Source of the DNA: Parasitella parasitica NRRL 2501
Taxonomy: Eukaryota > Fungi > Mucoromycota
Assembly (NCBI GenBank): GCA_025201805.1
Contig: MU619350.1
Location: 35,704-99,703 of the forward strand
Reading direction: 5' to 3'
DNA length: 64,000 nucleotides
The translations under genes were made by a program, and so were the position numbers. The notes below the pieces were generated by a model. It did no database searches. It saw nothing but the letters and a program-made list of their open reading frames with translations, and was not told the DNA's origin. Below are positions 1 through 64,000 of this stretch, one piece after another (the stretch's first letter is position 1; each line of letters opens with the position of its first letter).

Positions 1-1666
1 TTCCATGTTCTTGATGCTCTGTCTTTTTTTGCTTGGCTTGCTGATGACTTTGATACCCTTGCTGGGAAATGTGCCCAATTGCAATCCATTGCCCAGTTGG
101 ATCTTGGCCAATACCTCGACCCGTTTTCTCTTCTCGTCGGCGTCATTGATGTACAGCTGTTTGGACACACATCTTCCAGAGACGGCCGTGTTGGCACCAG
201 CAGCACTGTCAACGATAGTTCCATCGGATGTGGACCATTCCAGGACACCAGTCTGGTTGATGGTTTCTCCAGAGATATGGATCGTTAGTTTAGGACAAGT
301 TAGAGTTTGCGAAGGCGACTGAAAGAAGCTGGATTTCTTTGCTTCAGCTTTGTCTGAAGCATTGCTGCTGTTAGTCCACCAATTTGCACCCTTCAAGATG
401 GTAGTGGGAGGGGGGCACAAAAATCTAAGATTGTCGTCATTCATCAGTTCAGACTGCTTAGTGCGTATTACAGTGCTGATTAGCTTACCTTTTCTCAGTT
501 CCGTAGCTCTTTTGTGCTACTCTGCTTGTTAACACCATGACCGTTCTTTCACCCGTAACAGGCAATGATCTCTCTTGATGATCACGTCGAATCAGATAAT
601 CCTGAATTAGTGGTTTCAACGAAGAAGCAGTAGTCTCGCCTTGAATGACACGAGCAGTAATCAAGCCGCTCTTGCTATGATTGGTTGTCTTTGCGATATC
701 CCAGTCTTCCTGCTGTTGCTGTTGCTGCTGTTGCTGCTGTTGACCAAATAATATAGGTTCAAATCCCAAAGAAGCCGGCTGCATTGGAGTGATAGGAGGA
801 GAAGGTGACATGGAAGAGAGAGAAGACGAACCCATGGTATTTGAAGGGGAAACAGGGGACAATGAATTGGCACTACGCCTCTGTCGCTTTTGCGCTTGTG
901 TGTGCATTTCCTTGACCTCTTGCTGCTCCAGTAACCAATCGGCCATTGTGTTGATTTCGTTAGTGATAGCCGATGGAGGGATTGAGTTGTTTAAATCATG
1001 GTGATTTAGCCTGAACAGATCATTTCCTGTAGTGATGGAGGAGGCGGCGCTGTTGGAGTCGATGAATGACATGTCAGAGATGATGGTAGACGCATCGTTG
1101 AGGTTGTTGCTGGGGGACGACGAAGAACACGTCGATGCGTTCTCTGCAACGAGTGCGTCCAGGAAGCTGGTGGAAAAGAAGTTGGATGAAGTTGTGGATA
1201 GAGTCGGTGATAAAAGGGATGCATAATGGGGGTCGTCTTCTCGCAGGGACAGTGTGCGTCTGTGGACGGGCCTTTCCTCGGGAGGATTCATATGGGCAGT
1301 CGAGTTCAGCAGCATCTGAATGTCGTCCCAGGGCGAGTGCTCGTTTGCTGTCATGATGTTGAGGTCCTTTTGCAAATCAAACGAGTGGTAGTCCATCTCG
1401 CCAATGGCAACTGAATGGCGGCGGGAATTGCTGCCAGACAACGGAGTGGTGTGCTGGTCAAAGAACGAGTCAAAGTTGAAATGGTGCGGCTGGTCGTCTA
1501 CGTGCAATGCATTTGCTGCTGTGGAGGGCGAGGAGGGCGACGAGTATATAAAGTCAGACCAGGAGGAAGAGGTTGTCGGCATGGATGAGCTGAGCAATCT
1601 GTCGTCTGCTGGCTGCTTTCTCTTTCTGGAGATGTCTTCTTGAGTGTTTGTGGAAGTTGTGAACAT
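1..1666 (-). CDS. CSL (CBF1/Su(H)/LAG-1) family transcription factor, 3' part outside the window
   Basis: ATG at 1666 and intron 425-488 give ...RVAQKSYGTEKR|FLCPPP...GRCVSKQLYINDADEKRKRVEV...FPSKGIKVISKPSKKRQSIKNME, the LAG-1 DNA-binding signature. Long Ser/Gln-rich N-terminus as in fungal class F2 CSL proteins. Confidence 0.92.
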
Positions 1667-4558
1667 TTCGTACCAGCGAAAGTAAGTTTGCAAAAAAGCG
1701 AAAGCTCTGCGTTGATTGAGCAGGAAATCAAGGGCCTTTTATAGCATAGCTACGGGTGGCACAAGATGTAGTACTGCTAAAACGAATGCCCTATTTAAGC
1801 ATCATGAACCCCACATTTTTTTTCTGGTTTAAACCAATCAAGTCCATGGCGCATTTCGCTTGCTCCGGGTTTCTTTTAAAACTTTTTACCGTCCACATGA
1901 TGCAAAACTAGTTTTCCCGCCCTTCTCCAACCGAAGAAACGGGTAACACCACTGGCTGCTAACTGTGTATTGCTTGCGCAAGTAATGTATTATCTATAAA
2001 CCTTAAAGTGTCATCATCATCCGCTAGCATACATGTGTGTTTTTAGAGACAGAAATCGGTCCACATACGTTGCACTATTTGTTTAGAATGTGCATTATTT
2101 ACGCCATGACAAATGCGTGTAGAGAATACAATGTTTGAGACACTTTGGATGTTCCATTCGCCAAATGTATACATCATCTCTCTCTCTCTCTCTCTCTGCT
2201 ACATGTCTCGTTACACCAACACTAATAAAATGTGTAAAAAATCGAGCTAATATCAGGATTGTTATAAATATAGCAGAGGCTTGGAAGACTAGAAAGATAA
2301 TCAGCATCATTGCTATCATGTGTGCATATCTCTTTACATCACCAATATGTCCATAAACATTGCATTTCCTGTCCCCTCATATTTCCTATTATGCAAATCA
2401 ATGCTGCATTTCTGATTTCAAATGTGCATTGCTCTTGGCTCAAACACACAATATACTTGCTCGTATACGTAGTATTTGTGACACACATGACATATTTAAC
2501 CCTGCCTTTTGTTGTGAATTGATCTGATCTGTTGAGTTTTAAAGTCTCTTTTCATTATCATCATGGCAAAACAACCACTCCTCCCCCCCCCTTCTTTTTC
2601 AAAAGAGCCATAACACGAACACATTAAATTAGGCTTTGTGTTTAATTTCTTTGTACCTTTGTATATCTGAATCTATAGTCTCTGTGATGTGGCATCGCTC
2701 CGTCTCATAGGCTGATGATAAACTCTAAAAGACCCAATATTCTATAAGCAACACAAAGCGCAATTACATTGGGTCAAACCTTAGTACAAACCAAATTAAA
2801 CCCAAATGTTAATTTGTCCAATCTAAGAAGTATCCATTCCGCTCTCTCGTCTGAAACGAGTACCAAATACGCTACGATATAGATGCTATATTTTGTGCTA
2901 TATTGTTGTGTTAAAGAAAAAGTTTTAATTCGTCTTTTTAATAATACTTCTGCATCGTTGTCTATAACGTGGATGTCTTCAGACATCTCCTGATCTATTA
3001 GCTGGCTAAATTAACAATAGTATGAAATAGAAAACGCTTTCCTCTCTTTAGCTACAATCACATTTTGAATGGGAGGTTCTGAAAAATAAAAATTTCAAAT
3101 TCGTGATTCCTTTCTAGCTAAATCATGCACAGTATGCGTAGCTCCAACCTCCTATCCGCCAATTCTGTTTGTTGACTTCCGAGAGGTCGGCCTTACACTT
3201 ATGTCGTTACCGCCCTACTTTGAGATACTATTATACCATTTCAAGAACAATGCAGCGTGCAGTTTATTTTTGTAAGCGAACAGAAAACGTGCCAAAGATG
3301 TCAATTTGTAAAGTAGCCGATTCCCCTCTTATCATTAATTTTGACACATGAACACTAGTTTGNNNNNNNNNNNNNNNNNNNNNNNNNNNNNNNNNNNAAA
3401 AAAAAAAAAAAAGAAAAAAAAAAGACAAATCAATTTGACATGGTCATAATATGTAAACAAAACACACATGTAGGAGCTTATCTGCCGTGCAGAAGAATCA
3501 ACAAAAAAAGGTAATTCTAACTTTTTAATACAGTGGCATACAAATGGGTCCAGCCCAACTGGTAAAAAGAAACGGCTTGTATATTTGAATTGTCATATTT
3601 GCATCAATTTAGTTGCTGGCACTAACAAGATGATACCTCTTTCTGTAATCATCAATACCGGTAGCATTCTCTGCACCTGTTTCCGCAGTGTTTTATTTTG
3701 GAGTCTTTTTTATCTTTAGAAGTATACAATAGAAAACTGCGATTCCCCTGCCTAAGAAGAAAAAAAAAAAACTAGACATCAATGGTGGAATAACGCTTTT
3801 ATGTAGCAGTATGAGCGGCTCGCCGAGCTACTATATATTCTAGTTTCTTTGTCTTTTTGACAAGGATCTTGCCTGACCGAAATTGGAAAACAAAGAGTCT
3901 ACCAACACTGATCTGACCACTACCATCTCTCTAATCGCTTTAAGTCTACATAAAAAAAGACTTGATATTCTTATGGATCGTGGAGGGGGTTTTTTTTTGT
4001 CAAATAGTCATTTTTTCATTGTTTTACTATTTTAATGTATTGGCTTGTTAGCTGTATTATAAGCTTCAAAAATTGAGGGCCTTCATGACCAAACTAACCT
4101 GTCAAAGCTGTCGAAGAGTTTAACAAAGCAACTCAAGACGTAAAAAAAAACGCTTGCTCGCATAAATTTAAGTGTCTCATGGTTTAGAACGCTTTACTTT
4201 TTGCTTTTTATGCTCAAGGCCGACTCAATTTGACGCTTGCTACTTGATGAAATCAACCTTCTTTGCTCAGATGTAATCTTTATAACCATAACCATCAAGT
4301 CCTGCTTCTAAAACTGGCTGCTCGTAGTTGATCTTCAAGACTGGGATCAAGATTGGAACGCATCATCTTGCTAGTCTTTCCCTTTTCAATTCTTTTCTTG
4401 CTTTCGTCACAGCAATTTGGTATGGCAAACAGGTTTAGTGATTTCTTGAAAGTAATCAAGTACATAGACTATGTCGGATTTCAATGTTGCCACCTGCACC
4501 ACTAGAAGTTGTTTAGCAGTTCAGCAATATTATATTAATCCCAACCTAAACTGTTAGA

Positions 4559-5147
4559 GTGGGTATGCTATTTTACTTCTGCGATTAGGCGATTCTCAGA
4601 GAAAAGAATTACAAAAAAGCATTATTGTATGCCATTCATGTAAAAAGGGAAGTTTACAATAGAAGAACTCATTCACATTATTATTTTATTACTATAAAAA
4701 TAATCACTATTGTTGAAAAATAATTAAGACTATTGATTGTCAGATCGTTTAATTGAACTTGTTGATTCTATCTGCATAAAAAAAAAATACGTATAAAGTT
4801 ATCAGCAGAAGAAAACAATGCTTTTCATATAAAAGCGCATTTAAAAGCATACATGGTTTGATACAGAGCAATATAATAAAAAATGTTTTACGCTTGATCA
4901 ATACCTTCATGATCTAGGCTTTCTGAGAATAACCTGATTTCCAGTGGGCCATAATTTCGATCGTGAATAATGCCACATATTTTTGCTCATAACTTCTGCT
5001 AAAATGATTGTAGAAACACAACCTAACTTGGAAAACTTAGCGTCAGCTTAGCGCTATCTGGCAACAACATTTGCATCTAAGTTTTTATTGCTACCTATCA
5101 ATTTATCAGAAGTTATCAAAAATTTTCACATAAGAATAGCATACCAC
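4559..5147. mobile_element. Putative MITE / non-autonomous DNA transposon remnant
   Basis: Imperfect terminal inverted repeats: GGTATGCTATT-TTA at ~4562 versus TAAGAATAGCATACC at 5131-5145 (11 bp perfect core). AT-rich, non-coding interior. No TSD verified. Confidence 0.35.
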
Positions 5148-6910
5148 AGATATAATCTGCCATAAATTTAGCCATAAATTTAAGATAAGAATACCGGCCT
5201 TTGCCAACTAATTCTGGAAGTTGAATCTCATGCCAATTCCAATGTTGATATAAAAAGACTTTAAGAAACCAGAGCCAGAGCAATCCTGGCTTCCTTTTTC
5301 AAAAATTAATAAAGGCCCTACTGCGTTCTCCGTGATATAATTGCTTGTAGTCTCTTAAATTAATTGCCTTTGGGAAGAATTGTTATTCATATCGTAATAA
5401 CTCTCAAGGAGACCATGATAATGTATGTCCAATGATGTGTTGTTATGCTTGTCGAAACAGGAGTAGAATAAAGTCTGTTTCAAATCAAGAATATTTCAGC
5501 TTATCTGTAACACATGTTCATGTTATTGACAAATATTGTGAGGTACTATCAAATCAAAGACGAGTGGCCTTGTAGTATAATATTCCATTGTGCCCTGTCA
5601 TGAATATGATGTTACCTATGCAAATTACTCTTACCGATTAGTATTTAAATAAGTCACCAAAAATCTATGTAGCTGTGAAAAAAAAAAGTATAATAAATAG
5701 CAGATGCAAAACTGTATCTTTAAATGAAGTAACCTCAAGTTCTCGTATCTCGTTAATGCAATGTTTTCTTTTTTAAGCTTTTCTGATTTTCGATCTTGCA
5801 GATCCCAACAAATTGCATGTAATCGCTGATAGGCTATGATAAAAATAAAAATAAAGCCTATTTTATTTCTTATGATAGTGAATATATGGAAGTTTAATAC
5901 AAACTATACAATCTTTTGAGATAAAAGAAAACAGCAGTATGATAATATATGAATTTACAGATCATTTTGATTGACATCAATGGCATCTCCAAGAAGTTTT
6001 TGCGCGTTTTGCGCTTTGGTCATGCGTAAAATATTGGCTATGTGACAAATGAATCTTGACCAGTTGAAAAAAAATTTGTTTTCCTTGTTTTTAATTAGGA
6101 AATGAGCACTTTGTTCCCTGATTGACACATTCACAAACTTTTTCGGAAAGAGTGTACTGTTGGGTTCATTTTGAAAAAGTATGTGATAAGATATGCTTAA
6201 CATAAACATACGTAATCAGAAATAGATTATCATTAGTGGAAAAGAGTGAAAAGAACCAGAGAAATAACATTGCGTATTGATAATGGGTCGATTAACAATA
6301 TTTATATACTATTCGAACTGAGGAAATTGTGAAGATAAGGTGTTAGGTGATAAGGTCTGGGTAAGCATGACAATAATTATATCTAGCGCGAACATGTCAT
6401 GCTTGTGCGTTCGTGATCTGATCTGCAACGGATCGAGTCTTTATTTTACATCACGAAAAAATATGCGTTTATGTAAGAAAGTTTCTCGGAACATTGAATT
6501 GGAAATGTAGTAATATCTGATTATGTCTTGGCAATAAAACAAGATTTACATAAACTANNNNNNNNNNAAAAAAAAAAAAAAAAGCACAATATCACATCTA
6601 ATGACGTGCAAAGAACCATATCGAAGTGTTCTTCGAGCTATATGTATTGGACTTTTTTCTTGTGGATGCAGGCTAATGCTTTTCGAATATTTCAGTTGTA
6701 GGGTATGTGGTATTTTATTCCAGTCCTTTCTTTTTTTAAAAAAAATGTGCGTAAAATAAGAATATAAGGTCATATCGAAGAGGCAGGTGCAATTGAGATA
6801 TAAAATAAAGATATGATAAAATAATTCAGATGTTTGGACAAAAACAAGCTAATGATTACCAAAAAATTATATACAGTAAGCTAAAACCAATTTCAGTTAG
6901 CACGCACGCA

Positions 6911-7230
6911 CTACAAGAGGGAGTGCCGCTGATCTTTCCCAATGGTTTGATGAATATTGGATCGGATAGTGGCCAATATCGCTGTAGGCTGTATGGGTGT
7001 TTTATTGAAAATAAACCTCATATGTCCAAGCCATATTTGAGAGAGTATGATAATGAAAATTCGATATGTTGGAAAAATCCTAGGGACAGAAGAGACTCTT
7101 TGATAACGTCTATAAAAGTAGTAGGCCATAGGAACTCAAATATAATGCCCTGCCAGATTTTCTCTTTTGATGGACAATCGAAGAGAAGATGACTGGGAGA
7201 ATCGTTCTTGAGCAAGAAAGCTAGACAGAG
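6911..7230 (-). mobile_element. Degenerate 3' end of an L1-like non-LTR retrotransposon ORF2 (zf-RVT region)
   Basis: Frameshifted pieces DSPSHLLFDCPSKEKIWQGIIFEFLWP and IWLGHMRFIFNKTPIQPTAILATIRSNI...* match the HLLF-CP-K--W zinc-knuckle and W--HW-FIF tail typical of L1-clade ORF2. Confidence 0.7.
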
Positions 7231-7627
7231 AGGAATTCCAGCCCATAATGATAGTTTTCATGGAAACACATCAAATTAACTTGTCAGTATCAATAATTAA
7301 TATACAGCACAATATCGTAAGTATATGCATGAATTTTCTTATGCACCGCATCTTTGATTTAGATCTTTATGATTATTCAGTAGTACATAAAAATATAGAT
7401 ATTTCTCTGTCCACTCTTCCACTGATCACAGTAACCACAAGATTAAATTTATGTTACAATACTAGCCATAACCTTAAACGACATAAATTCCCATTAAATT
7501 GAATTAGGGTTATTTCGCACCCACTTTTTAAAATGCCTAAATCTCAAAACTAATGTGTCAGTTCAATTCCCATAGACGAGCAGGTGTGTGCATAAAGAGT
7601 TTATTTTAACAAAAATATAAAAAAAAT

Positions 7628-8404
7628 TCAAGCAAACTATAATATCACAGAAGAATTAGACACTTTTGTTTCGCTTCTTCTCTCTTTTTACATTACCTGA
7701 GCCAAATAACTTTCGGCGACATTTCTTGCGCGAGTATTTACACTCAATTTCATTTCAGAGATCTCTTTGTCAACTTCCTCCATGAAATGAACGATGAAAT
7801 CAACCAGCTTGTGTTTGTACATTTGTTCGGTATGGTTGTTTGTGATTAAGAAAGAGATATCATATCCCTAGTTGAGACGTTCAGATAATCGAATGCATTC
7901 TTTTTTTTTTTTTTTTTTTTTTTTGGCAAAGACTACTTACGTCCACTGGCTTTCTACGTAAAATAACAAAGTTCTCAGCTCTCATCATCAAAAAACGAGA
8001 AAATTTATGGCACAATATATGTTCGAGGTCATCGGCTTGCTTAATCTTGATGCTTACACGAACAGAGTTGACTGAAGGTTCAACGAGTACTTTTTCATTT
8101 TCGTTACGGCTGATAACTAGAGGGTTCATCAACAATTCTTTGGATTTCCTAATGCATTTCTACGTATTAGATGTGTTGCTTAACTGCTGCAACAATGCAT
8201 TTACCCTGACTCAATTTCGGGTGTGTTGTGTCTTTCTGCTACTTGAGAAGAAAAGTTCTCCAAGCATAGAGCAGCCGTCAGAGTTGAGCGAACGGCTGTA
8301 AGATATGGACGAAGCGTATTAGACTAAATTAAATAAATAAACATCGCGTTATTTTCTTCCATTTGTTTCTAATATTCTTCGGTTTATATTGTAATATTTA
8401 CCAT
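7628..8404 (-). CDS. ARPC4: Arp2/3 complex subunit 4 (p20-Arc)
   Basis: Spliced: M|[33 protein letters not shown]...[25 protein letters not shown]...[17 protein letters not shown]|[10 protein letters not shown]...[23 protein letters not shown]. Four introns; the first exon is ATG only. Confidence 0.96.
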
Positions 8405-8994
8405 AACGTTGGACTGAAGAAGAAAAAGGGAATAAGTTTTACAACCTCTGAACTTTCGTCACTTGTTGCACACACACACATAATGATTTACTCGGCGTTT
8501 TAAGATCAGTGTTTACTATATCAATCTTATCTAAAAGATAGCATCGGTATGTAGGCAACATTTGATGTATTTTAGACATGATTCAATAATAAAAAATGAT
8601 TCGTTTATCCAGTACAAGTTATGTAAACATATTTTAAATATAAGTCTAGTATACATATAGGAAATATATATACGCATACGATGTAGATTTCATTGATTTC
8701 GAAAATAAACAGAATCTGTTGTGTGGTTTTGCTTTGCAGAAAGGAAGAATGTAAAGAGTAGCGCACGTTCTTCATTTTACCGAAAGCAATTGAATGCAAT
8801 TTTATATCCATACAGAAAATATTTTCGCTTTTGTTGTTATTAATGTTGCAATTATAACCATGCTATCATGTTGTCAGACATTATGCTGTTGTCAAATTCC
8901 TAGTATTATATACAATTCATATAAAAAGAACCAATTTTTACACCTATTTGCTTTTTACAAAACTAATCATTATCACAGCAATATAACACAAAAA

Positions 8995-10272
8995 ATGCGT
9001 TTCTCTCTTGCCATCATCTCCTCTGTTGTGTTAGCCCAAGCTGCTTATGCCTCATCCTCTGAATCAGCATCTGCCTCGTATGCCTCGTATGCCTCTGCAT
9101 CAGTATCAGCATCTGCACTCGCTGAGCCCTCGTCTGCCAGTATTGTTGATACCCTTGAAAAGCGTAATTTGTTTGATTACATCAAAAAGGTAATTTTTGC
9201 TGATGAAGAGAGCTCTGCTGAAGCTGCTTCTGCGTCTGCTTTTGCTTCTGAATCAGTTGCTGCTGATGCCTACTATCTCGCTGTCCCTTCAGCCTCTGCC
9301 TCTGCCTCGGCTGCCGCTCCTTCTCTTCACAAGCGTAATGGCAACATGCAAGACATCCTCGCTTCCATTGAAGATTATTCCCTTGGAGCTGATGCTGTTC
9401 CTTCAGCCTCTGCTTCTGCTTCTGCCTCTGCCTCTGCATTGGCTTCGGAAGCTCCATCCTTCAAATGGAGAAACCGTGCTGCTGCTCGTGTCAGTGCTCA
9501 AAGTGCATCTCGTTTGGCCTCTGTCTCTGTCTCTGCCTCTGCCAAAGCTACTCCCTTGGTTAAATACAACAACTACTACAAGCGTTCTGTAAATGAGGTC
9601 GAAAGCGCCTCAGCTTTAGCCTCAGCCTCAGCTGATGCCTTAGATCTTCTCTTCGAAGCTGCTGCTTCTGCATCAGAAGATGCTTCTGCCTCTTTTGCTT
9701 CTGTTCCCGCTTTGCAAAGTGCATCTGCCTCCGAAGCATACGTCCCTGTTTACATGAAGCGTGATGATGCTGATTTCTCTGTCTCTGCTGCCAGTGGATC
9801 TGCTTCTGTTTCTGCTGCAGAGCCCTCTGCCTCCGCATCCGCCTCAGCTTCTGTTGTTGTCCAGGAAGAGATGATCTACATGGTCAACAACTTCAAGCGT
9901 GAAGAAAGTTCAGCCTCTGTTGTCGATCCTGAGGTCGATTCTGCTTCCGCTTCTGCGTCTGCGTCTGCTTCTGCTTCTGTTGCTTTCAAAGCTGCTGCTG
10001 TCATGGCCTCTGCTTCTGCCTCTATTGTCGAGCCTGCTGCTGAATCCAACTTTGCTGCTGATGCCATCGTTGCCGACGTTCAATCACAAATCGAAGCCAT
10101 TATGGAACAAGACGAAGCCTCTGCTATCGATGAAATCATAGAAGCCGACAAAGCAATTGATGCCCCTATTGTCGAAGACCAAGTGGCTGAGAATGATGCT
10201 GACAACTTTTGGATCGCTGACGCTCAAGCCGAAGCTCAATTCAAGGGCTACGACTGGAAAGAAACCAACTAG
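8995..10272 (+). CDS. Secreted Ser/Ala-rich protein with five KR sites (Kex2-processed repeat precursor candidate), 425 aa, intronless
   Basis: AAAAATG start at 8995; signal peptide MRFSLAIISSVVLAQAAYA; LEKR, LHKR, YYKR, YMKR and NFKR separate (SA)n-rich modules; biased codon usage (GCT/GCC/TCT). Confidence 0.85.
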   Translation: MRFSLAIISSVVLAQAAYASSSESASASYASYASASVSASALAEPSSASIVDTLEKRNLFDYIKKVIFADEESSAEAASASAFASESVAADAYYLAVPSASASASAAAPSLHKRNGNMQDILASIEDYSLGADAVPSASASASASASALASEAPSFKWRNRAAARVSAQSASRLASVSVSASAKATPLVKYNNYYKRSVNEVESASALASASADALDLLFEAAASASEDASASFASVPALQSASASEAYVPVYMKRDDADFSVSAASGSASVSAAEPSASASASASVVVQEEMIYMVNNFKREESSASVVDPEVDSASASASASASASVAFKAAAVMASASASIVEPAAESNFAADAIVADVQSQIEAIMEQDEASAIDEIIEADKAIDAPIVEDQVAENDADNFWIADAQAEAQFKGYDWKETN

Positions 10273-10454
10273 AGATTTTTTTTTATAATACAGCTTAGAT
10301 TTTTTTTTTAATTATAATTTACACGAATGCCTCCACTTTTTTTTTTGTTACAAAAAATTTACCCATCATTAAATTCAACCAAAATACATACAACATTCTC
10401 TTTTATCTCAATTTCTTCATTTTTATTAAAATATACTAGTTTATCTCAAAGTTT

Positions 10455-11172
10455 TCATGTGGATGATGCTTGCTGAAAGCCATCCAGAATCGTTTTCATG
10501 GGAAAGTACCGCTTGTCAGGCACACGGTGTTTAAACACGATGTTTAAATTGCAGTCAATGATAACAACAGATCGATTCATTTCCAATGTTACCAAATTTA
10601 ATGATTCAAATGCTGTTGAAATTAATCTGTCCGCATTATCGCTTGCTAATATGAATTTTGGTTCAAAATGTAAGCTTTGTGAAGTAAAATTGGGCGTGGC
10701 ATAGGCTGCATGGATTTGCGCTCGGTCTTGAGTCATGGCAATAGGTATAGCACCGAGTTTTATGAAATAATCATAATGTTCTCTATTCAAGACGATTAGC
10801 CGCGAGCATTTGAGTTTTATGTGCACACTTTTACTGTATGTGGGCCAAATCAATTTTTGATTGATGTGTGCTGGGGATTAAATTTATCATAGATGGTGAG
10901 TATATCTAGAAATGGGCACTGAACACTCTCACTTACAAATCGTACCCGCAGAAGAATAAGACTACATATTGTCCTGCCTGAAATGCATCAGATAGCTGGA
11001 ACTGCATTACTTGGCCCTGGTAGAAAATCAAACATTGAAAATTATGCGCACCTGGCTTGCTTCTGTTGGCGATTTTTAATTTGGAGTTTACTTCCTCGCT
11101 CAAAGCGCCGAGTTCGTCCACACACACTCGATATCTCTTCAATGAACTACGATTAGCACCCAATTGTTGCAT
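10455..11172 (-). CDS. AhpC/TSA (peroxiredoxin-fold) protein lacking the peroxidatic cysteine
   Basis: Two introns (~10871-10936 and ~10782-10834) give GQYVVLFFCGYDFTHQSKIDLAHIQEHYDYFIKLGAIPIAMTQD...FILASD...MNRSVVIID. This aligns by eye to Prx1 [20 protein letters not shown]...PLVSD...FRGLFIID. Confidence 0.75.
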
Positions 11173-11489
11173 TTTATATTAATAAGAAGAATAAGAAGAA
11201 AGAAAGAAAGAAAAAGAGGTCTGTTTTATTGTGAGTTCTTTTTGCATAAAAGTGTGTACTGTGTTACATGTTGGAAAAGTTCTCACATCATTTTATCACA
11301 TTAGTCCAGCAGGACGATATATTCATCCTCTACTTCAAGGAAAACGACATTGTCAGGGGAGCAGAGAAGCTGCTTTCACCTTTCCAGCTGTTTGATGGAA
11401 CGATCGGTCGTCTTGGGAACAGCCTTGTTTTTCCTAAAAAAAAAGAACTAAAAACTAATGATATTTATGAAGTTTGCTGGCTAAAGACA

Positions 11490-11600
11490 TACAGCATGAA
11501 ATCGTCGTCCAAATCGAAGATATGCAATCATATGCCTGTAAAGACCTCCAATAAAAACCAAACAGCTTGCAAGCACATGCATTTGTTGAAACGTTGGTGA
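11490..11600 (+). pseudogene. Degenerate SWIM zinc-finger fragment (MULE transposase-like remnant)
   Basis: MQSYACKDLQ*NQTACKHMHLLKR resembles the SWIM CxC...CKH motif; interrupted by a stop/frameshift. Confidence 0.45.
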
Positions 11601-11999
11601 AGAGACCTCATCGTATATGAAGATAAAAATGTTCTACAGCCAAACCACAAGGGTCAGCAAGTGTAAGCTTTCTTCAATAATACCTACACTTATACCTTAC
11701 TGTGCAAAGAATGCCGCAAAGATACTGCTTTTAGCAATGTTCCTCCGCACCAAACTGCTCATACCAGGATAGACAGCTTAATAATCAACACCTCATCTGT
11801 TGTAAATACTTTCATGTTTGACAACAATATCTACACTTGAAAATGGAGATCAAATCCAGGTATTAGAAAGAGCTAACAAGCGTATTTTCAGCTATTACTG
11901 ATACAGCTCTGAACAGTAATCTCACCACACGAAGACAAGCCATTAAATAAAAATAAAATATATTTGTATAAATATAAACGTTATCGAATGATACAATAT

Positions 12000-14171
12000 T
12001 CAAGTTCGTCTTATTTTGGAAGGAAATAAGAAAATTACATCTTCGTCTTCATCTAATTTTCGCTTTCTCTCGTCGGATTCACTCTTTTCTTCTACAGGTT
12101 TGGGAATCGCATTCATCAGTTTTAAATTATCATCGTGGTCCTCGTTTGTATCGCTACAGAATAAAAAAAAAAATCAGCGTTTGCGTCTAGTCATCCGTCT
12201 ATTTCAGACTTACAATGCTTCCAAAACAAGATCCACGTCTTTGTTGCCAGCATCCTGAGTAACACGTAGAATCGTACCCGGTTTCAAGCTAATGTCGCTC
12301 AATGTCGAGTCAACACTTTCATCGAATTCAATGTCGTAAATCATGCGGCTGCCCTCCATAATAGCCACTTCATCCTCAACCATACCAGCTCCGCCCTGCT
12401 CCTGAGGCAGTAAAATGACCTTTTGTATAATATCCTTCAATGTAGTCTTGTCAAAGTCAACTTTTACTGTTGCACTTCTTGATCTGCAAACATTGCAATT
12501 CGGATTAGGTTCCCCATTTGCTTCTTGCACTAATCGAGGCCCGGTTGTCAGGTATGTTCTAGTGTTGTTTTTGATATTTCCACGCAGAATTCCGTACGCT
12601 TTTATGATGACGATGCCTGCAATAACCGCATTGGTGGTTGCAATAGCTGGGATGATATTTCCAGCCATGGCTATACACAGTCAACCCTTCAGTCAGACAA
12701 CCGATAATTATGTTGTGCCAACGGACTTACATTTGACATCAAACAGGCTTTTGGTTGGAATATGGAATGCATGACTTCTCAGGTTAGATGCTGCTGTGAC
12801 AAAATCCATGGCATCTTCGTCGTCCTTATCAAAGGATAAGATGGCGTCTGGCTGTGTACATTTCTCCTCTAGATAGCGTGTAGCTAATCGAATGGCACTG
12901 TCCTTGAACATTTCGAAATTCTCTTTCAATGTCCAAACTTTTTGATCAGCAAGTCCTTGCGTCGACGTTTCTGCTGCTGATACCTCGCTTTCTAGTGTAT
13001 CGTAGTCCAGTGGCGCAGGCGCTTTTCGACTTTTCCACATGGATTCCATGGACAAAAGCCGCTCGATGTCCGATTTGTAGACCTTGTTGAATACGATTTT
13101 GGCATAATCCGCTGATCCAACGGCTTCTTTGATTAGTTTTAGTTCGGCAGTTTCTCTTGACAAAGCTTCTAGCTCCATAGCTAGTAAAGTGTTAGATCTT
13201 GCAGCTTTACGTTTGGCATTTATTTATCTTACCATTTTCCTCAGAGATGTCTGCTTCAAGAGCCTCTTCATCTTCAGAATTGCCAAACAATTGACTAGCA
13301 TGTCATGTTAGAGAAATTGCACATTTTTTCGTCAACTTTCCCCACCTGAATAAGAAGCTCTTTGCCCAAACAATGCAATGAATGGGCGCACTGGGTGTGC
13401 TTCTAATGGTGCAAACTGGGTACGTAGTAGGTGTAGGCTTGGGCTGACAGTCAAAGCATTCAGTCTCGCCCTGTTCAAAACATGAGCAACACACATGTGG
13501 AAGATGTGAATCTACTACAAACCTTTTTAATGACATATGCTTGGCCAAGATAGCCTTGAGTACCGGATTCAACTAAAGGCACGTCTGCTGCCAGACACAT
13601 GGCATTGACATGTCGACGAGCATCTAATATTCAGTTAGGGAAGCTGATTTTTTTGCTCACTCTGTTCCGCTTGACTAACCCAAGTTATCCAACGCGTTGA
13701 GAACCATTGTGAACTGCTTGAACCATTGGATGTTGTATTGGCTCTCCTTAATGTTGCCTTGGAGAGATTCAATCTTGGCTGATGGGTTGAATCTTTTTGC
13801 CGATTCCTTGGCAACCTACATGTCAATCGACTTAGTATCAGGTCTTGTTTTTTTTGCTGATGCAATTATACATGTGCTTTTGCTTTCTTGACATGTTGAC
13901 GCTGAAACAAAAACTGACGATTCAAGTTGGAGATATCAATAGTGTCCAAATCAATCTGGTGCAAGCGTGAGTGTTGGCATCTTTCAGAGTAGAGCATAGC
14001 ACATTAAGTGATTACCACAACAATATCATTGAAGCCTGACATGACCAGGTCTTTCAGCAGCTCACATCCAATGCCACCGGCACCGACTAAAAGAACCTTG
14101 CTGTCTGCAACCTTGGCATACAATTCCTTTCCGAGAACTCGAATATTGTATGCTTCTCTGCTACCTGCCAT
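12000..14171 (-). CDS. UBA2: SUMO-activating enzyme subunit 2
   Basis: [15 protein letters not shown] nucleotide-binding motif; [12 protein letters not shown]; active-site [21 protein letters not shown]; [19 protein letters not shown]; [14 protein letters not shown]; CxxC. Multiple introns; ends ...[17 protein letters not shown]. Confidence 0.95.
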
Positions 14172-14660
14172 AATGGGTTGGATTTTGCAAGTTGAACAGA
14201 GCAACAGACAGTAAAGGCAAGACAACATTTCAAGCGCGTTGTACAGTCACGAAGGCAGGGCAGACTTGCAATGCATTTCACGCATGCAGCATCATCAAAT
14301 ACCGTACCAAAAGTTGCGACCTGAAAAGAAAGCTCTTCAGCTCGATCTCATCGATCTTACTCGGGAATTCCCCTCATTGTGCTGTTTAGAGGTTTCTGTA
14401 GCATGCTGCTATGACTCATGTCATTCAACATGTCATCAATGAAACACCGAAGATTGTGGGGCTATAATACAGTACTACAACGATAGATTCGCTTTGCTAG
14501 GCCCATAGTCACAGGCTAATCAACACGTTCTTTCAAATGAAAAAAAAAAAAAAAAAAAACCTACCCTTCTTCCTCTTCTTTCACATCAGAACCATTCAAT
14601 TTTTTTTGTATATATTCACATAGATATAGGCATAGAAAGTTGGTTTAGAGGATCAGAATA

Positions 14661-16819
<2,159 letters not shown>

Positions 16820-17170
16820 CCTGATAGAGATGCTGTAGTATATTTAAATAAACGTTTTTTTATTATTATTATTATTATCATTATTATCCCCCCTCATAAC
16901 TTATAATATATACTATTTAGTTGGTCTTGCCCTGATGTTATCACTGACCAAAAAAGCTGGATACACAATGTGTGTTTTAATCAATGTAATCTATCAGCAA
17001 AGGTGATAGTCTATAGTGCTAATATCGAGATTTACGTAGTCGAATATCTCGCATTTAATCAGGTCAATGCGTGTTCCCAAATGATATCCCGCCTGCAGCT
17101 CTGTGTATAAAATGGGGCAAACCTCTATTTTTATTTTTATTTTTTTTTACAGCTTCAATACATTTCCATC

Positions 17171-17730
17171 ATGGTAGGCTATCATACTCTTTGTTTATTT
17201 CTACGCGTAGTTAATACTATACCCTATAGACTATTTCTGTTGGCGACTCTCTTCCTCAAGTTTCTCTTGATTATGTTCCTTATGATGCCGCCCGTGATCC
17301 TATGGCTTGTCCCAGACCTATCAAGTATAACCTTGCCAAGGAGCTCAAAGACAAGAAAGCTGTAATCTTTGCAATCCCCGGTGCATTTACCCCCACTTGC
17401 TCAGAAACACATGTTCCCAAGTTCTTGGAAAAGTACGACCAACTCAAGAAGGCAGGCGTTGACGTGATCATTTGTACTGCAGCCAATGATGGCTTTGTCA
17501 TGCATGCTTTCGGCCAACATTTGAAGGTCCAAGATAAGATTATCATGGCTTCGGATGGCGACTCGGGCTTTTTTCAACAATTGGGCCTGACTATGGATTC
17601 AAATGCAAACGGCTTGGTTCGCTCAAAGCGTTTTGCTTTGGTAGTTGATAATCTCAACGTCACTTATGTTGGCGTTGATGAAAAGGGTGTTGATAAATCT
17701 GGCCCAGATGCTGTTTTGCAGAGTTTGTAA
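17171..17730 (+). CDS. Prx5-type peroxiredoxin (Ahp1/Pmp20 family)
   Basis: ATG|intron|TISVGDSLP...; intact active site PGAFTPTCSETHVP; NDGFVMHAFG; RSKRFALVVD. Confidence 0.93.
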
Positions 17731-18060
17731 ATGAATTTTTTGGCATAAAGTAACTGAAAGACACCCTTTTTTTTTTTTTTTTTTTTTTTTNNNNNNNNNN
17801 TTCACTGTGGTGATGTAAGGGGATCTTTGCGTGAGATTGTGGCAATAAGCGTGTATTGCATGCACAAGTGTTAATGAGCCACAAACACAATTGGAATGTG
17901 TTATTCTTAGACTGATTTGAATGAGCTTTTTGCTCATGTCGAAGCTGTCTGTGCCTCATACTTTAACTCCACACAGTCACGACATTTGGGTTACCATGAA
18001 AAAATCTTTCAAATGTCCAGCATACATCAGTCTTTTTTCGATTAGCACCACATTGTAAGC

Positions 18061-18717
18061 ATGTCAGAAGGCAAAAGAGAAGGGAAAAAAGCTTCAAGCA
18101 GGCTTTTAGGAATGAAGGTAATGAAGTTTATTGCTATGGAAACCGAAATCTCTTTGACGAACGCATCGATTAATTAGTTCATGCAACGTTCGATGGAGAA
18201 AGAAATGCAAGAGCAAATAGAGAGAGAACGTAAACGTGTTATATCCGAAGCTGAATGGGTATTAGATACCAAAGATACCACCATACAGAAACCGTAAGGA
18301 TGAGCGCGCTCAGCTCTCTAAGAAATTTTCTAAAGCCAATGTATTATATAGAAAGATTCAGATTCAAGTGGAACCAAGCTTTCTCCCTTTTACACAAGAC
18401 ACAACCGCTGGCAGGAGATCATTCAAGAGCTTTAACAAATCAATTGAGGTATACAAATGCATTTTTAGTACCATAGCACATGTATATTCAAATATTATGA
18501 TCAGGCTAGTGCGGATCAAAACGAAAAATTGCAACGACTTGCACGAGAAGAGAAAGCTGAAGGGAACTCAAGTCTGAATGATGCAGAATTTGGGAAGCAA
18601 ATGCAAACAATTAGATCGGTGTCAAAGAAATCGTCGAAAAAGAGAAAGGCAGATGCTGATAACGCTAAAACAAAAAAGCCCAAGGTTGCTTCAAATACTT
18701 TTCTTAAGCCAGAATAG
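18061..18717 (+). CDS. MPP6: M-phase phosphoprotein 6 (exosome cofactor) homologue
   Basis: Spliced SSRLLGMK|FMQRSME...RVISEAEWVLD...|VEPSFL...GRRSFKSFNKSIE|...FLKPE* matches MPP6 motifs LxMKFMQR, W-LD and GRxSFxxFN. Confidence 0.8.
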
Positions 18718-20090
18718 AGTTAATGTATGTATATGTATATAAATTTAGCGCCCCTCCCCCCCCCCCCTCTTTCAATATGGTATGTAATCAATTTTGGTCA
18801 AAATAAACCTTCATATAGAGCTTATAAACAGGAGATATTTCTGTGAAACACTGACGGATATTGTTTTAATCAGTGTACGAGATAGTCTTTTAAATGAATT
18901 GAATTATATTCTTTTCTAACGCTTCGCGTGAAATTATGCAGTACCAAAGGAACTAGAAGCATACGTGTCTTATATATGTGAATGTTAGTATTAATGAATT
19001 TGCATTAAATGCCTTTGGTTTACTCGACAATGTTTACAAGTAATATAAAAGTCTCCATTTTAAGATTGCAAAAGCTTTAGCCTATGAAATTTAAGCTGGG
19101 TTTTTCTAAATCAAGATGGTGAATTTCGACATCGACAACGGTTTTTGCATGAATAAAAAATAAACAGAATATTAACCATAAAATAATAAAATATGAACAT
19201 ACACAACGTTAATTGCCCTATTTAGTGGCTTAATTGTGTAAAGAACATTAATAAAATGCTATTTGTAAAACTCTTTAATCAAATTTTGGTTTTATGCCCC
19301 AAATTTTATATTCTCAATATATAATCTTCGAATAAATACTTGAAAGCTGTGCATTCAAATTATATTGTTTTTTTACTCTGCAAATGTTATAGACTAAACA
19401 CTGTTTTTTGGGGGGTAAACATTCTATTTTCCAAATTTGCCCATTTCGCATGCATGGTGGCAAGGCAAAAAACACAATATTTGATTTGAAAAAAAAGATC
19501 TTTTTTTATATTTGCATATCATTTAGAGTTGTTAATGAATAGTAGGAGTGCTTTTATTTTTCTTGTAGCTGCTTTTTCCATCGAGATATCATCGCTGAAA
19601 GTTGACATTTTTAAGCAGGAAGAATGAAAAAACAAATGTAATTGCAGCCAATTTCCACCTTTTTTTTTTTTCTGTGTATTAGAGTCAAGTTTTCTTATAC
19701 CGTAGCAAGATTCTGTGGAATAAATGATATTTGAGTATTTGCGCCATAACGGAGAGCTGGCGTCTGTACACTCCTGGCCATGCTGGCAAGAATCGAAACA
19801 CTTGCACTGGGTTACAAATTCAGCCTATTCTATCAATCTTTAGCTATGTACGATTGCGTTGTACTGTCCCCTAACAAGTATGTATTCTGAAACGAGTCTT
19901 CTGTTTATCCTCTTTGTTAGTCATAGATAAAGATCATTTTTGAATGAATGATTTTAGCAATGCGCAATGATATGGTGCTGCAACCATGATAAAGGTAACG
20001 AGCCAATGGATTATGGCGCGGACTTCTACGAAATGAGGATATAAATAAAGCTTGTGTTTTCTTTTTTCTTGTTATTAAAGCAAACAACAC

Positions 20091-23000
20091 ATGAGTGGAA
20101 ACCCTTTTTTACAGCCTGAATCACCAGGCAAGATAGCGGCTCGAAGTAAAACCGTAGTTCGACAAAAATATGTACCTCGACAGCCATCTCAAGATTACTT
20201 TGAGCCTGCTGAAAGAGAGGATTTCCATGGTGATTTTTCAGAGTTCGAAGGTACAGTCATATACATATATATATACATATATATAAAACTACATCGAGTA
20301 ACCAGCGACAAACGACTTAATTCCATATGTAAAATAGCTGTAATGAGAGAAATCCACCAAGGGTGGCAGTTTATGCTAGAAGATGATGTAAAATCAGTTC
20401 CATGTTTGCTTTTTTTTTTGCGTGTTTGCGTCTAAGATGGTTTTTTTTTCTGTATAGTTTGACCCAGTAACACTTACATTAAGGCTTATGGACGATAGTT
20501 CAGTTGGCAAGAAAAAAGACTATAAAGCCTTTCAACGCGTATTGTATGAATTAGATATGGCCCTGAAGACAATCGTCAATGGTAACCGAACTTGGATCAC
20601 AGTAGCAAGAGTGCAATGAAATTAACTCTTGGGCTTAGATTACTACAAAGGCTTCAATAATTCTATCGGTACCTTTGGAGGTGTATTGCAGTATATCAAT
20701 GGTAGACGAGTCTTTGAGATATGTCTGTATGGAGGCAATAACTCACATTGGGCATTATTTAGATTCATCCAGCAGGCTTATTCAAATGAAGAGCAATTTA
20801 AAAAAATGCAAAGAGGAATTGCTATTGAAGAGAAACGACCTGTTGAATCTGTGGTACAAATCCCAGCAGTACAAAGAAATGCTTAGCATATTGGAGACAA
20901 TGTATGTACAATATTGTTGAAAATGGTCGATCTCCAAAAGACTAATAGTGATTTCATTAGAGAAGAATTGCGTACGACCCCTGAGAAAATTGATGCTATG
21001 ATGGAATCCAAGCATGTATTGAGTACGTCCAAGCTTTTATCAAGCTCCATTCGACAAGCTTTGAGTAAGGATATGATGCAGATTGGTGCATTGGATGATG
21101 TCAGACGAACATTGAAATCGCAGAAGAATGTAAAAATCGCTGAACGGCTACCCTTGTGAAAAATACTAAAGTTAACCTCTCTCCCCATATTCTAGACACT
21201 GCATGATCTGCTTATTGAAGAGCTTCATAATCACTTGTATCTCAAAAACTCTTACTGCGATAATCGGTGGTCTGTGTATACTCCCAGACAACAGGATTGT
21301 AAGTCAAATTTGTGCCTTGGTGTATATACCGCGGACAGGTATTTAACATGTAGCCTTCTAGTGCCTGAAACCACCATCAAGCCCAGAAAGTTTAAAGAGT
21401 CTAAAAACACAAATCACAACATCCAAGACGCTCCAGATATGTTTGCAGTAGATAATGACATTGTAAGTTTGCGATAGGGCCAATGAGGGTAATCTTTATT
21501 AATGTGTTTTTTTTTTTCTTGGAAATAGCTAACCGAAGATGCCGATAAAAACCCGGAAACCGATTCGTATTATTACATGGAGATTATCATGGAGGCATTG
21601 CTAGTATTGGGTGATATTCCTGCAGCATTAGAGGTAACTTTGCTTATAGGCGACTATTTCCATTTACTAACGACATGTGCAGACTATCCAAGAGAGATTA
21701 TCAGTCGAAATCCATACACTCGTAGATAAAACTATCTCAGAGGTCGAACAAAGGTAAAAAAAAAAAAAAAAACAATGTTATGTGTTGGCATCTTGCAAGT
21801 ACTCATAACACAGCAGACATTCGAATCAGTGGAACACCAGCCGCAAAAAGGACAAAAATACTGATGATAATGACATTTATTGCCTCGACAAGGCGAATCT
21901 GGAGGTCAAGAATGAAATTCTCAAGGATTTGCTTTGGACATTGTATTCAAAGCTTGAAGCTGTGCTTCGAGGCCATCGATTTATTGAGACTTGTGCTAGA
22001 CGTATAAAAAAGGTACTAATCCATTTGTCTGTGTGTGCAATTGCTGGCTAACGCAAATCAACTGCCACAATTAGAGGCTACTAACCGCCAGATCAACCAA
22101 TCCAGAAGAAGGCTCAGGCTCCAACATCAATGTCTATCATTTCCATGAAATTTGGAGGCCAGTGCAGACAGAGATTCGATCCATATTGCAAGACTACCTA
22201 ACAAGTTCTGACCAATCCATTGTGTCTGTCAACGACCCTGCAACGACCAAGAAATTCCGTGGAAAGCGAGACAAGCCCAAGCAGCTCTTTACATTTGCTG
22301 AAGCGGCAGAGAATGAACAGGTGCACGAATCGTACGAGGATTTGAAGCGAAAGCTGTTTCTGTCTTACAAGAAAAAGGTGCCTGGATTGGAGAAGACAAC
22401 ATTGCATTCTACCATTGTGGATAAATACGCTAATAATCTGTCCTCCAAGGGCCATAAGGTCTTGGTAAAGCCTGATGCCTACAATGTAAGTGTCTTGCTG
22501 AAGCCGACCATGTCCTTTTTGCAGCGTTTGAGAGAAGTATTTCCCAATTAGTAAGTGTGTCGCTACCAAACCCGCGTAACTAGGTACTTAATAGAAGATA
22601 GTGATGACCATAACGAAGAAGGATTTGCAAGCTTCTTGGACGATTTTGCTGTAAACGTCTTTTTACCTCAAATCGAGGAAAAGGTGATGCAGCTTATCCA
22701 ACACGCTACTGTTGGTATGTTGTTTTGAGCATATGCGTTGATTCTGCATGGCCTAATGTTATTTTGCAGGTCTAGATGCTTTCCAAGATGCTCGAGATTA
22801 CAAAAACTATTCAAGATACCCAATTGCCAAGGTAAGCCGCAACCGAGTTTGATTGATTCAGCCGTATTGATCGACTGCTTAAAGAGTGCTGTTGCTTTGA
22901 TTTCTGTCATTCAAAGTCTATGCCGCACAATGCACAGTATGCCTTTCCATACAGATGAATATGTACGCTTAATTGAAGTTGTCCTGCTGAAATTCTATGA

Positions 23001-24452
23001 AAAATGCTACCAGAGGTTCTATTGTAAGTTTCTCTTTTCAGGACTATCGCATGCTGTCTTCTGATCTTCTCCTGTCTTATTTTTTCTTTAGCTACAGTGG
23101 CTAGAGGCAGCTCGTACGGAGACAACCAGGAAAAGAATGTTACAGATGTCACCATCAGCGCCAGTGGAGATTGGGCCCAAGATGAAAATTTGGTTGGATT
23201 ACTTGCGCAGAATCCGTTCTTCAATGATGAGTCGAAATCAGACCACGATTTCATCAAGGCTCTCAACCAATCGGTAAGTGTGTTTATAGACATTCAAATT
23301 ACATTGGCTTTCTGCTAAATATTGTGTACAGGAAATTATCATGGAATTGAAATTGAAGAATGATCGTGTGTTGGAATCAAACGAGCTCATATTCGACTCG
23401 AAAAAACTGATTGCACTAGGCAGACTTTATCATACATTGAAGTGGTTTGTAAGAGAAATATGGGATCTGCGTTCTGCTAATGTCCCGCCATCCATGATGA
23501 CATCGACGCCCAAACTCAATACAGACAGAGAGGACGAAGACTCACCAGAGGTCAGGTATTCCAAACGATGGTCCAGCGAAGAAACAAGACCAGCATTCAA
23601 AGAGGTTGCTGATGCCATCGAGCCAGTTCTTTTGCCTCTGAAAGGCGAAATTGCAAAGTAAGTGCCATCTTTTTTTTTTGTTTTTTTTGTTTTTTAGTGT
23701 TAGGCTGACCATGGTAATAACAGACGTTTCGATGCGTTGCTTACCACATATCAGCAACTGGCAGAAACCTGCCTGTTTACTTTGAGATTGGAAGGGCGTT
23801 GTCATACCATGTACTATTTGGAAATGGCCATTCGAGACGGAAACTATCATTTAGAGGACGAGACTTTTGAGCCTGATCCATACGTTATCACACTAAACTC
23901 GGATTTAATGGAGCTGGATGACTGCATAAACGCATCGTTACCGCCAAAAGACGAGCTGTTTGCATTTGATGGCTTGCCAGGGCTGATTGTGCACATATTG
24001 ATATCAGAGGCAACTTACATAAAGCGACTGAATAGCAATGGCGTGCAAAAGATGGCAAGAAATGTCCTTGCTCTACAGCAGAATCTCAGTAATTTTGTGC
24101 CCCTACCGCAGTGCTCCATCATGGAAAGAGCAAGAGAGTACTATCATCTGTTCAGCCTTGGTAGCGAGGTTGGTACTTTTTGTTCCTGCTTTGAAATGAT
24201 AGCATCACTCAAAATCTCAAATAGGGCATTATTAAATCCATTCAAGAAAACGGGCCTAAATTCACATTCGATGAGTACCGCATCATGCTTGGTTTGATCC
24301 ATGGCATCAACCACGATCAAGATGATGATCCCAAGAGTGCATTGGAATCTGCTTCGTCAGCTAAACTCGAAAACGCAAGAAAGACCAATAGCAACAAGTA
24401 CAGCGAGTGGTTGATGGAGTTGGTTGAAGTGATGGCAGACTATGAGAATTGA
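20091..24452 (+). CDS. SEC8: Exocyst complex component Sec8 (EXOC4), many introns
   Basis: DYYKGFNNSIGTF; LLIEELHNHLYLKNSYCD; NPETDSYYYMEI; CLFTLRLEGRCHTMYYL; EPDPYVITLNSDL; GVQKMARNVLALQQNL. Stop at 24450-24452. Confidence 0.9.
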
Positions 24453-24528
24453 AGCGCAGCAGAAGCTTTGTTTCTTGCCACATTTCAATAAAAAATTTAT
24501 CTTTTACTCTTCTTTCTCTTTTTCTCCA

Positions 24529-24529
<1 letters not shown>

Positions 24530-24571
<42 letters not shown>
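24530..24571. repeat. (TA)21 microsatellite immediately upstream of the Dicer ATG
   Basis: Perfect TA repeat ending 3 nt before the ATG at 24575. Confidence 0.95.
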
Positions 24572-24574
<3 letters not shown>

Positions 24575-24576
<2 letters not shown>

Positions 24577-27500
24577 GAAGAAGCCTCAATTGGGCGAGGG
24601 TGATTTAGCTGATTATGTTGATCCGGCTGTTATATATGTCCCATTGGAGCATAGAGAAAACAACATGAACGACATTGACTTGGCGCTTCTTTCAAAATAC
24701 CTCGACCCTGAATTCATCAATGCAAAGCCAGATGATAAAGCAAAAGAGATGGAGCAGTTGGAGCTCGAAGGAAAGGAGAGAATGAACATAGACTTTGACT
24801 TGGATGATGAATTGGAAGAGGAGATTCAGGAAAAGCAGCTCATTGCCGCCAGACTCCAGCCACGCGAGTATCAATATGAACTCTATACCAAGGCCTTGGA
24901 AGAGAATATCATTACAGTGCTAGACACAGGTGCAGGCAAAACACTGATTTCGATCATGCTGATTAAGTACATGGTTGCGCAAGAAAGGCAAGAAAGACTC
25001 GCCAGAATAGAGGTATAGATACGCATTGTTAAGCCAAATTAGCTCAGCTCTATCAAAAGAAGAAAACAAACTAAGCACACTCGTAGACAAAACTTGCATT
25101 TTTCTTGGTTGATCGTGTTCCCCTTGTGTTTCAGCAAGCAAGCGTAATTAGAGCCAATTGTGATGTCAATTTAAAGGAAATATGCGGCGCGATGGATGTG
25201 GATACATGGTCTGAAAAAAATTGGAAAACGATTTTTGAAGAGAACGACGTGTGTGTCATGACAGGCCAAATTTTCTTGGACGCACTCTACCATGGTTACT
25301 TTAGCATTGAAAAGGTAACTTGCAGTAATTTTTTTTTTTTTTTTTTTTCTTCTTCTTCTTTCCTGGAATTTTTTTTCAAACAAAAGGCACAATGTTTTAC
25401 ACACACAGGTACATCTTTTAGTTTTCGATGAATGCCATCATGCTACAAAAAGACACCCTTTCAACGTGATCATGCGAGAATTTTATGACAGATGCCCCGT
25501 CGAAAAACGCCCTAAAATTTTTGGCATGACAGCATCTCCAACGCAGGTTCAAAACAAAGTGGAGCAAAGCGTTGCGCGGCTCGAAAAAAACTTGAATGCT
25601 CGTGTGTATACCGCCACCAGCCTGGAGAAACTCGAGATTAGCGCGCCCAAGCCTAATGAAACTGCTGTGTTTTACGCAAAGTCACCTTCATACAAACAAA
25701 CCGAACTAATGCTGAGGGTCAGGGACAAGCTGGGCGAAATTGGTCGCTATGCACGCTGCTTTAAGGCTGCTGAAGACATTTTGAAAAACCTTGGCCCTTG
25801 GTGCAGCAATCGCATGTGGAAGAGTATGCTGTCTGAACTGGAGCGGAAGATGTCCAACATGACACAAGATCTGGACAGAGACGCATTGGTTGAAGAAGAC
25901 CTCGCACTGAAAGAAACACATGAATTTGTTGATCCCATCGATTTTCCTCGCAACCCAGATACAACCAGCGCAGAGCTGTTTTCATCAAAGATTACACAGC
26001 TGATGCGTCTTTTGGAAGTGACATCGAGGAAAATATCAGATTTCTGTGGCATTGTCTTTGTCGAGCGCAGACATACCGCAAAGGCTATTCAAGCATTGAT
26101 AGAGTCGCTGGACTTTTTAAATCATATTCGATGCGACACGTTGACTGGCCATGGCTCTACTGAAGAAGGCGATATTCAAATGACATACAAAGACCAAAAT
26201 AAAGTTATTGGGCAATTTCGCAGTGGCGAACTCAATTTGCTTATTGCGACCAATGTAGCTGAAGAAGGTCTAGATATCCAACCTTGCAATGTTGTTATCC
26301 GCTTCGACCCCTGCCCTACGTTGATCTCGTATATTCAATCGAGAGGGCGAGCTCGTAAAGCGGATTCCAAGTACATCACCATGCTAGAAACAGCTGACCA
26401 TCAGAACATAAAAAAAATTGGCGACTTTATGAAAGTAGAAAAGGAAATGAAGGCGTACTGTCAAACAATGCCTGAAAACCGCAACGTGGCCTCCAAGTTT
26501 GCAATCAGCATGAACGGCTACATTTCTGACGATGAGGATTCGGATGACGACGACTACGACTACACGGAAAACTCATTCATTGAACCAGAAACAGGCGCGA
26601 CTATTTCAAAGATGAATTCAGTGCGCCTGATCCACATGTACTGCAGCTCACTTCCGTCAGACAGCTTCTGTGTCCTGAAACCTGTATTTGAGATCATTGC
26701 TACTAGTCAAGGATTCATTTGCAAACTATCTCTTCCAAGCAATGCTCCCTTCCAAGAAATGGAATCCTCAATAATGAACTCAAAAGATCACGCAAAGGCA
26801 GCGGTAGCAATGCAGGCTTGTATTCGTTTGAGAGAATTGGATGCCTTGGACAACCATTTGCGGCCACGCAATATCCGTAAAGAGATTCTAGGTGAAATGG
26901 CTCCGCAGTATGATGAAAATGGGTATATCATTGGCAGTAGACGTCGTCATGGTCTGTACGAAAAAAGAACGCCCAAGTTTTGGGAAAAGCCAAGCTTATT
27001 TGAGGAAGAGGAAGAGGAAGAAAATATTGGCGTTGAAGACAACCCTGATTTGTTGAAGGCTCAAGTACATGCTACTGCAATCTCTGAAAAAAATGAAAAG
27101 GATTTAGGTCAGAGTAGCAATAAGGAAGCAAGTAAGCCAGATCAAGATTCAGCTCCTGGAGAGGTTACCCCTGAAATCAATGGCGATTTGATAGACTTGA
27201 CTGAAGATAATAAAGGAAGCGGTACAGAGAACCAGAGTGTGCAAGGTGAAAAAGATGTCGCAGATGAAAGCGCAGCAGCAGCAGCAGCAGAAGAAGAAGA
27301 AGAAGAGCCAGAAGAAGAACTAAGCGAAGGACCTTTCTCTTGTTATTTTACGATTTTCGAGGTACAACTTCCAGAAAACAAGTTTGAAAATATACCATAC
27401 CGTCGACTATGTCTCATCTCCAAGAAGCCATTCCCAAAACTGCTTGATTTGAAGCTGTACCATAAAAGCATCCCTTTCAAGGTCAAACTTCGAAACATGG

Positions 27501-29680
27501 CCACTGAACTACTCTTTGATCGTGAAAAGATACTGCTGTTGTCAGAGTACATGAAGAAACTGCTAATAGCGCTGATCAACAAGGAGTTCCAATGCCCCAT
27601 TGTTGACATTCCGTATTACATTGTTCCTTTGGTCAAAAACTGCGAAAATACAACGTTCGAAGCATTGTCACCTGAAGCGTTGGAGGCGTTGGTTGATTGG
27701 CCTGAAATCGACAGCATTATACAGTCAAAACCACAGCCTTTTGTATTGGAAGAATGCGATCCCACAGACAGCATTGTGATTGACCACTCAGACAATATGC
27801 GACGTTATTTTGTTACCAAAGTGAGAACGGACATGAGCCCGCTCAGTTCCGTGCCTGAAGGTGTCAAAACCAAAGAAAATGGATATGCTACTTTTGCAGA
27901 CTATTACAAGGATAAGAAATACGCAGAGAACCTCGATACCAACCAACCCTTATTAGAAGTGAGACGTGTAAAAAAGGTGATGAATTTTCTATATCCTGGT
28001 CATATTGTCCCTGCCCAGATAAAGGGGCCTGTGTCAGCCTGGGCAGTACCTAGCTTTTGCCACAAGTTCTTTATGAGCGCAAGTGTATATCAAGCAACCA
28101 TGATGATACCCTCTATTATGACCCGAATCGATTCTGTTTTACTATGCCGTCAGTCAGCCGAGATATATGACTTGCCTATAAATGATGACCAAATGCTGGA
28201 AGCTTATACAACGCCGTCTGCAAGCATGGAAATGAACTATGAACGTCTTGAAACGCTCGGTGGTAAGTCATTTTAAGCAAAATCAAATACGACAGTCTAT
28301 TAATGTCCAGATAGATTCACTGCTCAAATTCATTGCGACCATTCGTTTATATATCAACTTTCCTTTCAGTAATGAAGGCGAATTGCATCATTTACGTATC
28401 CGTGTTATTTGCAACAGAGCCCTGTACAGATCAGCAAAACGTCTCAAGTTTTATAGATACGTTACCAGTCAAGCATTCAACCGTCGTTACTGGCGTCCGC
28501 CAGGATTCACTAGTCCAGCAGACAACCAAGAAACCATCGACGGCTTGCGATACCACAAACTGTCTGACAAAACGCTTGCTGATATTGTGGAGGCTTCGTT
28601 GGGAGCAGCTTACCTTTGCAACGGCCTCGAAGGTGGTCTACATGCTGCTATCCAGCTCCAAATACCCTTTGATGAAATCAAATGCTGGGATGACTTTTCG
28701 CCTACTTTCGAAGAAACGCGAAAGCAAGTTCCTGCTCGTGCAGAAACACGAGCCCTTCGATTACTGAACCTACCCAAGATCACTGAAATAGTTGGCCGTA
28801 AATTTGAAACCCCTTTGTTGCTTGTAGAAGCATTGACGCATGCCAGTTTACCAAATTCATCATCACCTTGCTACCAACGTTTGGAATTCTTGGGCGATGC
28901 GATTCTGGATTTCATGGTGATTCGATATCTCTTTGCAAAATACCCTGACGCTGATCCTGGTATCATTACTGATCTGAAAGACTCTTGTGTAAACAATCAT
29001 ATCTTGGGTATCGTCTGCGTTGAGACGGGTTTGTACAAGCATATTATTCATTACTCTGGAAAGCTGGTGAGGGCCATTGAGTACTTTGTGGGCAGCGTTG
29101 AAGAAACAAAAGAAAAGGGAGAAGCCGTAGGTGAATATTGGGTTGATTTCAATATTCCCAAAGTTTTATCTGATGTAGTGGAAAGTATGTTGGGCGCTAC
29201 ATTTGTGGATGCGGGATTCAGGTTGGAGCCAGTCGAAGCTTTGTTTGCCAAGTGGTTTTTGCCCATCTTGGATAATCATGTTACTCCTGAATTGATCAAG
29301 TTTCATCCTTTACGAAAGCTGATTACAGATTTGCAGAGATTTGGATGCGATGGCTTCATGCTTAGGTATATCTTTGTGTATGGGGCATTGATTTGATCTG
29401 CATACTTATTTGTTGCTATAGAAACCATGGCACAGGAGAAACCGGCCCTGAAAGTCAAAAATGTGTCATTTTCTTGCATGGTAAACCTTTTGCTACTGGA
29501 TCTGATTGGAACATCAAGACAGCTCGTCGACATGCTGCAACCAGAGCTAGCCAAAGACTTGAAGATGAGCCTAATCTCTTGGAGTCTATCTGTAATTGCA
29601 GAGTGTCAATGATCAAGAGAGGGCTAATGGAAGATGACAGGCTCAAGAAGGAGCTTGATGATGAGGATGAGGACATGTAG
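24575..29680 (+). CDS. Dicer-like RNase III/helicase (~1609 aa; possibly the Mucor dcl-2 orthologue)
   Basis: Exons 24575-25012, 25087-25314, 25409-28262, 28315-29365 and 29422-29680 (4830 nt, in frame). Motifs: LDTGAGKT, FDECHHA, GMTASP, ATNVAEEGLDI, SYIQSRGRAR, DUF283, PAZ-like, RNase IIIa YERLETLG|DSLLK, RNase IIIb YQRLEFLGDAILD, C-terminal dsRBD. Confidence 0.97.
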
Positions 29681-29821
29681 AGAGGTTTATCTCATCACGT
29701 GTGGTATTAAATAGCCGCGCCCTGCTCAATACGTTTATTTGGAAAATAAATTTTGTTTTGTTTTTGTTTTTTTTCTTTCTGTATTTGATATAACATCCTC
29801 CCCACTCGTCTTATTTATAAA

Positions 29822-30315
29822 ATGCTTCGTGCTGCTTTTACTGGTACCGTCTCCCGTGTTGCTGTTCGTTCAGCTGCTCCTGCTGTTCGTCCCATGACCA
29901 TTGGTAAATTTTTACAGCATTTTTTTTTTTTTTGGATTTGTTTAGGAATTAACAGTTTGATGTATTGAAATGTGTAGCTATGGGCAAGCGTTTTTATTCC
30001 GCCGGTCATGAGGATGAGAGCTTCGAATCTTTCACTGAACGTTATGTCAAGTTTTTTGACGGTGTGGAGGATCTTTTCGAGCTTCAACGTGGCTTGAACA
30101 ATGCCTTTGCCTACGATCTCGTTCCCGCTCCTTCTGTTATTGAAGCTGCTCTCAAGGCTTCTCGTCGTGTTGATGATTTCGCAACTGCCGTCCGTGTTTT
30201 TGAAGGTCTCAAGGATAAGGTTGAAAATGAAAAGCAATACAAAGAATATCTCGACGAATTGGCACCCATTAGAGGTGATTTGGGTATTTTGACCAAGGAA
30301 GAATTAAGCCAGTAA
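29822..30315 (+). CDS. COX6: Cytochrome c oxidase subunit Va (yeast Cox6)
   Basis: Presequence MLRAAFTGTVSRVAVRS, one intron, then ESFESFTERYVKFF...FELQRGLNNAFAYDLVPAPSVIEAALKASRRVDDFATAVRVFEGLKDKVEN. Confidence 0.95.
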
Positions 30316-30359
30316 ATTCAAATATATAATTTTATACATGTGTAAAGGAAAATAAAATA

Positions 30360-30397
<38 letters not shown>

Positions 30398-30407
30398 NNN
30401 NNNNNNN

Positions 30408-30461
<54 letters not shown>

Positions 30462-30745
30462 AAAAAATCACAGGCATTGACATCTTAGGAAAGATATTCG
30501 GTATGCATTTGCCAATACTGAGAATTCGCAACGCATTTTTTTCTTCTTTTTTTTTTTGAGCATTTATCATATCAATCTTTCATATTCACTTTTGACATTG
30601 GATGGGCCTACTGATTCTTCCTTTATCCGGGGTAAGACCGCTTAAAGTGACGTCGAGAACACTGTCCAGGTATTATAACGAGAAATGCGTAGTTGAGGAG
30701 CCATCAAATTTTGGGTGGAAACCTTTCTTTCAAATATAATTCAAC

Positions 30746-33092
30746 ATGTTGTCTCGTTTAGCTCAGGCCAGTAGCCGTCAAGGTGCTGCTGTTCAAAGAA
30801 ATGCATTGAGAGGACATTTTATCAATAGAGTCAACCGCACCACATCAATTTTGCGTAAAGACGTTCGTAAATACTCTACTGACAAGGAACCCCCCAAAAA
30901 GAAGGACGGCGAGCCATTCAATATCCCAAAAGGCTTTGAAAGCTTTTTCGGCAAACAATCTGGCAAAAAGGCAAAGCAATCTGCTGAAGAAGCAGCATCC
31001 AAACATTCCAAAAATTCAGCTGATCAAATCCCTAAACCTCCTCCCAAAGGCAACAGCAACAGTGGAAACGGTGGCGGTGGCAATAAGCCCCCAGAGGTCA
31101 ATGTCAATGTCAACATGGTACTAGGTACTGCAGTAGGCACCTGGCTTTTGTGGAAAATGACCTCTCCTGCCGATTCGTCCCGAGAAATTACCTGGCAGGG
31201 ATTCCGTACACAACTATTGGACAAGGGACTCGTCGATAAGCTAGTTGTTGTCAATCGCAATCGAGTTCGAGTCTATTTGCGGTCAGAAGCCAACTCATTA
31301 GGTGTATCTCCAAACCAAACGTTTGTGTTTACTATTGGATCTCCCGACAGTTTTGAGCAAAAACTAGAAGATGCTCAAAATGAGCTGGGCATTCCTTCCA
31401 ATGAAAGGATCCCTGTTGCTTACCGCGATGAAATCAGCGTATTCCAGACCCTCTTGCATTTTGCACCCACTGTATTACTTATTGGTGTGTTGGTCTATAT
31501 GACTAAACGAGGTGCTGGTGGTGCGGGTGGCCAAAGCGGAATCTTTGGCATTGGTAAAAGCAAGGCCAAGATGTTTAACCAAGAGACCGACATTAGAGTC
31601 AAGTTCAAGGACGTTGCTGGTGCTGATGAAGCCAAGGAAGAGATTATGGAGTTTGTCAAGTTCTTGAAGAATCCTGCTGTCTACGAGCGTCTTGGTGCAA
31701 CGATTCCCAAGGGTGCCATCCTGTCTGGCCCTCCCGGTACTGGTAAGACTTTGTTGGCCAAGGCCACCGCTGGTGAAGCAGGCGTTCCCTTTTTGAGTGT
31801 CTCTGGCTCAGAATTTGTCGAAATGTTTGTTGGTGTGGGTCCTTCCCGTGTTCGTGATTTGTTTGCTACAGCCAAGAAGAATGCTCCTTGCATCATCTTT
31901 GTAGACGAGATCGATGCTATTGGTAAGGCAAGAGGTAAGGGTGGACAAATGGGCGGCAATGATGAAAGAGAAAGCACCTTGAATCAATTGCTGGTTGAAA
32001 TGGACGGCTTTGACTCTAGCCAACATGTTGTTGTCCTGGCTGGTACTAATCGCCCTGATGTCTTGGATCCCGCCTTGATGCGTCCAGGCCGTTTTGATCG
32101 TCATATTGCTATTGATCGTCCTGACATCAGTGGTCGTGCTCAAATCTTCAAGGTTCATCTGAAGCCTATCAAGACCCTTGTGGATATGGAACAACTCTCT
32201 CGCAAGCTGGCTGCCCTTACGCCTGGTTTCTCTGGCGCTGACATTCATAACGTTTGCAATGAAGCTGCTTTGATTGCTGCTCGTCACATGAAGGATGAAG
32301 TCGACGAAAAAGACTTTGAAGATGCCATTGAGCGTGTTATTGCCGGTCTGGAAAAAAAATCTCGTGTGCTGTCTCCTGAAGAAAAGAAGATTGTCGCATA
32401 CCATGAAGCTGGTCATGCTATTGCTGGTTGGTATCTGAAATATGCTGATCCTCTCTTGAAGGTTTCGGTAATACCGCGCTCAAACTCTAGTTTGGGTTAT
32501 GCTCAGTACCTGCCCAAGGACCAATACCTATATTCCAACAAGCAACTTTTTGACAGAGCCTGTATGACATTAGGTGGTCGTGTATCTGAGGAAATCTTCT
32601 TTGATTCGATCACCACAGGTGCTCACGATGACTTGCAAAAGGTCACTAAGATCGCTTATGCCCAAGTTACTACGTATGGTATGAATGAGAAAGTTGGTCC
32701 CTTGTCATTCACTGATCCTCAGAATGAGCAACAATTCCAAAAACCATTCTCTGAACAGACCGGTACTTTGATTGATAATGAGGCTAGAAAGATTGTCGTT
32801 GATGCTTATGCGCATACTAAGAAGTTGTTGACTGAAAAGAAAGATGACATTGAAAAGGTTGCCAAGTTGCTGTTAGAAAAAGAAGTCTTGACTCGTGAAG
32901 ATATGGAAAGTTTGTTGGGCAAGAGACCCTTTGAAGAATTTACCGTATACGATGAATATGTTAGAAAGAAGGTAACTTTTGGCATGAATACATTTATAAT
33001 GACATGAGGCTAATCTAATACATCGGTAGACTTCCTCCCCACCACCTTTCCCTGAAGACAATCCTAGTGGAACTGTAGATGCTTCCAAATAA
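30746..33092 (+). CDS. AFG3: Mitochondrial m-AAA protease subunit (AFG3/YTA12/AFG3L2 family)
   Basis: Walker A GPPGTGKT, Walker [17 protein letters not shown] zinc motif, FtsH extracellular domain. One 3' intron (~32972-33029). Confidence 0.93.
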
Positions 33093-33455
33093 ACAATTCA
33101 TCACTGTTTACTTTAATCTTTGCCTCCCCTCTCCTTTTTTTATTTGCAGCCGAGTGAAATTAGACATGCAAAAATCTTTTATATAAATCGTTTAAATAAT
33201 AAATTATGTATTATAAGTTTCTTAATAAGAGTAGATAAATGGCTGGACAGATTTGTATGTGAACAAGATCATTGTAAATACCGTAGTAGGCTCAATCTCT
33301 TTGTTTTTCATCAAAACTGATATTTGGACCAGAAGAACAAAATAGGAAATGTGATTAGGCTTGAATCTTCTTGACACTTTACTTTATAGCGAATTCAAAG
33401 ATACAGCGGCTCCACCCTTTGGTTTTCGACCAAAGTTTGTTTCTTAACAGAGTCT

Positions 33456-33507
33456 TTGAGTCAAGGTCTAGTCTTTTGAGCCAAGGTGAAAGGCATTGAG
33501 ACAAGGT
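33456..33507. repeat. Three TTGAGnCAAGGT motifs at exact 20-bp period
   Basis: Motif starts at 33456, 33476 and 33496, with unrelated or partly related 8-bp spacers. Confidence 0.85.
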
Positions 33508-33683
33508 AAACTTAAGGGTGCTTGACACATTTTTCATTATGTTCCCTCTCATTTGTGTATTTGTATTTTGGAAAATGAATTTGACATGCTTAATAAAAAG
33601 AGAAGTGTGGCAAGCACAGCAAACAAGTTATTTTATATAGTCAATGGGGGAGGAGTTTTTAAATCTATCATAAAGCATAAAAT

Positions 33684-33975
33684 TTATAACGAAAGGATGA
33701 GAAACTCATCCCCATTGTATATGACTTCAGTTTGAGGCCCTATGCCACAGTTGAATTTGGTTGATACGTTATTGCCACTCAACACACCAGCTCTTGGAAT
33801 GATACCAAACGTGTATTCAGCATCTACAACAAGCTCCACAATCTGCTTGTACTTGCTAACAAACCGATAAATATCCTCGAAATCCATGGAGAGACCAACG
33901 TAGTTGATTACAACCAATCTTACTGGCTTCATATTTGTTCTCAGTGTATGAATCAGATCCTGCAAAGTGCCTGAT
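33684..33975 (-). mobile_element. Truncated ORF of a Mucorales repeated, resolvase-fold-like family
   Basis: GTLQDLIHTLRTNMKPVRLVVINYVGLS...FVSKYKQIVELVVD...KFNC resembles, from memory, the C-half of multicopy Mucorales hypothetical proteins (G-TQD...LVVIDYAGLS...FDCR). Intronless and set among TE debris. Confidence 0.45.
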
Positions 33976-34619
33976 GTGTCAATCTCCCAACCGGAAGTCT
34001 CAAGCATACCACAGTAGATCATGCTCCATATTTATATCTCAACATGACAATAGATGCAATTCTCTAAATCACACCATGTCTCACACTTTACACCTTAACC
34101 ACCTATCAGTCTAATTAGATTCACAAGTTTCCATTCCCATTCTGATAAATCAATGTGGATAAACATTGATTAGGATAAATTTTAGTATAAATAAAGATCA
34201 TGTCTCATGTCATTAAAAGCCTTCAGTTTTGTATCTGATTTTATTCAGAAAGAGTATTTATTACTTAATTTTGTATAACATTTACACATTATTTCGCTGC
34301 GTCATTCACACTGGCACAACACTATTCACCTTTGTCTTTAGTATTATCATACATCACACATATAATGCTAGTACGACATTGACAGCATCTGTTGTACCAT
34401 TAGGAGCAATCAACTCACTAAATGATACGTGTATTTTCTATTGAGCTAAGGTTGCAGCTTATTTTTGTCTCATAGGATCTGATGCAGCATGCTTCCTCAA
34501 AGCTTGGGCAGCTCCCAAATCAGACTTCTTAAAGTTGACGTTAATGAATGCCTGGTAAAATGGAGCGATTACTGAGCAATCTTTTTTAGCACCATCCAAT
34601 TCTTTTAGCTCAGATGCAG

Positions 34620-35200
34620 TAGACTGACCGAGAAGCGGGCGAAGCCAACGCAACTGCAAGGTGCTTTGCTGTAGCCAAGCCTAGACCGCCCAGTGACCGA
34701 GATATACACGCAGTATTGACACTGATCCGTGGAAAGAAGAAAACAGGCACTGAGACCATGCGCAGAACATGCCAAAGTTTGCTTAGGATGAGGGAATTCA
34801 GAACGGTCGACCTGCCTCGCACAGACAATCCGCGCTGTTGATGGATGAGACAACCTTAAAGCATCTTTTCGAAGAGCTGTTCTAGAAATACGTTTCGTTG
34901 AGCAATGCAGGTAAAAAGGGGAAAGCCCAGATAACGAATAGGGGAAAGTGAGCGAGCATCATGCCAACTAGTGAGTAGAGCGGGACGCCATGTGGATGTA
35001 TATATCATAGAAGAGCCGGAGAGAGAAATAGCTTCGGTCTTATGATAGTTGACCAGAGCATTGGAAGCCGCAGAATAGACACGTAGATGAAGTTGTAACT
35101 GTTCGAGATCGGAAGGAGAGTTCAGCAAACAAACAACATTATCAGCATGAGCCAGCATTTTGACTGTATTGGTTGTGTCGTTGGTAAGGATCAAGATCGA
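34620..35200 (-). mobile_element. Degenerate L1-like non-LTR retrotransposon RT fragment
   Basis: VKMLAHADNVVCLL (decayed YADD), VYSAASNALVNYHKT, IRYLGFPL, LSVRGRSTVLNSLILSKLWHVLR, GGLGL, LQLRWLRPLL. Frameshifted and deleted. Confidence 0.88.
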
Positions 35201-36245
35201 ACTCGGCGAAAGTAAGGAAATCGTAGCTACAGCTTGCTTTGGCAGGTTAAGGATACGGTAGATTGATGGATTGAGAATTTGGACCACAGGTGAAAACTGG
35301 TTCCAAACGCCACATCAATCCTCCAGCTTCGTTTCTAAAGCCATCCAGTGGGCTTCCAAGCAAAGTCTAGACATCCAGATTTTTGGAGTGCCAATGATTT
35401 CAAGACAATGAGCCGCGATTAAGTCTCAGCATTTGCACTCGGTTGCCTTTGTATGGAGTAACTTTTCCCTTGTTACGACACAACCCCTACCACAACAATT
35501 GAACAATTTGCCCCATCTTTTTACAGAAAATAGATATTGGGCTCACTTTTCGATGGAGGCAATACTCTTTAAAGTTGAGTAAACAAATTAAAAAGTGGGG
35601 ATAACTCAATATTAATCGAGCGCTGCATCTTTGACTTTGACCTTTTAATACTATTGGGTAAGTGACATTACCATTTATAAATTGTTTATAAAAAGTAACC
35701 AAAATCATCTGTTTCTTCTTTCGGAATTTAGCTTGATATAACGTTAAAGTATATAATCAAAGGTACCGAAATCTAATGATATCGAGTTTCTAGGCAAAGC
35801 ATCAAAATTTGGTTCATTGATGCATTGTTGCCCAATAAATTATCAGTTGTATATGCGTCACAGTAAACTTCTGAACAGAAAAGGCGTTTGACAGCTTAAA
35901 ATTCTATAAAAGTGTATTCCAAGAAATGACGTTTTCATTGTAGTACTGATGCATGACGCCAGGTATGTAGTACAACATGGATAGAGAAAAGGTAGTATGA
36001 GAAAGATCAATTGAAAACTATAAATGTACAAGGATCTGTCGTAAGAATTCAGTTGTTTGAACCCCAACTTTGCTACATCATTCCATTCACGGGGAAAAAA
36101 GTCTTATCCTCATTTCATCATTTGACTTTTTCTGAAACGAGCCAGTGCACAAACATACATTATATAGCAGCCCCTCTCTCCCTTTTTCTCTTTTTCTTTC
36201 TCCCTTGTATATATATATTTTTTTTTCTTCCATAAATTTTTTACA

Positions 36246-39200
36246 ATGGAGACAATTGCAAATTCCGTTCAAGTACCTCCACCGACAGATGTCTTGTACG
36301 AGGCAGTGATTAAACAGCCTCAGCAGCGCTCAATGATCACCAGAGTGATAGGGTTTGTCCCAATGTTATTATTTAAGGCTGTTGGATTCGCAACAATATC
36401 TATTCCAGTATTTTTCTACCGAGTGTTGACATGGTCGTTTACATTGCATCTGAACTTTTCGTCTTTACTCGTGATTTTGGCTGTGATTGCAACCGTCGCC
36501 TACTTGATTGTCAGATATCGGTTTTTGACAAAGTACTCTCGCTTGAAGCCCATCAACAAACCACCCAAAGTAGCATCTTCGTTTGATTTACACCCTGATA
36601 CAGGTGACGAGGATTATGCCGATAAACCTGGAGGCTACAAGAATTATCCAGACGAATTTTTGTCTGCCTTTTTGTCATCCATTAAAATTTTCGGTTATTT
36701 GGAACAACCTGTGTTTCATGAATTGGCACGCCATCTTCAGACCAAAAAGCTGCTGGCTGGAGATACTCTATTTAGAAACCCGGAACAGGAGCGATCCTTT
36801 TATATTGTTGTCGACGGTCATGTGCAAATGTTTGTCAAGCCTGATAATGCCAGCGATGACGAGGATAGCAGCGATGATTCGGATTATGAAGAGGGAATTG
36901 CAGGCGACTACAAGCGATGGAAAGACGATGACGAGTTTATGGATTCAGATAATAGTGGCAGAAAACGAGATAAATTCAGGAAATACACTCTGATTAATGA
37001 GGTCAGTGCTGGTGGAACATTATCCAGTTTGTTCACCATCCTGTCGATTTTCAGGGAGAGTTTCAACCGATCTGAGGCCAAGGAGAGACAACGGCAGAAG
37101 TCGACTGCTGCTGCTGCGATGGCTGCTACTAACGCCAAATCTCAATTGACCAGAGTTGCTCCAGTTTCTGCAGACATGAGCAGAGAAGCATCCACTGACG
37201 AATGGCGCCATGTTTTTCCAGGACTAGAAGAACCAACCATGCTGCATTCTCGGCCCGATTCTGAAACAAGTGTCATCAACAGTGGAGGATTAAGGAGAAG
37301 AAGCAAGACGTCTCAGCTGCAACAGCCTACAATGAGCGACATGGAGGACAATTATTTCACTGGTGAACACGATCCACACGAATTGACGACAGGAGCTTTG
37401 AGCACTATGGCTATGCCAATGCCGCTTCGTACGTTACCTGGTTCATCGCCAGCACAGCCTCGACAGACCCGCCCTAGTTTATATTCAAATCACAGCATGC
37501 CACGTCGTTCATACAGATCTGTCCATCCGAATATCATTGCACGTGCAACTGTTGATACAACATTAGCCGTTATACCCGAAGAGGCTTTCCATAAACTGAC
37601 ACAAAAGTTCCCCAAGGCAGCTGCGCATATTGTGCAAGTGATTGTAACAAGGTTCCAGCGTGTTACGTTGATGACAAGTCATAGGTATCTTGGGCTAACA
37701 AAGGAGCTGCTGCGTCTGGAGAAGCTAGTCAACGAATCTGCCAGTCTCCATGAATTGCCGCCCAACTTCTTTGCTCCTGGCGGCATGGATCGTCTGAGAC
37801 GCAAATTTAATGACGACGAAACTTCATCTGAAGACAGTGATGCTGGTTTGGGCCCATCCGAGATCAGCCGTAACGAGAACTCTGGTATTATTCAAGCCAT
37901 TGGCATCATTGATATCCCAGGAACTCCTTCCTTACATATCAACAGCCCTGTTATTGGAGGCACTAGCAATCTCGGTGTATCTCCTGTTTCAACAAAAGGT
38001 GGGTCCCCTCGTTTGATCCATCAAAACCTGAATCGCAAAGGCGAATACAGTGTTGAAGATGATGAGCACCTGAGGACTTCTGTAATGCATTGTATATCAG
38101 ACGCATTGGGTATCAAGGCCATGCCCATTAGTCATGCTAACAACGACCAAAACTCTCGATCATCGCCTCGTGCTCCTCGTAGATTTCCTCAGTATCCCAT
38201 GGATCTCTTTTCACAAACAGGCAGTATTGCTTTGGGTGGGTCTCCTTTACTGGATCCTCATGATGGCCCTTATTACGACGATGATACGGACGGTCGCTCT
38301 ACCACTTCATCCGTCCATTCCGGCAACAATGGCTCTGATATCTTCAATCGCAACAAAAATGTGGATCCAATCTCTCCTGAGGATGTCCAGATTTTGTACT
38401 TTCCAAAAGATGCTGTCTTGGTTAGAGAAGGCGCTCACAACAATGGCTTATTCTTTGTTATCGATGGTCTGTTGGAAGCTTCGATGACCCCTGCTGCTGG
38501 CGAAGACGTCTTGGGAGACGTTGTTCAGGACAATACGGGAAAGAGTAAAAAGAACAAAAAGTTCCGTCAGTCAGTTCATCGACGAAAATCACGTATTATT
38601 GACCCTGATTTCACCTTGACGCCCACATCTTCTACATCCTCCGTCCCTCAAAATTCGCAGGCTGATCCCAGCAAGGTGTCGAGCACAAGTGCAAAACAAG
38701 ACAAGGTGGTTGCTTCTGAAGCCCCTGCTGGTCGCAGTAACGATAATAACAAGAACAAAGACGATCAGGAAAAAGTCAAAAAGCCGTTGTTCATCATCAA
38801 GCCTGGTGGTCTGGCTGGTTATCTGGATGCTTTAACTGGTTTCCCTAGTTTCGTAGAAATCAAGGCTAAAACTGATACTTATGTGGGATATATTTCCAAG
38901 AAACGCCTTGACCGTATTACTGACAAGAACCCTTCCGTCATGCTCAAGCTTGCTAATCAACTAGTCGGTCATGTCAGCCCCCTGAGTAAGTGTCACAGGC
39001 CAATAGCCTCGCAAAATAGATCTATACAGCAGCTAACAAATCTCTATCCCTCTAGTTCTCCACATTGACATTTCGTTGGAATGGATGCAAGTGAATGCTG
39101 GTCAGATAATTTGCAGAGAAGGTGAACCTAGCGATGCTATTTACATGGTACTTCATGGTCGTTTAAGAACCATTCATGAAAAGAAGGAAGGAGCAATTGA

Positions 39201-41280
39201 GATTCTGGGTGAATTTGGTCATGGAGATAGCGTTGGCGAACTGGAAGTACTGAGTAAGTAGCACTATTGATTGTACTAATGAAAAAAAAACCCCCGCTAA
39301 CATAACGTAGCTGGCGTGCCTACTTCGTCCACTCTGCATGCTATCCGTGATACTGAGCTTGCTCGCATGCCCAAGACTCTTTTCAATGCGTTGGCTCTTC
39401 GTCATCCTGAAATCACCCTACAGATATCACGTATGGTTGCCTTTAGATCGCTTCAACTTGTCATGCATCGAAATTCGTCTGGCTCTAGTGGTTCTCAATC
39501 TCCTAATATTCTCCATCTCAAGACCAGTGCGGATGCCTCTGCTGCTATTTCGTCCATCACGAGTAACGGGCCCAACAGTTACCCTGAACTTTATGGTCGT
39601 AACAATGTGAATCTCAAGACTATTGGTATCATTCCCGTCAATTCCTCTGTTCCTATTTCTGAATTTGCAGAAAGCCTCAAAACTGAATTGCTTCACTCGG
39701 TGGGCGCCACATGTGCCCTTTTAAATAGTGCCTTTGTAACAACAATGATGGGCAAGTATGCCTTTTCTCGTCTGGGTAAGCTCAAAATGGCATCATGGCT
39801 GGCAGACCAAGAAGAGAAATATCGCATCGTATTGTATTTGGCTGACAGTGGTGTCACTTCTCAATGGACTCGTACCTGTATCCGTCAATCTGATTGCATT
39901 CTGCTCGTTGGTTTAGGTGAAGGCGATCCATCTATAGGTGAATATGAGCGTTTCTTGATCAACATGAAGACAACAGCTCGTAAGGAGCTTGTATTACTGC
40001 ATAGCGAACGCTCCTGCGCCTCTGGCACTACTCAAAATTGGCTGAAAAATCGTCTTTGGATCCAGGCACACCATCACATTTACATGCCCATGAAACAACA
40101 CGCAGCTCTTGCCGTGAACGAGAGATTTAGGCCGCCCTGGTTGGCTGAACAGGGCCTTAAGATGACTACGGGATCTATCAATATGCTGGCCAATGTCAAG
40201 GATCAAATCAAAGAGTACTATTACGCTGTTCCCAACATTAGTCGTCTCTTGGATGACAAGAAGCCCAACGTCAGTTCCATAAATGCAATGGGTTCGCCTG
40301 CGCGCAATGATTTTGCTCGTTTGGCTCGTCGTCTTTGCGGTAAATCGGTTGCGTTAGTTTTGGGCGGCGGAGGAGCTCGCGGAGTAGGCCATGTTGGTGT
40401 GATTCAAGCCATCGAGGAGGCAGGCATTCCTATTGATATCATCGGCGGCACTAGTATCGGAAGCTTTGTTGGTGGTCTCTACGCTCGTAATATGGATCTG
40501 GTATCTGTCATTGCAAGAAGCAAAATGTTTGCTGGCCGTGTTTCGAGCATCTGGAGACAGATCATGGACTTGACATATCCTGTTACGGCTTGGTTCACAG
40601 GCCATGAGTTCAACCGCGCTATTTGGAAGTGTCTTGGGGACAGCCAAATTGAAGACTACTGGCTGCCATTCTATGCGGTTACTACCAACATCACCTTTTC
40701 TCGCATGGAGGTGCATACCGCAGGATATGCCTGGCGTTATATTCGTGCATCCATGTCATTGTCTGGCTATATGCCACCTATTTGTGACAACGGCAACATG
40801 CTGGTTGATGGGGGCTATATGGATAACTTGCCTGTATCTGTTGCAAAAGACATGGGCGCCGACATCATCATCGCTGTTGATGTTGCCTCCGAGGACGATA
40901 CTAGCCCGGTTTACTATGGTGATTCCATTAGTGGTTGGTGGGCTTTGCTGCATGGATTCAACCCGTTCAGAACATACAATGTGCCTAGTATTGCAGACAT
41001 CCAAAGTAGGCTAGCCTATGTTAGTAGTGTTGCTAAACTCGAGGAAGCCAAGGTGACAGACGGTACGTTGTACCTCAAGCTTCCTGTTCAACAATGGGGC
41101 ACACTTGAGTTTGCAAAGTACAATGATATCTTTCAAACTGGGTACGACGTTGGCCGTGAAGTTGTCAGTAAATGGAGAAAAGCAGGATATGCCACTGGTA
41201 GAATATCCGACGATGACCATGATTCGCAGTTGGCAGGCAAAGAAGTAAAGGGAAAGAGAGGTAGACGAAACAGCATTTAA
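36246..41280 (+). CDS. NTE1: Lysophospholipase NTE1 (neuropathy target esterase family)
   Basis: N-terminal TM segments, cNMP-binding domains, patatin motifs LGGGGARG, GGTSIG and DGGY; ends RRNSI*. Two introns near 38990 and 39255. Confidence 0.96.
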
Positions 41281-41904
41281 AGACAATGGGATACATTTGT
41301 ACGCTTTTTTTTTTCTTTACCCTATATTATAACCAATAAAATTAGTATAGTATATATCATGTTTTTATTACAGATGAAGCTCTAGATTTGCCTTTAAAGG
41401 GAACTCTATTATAAGAGCTTTTTTTTTTGTAAGAATCACCACGTTAAACACTGGTTTTCCCTTTGTGCAAACAATGAATGTTTGTGAAGTTTCGAGTTGG
41501 AGAATTTGTCGTTAATGCATCAAATAAACTCACCATTCAAGCTCAGAATTACTTTGATCCATGATATCAACTTCTTTCTGCAAAAACAAAAAGGGGGGTA
41601 GATTTCAATATTAAATGACCATGATATTTCCATACATAACATTTGAAAAAAAAAAAAAAAATTACATGGTCATGTAATATATATGCCTGCCAATATACTA
41701 CTACCTAGAACGGAAATGAAAAGAATGGATCACAAATCAAACAAACAGACGACATGAAAAACATTAGGAATTTTATATTACTTATTACAAATATTGTAAT
41801 TTACCAAAGAACAAGAGAATTTTATTTATAAATATATGTATAATTAATTATTGTATAAAAGGAGAAAATATTACCATCCATTTATTGTTGTTTACAAGCG
41901 TCTA

Positions 41905-42546
41905 TCACAGTAAGGTAATTTCTCCCTCTTCATCGTCGTCCATGTTATAGTCATCAGAATCAGAATCAGTTTCTTGATTTAGAGTGTGTTGCTTCTTCAT
42001 ACTAGTCAGAATTGAAGCTGCCTCTAGCAGCTGAACTTGTTGGTGTTTCGTCAATGAAAGCTTAGAAGACGCTTCCCAATATTCAGAATGCTCCCATTGA
42101 TGTTTAATGAGACTTTTAAGGTGTTTGTATAGTTTGCCGCATTTATTACATCCATGAGTCTCAGATAATGTGGGTCTCTTGCGTTTTGCTACTGGTGCTG
42201 CATCATCATTATCGCTGGTATCTTCATCTGATGATAATAGAGATCTTTTTAATGAAGAGGGTGAGATGGAGCGAGTTGTGGATGCATCTACATGGCCGTC
42301 TTTGTGTAGCTTAAGGGTATATTGTTCTTGTTTAATTGCGTCTGGTTTGGAATGGTCTATTGTGTAATTTTCTGAAATATCTGCTGCTTTATAATCTGTA
42401 ATTGATACCAGAGATGGCAGTGGTGGAGGAGTGATTAATTCAGGCTCCCTCTCGTCTCCGCAGGAAGACGTTGGAGGTGATGGTAAACTATTCTTTTCAT
42501 GAGCCAAATGATTGTCAGTAAAAGTACAAGAAGTGGAGTGAGTCAT
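41905..42546 (-). CDS. C2H2 zinc-finger protein
   Basis: CNKCGKLYKHLKSLIKHQWEH followed by the fungal-conserved SKLSLTKHQQVQLLEAASIL block; intronless. Confidence 0.8.
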   Translation of the reverse strand: MTHSTSCTFTDNHLAHEKNSLPSPPTSSCGDEREPELITPPPLPSLVSITDYKAADISENYTIDHSKPDAIKQEQYTLKLHKDGHVDASTTRSISPSSLKRSLLSSDEDTSDNDDAAPVAKRKRPTLSETHGCNKCGKLYKHLKSLIKHQWEHSEYWEASSKLSLTKHQQVQLLEAASILTSMKKQHTLNQETDSDSDDYNMDDDEEGEITLL

Positions 42547-42587
42547 TGTTAATTCTTTGATTTCGTATATCTATATGTGAGAAAGGT

Positions 42588-42588
42588 G

Positions 42589-42614
<26 letters not shown>
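42588..42614. repeat. (GA)n microsatellite upstream of the C2H2 gene
   Basis: Perfect GA run. Confidence 0.85.
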
Positions 42615-42621
<7 letters not shown>

Positions 42622-44263
42622 GATTAAAAAGAGCATGGTCAGAGCGTTAAAAAGTGTAATTGTTTGGTGGCTTATTTTTAAGGGTCATGAGCCATAGATT
42701 TGTGTGATGATAAGGGGTTTATGTGTATAAGAGAATCAAGAGGCACTGATGAAATTTGGCCACAACTAAATAAGAAACAGCGAGGGAATTTTATAGGGAA
42801 TATTTTTTTTTTTTTCCCAACAAAAGGCATTACGTTACACTAGAATCTATGCAAACATCAGGATATTTAGAGTTCATCATTTGCCGTATATTATTATCAG
42901 TTTTTAAATGTCCCATCAATTAGAATATAACATTACATGTCACTGGATTAAGATGATTCTTACATTAAAGCGCAGGTTTGTTATGTTTATGTGTATGGAT
43001 CCCACAAAGCATTTAGCCTTAAGCCGAAAGCTCGGCTTCTACGATTTTAACCTGATCAATACAAGGCAATCTTAAATCATCTCATAGATACAGTATACAT
43101 GCTAACACAAATAATATGTTCAATTTTGAAAAAATTATGTTCATCAGGAACGAATGATCAAATTCCTACGCATAGGCAAAAACTGGCATCAAGAGCATGC
43201 TGCAGTACGAGACATTCAATAACAAATTCATTTCAAACGATCTAATGTAGATGGTTTTATTAACGGCAGCATGTCTTTTTTGATACAACTTTCAATTTTG
43301 ACTGAAATTTTATTAGAACAAGCAGTTTTTTTTTAGCTAATACAATATAGATTTTCCATCTTTTTGCACCATCTAAAGTTGATGTTCTTCACGCAAAAGA
43401 AGTAAAATAAGATAGAAAACAAAAAAAAAATCGACATCAACTTTACACTCCAAAGTATCTATTAGCTGGAAACAAGCTTTGTAACTGCAGACAGACAGGC
43501 ATTGAAAATCCTTCAAGGCTGACTATGAGCTTATTTTGCTAGGACTTTTGATGCCTTTTTTGGGGGGTTAGGAGAGGATTCACGAGACCAAAATCACATC
43601 AAATTGCTTCCTAGAGTTTGTAGTATCTATCTAATGCACTTTTCTGAGAAAAAATGGGTGATGAAAAATCAATCAATTTCCATCAATTTTGCATGAGGGT
43701 CTACAAGAAAAATTTCAACAAAAACACTTGATCTCAAATTTGAGGGCAAAAACGAGGTTTTTTGTTATGGTATATATTAGTTGAAAATGACCCAAATGAC
43801 CCCAATATTTCTACAGAGCTGCCATTTCAAGAGCTGATTATGCAAAATATGAAACGTTACCCAGAAAACTGCTTTTTCTAAAATTGGTAATCTCTCGGAA
43901 TTTTCTGTGACAATTTTGTCTAAACACTATACAATTAGACACACTATTCAGCACTCTACAGATTATATATAGTAACGGTAGGACATTACATTAATAAATT
44001 TTGGATGCATTGCTGAAAATAGTGTTTAGATGTGTAAAAACTGGCCGTGGTAGAAAAAAAAAAAAAAAAAAGTTGGCGGTATCTCAATACGGTGTGAGCG
44101 ATTTTGAGTTCCCATGCTGGGATAGTCAAAAATGGCACAACAGACAATGGACGTGAATCCTTGATCTCTAGGCGGTTGTAACGTTTTCTCTTCGCAAGAT
44201 ATATTTTACAATTTAATAGATTAATAATTATAAGATAAACGTACTGTGTATTTTTTTTTTTGG

Positions 44264-45882
44264 TTATTTTTTAGTGATTTCTAATGCTTTTTCATCGTCC
44301 TCGTAATCTTCGTCCACAGGAGTTGAGTCTCCACTGAAACTGAACTCATCATTTTGATTACTATTGCTACTCTTGATTTCATCCTTGAGTATCCAAGACA
44401 TAAGTCCTCGGATTGAAGGTCGCACCATATACTTGTCTTTATAGACTGTACTGACGACCACCATGATAGATGCTGCAAATACCAAGTTTTCTGCAGTTGC
44501 TGCAACTTTATGCTCCCACCATCTTCCTTTTTGATGAGGGCTCAGGATGCGCTCAGTGAAAGAAAATAACGCTCTAGGAACTACATAGAGAGTCATCTCT
44601 CCACGACGATGCTTGCTCTCTACCAACAAGGAGAGACCACAAAGCATTGCACCCATCAAAGGGCCTAGCGTATCATCGAGACGGGTTTGATTTACTCCCA
44701 ACACTTGGTGGCCTATTCTTGTCCTTACCAGACAAATGCTGTACCAAATGATGGCAATATAGGTGCCCAGGAATGTAGAAGATCTAACTGACGCTAATAG
44801 AATATGAAGGACTGAGCTTGCAGGACTTTGTAGCAGACGAGATGTCCTAAAAAATAGAGGAGGGGCCAAATGCACAGAGAGGTAAACCTATTGACACAAT
44901 AAATAAATAAACAATGGTGGGTGTCTTGATGCGTTGTTTTGCTGCTTACAGGAAAAATTTTTATGAAACCTTTATAGAATCGATTTAGCGCATTCACTTC
45001 GCAACCATACGGGTTCCCTTCATGGATCACTGAACAATCAATTCGACCAGACACAGGATCGCCGTAGGATCTCGGCAAACCTAGTTTGGTGCAGTAATCA
45101 CCCAATACGTGACCCAAACCTGTATCTTTCTAGAAACATTATATAAATACAAAAAATGCATCTCCCCAGGGCAATGTATAAGTCTACTCACGCCATAAAC
45201 CCAATCGCCTTGTCTAATTGCTCGAAGAGCCTTTAGCAGTCTATCGTCAATACCTGACATGTTTGTAATCCAGCCTGCATAAGATCTAATGACTCTAGGA
45301 GATCAATGCTAATGCAAGGTACCGACACAAATATGACGCCTACCTGGGTAGTCTCTCAGGTTCGTAGAACCACGAGAAAATGATCTCTGTACTTGCCAGC
45401 ATAAATATGGCTATATTGCCATACTCTAATGTCCATTCTGGTACTTTTTGTCTCACCTTTGAAGAAGCATAGATCTTGTGAGCAAAGACGTCAAAAGCAC
45501 GCACTAGCACAAAGAAGGTCAAATCCAACGTTTTAATGTTGGGATATAGACGTCGGATCGACCAGACACTGATCAAGGCAGACCAGAATATAGCAGCCTT
45601 TTGAGATAAAACCTCCTTCTTCTTGTTGAATGCATGACGCAAAAACCTTTGCCCACCAAACGATGCAGCAACGAGCAATGGGAATCCATTTTCTGTGATA
45701 CTTTTCTTTAACAATCGAGGCAAAATAGTGAAAATTGCTTTTTGAATTGCGCTTGATTTATTCTTTTTATCGAGGAGAACTTTAATAATAACCGAGAATA
45801 ACGCTGGTGCTGTTGTGAAAGTCCAGCCTACACCATAAGCGCGTAACATAGTCTTCAATGCAGGCTTTAGATCATCATTCAT
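44264..45882 (-). CDS. TMEM135/PXMP4-like membrane protein
   Basis: TLDLTFFVLVRAFD; EIIFSWFYEPERLP|SYAGWITNMS; RIDCSVIH; RSSTFLG; ESKHRRGEMTLYVVPRA. Three introns. Confidence 0.8.
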
Positions 45883-46017
45883 TCTGCAAAAAAAAAAAAA
45901 AAAAGTAGAGGGAGGAAAAAACGAAATAACACTAAAAAAAAACAAAAAAAAAAAGGAGTGGGAATTGTATAAAAATACTCTTTGGTAGCAGGTTACGCAT
46001 AAACATATGAAAATTAG

Positions 46018-47050
46018 TTAACGTTTCCAATAATTGTAGAACTTGTCGCCATTCTTTTTCATATTTTCGCTCATTTCATCCCATTTGGAGTGGGGTAATC
46101 CAGTATCTGGATCAATCGATTTGATGTTACGGAGTCTGTCCCTGTCATCCCGGAGCCATTGCAAGCAAAGCGACGTAAAGGGCGAATCGACACGCATTTT
46201 GGCTTTATGGAGCTCTTTGATCGCATCAAACTCGGGAAAGTTGGATACCTCATTCAAAGAGAGACATTTGCCGTCAGCAACATGAGCAACGTGTGTTGCC
46301 CAATCGCCTATCCCATCAAATATGTGTGTAGCGTAGACCTGCGTTGTCCCCACCCCCCGTTCGTAAGGATTTTAGAATTGGAGTCTGATATTGACTAATG
46401 TAAAATGGACTTACAATAGTGCACCCTCTTTCCTCTGTCTCCACTCGCAGAAAGTTTAAAAAATCAGCTCTAGCGAGCACATCCAGGTCCACAGTGACTT
46501 CATCGAGTAGTAACAACTCCCAGGGATGCAATAATCCCATCACCAGTTGAACACGGCGACGCTGGCCATCAGAAATTTGGTGCATACGCCACTTTGTATC
46601 CACATCCAATACGTTTAGCAATAATTCAGTGCGTTCGGGCCAGCGGTGGCTACCCATACTCTTGAGCAAATAGTCTACTGATAGGTCTGACTTTACAACA
46701 GGATTGTTTGCCCATTCAGTGCCCAAATAAGTAACACCCTAACAAATTGAATGTATCCAAAAGATGTGTTGGTATATGCACGAGACTCTATGCCTCAAGA
46801 GACTTACTACTGGAGCATCTACAAAGGCATCCTGACCGAGAACTTTGATGGCGCCAGGAATCATTCGCTTGCCAGCCAAAATACGCAACAGTGTCGTTTT
46901 TCCTGCGCCATTAGCACCAACTAAAATACAGCGGTTGCCGGCATCAAGTTTCAAATTCAAGTGATCGATGATCGGAGGTCCACCATACGTGAAAAAGAGG
47001 TCAGAGACGTCAATCGAATGTTCATAATTCTTGTTAAATTTGTTGGGCAT
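46018..47050 (-). CDS. CAF16: Soluble ABC ATPase, CAF16/ABCI family
   Basis: [54 protein letters not shown]; no TM domain. Two introns. Confidence 0.88.
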
Positions 47051-47372
47051 GATTGAAATGATAGATAAAAGGAAAGAAAGATATAAAAAAAAAGAGGTTG
47101 AAAAAAAACGGCAATCATCGCTTTACTTCAAGTCCATCGGAAATCGGTGATTGATGCGATGATGTTGAAATGCTGAACCCAGATGTCTCACATTTTATAA
47201 CAATGACTATATTAATACTTTGGTCTGTGTCATATGATAAAGACATTGTAGTCTCTTCGCAATGGCTAGTTGAGCTTTGAGAAAGCTTCTCGCTACAGTT
47301 TTTAAAAATCCTAGTTTAGTTGATACTAAAAAAAAATGAAATTGTTTAATTCAATTTTACAANNNNNNNNNN

Positions 47373-47427
<55 letters not shown>

Positions 47428-47449
47428 TGTGTATTTACAAATTAACAAT

Positions 47450-48314
47450 TTATTGACCACCATAGTAAACATGTTGCACATCGGCCAGCTTCTTTCCTCT
47501 CATTTTAGCGATATCTTGAGGTTGTTTTTGATGTGACAAGGCTTCAAATGTGGCCTTGATGACATTCATGGGTGTTGTAGAGCCTCTAACTTTGGCGCTG
47601 ATATCTTGTATACCAATACATCTGCAGATCTCGTGGACATAATGGTTTGTGCGAATGCCAAAGCCTGGAGGTCTTGCACGTAACTCCAGAGTAGTTGCAT
47701 GAAATTTGTGTGTGAGATCCATGGCCAAAGTACGTTCATCATAACGCTCAAAGTAGCGCATGTTTTTAATGGCTCTGTTGGTAGCCTTACGAACAGCACG
47801 ACTCGCCTCTTCGTCTTTGCCTTCGCCATAGCCTGCTAATCCATTGCCATTACCAACAACGACAAGAGCATACATGCTAGGCTGTTTACCCTTGCCGTTC
47901 ATATTAACAACACGCTTGATGACCAGCGCTTTCTTCATTAAACTGGATTGTTCACTAGCGTTGAGAGGTGAATCGATAATGTCTGTTACGGCGTTCAATA
48001 CAACATCGGATGGACGGTGCGAAGTGAATAATCTGGGTTGCTCTAAAGTATTGGGTTTTTCCGTAGGGAAATCGAGGATAGAATCGAGTTTATCGAGTTG
48101 AGGCACATTGTCTTTGTTGAGAGCTTTATTTCTCTTGTTGCTATAATCCTCGTTGCCTACAGACGCATAGTGACGAACTTTACAAGATGTGACTAAAATT
48201 GTAGCGATTAGGCTGCTATGTGGATCTACGCAGTATCAATGTTACTATACCTGATGTAATTCGAGGAGCTGATACAAGTGCCAATTTGTTCAAGGATCGT
48301 CCGAGGGCCAACAT
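47450..48314 (-). CDS. MRPS5: Mitochondrial ribosomal protein uS5m
   Basis: KRVVNMNGKGK...LVVVGNGNGLAGYGEGK; RARPPGFGIR; IAKMRGKK. Presequence exon plus one intron. Confidence 0.92.
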
Positions 48315-48506
48315 GACAAAAGATCAAAATGTAGAATATATATTTAAAAAAAAAAAAGAGAGGAGAGATTAGCAAGGGGCTTGATTTTTGACAAGGTGTT
48401 GCACTCATTTTGTCCCATTTAATCTCAACCGAGGCTTCTGCTCGAGGGGAAGCCACCCATTTCGAATCAGAAGGGGCCAGTGTATCGCCTCAAGAGGTAC
48501 GATTCG

Positions 48507-48514
48507 TGACGTCA
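48507..48514. promoter_or_regulatory. CRE/ATF palindrome TGACGTCA in the MRPS5-NDUFS8 bidirectional promoter
   Basis: Perfect 8-bp palindrome almost exactly midway between the divergent ATGs (48314 and 48700). Confidence 0.4.
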
Positions 48515-48699
48515 ACGTTATGATACGATGCTGCCCTTCTTTGCTTGGCTTGCTTTGCTTGAGAGGGGGTCGAATTGTTTTGAGGTCCAAAGAGAAAAAA
48601 GTAGCTTTCAGCAAAGGAAATAACTTTTTTCTTTTCTTCATCCCCCAACTCTTAGCAATAAAATCCCCCCACTCTTGTTTTTATACAAACAAAAATATA

Positions 48700-49637
<938 letters not shown>

Positions 49638-49868
49638 AATGTATAAAACCATTAATAAAAAAAAATAAACCCCCCTCCCCCAAGTCGCGATATATACTTA
49701 TGTATACAATGAATTTCAAGCATCTAATTGATTTAATATAAACAATAAAATAATGCAGAATATCAATTGAATGGATGTACTCTCCATTTCAGCAAAATCC
49801 AGCGATTTCGAAATAGACTAGGATATCATGTCATACATGTTGATTCTCTAAAAACGCCCTTTTATTCT

Positions 49869-50519
49869 TTATAATACATGTTTCTTTACGAATTCCTTTG
49901 CAGCATTCAATCCACGTTCATGATATACGGCTCCAACAAGTGCTTGGACAGTCTGTGATTTGACAGCAGGAGAGACAGTGTTTTGTGGCTACGTGGGAGA
50001 ACAAAAATGTCAGACAAAACGGACCTGTCGAAACAAAAAAAAAAAAAAAAAAATGTATTTACCAAATGACATTGCACACCAGCTTCCAGACTTAGAGCAT
50101 CAAACTTTGTACTCAAGTAAGCAGGATCCAACACATCCAGGACAGCCTTTTGTAATTGCTCAGCACTCTTTGCTTTTTCCATGTTTGCTTCTGTAGCAAA
50201 GAATTCGAGAGAGCGATGACCGACATATTGAAGACGTTCGTTGGAGGGGATCTTGCCATGTTTGAAGGATTTGTGTGTTAAGGCTTGAGTCAGTACGCTG
50301 GGAGTCAGGTTGAATTGTTCTGCCATTGACTGTGCATTAAAGTCAGGAGAAGCACTTTTCTCGGCGAGCAAGGATCGACTGGTGTGAATGGAACGACGGC
50401 TTTGTTGAGCTAAATGTTCAGGAAATACTCAATGTCTGCATCTTGGACCATAAACTAGATGTTTTTGTTTTTTGTTTTTCTTTACCTGCCATGAGCTTGG
50501 ATGCGCTTGCTCTCAACAT
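49869..50519 (-). CDS. RNase III-like mitochondrial ribosomal protein (mL57/yeast MrpL15-like)
   Basis: Presequence MLRASASKLMA...RRSIHTSR; ALTHKSFKHGKIPSNERLQYVG; QALVGAVYHERGLNAAKEFV. Catalytic acidic residues are degenerate. Confidence 0.8.
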
Positions 50520-50739
50520 ATTTTCCAAGACGACAAAGATAGAGTGAATAACAAAAAAGGATAAAACTGCTTATAAAGCTGGGGTGAACATCCAAAGAAG
50601 GGTATGCTGGGAGTTTGTAACGTAGTGGCTTTTTCCATGAGCTTAAACCTCCGAATTAACTCTTTTGATGTTGAAAGACGCGTTTTCTGTGCAGCGAAAT
50701 AGGCCAAACCAGCTTTCTTTTTCAACTTGTAAAAAAACC

Positions 50740-53350
50740 ATGTCTGCGCCCAAGAGACCTAGAATTGACATTGATTACTACGAACAGCCAAAAACCATTG
50801 GCTATTTCGATTCCGTTATCAATTCTCTACATGTTGATCTAGACAAGGAAAATGCAGATACAAGCTTCAGTGCACCTGACCTGTCCTATTTCACTGCACA
50901 CTTTCAAAAATTTCAATTGGACCACTTGGGCAAAGATGCCATGGAGAAAGCCAAGGGCCAGCACAAAACATTGCAGACGGGTGTGCCTTTTTCATTATTT
51001 GATGTCCATCACTTGGACCCTGATTCTTCTTTGTACTGCATTCTGAAAGCTGCTTATAAGTATAAATCGGATAATGCCATTGTCGATTGGCGATTTGACG
51101 CTGAAGATGAGATTCCAACCTACTTGAAGATGGTGCAAGTGATCAAACAAGCACTGGTTGATGCTGAATTTGATATCAGCATTCCGTGTGTCTTGTTTCA
51201 CGCCACTGTCGTCGAAGAAAAGAAGCAAAAGCTCACTCGACTAGTTGAAGGTTTAGGAGGTAAGAACCATGAAGCAAGCAGCTTGCAAACACACTGCTAA
51301 AACCAAACCTCAATTAGGTACCGTTGCCAAGAGAGACTATGAAGCAACATTTATTGTTTACAACGAGGAAATTGCTCTGGACAAACACCACAAAAACTGG
51401 AGAATCGTCAGCAAGGAGGAGGACGAACAGGCATTGGTTCACTGGATTGGACTTCCTGATTCTTACAATTCCAGAATGTCACTTGGTGCTTGCTCCAAAG
51501 AAAAAGAACAGGAGGTAGATGTGCCGCAAGAAAAGCAAAAGGCACCGTGGAATGTCGCATCGAATTGGATTGAAGACAGCGCTAAATACAATGAATGGAT
51601 GTCGCCGTTAGACTATGTGATGGTAGACAAGCAAAAGACACAACCACCCAAACGAAAGAGGCCTACTGAGGAGGAATTAGAAGAGGAAGAAGCCAAAAAG
51701 AAACAAAAAACACCATTACCCACACAAGAAGACATTGCACGTCAGTTTATGCCAGTGCAGCAACACGAAATCATCACTCCATCTTACGCTGCATGGTTTG
51801 ATATGGCAACAATTCATTCTATCGAGTCCCGTGGATTGCCAGAATTCTTCAACAACAAGAACAAGTCGAAAAACCCTACAATTTACAAAGAATACCGTGA
51901 TTTCATGGTCAACACATACCGTCTAAATCCGTTAGAGTATCTGACTGTTACCGCATGCAGAAGAAATATGACAGGAGATGTGTGCGCCATCATTCGTGTG
52001 CATGCATTCCTTGAACAATGGGGTCTGATCAACTATCAAGTAAGTTTTGCTTTTTTTTTTTGTCCTCATCTGGATGTGAACGTTATGCTAAGCAATGTTT
52101 AGATGGATCCTGCTGCTAAACCAACAGCCATCGGCCCTCCCTTTGAAGGTCAAATCAAAATAATAGCAGAGTTTCCGATAGGCCTTAAAAGCGGTCTCAA
52201 GACAGAAGCCAAAGATGCTGATATGGCCACCACTGCCTCGCATCACACGTTGGAAAACGAAAGTGATGCAAATCATGCAGAACCAACCTCTGCCTCCGCC
52301 GACTCACCTAAAGACACATATAAAAGGACGAACAATCCCACCTTAGATTTAAATTTAGATTTGCGTGTTGACATTTATGAAGCTGCTGCCAGAATGTACG
52401 AAGAAAAGAGAAACCTAGAGATTTGCGCCTCTTGCGAGGCAACGTCTAAAGAAGGGTATCGCCACGGCACAACGTTTGTTTGCTCAACATGTTACGAAGC
52501 TGACAAAATCCCTGAAAGCAGTAAAAAGGAAGATTTCAGCAAAAAACAATTACCACAAAAGGAGACTGAATGGACAGAGCAAGAAGACATGTTTTTATTA
52601 GAAGGACTAGACATGTATCCTGACGATTGGGACAAGGTAGCCAAGCATGTGTCCACAAGGAGTCGTGATGCCTGTATTTTGCACTATCTCAAATTGCCTA
52701 CTGCCGATCCTCGCATTGACCCTCAAGTAAAGCGTTTGGGCCTCTTGGATTTTAATAGAAAAGATGACGTGGAGAATCCCATAATGTCGGTTGTCGCTTT
52801 TTTGGCTGCAAATGTCAAGCCCAAGGTAGCAGCCTCGGCTATCCGTGATGTAGAAAATGACGACGAAAAAGACATGGAATTAACAGACGACCAAGCACAA
52901 ATCGATTCTTTGAATGCCACCTACACTTTAATTCAGACCAAAATCGCACAGCTCTCTTCGCGCATGTCCGGGTTTGAAAAGATGGAGACACTGGTTGATA
53001 AGGAGCGACGCGATTTAGAAAAGGAACGATTCTTGATCCGTCAAGAGCACTTTGCGATACGTAACCAAATGGATGGTATTTATGGACAAATGTTTAAAGC
53101 AAGACAGGCCAAGGTATTAAAGGAGCAACAACATAGAATGGCGTTGGAATTGCAGCAACAGCAAGCAAAAGAAGAACTGATGCCAGCCAATGTTGTAGTG
53201 AGATTACCACATGAAATGCTGTCTCCTGACGAATTGGAAGCTCAAAATCAATTGCGATCAAAATACCCAGTTCAATATTTACAAAGACAACATGCTTTAT
53301 CTATCCAATCACAACAGCAACAGCAGCAGCAACCACAACAACAACCACAG

Positions 53351-53391
<41 letters not shown>

Positions 53392-53395
53392 ATAG
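50740..53395 (+). CDS. SWI/SNF-RSC subunit SMARCC/Swi3/Rsc8
   Basis: SWIRM (PSYAAWF...LPEFF...[17 protein letters not shown]...[13 protein letters not shown]), SANT ([13 protein letters not shown]...W.KVAKHV), [11 protein letters not shown], coiled coil, polyQ tail. Two introns. Confidence 0.93.
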
Positions 53396-53558
53396 CAACA
53401 GCAATAGCGACACACTGTGCTTTTTTGCTGGTACCTCTATGCTCCACCAAAACAACTCTACTATATAAATAATCTCCCTTCCCTCTCCTTGACGTCCTTC
53501 TTATATATTGAAACCATTCTTAACAGATAAAACATTAACCTCTTGCTATTATTGATAT

Positions 53559-54702
53559 TTATTTGTTGTAAAAGTTATTACGTTTCAGCTCCATGGCTGT
53601 CTTGTAAGGTGCTGTGATGGGCGGTTGTAATGGATCGAGTGATTTATAAGAAGATAATAAAGGATAAGTTCTATCGGCATCGTAACCACTAAAACTGTGG
53701 TGTTAGAAACATCAATGCAAATATCAAAGAAAGACTTACTTGAGATCGCCACATGCAATAAACGGTACAATAGTCCTATTAGGGCCGGTCAATTCATTCA
53801 TGCTGTCATACTGTAAATCCAATAAAGGATTTGCCATGGTTGGCGTATAATCGGCAGGGGGTTGGTAGTTTTGACACACGACAAATGCTTCAATACTTGA
53901 GTTACGAGAACTTCTAGGCTTACTGCAAGTGACAGTAGGGAAAAATATCTTGAGTTGGCTGTACAGTAAAGTAATGTCTTTGCCTCTAAAGATCTTTGCT
54001 ACAAAAGTTCCTCCAGGACGGAGTACATGTGTAGTAATATTGAGTGCCTATATGATCCTGCCATAAGAAACTCTGAATTGCATGCATTACGTAAACTTAC
54101 AGCAAGTAGCAATTGTGCTTGGATATACTCATCCATATCGTGAAGCCCAGTAACTAAGCAACACCACAGTCAGTAAGATGAGCAAAAAAAAAAAAAAATT
54201 CAACAATTCGTTCCTCACCATCAGGCGCACCATCACAAATGACAATATCCGCCATACCGCCATCGAAATATGAAATGATCTTTTCCGCAGTAGACTTTTT
54301 TGTGATATCGCCTTGAAGTTGAATAACGCCATCCAAAGGTGCCATAGCTTGCAAATCAACAGCGACGATCTTGGGCTCGGGTTCCTCTGGTGTTTGCTTG
54401 TGATTTTCGCTTACAAAATCATGTTAGACAAAAGCAAAAATACTGTCAATTACTTGTACCTTAGACGCTTTGAAAGTACTTGGGACCAACTTCCTGGCGC
54501 AGCACAAAGATCTACTGCTCTTTGAACGCCTTGTAAGAAATTGAATTCTTCGTCTAATTGCAATAGTTTGAAGGCACTTCTTGCACGCCAACCTTCTTCT
54601 TTAGCGAGACGATAATACTGGCAATGACATTAGCTATCTATGTACAATAATGCAATACGCAATACATACAACATCTCTTTTGTCTTTAGATGATCTACCC
54701 AT
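53559..54702 (-). CDS. TRM7: tRNA (C32/G34) 2'-O-methyltransferase
   Basis: [11 protein letters not shown]|[22 protein letters not shown]...[14 protein letters not shown]; CDGAPD; [11 protein letters not shown]; [16 protein letters not shown]. Confidence 0.95.
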
Positions 54703-54840
54703 ATTATTTCGAGATGATTACTAGCAAAGCTTCCATGATTTAGAAAAAAGATTAAATAAACTGAACATTAGGAAAAGTAGTCATAGTAAAGAGACACATT
54801 CGAACGATATTGATCAAGCTTCTTTTTATTTACAAAGGTG

Positions 54841-55321
54841 TTATAAGTCTTCTTTTTCAGGAGGAGGGCCACAAGGTTGAAGCATTTTCTACAGCATCAA
54901 TTATGAATATAATATGCAAGATCATTATTATAGGACCAACCTCTAATAACTTGAATTGAACACGGGCTTTGCACTCATTTTGCGCAACAGAAATGTATGA
55001 AAGCATAGAATTATGGCCTACGAATGAAGCAAGAGAGTCTCTGTATTGATTTGTAGCCCATTCACTAACACACATTAGATAACTCTATCTGTTGATGTTT
55101 CCCAATATACTTACTATTTTACAGTATCCGCATGCCCAGTGCCAACATACTTTGATTGTACTAGAATAAAACAAAAAAAAAAAAAAGATGAGTCCATGAT
55201 ATCATGAGTCCTTTCTATATTTACAATGCTCAATTTGACTATTGATGTTGAGACGATCCTATAATACCTTTTATATTAGTGACTAATTTTCTCTCAATTA
55301 TCACACACGTATACTTACCAT
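54841..55321 (-). CDS. SF3B5: Splicing factor 3B subunit 5 (SF3b10)
   Basis: Five small exons: M|DRLNINSQIEH|LQSKYVGTGHADTVK|EWATNQYRDSLASFVGH...NECKARVQFKLLE|KMLQPCGPPPEKEDL*. Confidence 0.93.
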
Positions 55322-55972
55322 TGTCTAAAAGTATGTAAAGGGAGACGAATGAACAAGAAAAGCACAAGTGACTCCATAAATACCTACAACTTGGCCAAAA
55401 ACCTATTTAGACACCGAAACATCTTATTACAAGTATCTACCTATTTATCAAACTAGTTTGAGCGTCTGGCGTAGCCTAGATGGAAGGCTACAAGTCATTC
55501 AAAGTGTTGATCTATGCCATTTTTGCTGGGCGCATCACAAAATGACATAATTTGCCACTGAAAATTTAATGCAAAAAGATATGGCATGCCAAGTATTGTT
55601 TTGAATCTGATTCCAGAAATCAATCATTTCATGGAGATGGTGCAGACAGAGTCTTCCAAGTAGCGGACAAAGGACAACGATGAACAGTTGTAGACGTCGT
55701 TTAGAGCTCTCTCAGATACATATCTTAATCATTTATACGATTTTTATGCTTGTTTAACAGTTAAAGATGAAAACTATCAATAAATATATACCATAATTGC
55801 AATTTGGTTTTTGCTATAAAGAGGAAAGGCCACAAGATATTTGGTGGACTGAAAGCTCAAATGTCGCCCCACCATGGCTTTGATACTATTCTCATGTTGC
55901 GCATCATTCAAAAAAAAAAGAAAAAGAAAAAGAAAAAAAACAGTTTATTGAATGATATGTTAACAAATACTA

Positions 55973-58961
55973 CTACTTCATTACATGACCTGCACTTCTT
56001 TGCACATTCGCAGATTCGGATATAAGCGACCCTTCCCAAGAAATTTGCTGGTCATCAGCCAGATACAACTGACTCATACCGGATGAGGGATCAAACGGAA
56101 GATGCGCCTGTAGATTGGGAGGGGTGGGGTTGACAGCAACAGCAGCGATAGCAGCAGCAACTGCAGGCGTGTTAGGGTCCATCATGATGGCATCTTCATC
56201 TCTCGATTGTGTTGCCATCATGTTAATACCTGCAGCCATGCTATTGTAATTTGCCTGTTTACCATTTGCGATCGCCATTTTGTTTTGCATTGCTATGATG
56301 GGCTCTGTAATGTTGCGAGAGTAATATTCTTCTTGTGAATGTGGATGTTGTGGCTGTTGATATGGAGGCGAAATCGAAAATGTATGGCGACGCATTCTGT
56401 TGCCATTTCCAACACTATCACTGCCTCCTTCTCCATGACCTGAAGACGACGGTACTACAATGTCTGCAGGATTGTGACTTACAGGGGAAAGATACTTGGA
56501 CGACAACATCATGTTTGCTTGGTTGCTAGAATACATGGATGCATCAAAACTGCTTTTATTGTTGGTATAATAGATTGAAGATTGGGCCTGAGACGAAGGA
56601 GTAAGTTGTATCTGCGGTTGTTGAGGCGATGATTGCTGTGATGACGATTGATGTACTTGCTGATTCCAACTGGAGATAGGCTGTTGATATGATTGAGGTG
56701 ATACATCGTCTGTGGATTGCCATTGGTGTGATTTCGATAGCTGGTAGTTGTATTTTTGATGTTGAGGATTTGTGTATTCTTGTTGAACTATCAGAGAAGC
56801 CAATTGAGAAGGATCTGTAATAGAGGCACTCGACTGATATAAAGCAGCCGATTCATTCACTGAAATTGGAACTGAAGACAAAGTATTTCTTCGCATTTTG
56901 GATTTTTCTGGTTGTATATACATGTTGATTTGTTGCTGTGGTTGAGGCTGAGGGTGTTTTAGATGATGTACAGGAGAACAGATGCGTTTCTCCGGTACTG
57001 TTGCTAGTTGGTGGTTGTAATATTTTGAGAATTCTGCAGAGGGCGATTGACTAGATAGCTTTTGAATGATATCCACAGATAACATGTACTGTAACCGGGC
57101 AGATTCTCGCAGAGATTTGTCGTCAGCATGTCTCAACTCATACTCGTGAATAGTAGAAGCCATGGCCAGACAATGAATGGTATGCTGAACACCTCTTGAA
57201 GGGTAGCTAAACGTATACTTTGGATAGTTTTCTAATAACACCTCTGCTATGCCAGTTATGTTGGATGCAGACGTTGCACACAGTTTTCTGTGCGGATAAC
57301 TGACAAATCTGTGTTCAGTTTCGAGTGGTGGATGCTTCCAATAGATTCTATGCAGCAGTATAACACTGAAATGATATGTCATGTGTAAGAATCCAATAAA
57401 AGGATCGCCTACAGATTGCTTCTCTGCGGGATAATTCTCTAAATCTTGTGTTGGAGGATACATCAGTGAAGGAGGCACCTCGTATAGAAAGTTCTCCAGA
57501 TGAGTATGTAGTGAGAATAGTCTTGCTTGTTCTTCGATGATTTGGTCATTGGTTCTGGCATCACCTTGGTCTTGCTGTCTTGCAAAGATTCTACGAGACA
57601 TGGCGTAGATGTCAGAGAGAACCTTTCCCAACTGTATAAGGATGTTTTGATTGGTGATCAACTCCTCCAATGCCGGGCCTTCCTCACCTGTCACCAAAGG
57701 AAACCCTGTGGTACATTTATGCACGTCAAAATAAGTAGCATGTCCCTGTTCAATACTCATTAAAAGATCATACATAAAGGTAACCCAGAAAGTTCTTCTT
57801 TTTGCTTCAATATCATATGAGTCACCATCCAATTGATTCAGTCCTAGGTCACAGCACATTTGCGTTGCCATGCGCAAATATGTGTACGATCGATGAAAAT
57901 ATCCCGGCCGCTGGTAGTATTCTTGATATTTGACTAGCAAGATAAGGGCTTGCACAGTGGCAATTCGAGGAGAGTCGACGAAATCATCAAGCAACTCAAA
58001 TGCTTTTTGATAAAAGGTATATCCCGGGGGTATCGTAACATTTGCAATTGCGATATGATCTGGAGACCATCTTGAAGCGATAGCACACATGGCGTATAGA
58101 AGCAATCGTGAAGGAGGGTTTGTCGAGCTATGCATTTGCTTCAAAAATGAGGGTTTGTGTATCATGGGTACGTATTTATGAACATGATCGAAATACACCT
58201 CAGTCAATGGCTGTAATTCCAAAAGCAAGTTTCGAGAGGATAAATTTTCTGGAATTGGTAATTCGGCAAAAGTTGTGATGACTGATTGATCAGATACAGA
58301 GGCAATTTCGGATAGGGTATCGTTACTATGATCTTGCTGCTGCTGCTGTTGCTGTTGTTGCTGTTGTTGTTGTTGTTGTTGTTGCCGTGCATTGGGTATA
58401 CGATCTATTCGTTCTTTCAAATCATTTACATAAACAGCTTGACCAATTTCATTGATAGTAAATCGATCGATGTTGGCCAAGGTCATGTCAGAAGTATAAG
58501 GAGCTGAGTAAGAAACAGTGTTTGATACTATAGCATTTCAATATTAGTACTTTTTATTTCGATTAACCAGTAATGCCTACCATTTAGAAATATTGATGCC
58601 TGTTCAGGATTCTGTTCTTCGAGCATTTTCCTTGTTGGATTTGACATTGATTTGAGTGCCTTTTCAACGCGTTGGAGTCTGTTTTCTAGGTTTTCCATGT
58701 ATTGTTTTGGAGGACCTCGTTTTGGTGGCAATTTTGCAAATACGCATTCTGCATTTGATTTTCTACATCGACCACAGGGCTGTACTCCATCACATTTTAC
58801 CTGCGGGAATATTCAGTATCAACAAATACAATCAGAAAATTTTTTTTTTTTTACTTTTTTACCTTTCGTTTTCGACATTCATCGCATGCACGACTAATTT
58901 TTATACGCTTGCTCCCACTCAAAGATTTTGTTCTCAGGGAGAATAAACCGCCACCCTCCAT
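55973..58961 (-). CDS. Zn(II)2Cys6 transcription factor with fungal TF middle-homology region
   Basis: ACDECRKRK|VKCDGVQPCGRCRKSNAEC...PPKRGPPK; YFDHVHKYVPMIHKPSF; KRRTFW; Q-rich segments. Confidence 0.92.
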
Positions 58962-59317
58962 GTGTCTTTTGAAAATTGACAGATTAGATATGTTCTTTAA
59001 GCAACAATATGCGGTTTCAAATTGGTATTTTTATCAGTTGCTATATAATATGAAGATGTATTATAGCGATAAATAGGGTATACAAAACAGATTTTTTTAC
59101 TAGACAAAAAAAAAAAAAAAAGATCACTGCTTGGAATCAACCAAAAATAAAGGAAAGGGGAATAGCGAGAACGAAAGAAAAAAGAAAGAGAAACAAACTG
59201 TGGGTGAAATAAATTGGTCAAATCTAATAATCCAACAAAGAAGGCTGGGTTCATATTGACGAAAGTTGTATATTGTGATACATCTCGCAGCGTTTTTATT
59301 TAATAGTATTATCTCAA

Positions 59318-60805
59318 CTAATCCTGTCTACTTTGAGGTTTAATTTCTACACCTGCGCTGGAAGCAATTGCTCGCATAACATCTGTAATTGATACAACTC
59401 CAATAGCTCTCTCTCTATCATCAATGACCCATACACGATGAGATTTTGTTGCTAGTAATTTAGCTATAGTAAATCCAAAGGTAGTGTCCAAGCGGACATC
59501 GAACACAGGTAATCGGTCCTATGTAGAAGTTATTCGTACAAGTTCTGAGAAAAATCACTGGCCTTCAAACCATACCTGTCCGTCGTCGATGCCTTGTTGA
59601 GTACGCACCAGACTTACAAATTGGAAGCAGGTTTTCCATAATAATTGATGTCTATAACTCTTCATAACATGCTACATGAAAGATTTGTAGGAGATTAGTA
59701 TCAATGTAACTGAGACATGCTCGCTATGTAAGTGTGATTCAGATTAATTTTTACCTTGACATCTGTCATACTGATGTTACCGAGCACTACTCCCATATGC
59801 CCTAAAACAGCTACAGAAGATATACCATGCTTACCTAAAGATGCGTTACGAATAAATCATTTGTAAAAGTGTATATGTTATTACTCATTAATGCGAGGGC
59901 ATCAAGAACAGGAGAATCTGCGTTGACTGCAATTACATCAGATACACCAAGCCCTAATTGACGCAACTGGGCAGAGTTCAGTGACATTCAAGTTTTATAT
60001 CAAGAAAAAACTCACCGTTTTATTCATCATACATTCAATGTCAGGGAAATGTCGTTGATTATCAAAAATATATCTTGCGACCGTAGATTGAGACAAAATA
60101 CCCTAATGTCAAACATCAATTACTACGCATCGCTTAGATCTATGATTTTTTACCTTGATGCTACCATCAGGATTCAATACACAAACTATCAACAAGTTAA
60201 ACGTATGTCGTCACTGTAAACTTTAATAAAAATAACTTACCTCTATGAGTTCCATAGGCAAATTCTTCAACGGCTGATAGTAATGTAGCTTCGGGCATGA
60301 TAGAATAGAATGGATTCTTTTGCGAGAGATCTACATACACATCAAAATAAGCATTACTACACAAAATTTATGCAAACCCACCAAACTTTACCGCTAGCTA
60401 ACTTAACGGGAACATCTTCTCCTTCGGAAGCACGACGAAGAATGTCCTTAATCTCAAATGTCAAGTTTTCTCTTGCTTGACTGTCCAACTCTTCCTCTTC
60501 ATCGCCAGGCGGTGGCATATTTTGGAGAATCAGTAAAATATAGGCAATGACATCTCCATAATCAAACATGCCAACGTAGGAGCGAGGATGCACAATCGAT
60601 GTGTCTGAAACTTCCTTTGCTTGGGCATCATATACAGGTGCAGAGGTTATGTTGTTGTTGATCAAGACATTGCAGGCCTCTTCAACAGGTAATGAAGCCT
60701 CGCTATCATCCATATCAGCTCTCCTGTTATCTAACGCGTTACACCGGCTAGTACTTACATTGCAATGACCTCTTGATCTTTTATTAGTGTAAATGCTTTT
60801 ACCAT
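59318..60805 (-). CDS. CBS-domain protein, Sds23/Sds24-like
   Basis: MVKAFTLIKDQEVIAI|EASLPVEEACNVLINNNITSAPVY; YVGMFDYGDV; DLSQKNPF; GILSQS; FTIAKLLATKSHRVWV. Many introns. Confidence 0.85.
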
Positions 60806-61199
60806 GGTCCAATCGTTTGGAGTTGTTGTAATGCCCTCCCTGTGTGCCATTTTGTTTTAGATTTAGTTGAAAAAAAGAAAAGAAAAAAAATTCAATTGAA
60901 AATGTTCTCATTTCTACCATATGGAGCCATGTATTTTAGCCAATCATATGATTTTGTTTGTCGATGTAGTGTTTGGTTTCATCATGTTGACACAGACAGA
61001 GAGAATACCGTCGATTTCATAGTCTACTCCTTGCATGGTATTATATACACATAATCATGTAACATATTGGCATTATGCATATATTTTTTATATTAAGAAA
61101 GTTTTCAGATTAGGCATGTTATATTAGCTTTACTTAGTTTGATTACTAAGCTGAATGTAGATGATCATCTTGTTTCCGAACCTAACAAAAGTTGACATA

Positions 61200-61805
61200 C
61201 ACTATTTTCAGAAATTATTCGCACAAGCTGAGGAAAAAATTGCTCATATTTTATTTTACTTTCTGCACGCTTTTTATTTTATTTTTTGCACACTTTTAAA
61301 AATAATATTTGCACACTTGTAAGAGTAGTTTTTGCACACTCACGAATTTGGCTTTTTGCACACTGTGTGCAAATTAAATTATAGAGGTTCTTTATTGAAG
61401 CAGGTCTCAAATTTTGAAGCAGAATAGCGACAGAATCCTTCCAAGTCGCTAAAGAGAACATTATGACAAGCTTCAGCGATTCTCATATTAAGAGTTTCGC
61501 TCTGCNNNNNNNNNNNNNNNNNNNNNNNNNNNNNNNNNNNNNNNNNNNNNNNNNNNNNNNNNNNNNNNNNNNNNNNNNNNNNNNNNNNNNNNNNNNNNNN
61601 NNNNNNNNNNNNNNNNNNNNNNNNNNNNNNNNNNNNNNNNNNNNNNNNNNNNNNNNNNNNNNNNNNNNNNNNNNNNNNNNNNNNNNNNNNNNNNNNNNNN
61701 NNNNNNNNNNAGTGTGCAAAAAATAAAATAAAAAGCGTGCAGAAAGTAAAATAAAATATGAGCAATTTTTTCCTCAGCTTGTGCGAATAATTTCTGAAAA
61801 TAGTG
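61200..61805. mobile_element. Non-autonomous DNA transposon with CACTA...TAGTG termini and perfect TIRs of at least 95 bp
   Basis: 61200-61294 is the exact reverse complement of 61711-61805. Subterminal TTTGCACACT repeats at 61285, 61308, 61331 and 61355. The interior contains an N gap. Confidence 0.85.
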
Positions 61806-61935
61806 AAGCTCACTTTCAATATACTTTTAGATATGGTAATACCATGAGTATTCACAACATTTTGTGTGACGTATTAGCGGTCCAAGCACATTGCTTCAAA
61901 CGATTTTTTTTTCTTCACATCTTCATAAACAAAAC

Positions 61936-63205
61936 ATGGCAGGCGCTTTTGACATTTGCAGAAATACATTTTTACGGCATATTATGCCATGCTCTCGTCC
62001 ATCTATACGTCTTTGTCCTCAATTCGCACTGAAGCATGCCAAAAACTACACAACACCCTCGCGTTTTCCGCCTAGTAAATATAGATTACCTACACAAATG
62101 GTAGATGGATATACTCGATTTGAGCACAACAAAAGGATTCCATTCTACATGTCTAAAAGAGTTTGGGTATTTGTTGGCACTGCAACTGTTATTTATGGAG
62201 GATATTACGTCTCTCATTTGGAAAAAGTGCCCATCAGCGGTAGAATTCGATTCATCAACGTCACTCCTCAGCAAGAAGAAGGTAGATATCAACAGTAATG
62301 CATAGTTAAATGGTATTAATAATAAGTATACGAAAAAAGCTATGGCTATAGAAGCATACAAGGAAGTAATGCAGCAATTTGGTAGACGTATTTTGCCCGC
62401 CAATCATCCTTACAGTATATTTGTAAAACGAGTTGCTCAACGTCTTGTTCGTGTATCAGGCATGGAAAACATGAAATGGGAATTTTATGTTGTCGATTCA
62501 CCGGAAAGAAAGTAAATTCTTGTTACAAATTATACCAACACAAATGACTAATGAGACATCTATAAAGTGCTTTTGTATTGCCTGGTGGCAAGGTCTTTGT
62601 GTTTACAGGAATTTTACCTATTGTGGAAAACGAAGGTCAGTGTACAAAGTTGAATACGCTCAAAAATATTTCTAATATATTAATTATAGACGGCATGGCT
62701 GCTGTACTTGGCCACGAAATTTCCCATCAACTGGCCAGACACAGCGCTGAAAAGCTAAGTTTCGCCAAACTCTTAGTAGCTCTGTACTATTCCCTTATAT
62801 TTTTTGGCATTGACGGATCACTTGTATTTAATCATTTTTCCTTAAACTTTTTAATGATGAAGCCGTTTTCAAGAAAATGTGAAACTGAAGCAGATGACAT
62901 TGGTTTGCAACTAATGGCATTAGCTTGTTTTGATCCACGAGAAGCTATCAATGTCTGGAAAAGAATGGAGGCCATTGGTGAAGTGGATATTCCTCAATTT
63001 GTCAGTACGCATCCTAGCCATAAAAATCGCATTCAGTTTCTCACTAAAGAAGTAATATTGATTAAAATTGATTATTGTTATTCTATAATATTAATGTTTT
63101 TTCATTTAGTTGCCTGCCGCCATGAAAACACGTGCAAAAAGTGATTGCTCTAGTGAGATGCGCTCATTTGCGGATCAATTCAATGACACTTGGGTTCGTT
63201 GGTAG
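61936..63205 (+). CDS. OMA1: Mitochondrial metalloprotease OMA1 (peptidase M48)
   Basis: HLEKVPISGRIRFI; AFVLPGGKVFVFTGILPI; AAVLGHEISH; PFSRKCETEADDIGL; FVSTHPSH. Confidence 0.93.
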
Positions 63206-63721
63206 ATGTAATCAAAACTTCAATAAAATATATAATTATTGGCCTCGATTTTTTTTTTTTATATTGAGTGAAGGGGCTCTTATTTTTCGTAAAACAAACT
63301 AAGATAACACTGTTTTGTCTGTCCGATACAAAAAAGATAAAAACCAAAGGTTAACGAGATACGAAAACCTTAAAAAGATACTTTATATAAGATCGAAATT
63401 GCATCTGCTATTCATGCCTTTTACAACTACATAAATTGATGGGGATTTGCTTAGATTACTAATTGGCATAGCTAGCTAATACACAGTGACAATCTACTTG
63501 ACTGGGTACATTGTAAGGTTATACACGTCTTCGATTTGAGAGTGCCTTAACTTTTATCATGGTGCTCAGATCTGTTTTACTTGCAGGAATAACCTTCTTG
63601 ATTTAAAGCAGAGATTTTATTCTCTAGTTTACACAAGCGTATCACATCAAATCATTGCACAATCTTCAATATTCAATTGAAGTACATCGCCACAATATCC
63701 TATCTATAATTATAGCAGATC

Positions 63722-63885
63722 TGATTTATCAGAATGAGAAATTATTCAAAGAAAACAGTTGTGAATTAATCAGGTAAAGATCTCGTTTATTACATGGAAA
63801 AAATGATGGTTTCTATACAAGTGAATCTAAGTGGACTGAAGGGAGGATAAGATACAAGTGTGAGACATGGTGTGATTTAGAGAAT
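63722..63885 (+). repeat. Dispersed repeat homologous (inverted) to 34059-34152
   Basis: 30-bp exact match AAGTGTGAGACATGGTGTGATTTAGAGAAT (63856-63885; rc at 34059-34088) plus a 15-bp exact match TGATTTATCAGAATG (63722-63736; rc at 34138-34152), in collinear order. Confidence 0.85.
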
Positions 63886-64000
63886 AGAACGATAGATTGT
63901 GTCTTTTGTCCATGAACATTGTTGTATCCATATAAAGGCTACATATGTCATATCTAACTTAGTCATAACGCACGGATCATGATATTAATTGTTGGTAATT

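Follow-up and report, generated by a model that had tools for sequence, protein, structure and literature searches.

A single-copy orphan gene of a Mucorales fungus encodes a candidate kexin-processed precursor with conserved dibasic sites

Introduction

Prohormone-type precursors – of animals and fungi alike – carry conserved peptides flanked by dibasic sites, together with variable acidic spacers. Ece1p of Candida albicans is a protein of 271 aa with seven KR dipeptides; cleavage by Golgi Kex2p is followed by Kex1p trimming (PMC5784256). Rep1 of Ustilago maydis is a secreted pre-pro-protein whose Kex2 sites give rise to many wall peptides of tens of residues and one large fragment (PMC3133707). 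In Mucoromycota, 357 KEX2-processed repeat proteins (KEPs) have been counted in 38 strains, or 9.15 per strain, and these are mostly genus-specific (PMC7329392; PMC6339444).

Here, we describe a gene from Parasitella parasitica, located in a stretch of 64,000 nucleotides (the window), whose predicted product resembles each of these systems in part. Like Ece1p, it has a signal peptide and several non-identical peptides separated by KR, and is lineage-restricted, but the hydrophobic Ece1 peptides measure about 30 aa, as against 36-123 aa for the acidic, Ser/Ala-rich fragments of this protein, and no toxin-like cationic amphipathic peptide is conserved; sequence similarity to Ece1p was sought among 1.84 billion representative proteins and in Pfam, with none found. 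As with Rep1, a secreted pre-pro-protein with Kex2-type sites is predicted. However, Rep1 consists of 12 similar repeats and gives peptides that assemble into amphipathic amyloid fibrils; the fragments of the present protein are acidic and have only unconserved low-complexity SA stretches in common, and tandem similar amphipathic peptides of about 34-53 aa ending in KR are not seen, the fragments being 36-123 aa and net acidic.

What the protein shares with KEPs in the sense of Le Marquer et al. 2019 and Umemura 2020 is the signal peptide, the lack of a transmembrane segment and the six predicted fragments, the former definition requiring at least four after KR/RR cleavage. A KEP must, however, contain a motif repeated three or more times between its sites; the only repetition seen here is of the low-complexity (SA)n kind, each conserved motif occurs just once, and a Ste13 signature is lacking. 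The arrangement of short conserved motifs abutting conserved and partly doubled dibasic sites, with fast-evolving acidic low-complexity spacers, is that of a prohormone-type precursor, except that no short peptide is bounded by sites on both sides and the motifs lie at the ends of long fragments. We think it probable that this lineage orphan encodes an Ece1-like or prohormone-like polyprotein cut by kexin.

Results

A real, single-copy gene

The gene and its upstream elements are located in the window as follows.

8887-8900, + strand: 14-bp promoter block TGTTGTCAAATTCC, about 95 bp 5' of the ATG; invariant in three of three loci (the window, L019 and L025)
8920-8928, + strand: TATA-like element TATAAAAAG, about 70 bp 5' of the ATG; read from the sequence, with a putative function
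8995-10272, + strand: coding sequence; one unbroken, intronless ORF of 425 codons plus stop

The relatives described below align with the protein from Met1 through the final residue. A longer ORF of 492 aa that starts at 8794 is not the gene, because all relatives start at the Met of MRFS and the extension would bury the signal peptide; similarly, an intron beginning at the GTAAT at 9188 is ruled out because orthologues align straight across it. Profile and C-terminal searches of the organism's own genome returned the gene itself only, with no second copy of the C-terminal motif, and none of about 20 (GCN-TCN)n loci in the genome encodes a signal peptide with the KR architecture. The promoter block has a single occurrence in the window and in the entire 32.8-Mb genome, in surroundings that are otherwise poorly conserved among the three loci, and both L019 and L025 have AT-rich TATA-like stretches at the place matching TATAAAAAG. 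As a candidate CSL site the block was rejected, having no match to the CSL consensus GTGGGAA.

The low-complexity DNA leaves several frames open across the span – four of the five other frames, two per strand, carry ORFs of 63-131 aa – as would be expected if there were no gene but a chance ORF held open by the GCN-TCN repeat. This is extremely improbable, since the start codon, signal peptide, non-repetitive motifs and stop position are common to the homologues in a syntenic context, pN/pS between two orthologue alleles is 0.14, the promoter block is kept across loci, and the orthologue is present on a transcript-sized contig; the conservation data effectively refute it. We conclude that 8995-10272 (+) is a genuine gene, present once in the genome of this Mucorales fungus.

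A small family of three loci

A HMMER scan of 1.84 billion representative proteins gave two matches only, P0001 (E=1.2e-10) and P0002 (E=1.1e-5), both unannotated, and a third relative, P0003, came from the 90% cluster of P0001. By sequence the orphan family so far comprises four members at three loci. Word-index protein searches (with the whole protein, with C-terminal residues 343-425 and with a three-sequence profile) found nothing past P0001, SA words swamping the candidates. Metagenome scans with back-translated conserved motifs and with the C-terminal pattern gave no locus, a blank that says little because P0001's own JGI contig was also missed. Looked up exactly, the protein was absent from contig and cluster collections, from which entries of its own genome may be missing. 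A PDB profile search gave no match; in the ESM Atlas the feature matches were at noise level (at most 0.82) and the structure matches uninterpretable, with a model pLDDT of 0.29. The preliminary description had recognized no characterized family, and neither these PDB and HMMER searches nor Pfam produced an annotated match.

The gene order – CSL factor, ARPC4, this gene, UBA-E1 – is the same in the window and in L025, and the CSL gene of L025 is the closest to that of the window. P0001/P0003 is thus positionally the syntenic orthologue. P0001 and P0003 differ at 16 synonymous and eight non-synonymous codons (pN/pS 0.14) with no indel, and none of the differences falls in a dibasic pair; purifying selection acts on the orthologue. 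The P0001 contig, of 1,288 nt, is transcript-sized, with a coding sequence of 1,188 nt and flanks of 21 and 79 nt. P0002 is a partial homologue that ends before site 5; its gene, at L019, is split by a 51-nt intron (GTAAGT…TAG, 6518-6568), and L019:6571-6630 was examined as exon 2.

Architecture of the predicted precursor

The protein has the following features, with sites and fragments numbered from the N-terminus.

8995-9051, + strand: signal peptide, aa 1-19, read from the sequence; predicted cleavage after A-Y-A
9160-9165, + strand: site 1, LE-KR, aa 56-57; LEKR followed by [ND][LF]FD[YF] in all three homologues, with L54, E55, K56 and R57 invariant
9166-9201, + strand: amphipathic head of fragment 2, NLFDYIKKVIFA, aa 58-69; hydrophobic pattern kept in all three homologues
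9289-10023, + strand: span of five (SA)n runs of at least three units, at aa 99-106, 137-148, 278-286, 316-328 and 338-343
9331-9336, + strand: site 2, LH-KR, aa 113-114; aligns with HKKR of P0001, both followed by [ND]GNMQ[DE][IV]LAS
9337-9378, + strand: head of fragment 3, NGNMQDILASIEDY, aa 115-128; seven of the first 10 residues identical to P0001
9580-9585, + strand: site 3, YY-KR, aa 196-197; HYHM-KR in P0001 and RHY-RR in P0002, preceded by a basic aromatic stretch in all three
9730-9762, + strand: tail of fragment 4 and site 4, SEAYVPVYM-KR, aa 246-256; S[QE]AY[VL]PVY[YM][KR]R in all three homologues
9895-9900, + strand: site 5, NF-KR, aa 301-302, followed by EES; KREES exact in P0001 (KKR-ML-KREES)
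10045-10158, + strand: acidic helix of the C-terminal fragment, aa 351-388; the sole part of the AF2 model with pLDDT 71-85
10207-10269, + strand: C-terminal 21-residue motif, FWIADAQAEAQFKGYDWKETN, aa 405-425; 17 of 21 residues identical to P0001

The N-terminus, MRFSLAIISSVVLAQAAYA, has an Arg in the n-region, a hydrophobic core and A-Y-A at -3 to -1, a layout kept in P0001 (…AVFA) and P0002 (…AVYA). As first noted, the signal peptide is followed by five KR sites: LEKR (aa 54-57), LHKR (111-114), YYKR (194-197), YMKR (253-256) and NFKR (299-302). Minus the signal peptide and the KR dipeptides, the predicted fragments are 36, 55, 81, 57, 44 and 123 aa long. The mature part of 406 residues has a net charge of -34, and five of the six fragments carry a negative net charge (-4 to -23). 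No transmembrane segment follows the signal peptide, the top 19-residue hydropathy being 1.53 in an Ala-rich stretch that contains Lys. The initial observation that there is neither Cys nor an obvious GPI tail holds: the C-terminal 20 residues are hydrophilic (-1.10), and thus form no GPI-type tail.

Five KR dipeptides in the mature sequence compare with a mean of 0.31 expected, and none of 20,000 shuffles reached five (P<5e-5), so composition alone does not account for the sites, which contain half of the protein's Arg residues. For P0001 the corresponding count is six against 0.58 expected (shuffles, P<5e-5). The AF2 model, built from a shallow alignment with a mean pLDDT of 43, consists of low-confidence helix or coil with no strand, and all five KR sites are in stretches with pLDDT below 50; the sites are, according to this model, disordered and accessible.

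With 110 Ala and 85 Ser – together 46% of the protein – no Cys, predicted disorder and no N-glycosylation sequon, the composition is like that of fungal wall mannoproteins rich in Ser and Ala, for example those of the Srp1/Tip1 and Pir/Hsp150 classes, which are secreted too and probably O-mannosylated. A Kex2 site is present in Pir/Hsp150 proteins as well. We therefore considered a wall or mucin-like O-mannosylated glycoprotein that is uncleaved or only N-terminally matured, in which at most the first KR would free a short propeptide, as in Pir/Hsp150, and the other KR would be shielded or otherwise used. Unlike members of those classes, the protein has no Pfam match (E up to 10, including SRP1_TIP1, PF00660, and PIR), no GPI-type tail and no Pir repeat, and has five dibasic sites rather than one. 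An exposed KR in a disordered secretory protein is a standard kexin substrate, which also counts against this explanation; the conservation of the sites, described next, bears on it further.

Conservation of the dibasic sites and adjacent motifs

Whether the KR positions are kept in relatives could be examined in three independent homologous loci, and all conservation statistics given here refer to these few sequences. The orthologue P0001/P0003 keeps, in collinear order, sites 1-4 with their flanks and most likely site 5 (KREES), and P0002 keeps sites 1 and 4 with their flanks, so that the initial reading as a secreted precursor delimited by dibasic sites is supported by comparison with relatives. 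Residues identical to P0001 make up 81% of the C-terminal 21-mer, 41% of the positions near KR sites and 28% of the rest.

Of the five sites, site 1 shows the strictest conservation. This fits the wall glycoprotein matured once at its N-terminus, but the site 4 motif is present in all three homologues, at least two more sites are kept with their flanks in the orthologue, and two sites are doubled; such conservation is hard to explain without cleavage. Considering both sides, we regard the wall glycoprotein as unlikely, while giving it some weight. The two doublings in the orthologue, YYRR-A-KR at site 4 and KKR-ML-KR at site 5, are as expected if selection acts on cleavage itself.

Conservation is less even at the other sites. 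P0002 has FEKR at the place of site 2, without the NGNMQ head, and HYRR at that of site 3, with weak flank conservation at both. The alignment is weakest around site 3 and is ambiguous both there and at site 5, where automatic alignments place the site differently and the match to P0001 is probable. The AF2 model has a weak helix at aa 118-130, in the head of fragment 3.

The head of fragment 2 follows directly after the invariant LEKR, forms a weak helix in the AF2 model (pLDDT about 57) and has a helical hydrophobic moment of 0.51-0.54 in each of the three homologues. Given the precedent of Ece1p, with one active peptide among non-identical KR-delimited ones, the protein might be the precursor of a membrane-active peptide (Ece1/candidalysin- or antimicrobial-like) in which this head, NLFDYIKKVIF, is active and the acidic rest a neutralizing pro-region. 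Yet no conserved cleavage site closes the head, the KK at aa 64-65 being KE or KN in the relatives; and although the head has a net charge of +1 here, its counterparts in the two relatives are net acidic (DLFDFLKEIFGM, NFFDFFKNMFYD) and fragment 2 in its entirety has a net charge of -5 to -11, so the head is not a conserved cationic peptide. We accordingly think a membrane-active precursor very unlikely.

Further along, the acidic C-terminal helix has an IVxDVQxQI motif in common with P0001, and the C-terminal 21-residue motif is the best conserved stretch of the protein. As judged from the alignments, the conserved parts are the cleavage sites, the adjacent short amphipathic or aromatic motifs, the C-terminal helix and the C-terminal 21-mer.

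The residues that follow the KR sites are NL, NG, SV, DD and EE here, and DL, DG, EE, HL and EE in P0001. Ste13-type processing of X-Ala dipeptides had been brought up, but the second residue is never Ala or Pro, and an alpha-factor-type Ste13 signature (X-Ala/X-Pro) is absent after all five sites and in P0001.

The (SA)n runs

An (SA)n core had been described in each segment. Uninterrupted runs of at least three units are present in fragments 2, 3, 5 and 6, five in total, whereas the SA stretches of fragments 1 and 4 are shorter or interrupted. The DNA that encodes them consists of imperfect arrays of the hexanucleotide GCY-TCT (80-100% matches). Neither P0001 nor P0002 has a single (SA)n run of at least three units, with S/E/P/H-rich filler instead, and the alternating SA pattern is therefore not under conservation. 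By this comparison the runs are lineage-specific low-complexity filler, and the idea of silk-like (SA)n modules as functional cores is not supported.

These runs also bear on how the protein is classed. The definition of Le Marquer et al. 2019 calls for a motif common to at least three fragments and covering at least 15% of the protein; the fragments here, unlike the true repeats of Rep1 or alpha-factor, are similar to one another only through low complexity of the SA kind (pairwise z-scores 0.9-5.3 against shuffles). That of Umemura 2020 asks for three or more tandem repeats between Kex2 sites, each 8 aa or longer and none above 100 aa; with (SA)n runs of at least 8 aa in four fragments the protein might formally qualify, solely by low complexity that the orthologue lacks.

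The loss of the SA pattern in relatives is equally pertinent to the idea that the fragments are a surface-active or amyloid, repellent-like coat of aerial hyphae or spores that replaces hydrophobins, built on (SA)n beta-sheets. The signal peptide and KR-delimited segments of 36-123 aa do resemble Rep1, a class I hydrophobin domain was not found in the genome (a weak negative), and canonical hydrophobins are absent from three surveyed Mucorales (bioRxiv 10.1101/2022.08.19.504535). However, with the runs missing in both relatives a beta-sheet SA core is not conserved, the acidity of five of the six fragments is unfavourable for hydrophobic assembly at surfaces, no single amphipathic unit is repeated from fragment to fragment, and the AF2 model is without strand. 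There is little chance that such a coat is formed, and on sequence grounds the hydrophobin-substitute or amyloid idea is now without its main argument. The protein is not itself a hydrophobin, having none of the eight conserved Cys and no Pfam match to the domain.

Genomic context for processing

Two loci with a kexin P-domain exceed the Pfam cut-off in the genome, which also has DPPIV-type genes. About 20 CotH loci are consistent with the assignment to Mucorales made in the preliminary description. The UstYa/DUF3328 gene expected near a ustiloxin/dikaritin-type RiPP precursor was sought with PF11807, which gave no match in the whole genome; control genomes were likewise silent, and this is a weak negative. 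For a kexin substrate, the sites are enriched, conserved and in predicted disordered regions, and two P-domain convertase loci are at hand; cleavage itself is a prediction.

Discussion

The sequence comparisons point to a polyprotein of the Ece1-like or prohormone-like kind. The signal peptide would carry the precursor into the ER, and the 406 remaining residues – Cys-free, acidic, Ser/Ala-rich and intrinsically disordered – would be fully exposed. A Golgi kexin-type convertase may then cleave after the five conserved dibasic sites, with a Kex1-type carboxypeptidase expected to remove the basic residues, and six unlike fragments, each about 36-123 aa long and none a repeat of another, would be released to the wall or medium. 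The functional parts would be the short conserved motifs at the fragment ends: the heads NLFDYIKKVIF and NGNMQDILAS, the aromatic tail AYVPVYM, and the C-terminal helix followed by FWIADA..QFKGY.WKE.N. The (Ser-Ala)n runs are probably fast-evolving spacers grown from GCY-TCT arrays and likely O-mannosylated, rather than functional cores. That the protein is secreted, cleaved and glycosylated, and that its fragments have any activity, is inferred.

Several properties temper this reading. The fragments are long (36-123 aa) and mostly of low complexity, unlike typical bioactive peptides. The motifs beside the KR sites could serve a purpose other than cleavage, and heavy O-mannosylation of Ser-rich flanks could shield some of the sites.

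The released fragments may, with low probability, form a surface layer of a non-hydrophobin kind on the aerial hyphae, sporangiophores or spores of Mucorales, in which the aromatic or amphipathic ends could drive assembly and the acidic, Ser-rich, O-mannosylated spacers could face the wall. A layer of this kind has been long sought in Mucorales.

The locus is also a cautionary case, in that low-complexity 'silk-like' modules can be filler specific to a lineage, and automated KEP pipelines may list proteins like this one among the repeat precursors on mistaken grounds. The gene alone settles no open question, many Kex2-type precursors being already known in Mucoromycota. Mucorales are important opportunistic pathogens and food and industrial moulds, and their secreted peptides are little known; to these the gene adds a well-delimited, lineage-restricted candidate kexin substrate with sites backed by comparative evidence beyond motif counting, and directs attention to the C-terminal 21-mer and the conserved ends of the fragments rather than to the Ser-Ala runs.

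The gene and its predicted product

The gene is single-copy in the 32.8-Mb genome (450 contigs), and it and its neighbours are arranged as follows.

Features of the window around the gene
7881-8135, minus strand: ARPC4
8887-8900: 14-bp block TGTTGTCAAATTCC, found by upstream comparison (also at ~5888-5901 in L019 and ~9980-9993 in L025, the contigs carrying the homologues P0002 and P0003)
8995-10272, plus strand: single uninterrupted open reading frame read from the sequence, 425 codons plus stop
~12200-14200, minus strand: UBA-E1 (ubiquitin-activating E1)

The protein begins with a typical signal peptide, MRFSLAIISSVVLAQAAYA, contains 110 Ala, 85 Ser and no Cys, and has a mature net charge of -34. 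It has no transmembrane stretch past the signal peptide, and because the C-terminus is hydrophilic there is no GPI-type tail. Five KR dipeptides (LEKR, LHKR, YYKR, YMKR and NFKR) compare with 0.31 expected from composition, a count that no shuffle out of 20,000 attained; cutting at them would divide the mature protein into 36, 55, 81, 57, 44 and 123 aa, five of these fragments being acidic (-4 to -23) and one +2. The signal peptide, the placement of the five KR sites and the lack of Cys and GPI tail noted in the preliminary description were thus all re-found.

Uninterrupted (SA)n runs of at least three units number five, spread over four of the six fragments, and the underlying DNA consists of imperfect GCY-TCT hexanucleotide arrays. 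About 20 further (GCN-TCN)n loci occur in the genome, none sharing the gene's architecture. At one locus, L003 (contig C20, 40500-45000), a plus-strand ORF of 637 aa encodes a very acidic, unrelated protein with several module repeats (…INIDL..LRVASASAS…KQAGLLGDLLDDL…) separated by poly-Asp stretches and without KR sites. At window 9182-9838, four of the five other frames (two per strand) are open for 63-131 aa and are Leu-, Gln- or Arg-rich; we rejected these as genes and regard them as by-products of the low-complexity repeat.

Relatives of the protein

Neither Pfam nor a PDB profile search gave a match, and word-index protein searches found no relative beyond P0001. Scanning 1.84 billion representative proteins in full with HMMER yielded two matches only: P0001 (395 aa, E=1.2e-10), whose alignment extends to the very C-terminus, and P0002 (179 aa, E=1.1e-5), which covers the N-terminal part. 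These results bear out the earlier statement that no characterised family was recognisable; across the 1.84 billion representatives and one cluster look-up, with the window's own assembly as the eukaryotic genome searched, the family is an orphan with a restricted lineage range, comprising four sequences at three loci.

P0001 comes from a contig of 1,288 nt, of which the CDS takes up 1,188 nt, leaving flanks of just 21 and 79 nt; these dimensions suggest a transcript and support the MRFS start. P0003 is a near-identical allele on a 34-kb genomic contig, L025. The two differ by 16 synonymous and 8 non-synonymous codons (pN/pS 0.14), with no indels and no difference in a dibasic pair. P0002 is incomplete for two reasons: its gene call runs only as far as an intron of 51 nt (GTAAGT…TAG, L019:6518-6568), and the contig itself breaks off shortly beyond. 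What follows in exon 2 is likewise acidic and Ser-rich. The gene is real.

Gene order and upstream sequence

The window (1-13200) and L025 (3900-14500) share the order CSL-type transcription factor (LAG1/BTD), ARPC4, gene, UBA-E1, with flanking genes 65-75% identical in nucleotide sequence, and the CSL gene nearest to that of the window is L025's. From this common order and nearest CSL, P0001/P0003 is the positional orthologue. In L019 the P0002 gene adjoins a CSL gene with no ARPC4 between, and this CSL branches outside the pair formed by the other two. Contigs L019 and L025 come from one sequencing run (SRR25833176) and their CSL proteins are ~63% identical; P0002 either is an older paralogue, from a segmental or whole-genome duplication whose copy the window's genome has lost, or derives from a second species in the sample.

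The genome has four CSL paralogues (C114, C1:221290, C6:195470 and C84:104910), the one adjoining the gene being closest to the CSLs beside the homologues. The interval between CSL and ARPC4 in the window (~1700-7800) is AT-rich (32-36% GC), with no long ORF and an N run near 6555-6570.

The block TGTTGTCAAATTCC shows no change between the three homologous loci, where it lies ~95-110 bp ahead of the start codon in otherwise poorly conserved sequence (66% mean column identity); it occurs once in the 32.8-Mb genome. A cis-regulatory role specific to this gene is probable. Compared with the CSL consensus, the block shows no match.

Conservation of dibasic sites

The window protein, P0001 and P0002 are collinear module by module.

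Dibasic sites and adjoining sequence (window; P0001/P0003; P0002)
Site 1 and head: LEKR, NLFDY…; LEKR, DLFDF…; LEKR, NFFDF…
Site 2 and head: LHKR, NGNMQDILAS; HKKR, DGNMQEVLAS; FEKR, no NGNMQ head
Site 3: YYKR; HYHM-KR; RHY-RR
Site 4: SEAYVPVYM-KR; SQAYLPVYY-RR; SQAYVPVYY-RR
Site 5: NFKR-EES; KR-EES (exact KREES match); contig ends earlier

LEKR at site 1 is invariant in all three sequences, and a basic, aromatic stretch precedes site 3 in each. The preliminary description had proposed a multi-fragment precursor, and this reading withstood its own check on whether orthologues keep the KR sites: sites 1-4 are clearly conserved in the orthologue, and site 5 is counted only as probable because automatic aligners differ in that region. 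Two orthologue sites are doubled (YYRR-A-KR and KKR-ML-KR), as would be expected if selection keeps cleavage itself. Between the window protein and P0001, identity is 41% at -8 to +10 residues of KR sites vs 28% elsewhere, the latter inflated by chance S/A matches; 17 of 21 residues are identical in the C-terminal motif FWIADA.AE.QFKGY.WKE.N.

The silk-like SA core of the preliminary description is not supported: neither P0001 nor P0002 has an (SA)n run of at least three units, and poly-Ser, Pro-rich, Glu-rich and His-rich filler stands in its place. The N-x-S/T sequon is absent from all three proteins despite 17-20% Ser and several Asn; this may reflect avoidance of N-glycosylation, only ~2-3 being expected by chance in the window protein, a small number.

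Behind site 1 lies a conserved amphipathic helix (hydrophobic moment ~0.5 in all three). In P0001 and P0002, however, this head carries a net acidic charge, and no conserved site bounds it downstream, so that it is unlikely to be a conserved antimicrobial peptide of cationic type.

Predicted structure and processing

AlphaFold2, run with the three-sequence alignment, gave a mean pLDDT of 43; the sole confident element is an acidic helix (aa 351-388, pLDDT 71-85), with weak helices across both conserved heads, and pLDDT stays under 50 around each of the five KR sites. The Atlas model is just as disordered. We propose that the protein enters the secretory pathway and, being disordered, would expose its dibasic sites to Golgi kexin, which would cut after the five sites; Kex1-type trimming would then leave six different fragments. 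This route is proven for Ece1p, with kexin cleavage and Kex1-type trimming (PMC5784256), and kexin-type processing is proven for Rep1 (PMC3133707).

Two P-domain convertase loci are encoded in the genome. DPPIV-type genes are also present, although no Ste13 signature follows any site in the window protein or the orthologue, so that the suggestion of Ste13 substrates finds no support.

Conserved sites with conserved motifs next to them, together with acidic spacers that vary, make the protein look less like a repeat precursor than like a polyprotein of the prohormone or Ece1 type. Ece1p is closest in layout but has no sequence relation to the window protein. The Rep1-like repeat reading is not supported. 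[quoted passage not shown]

That the fragments form an amyloid or hydrophobin-substitute coat is weakened, its main argument being gone; acidic fragments fit it poorly and there is no conserved beta-prone repeat. Neither a hydrophobin nor a UstYa domain was found in the window's genome, each a weak negative. The CotH family, to our knowledge confined among fungi to Mucorales, is large in this genome (~20 loci, e.g. C75:59583, C72:50505 and C13:296713-300387), two of them in tandem on C13; in-frame stops interrupt several copies, which may be pseudogenes or contain introns.

We commit to a polyprotein whose products would be extracellular or wall-associated acidic fragments, probably O-mannosylated, with function carried by the conserved ends. 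Mucoromycota have many predicted Kex2-processed precursors, 9.15 per strain, most of them specific to a genus (PMC7329392). The comparison weakens the more exciting coat or amyloid reading; Kex2-processed precursors are themselves a known kind, and what is new here is comparative support for the processing.
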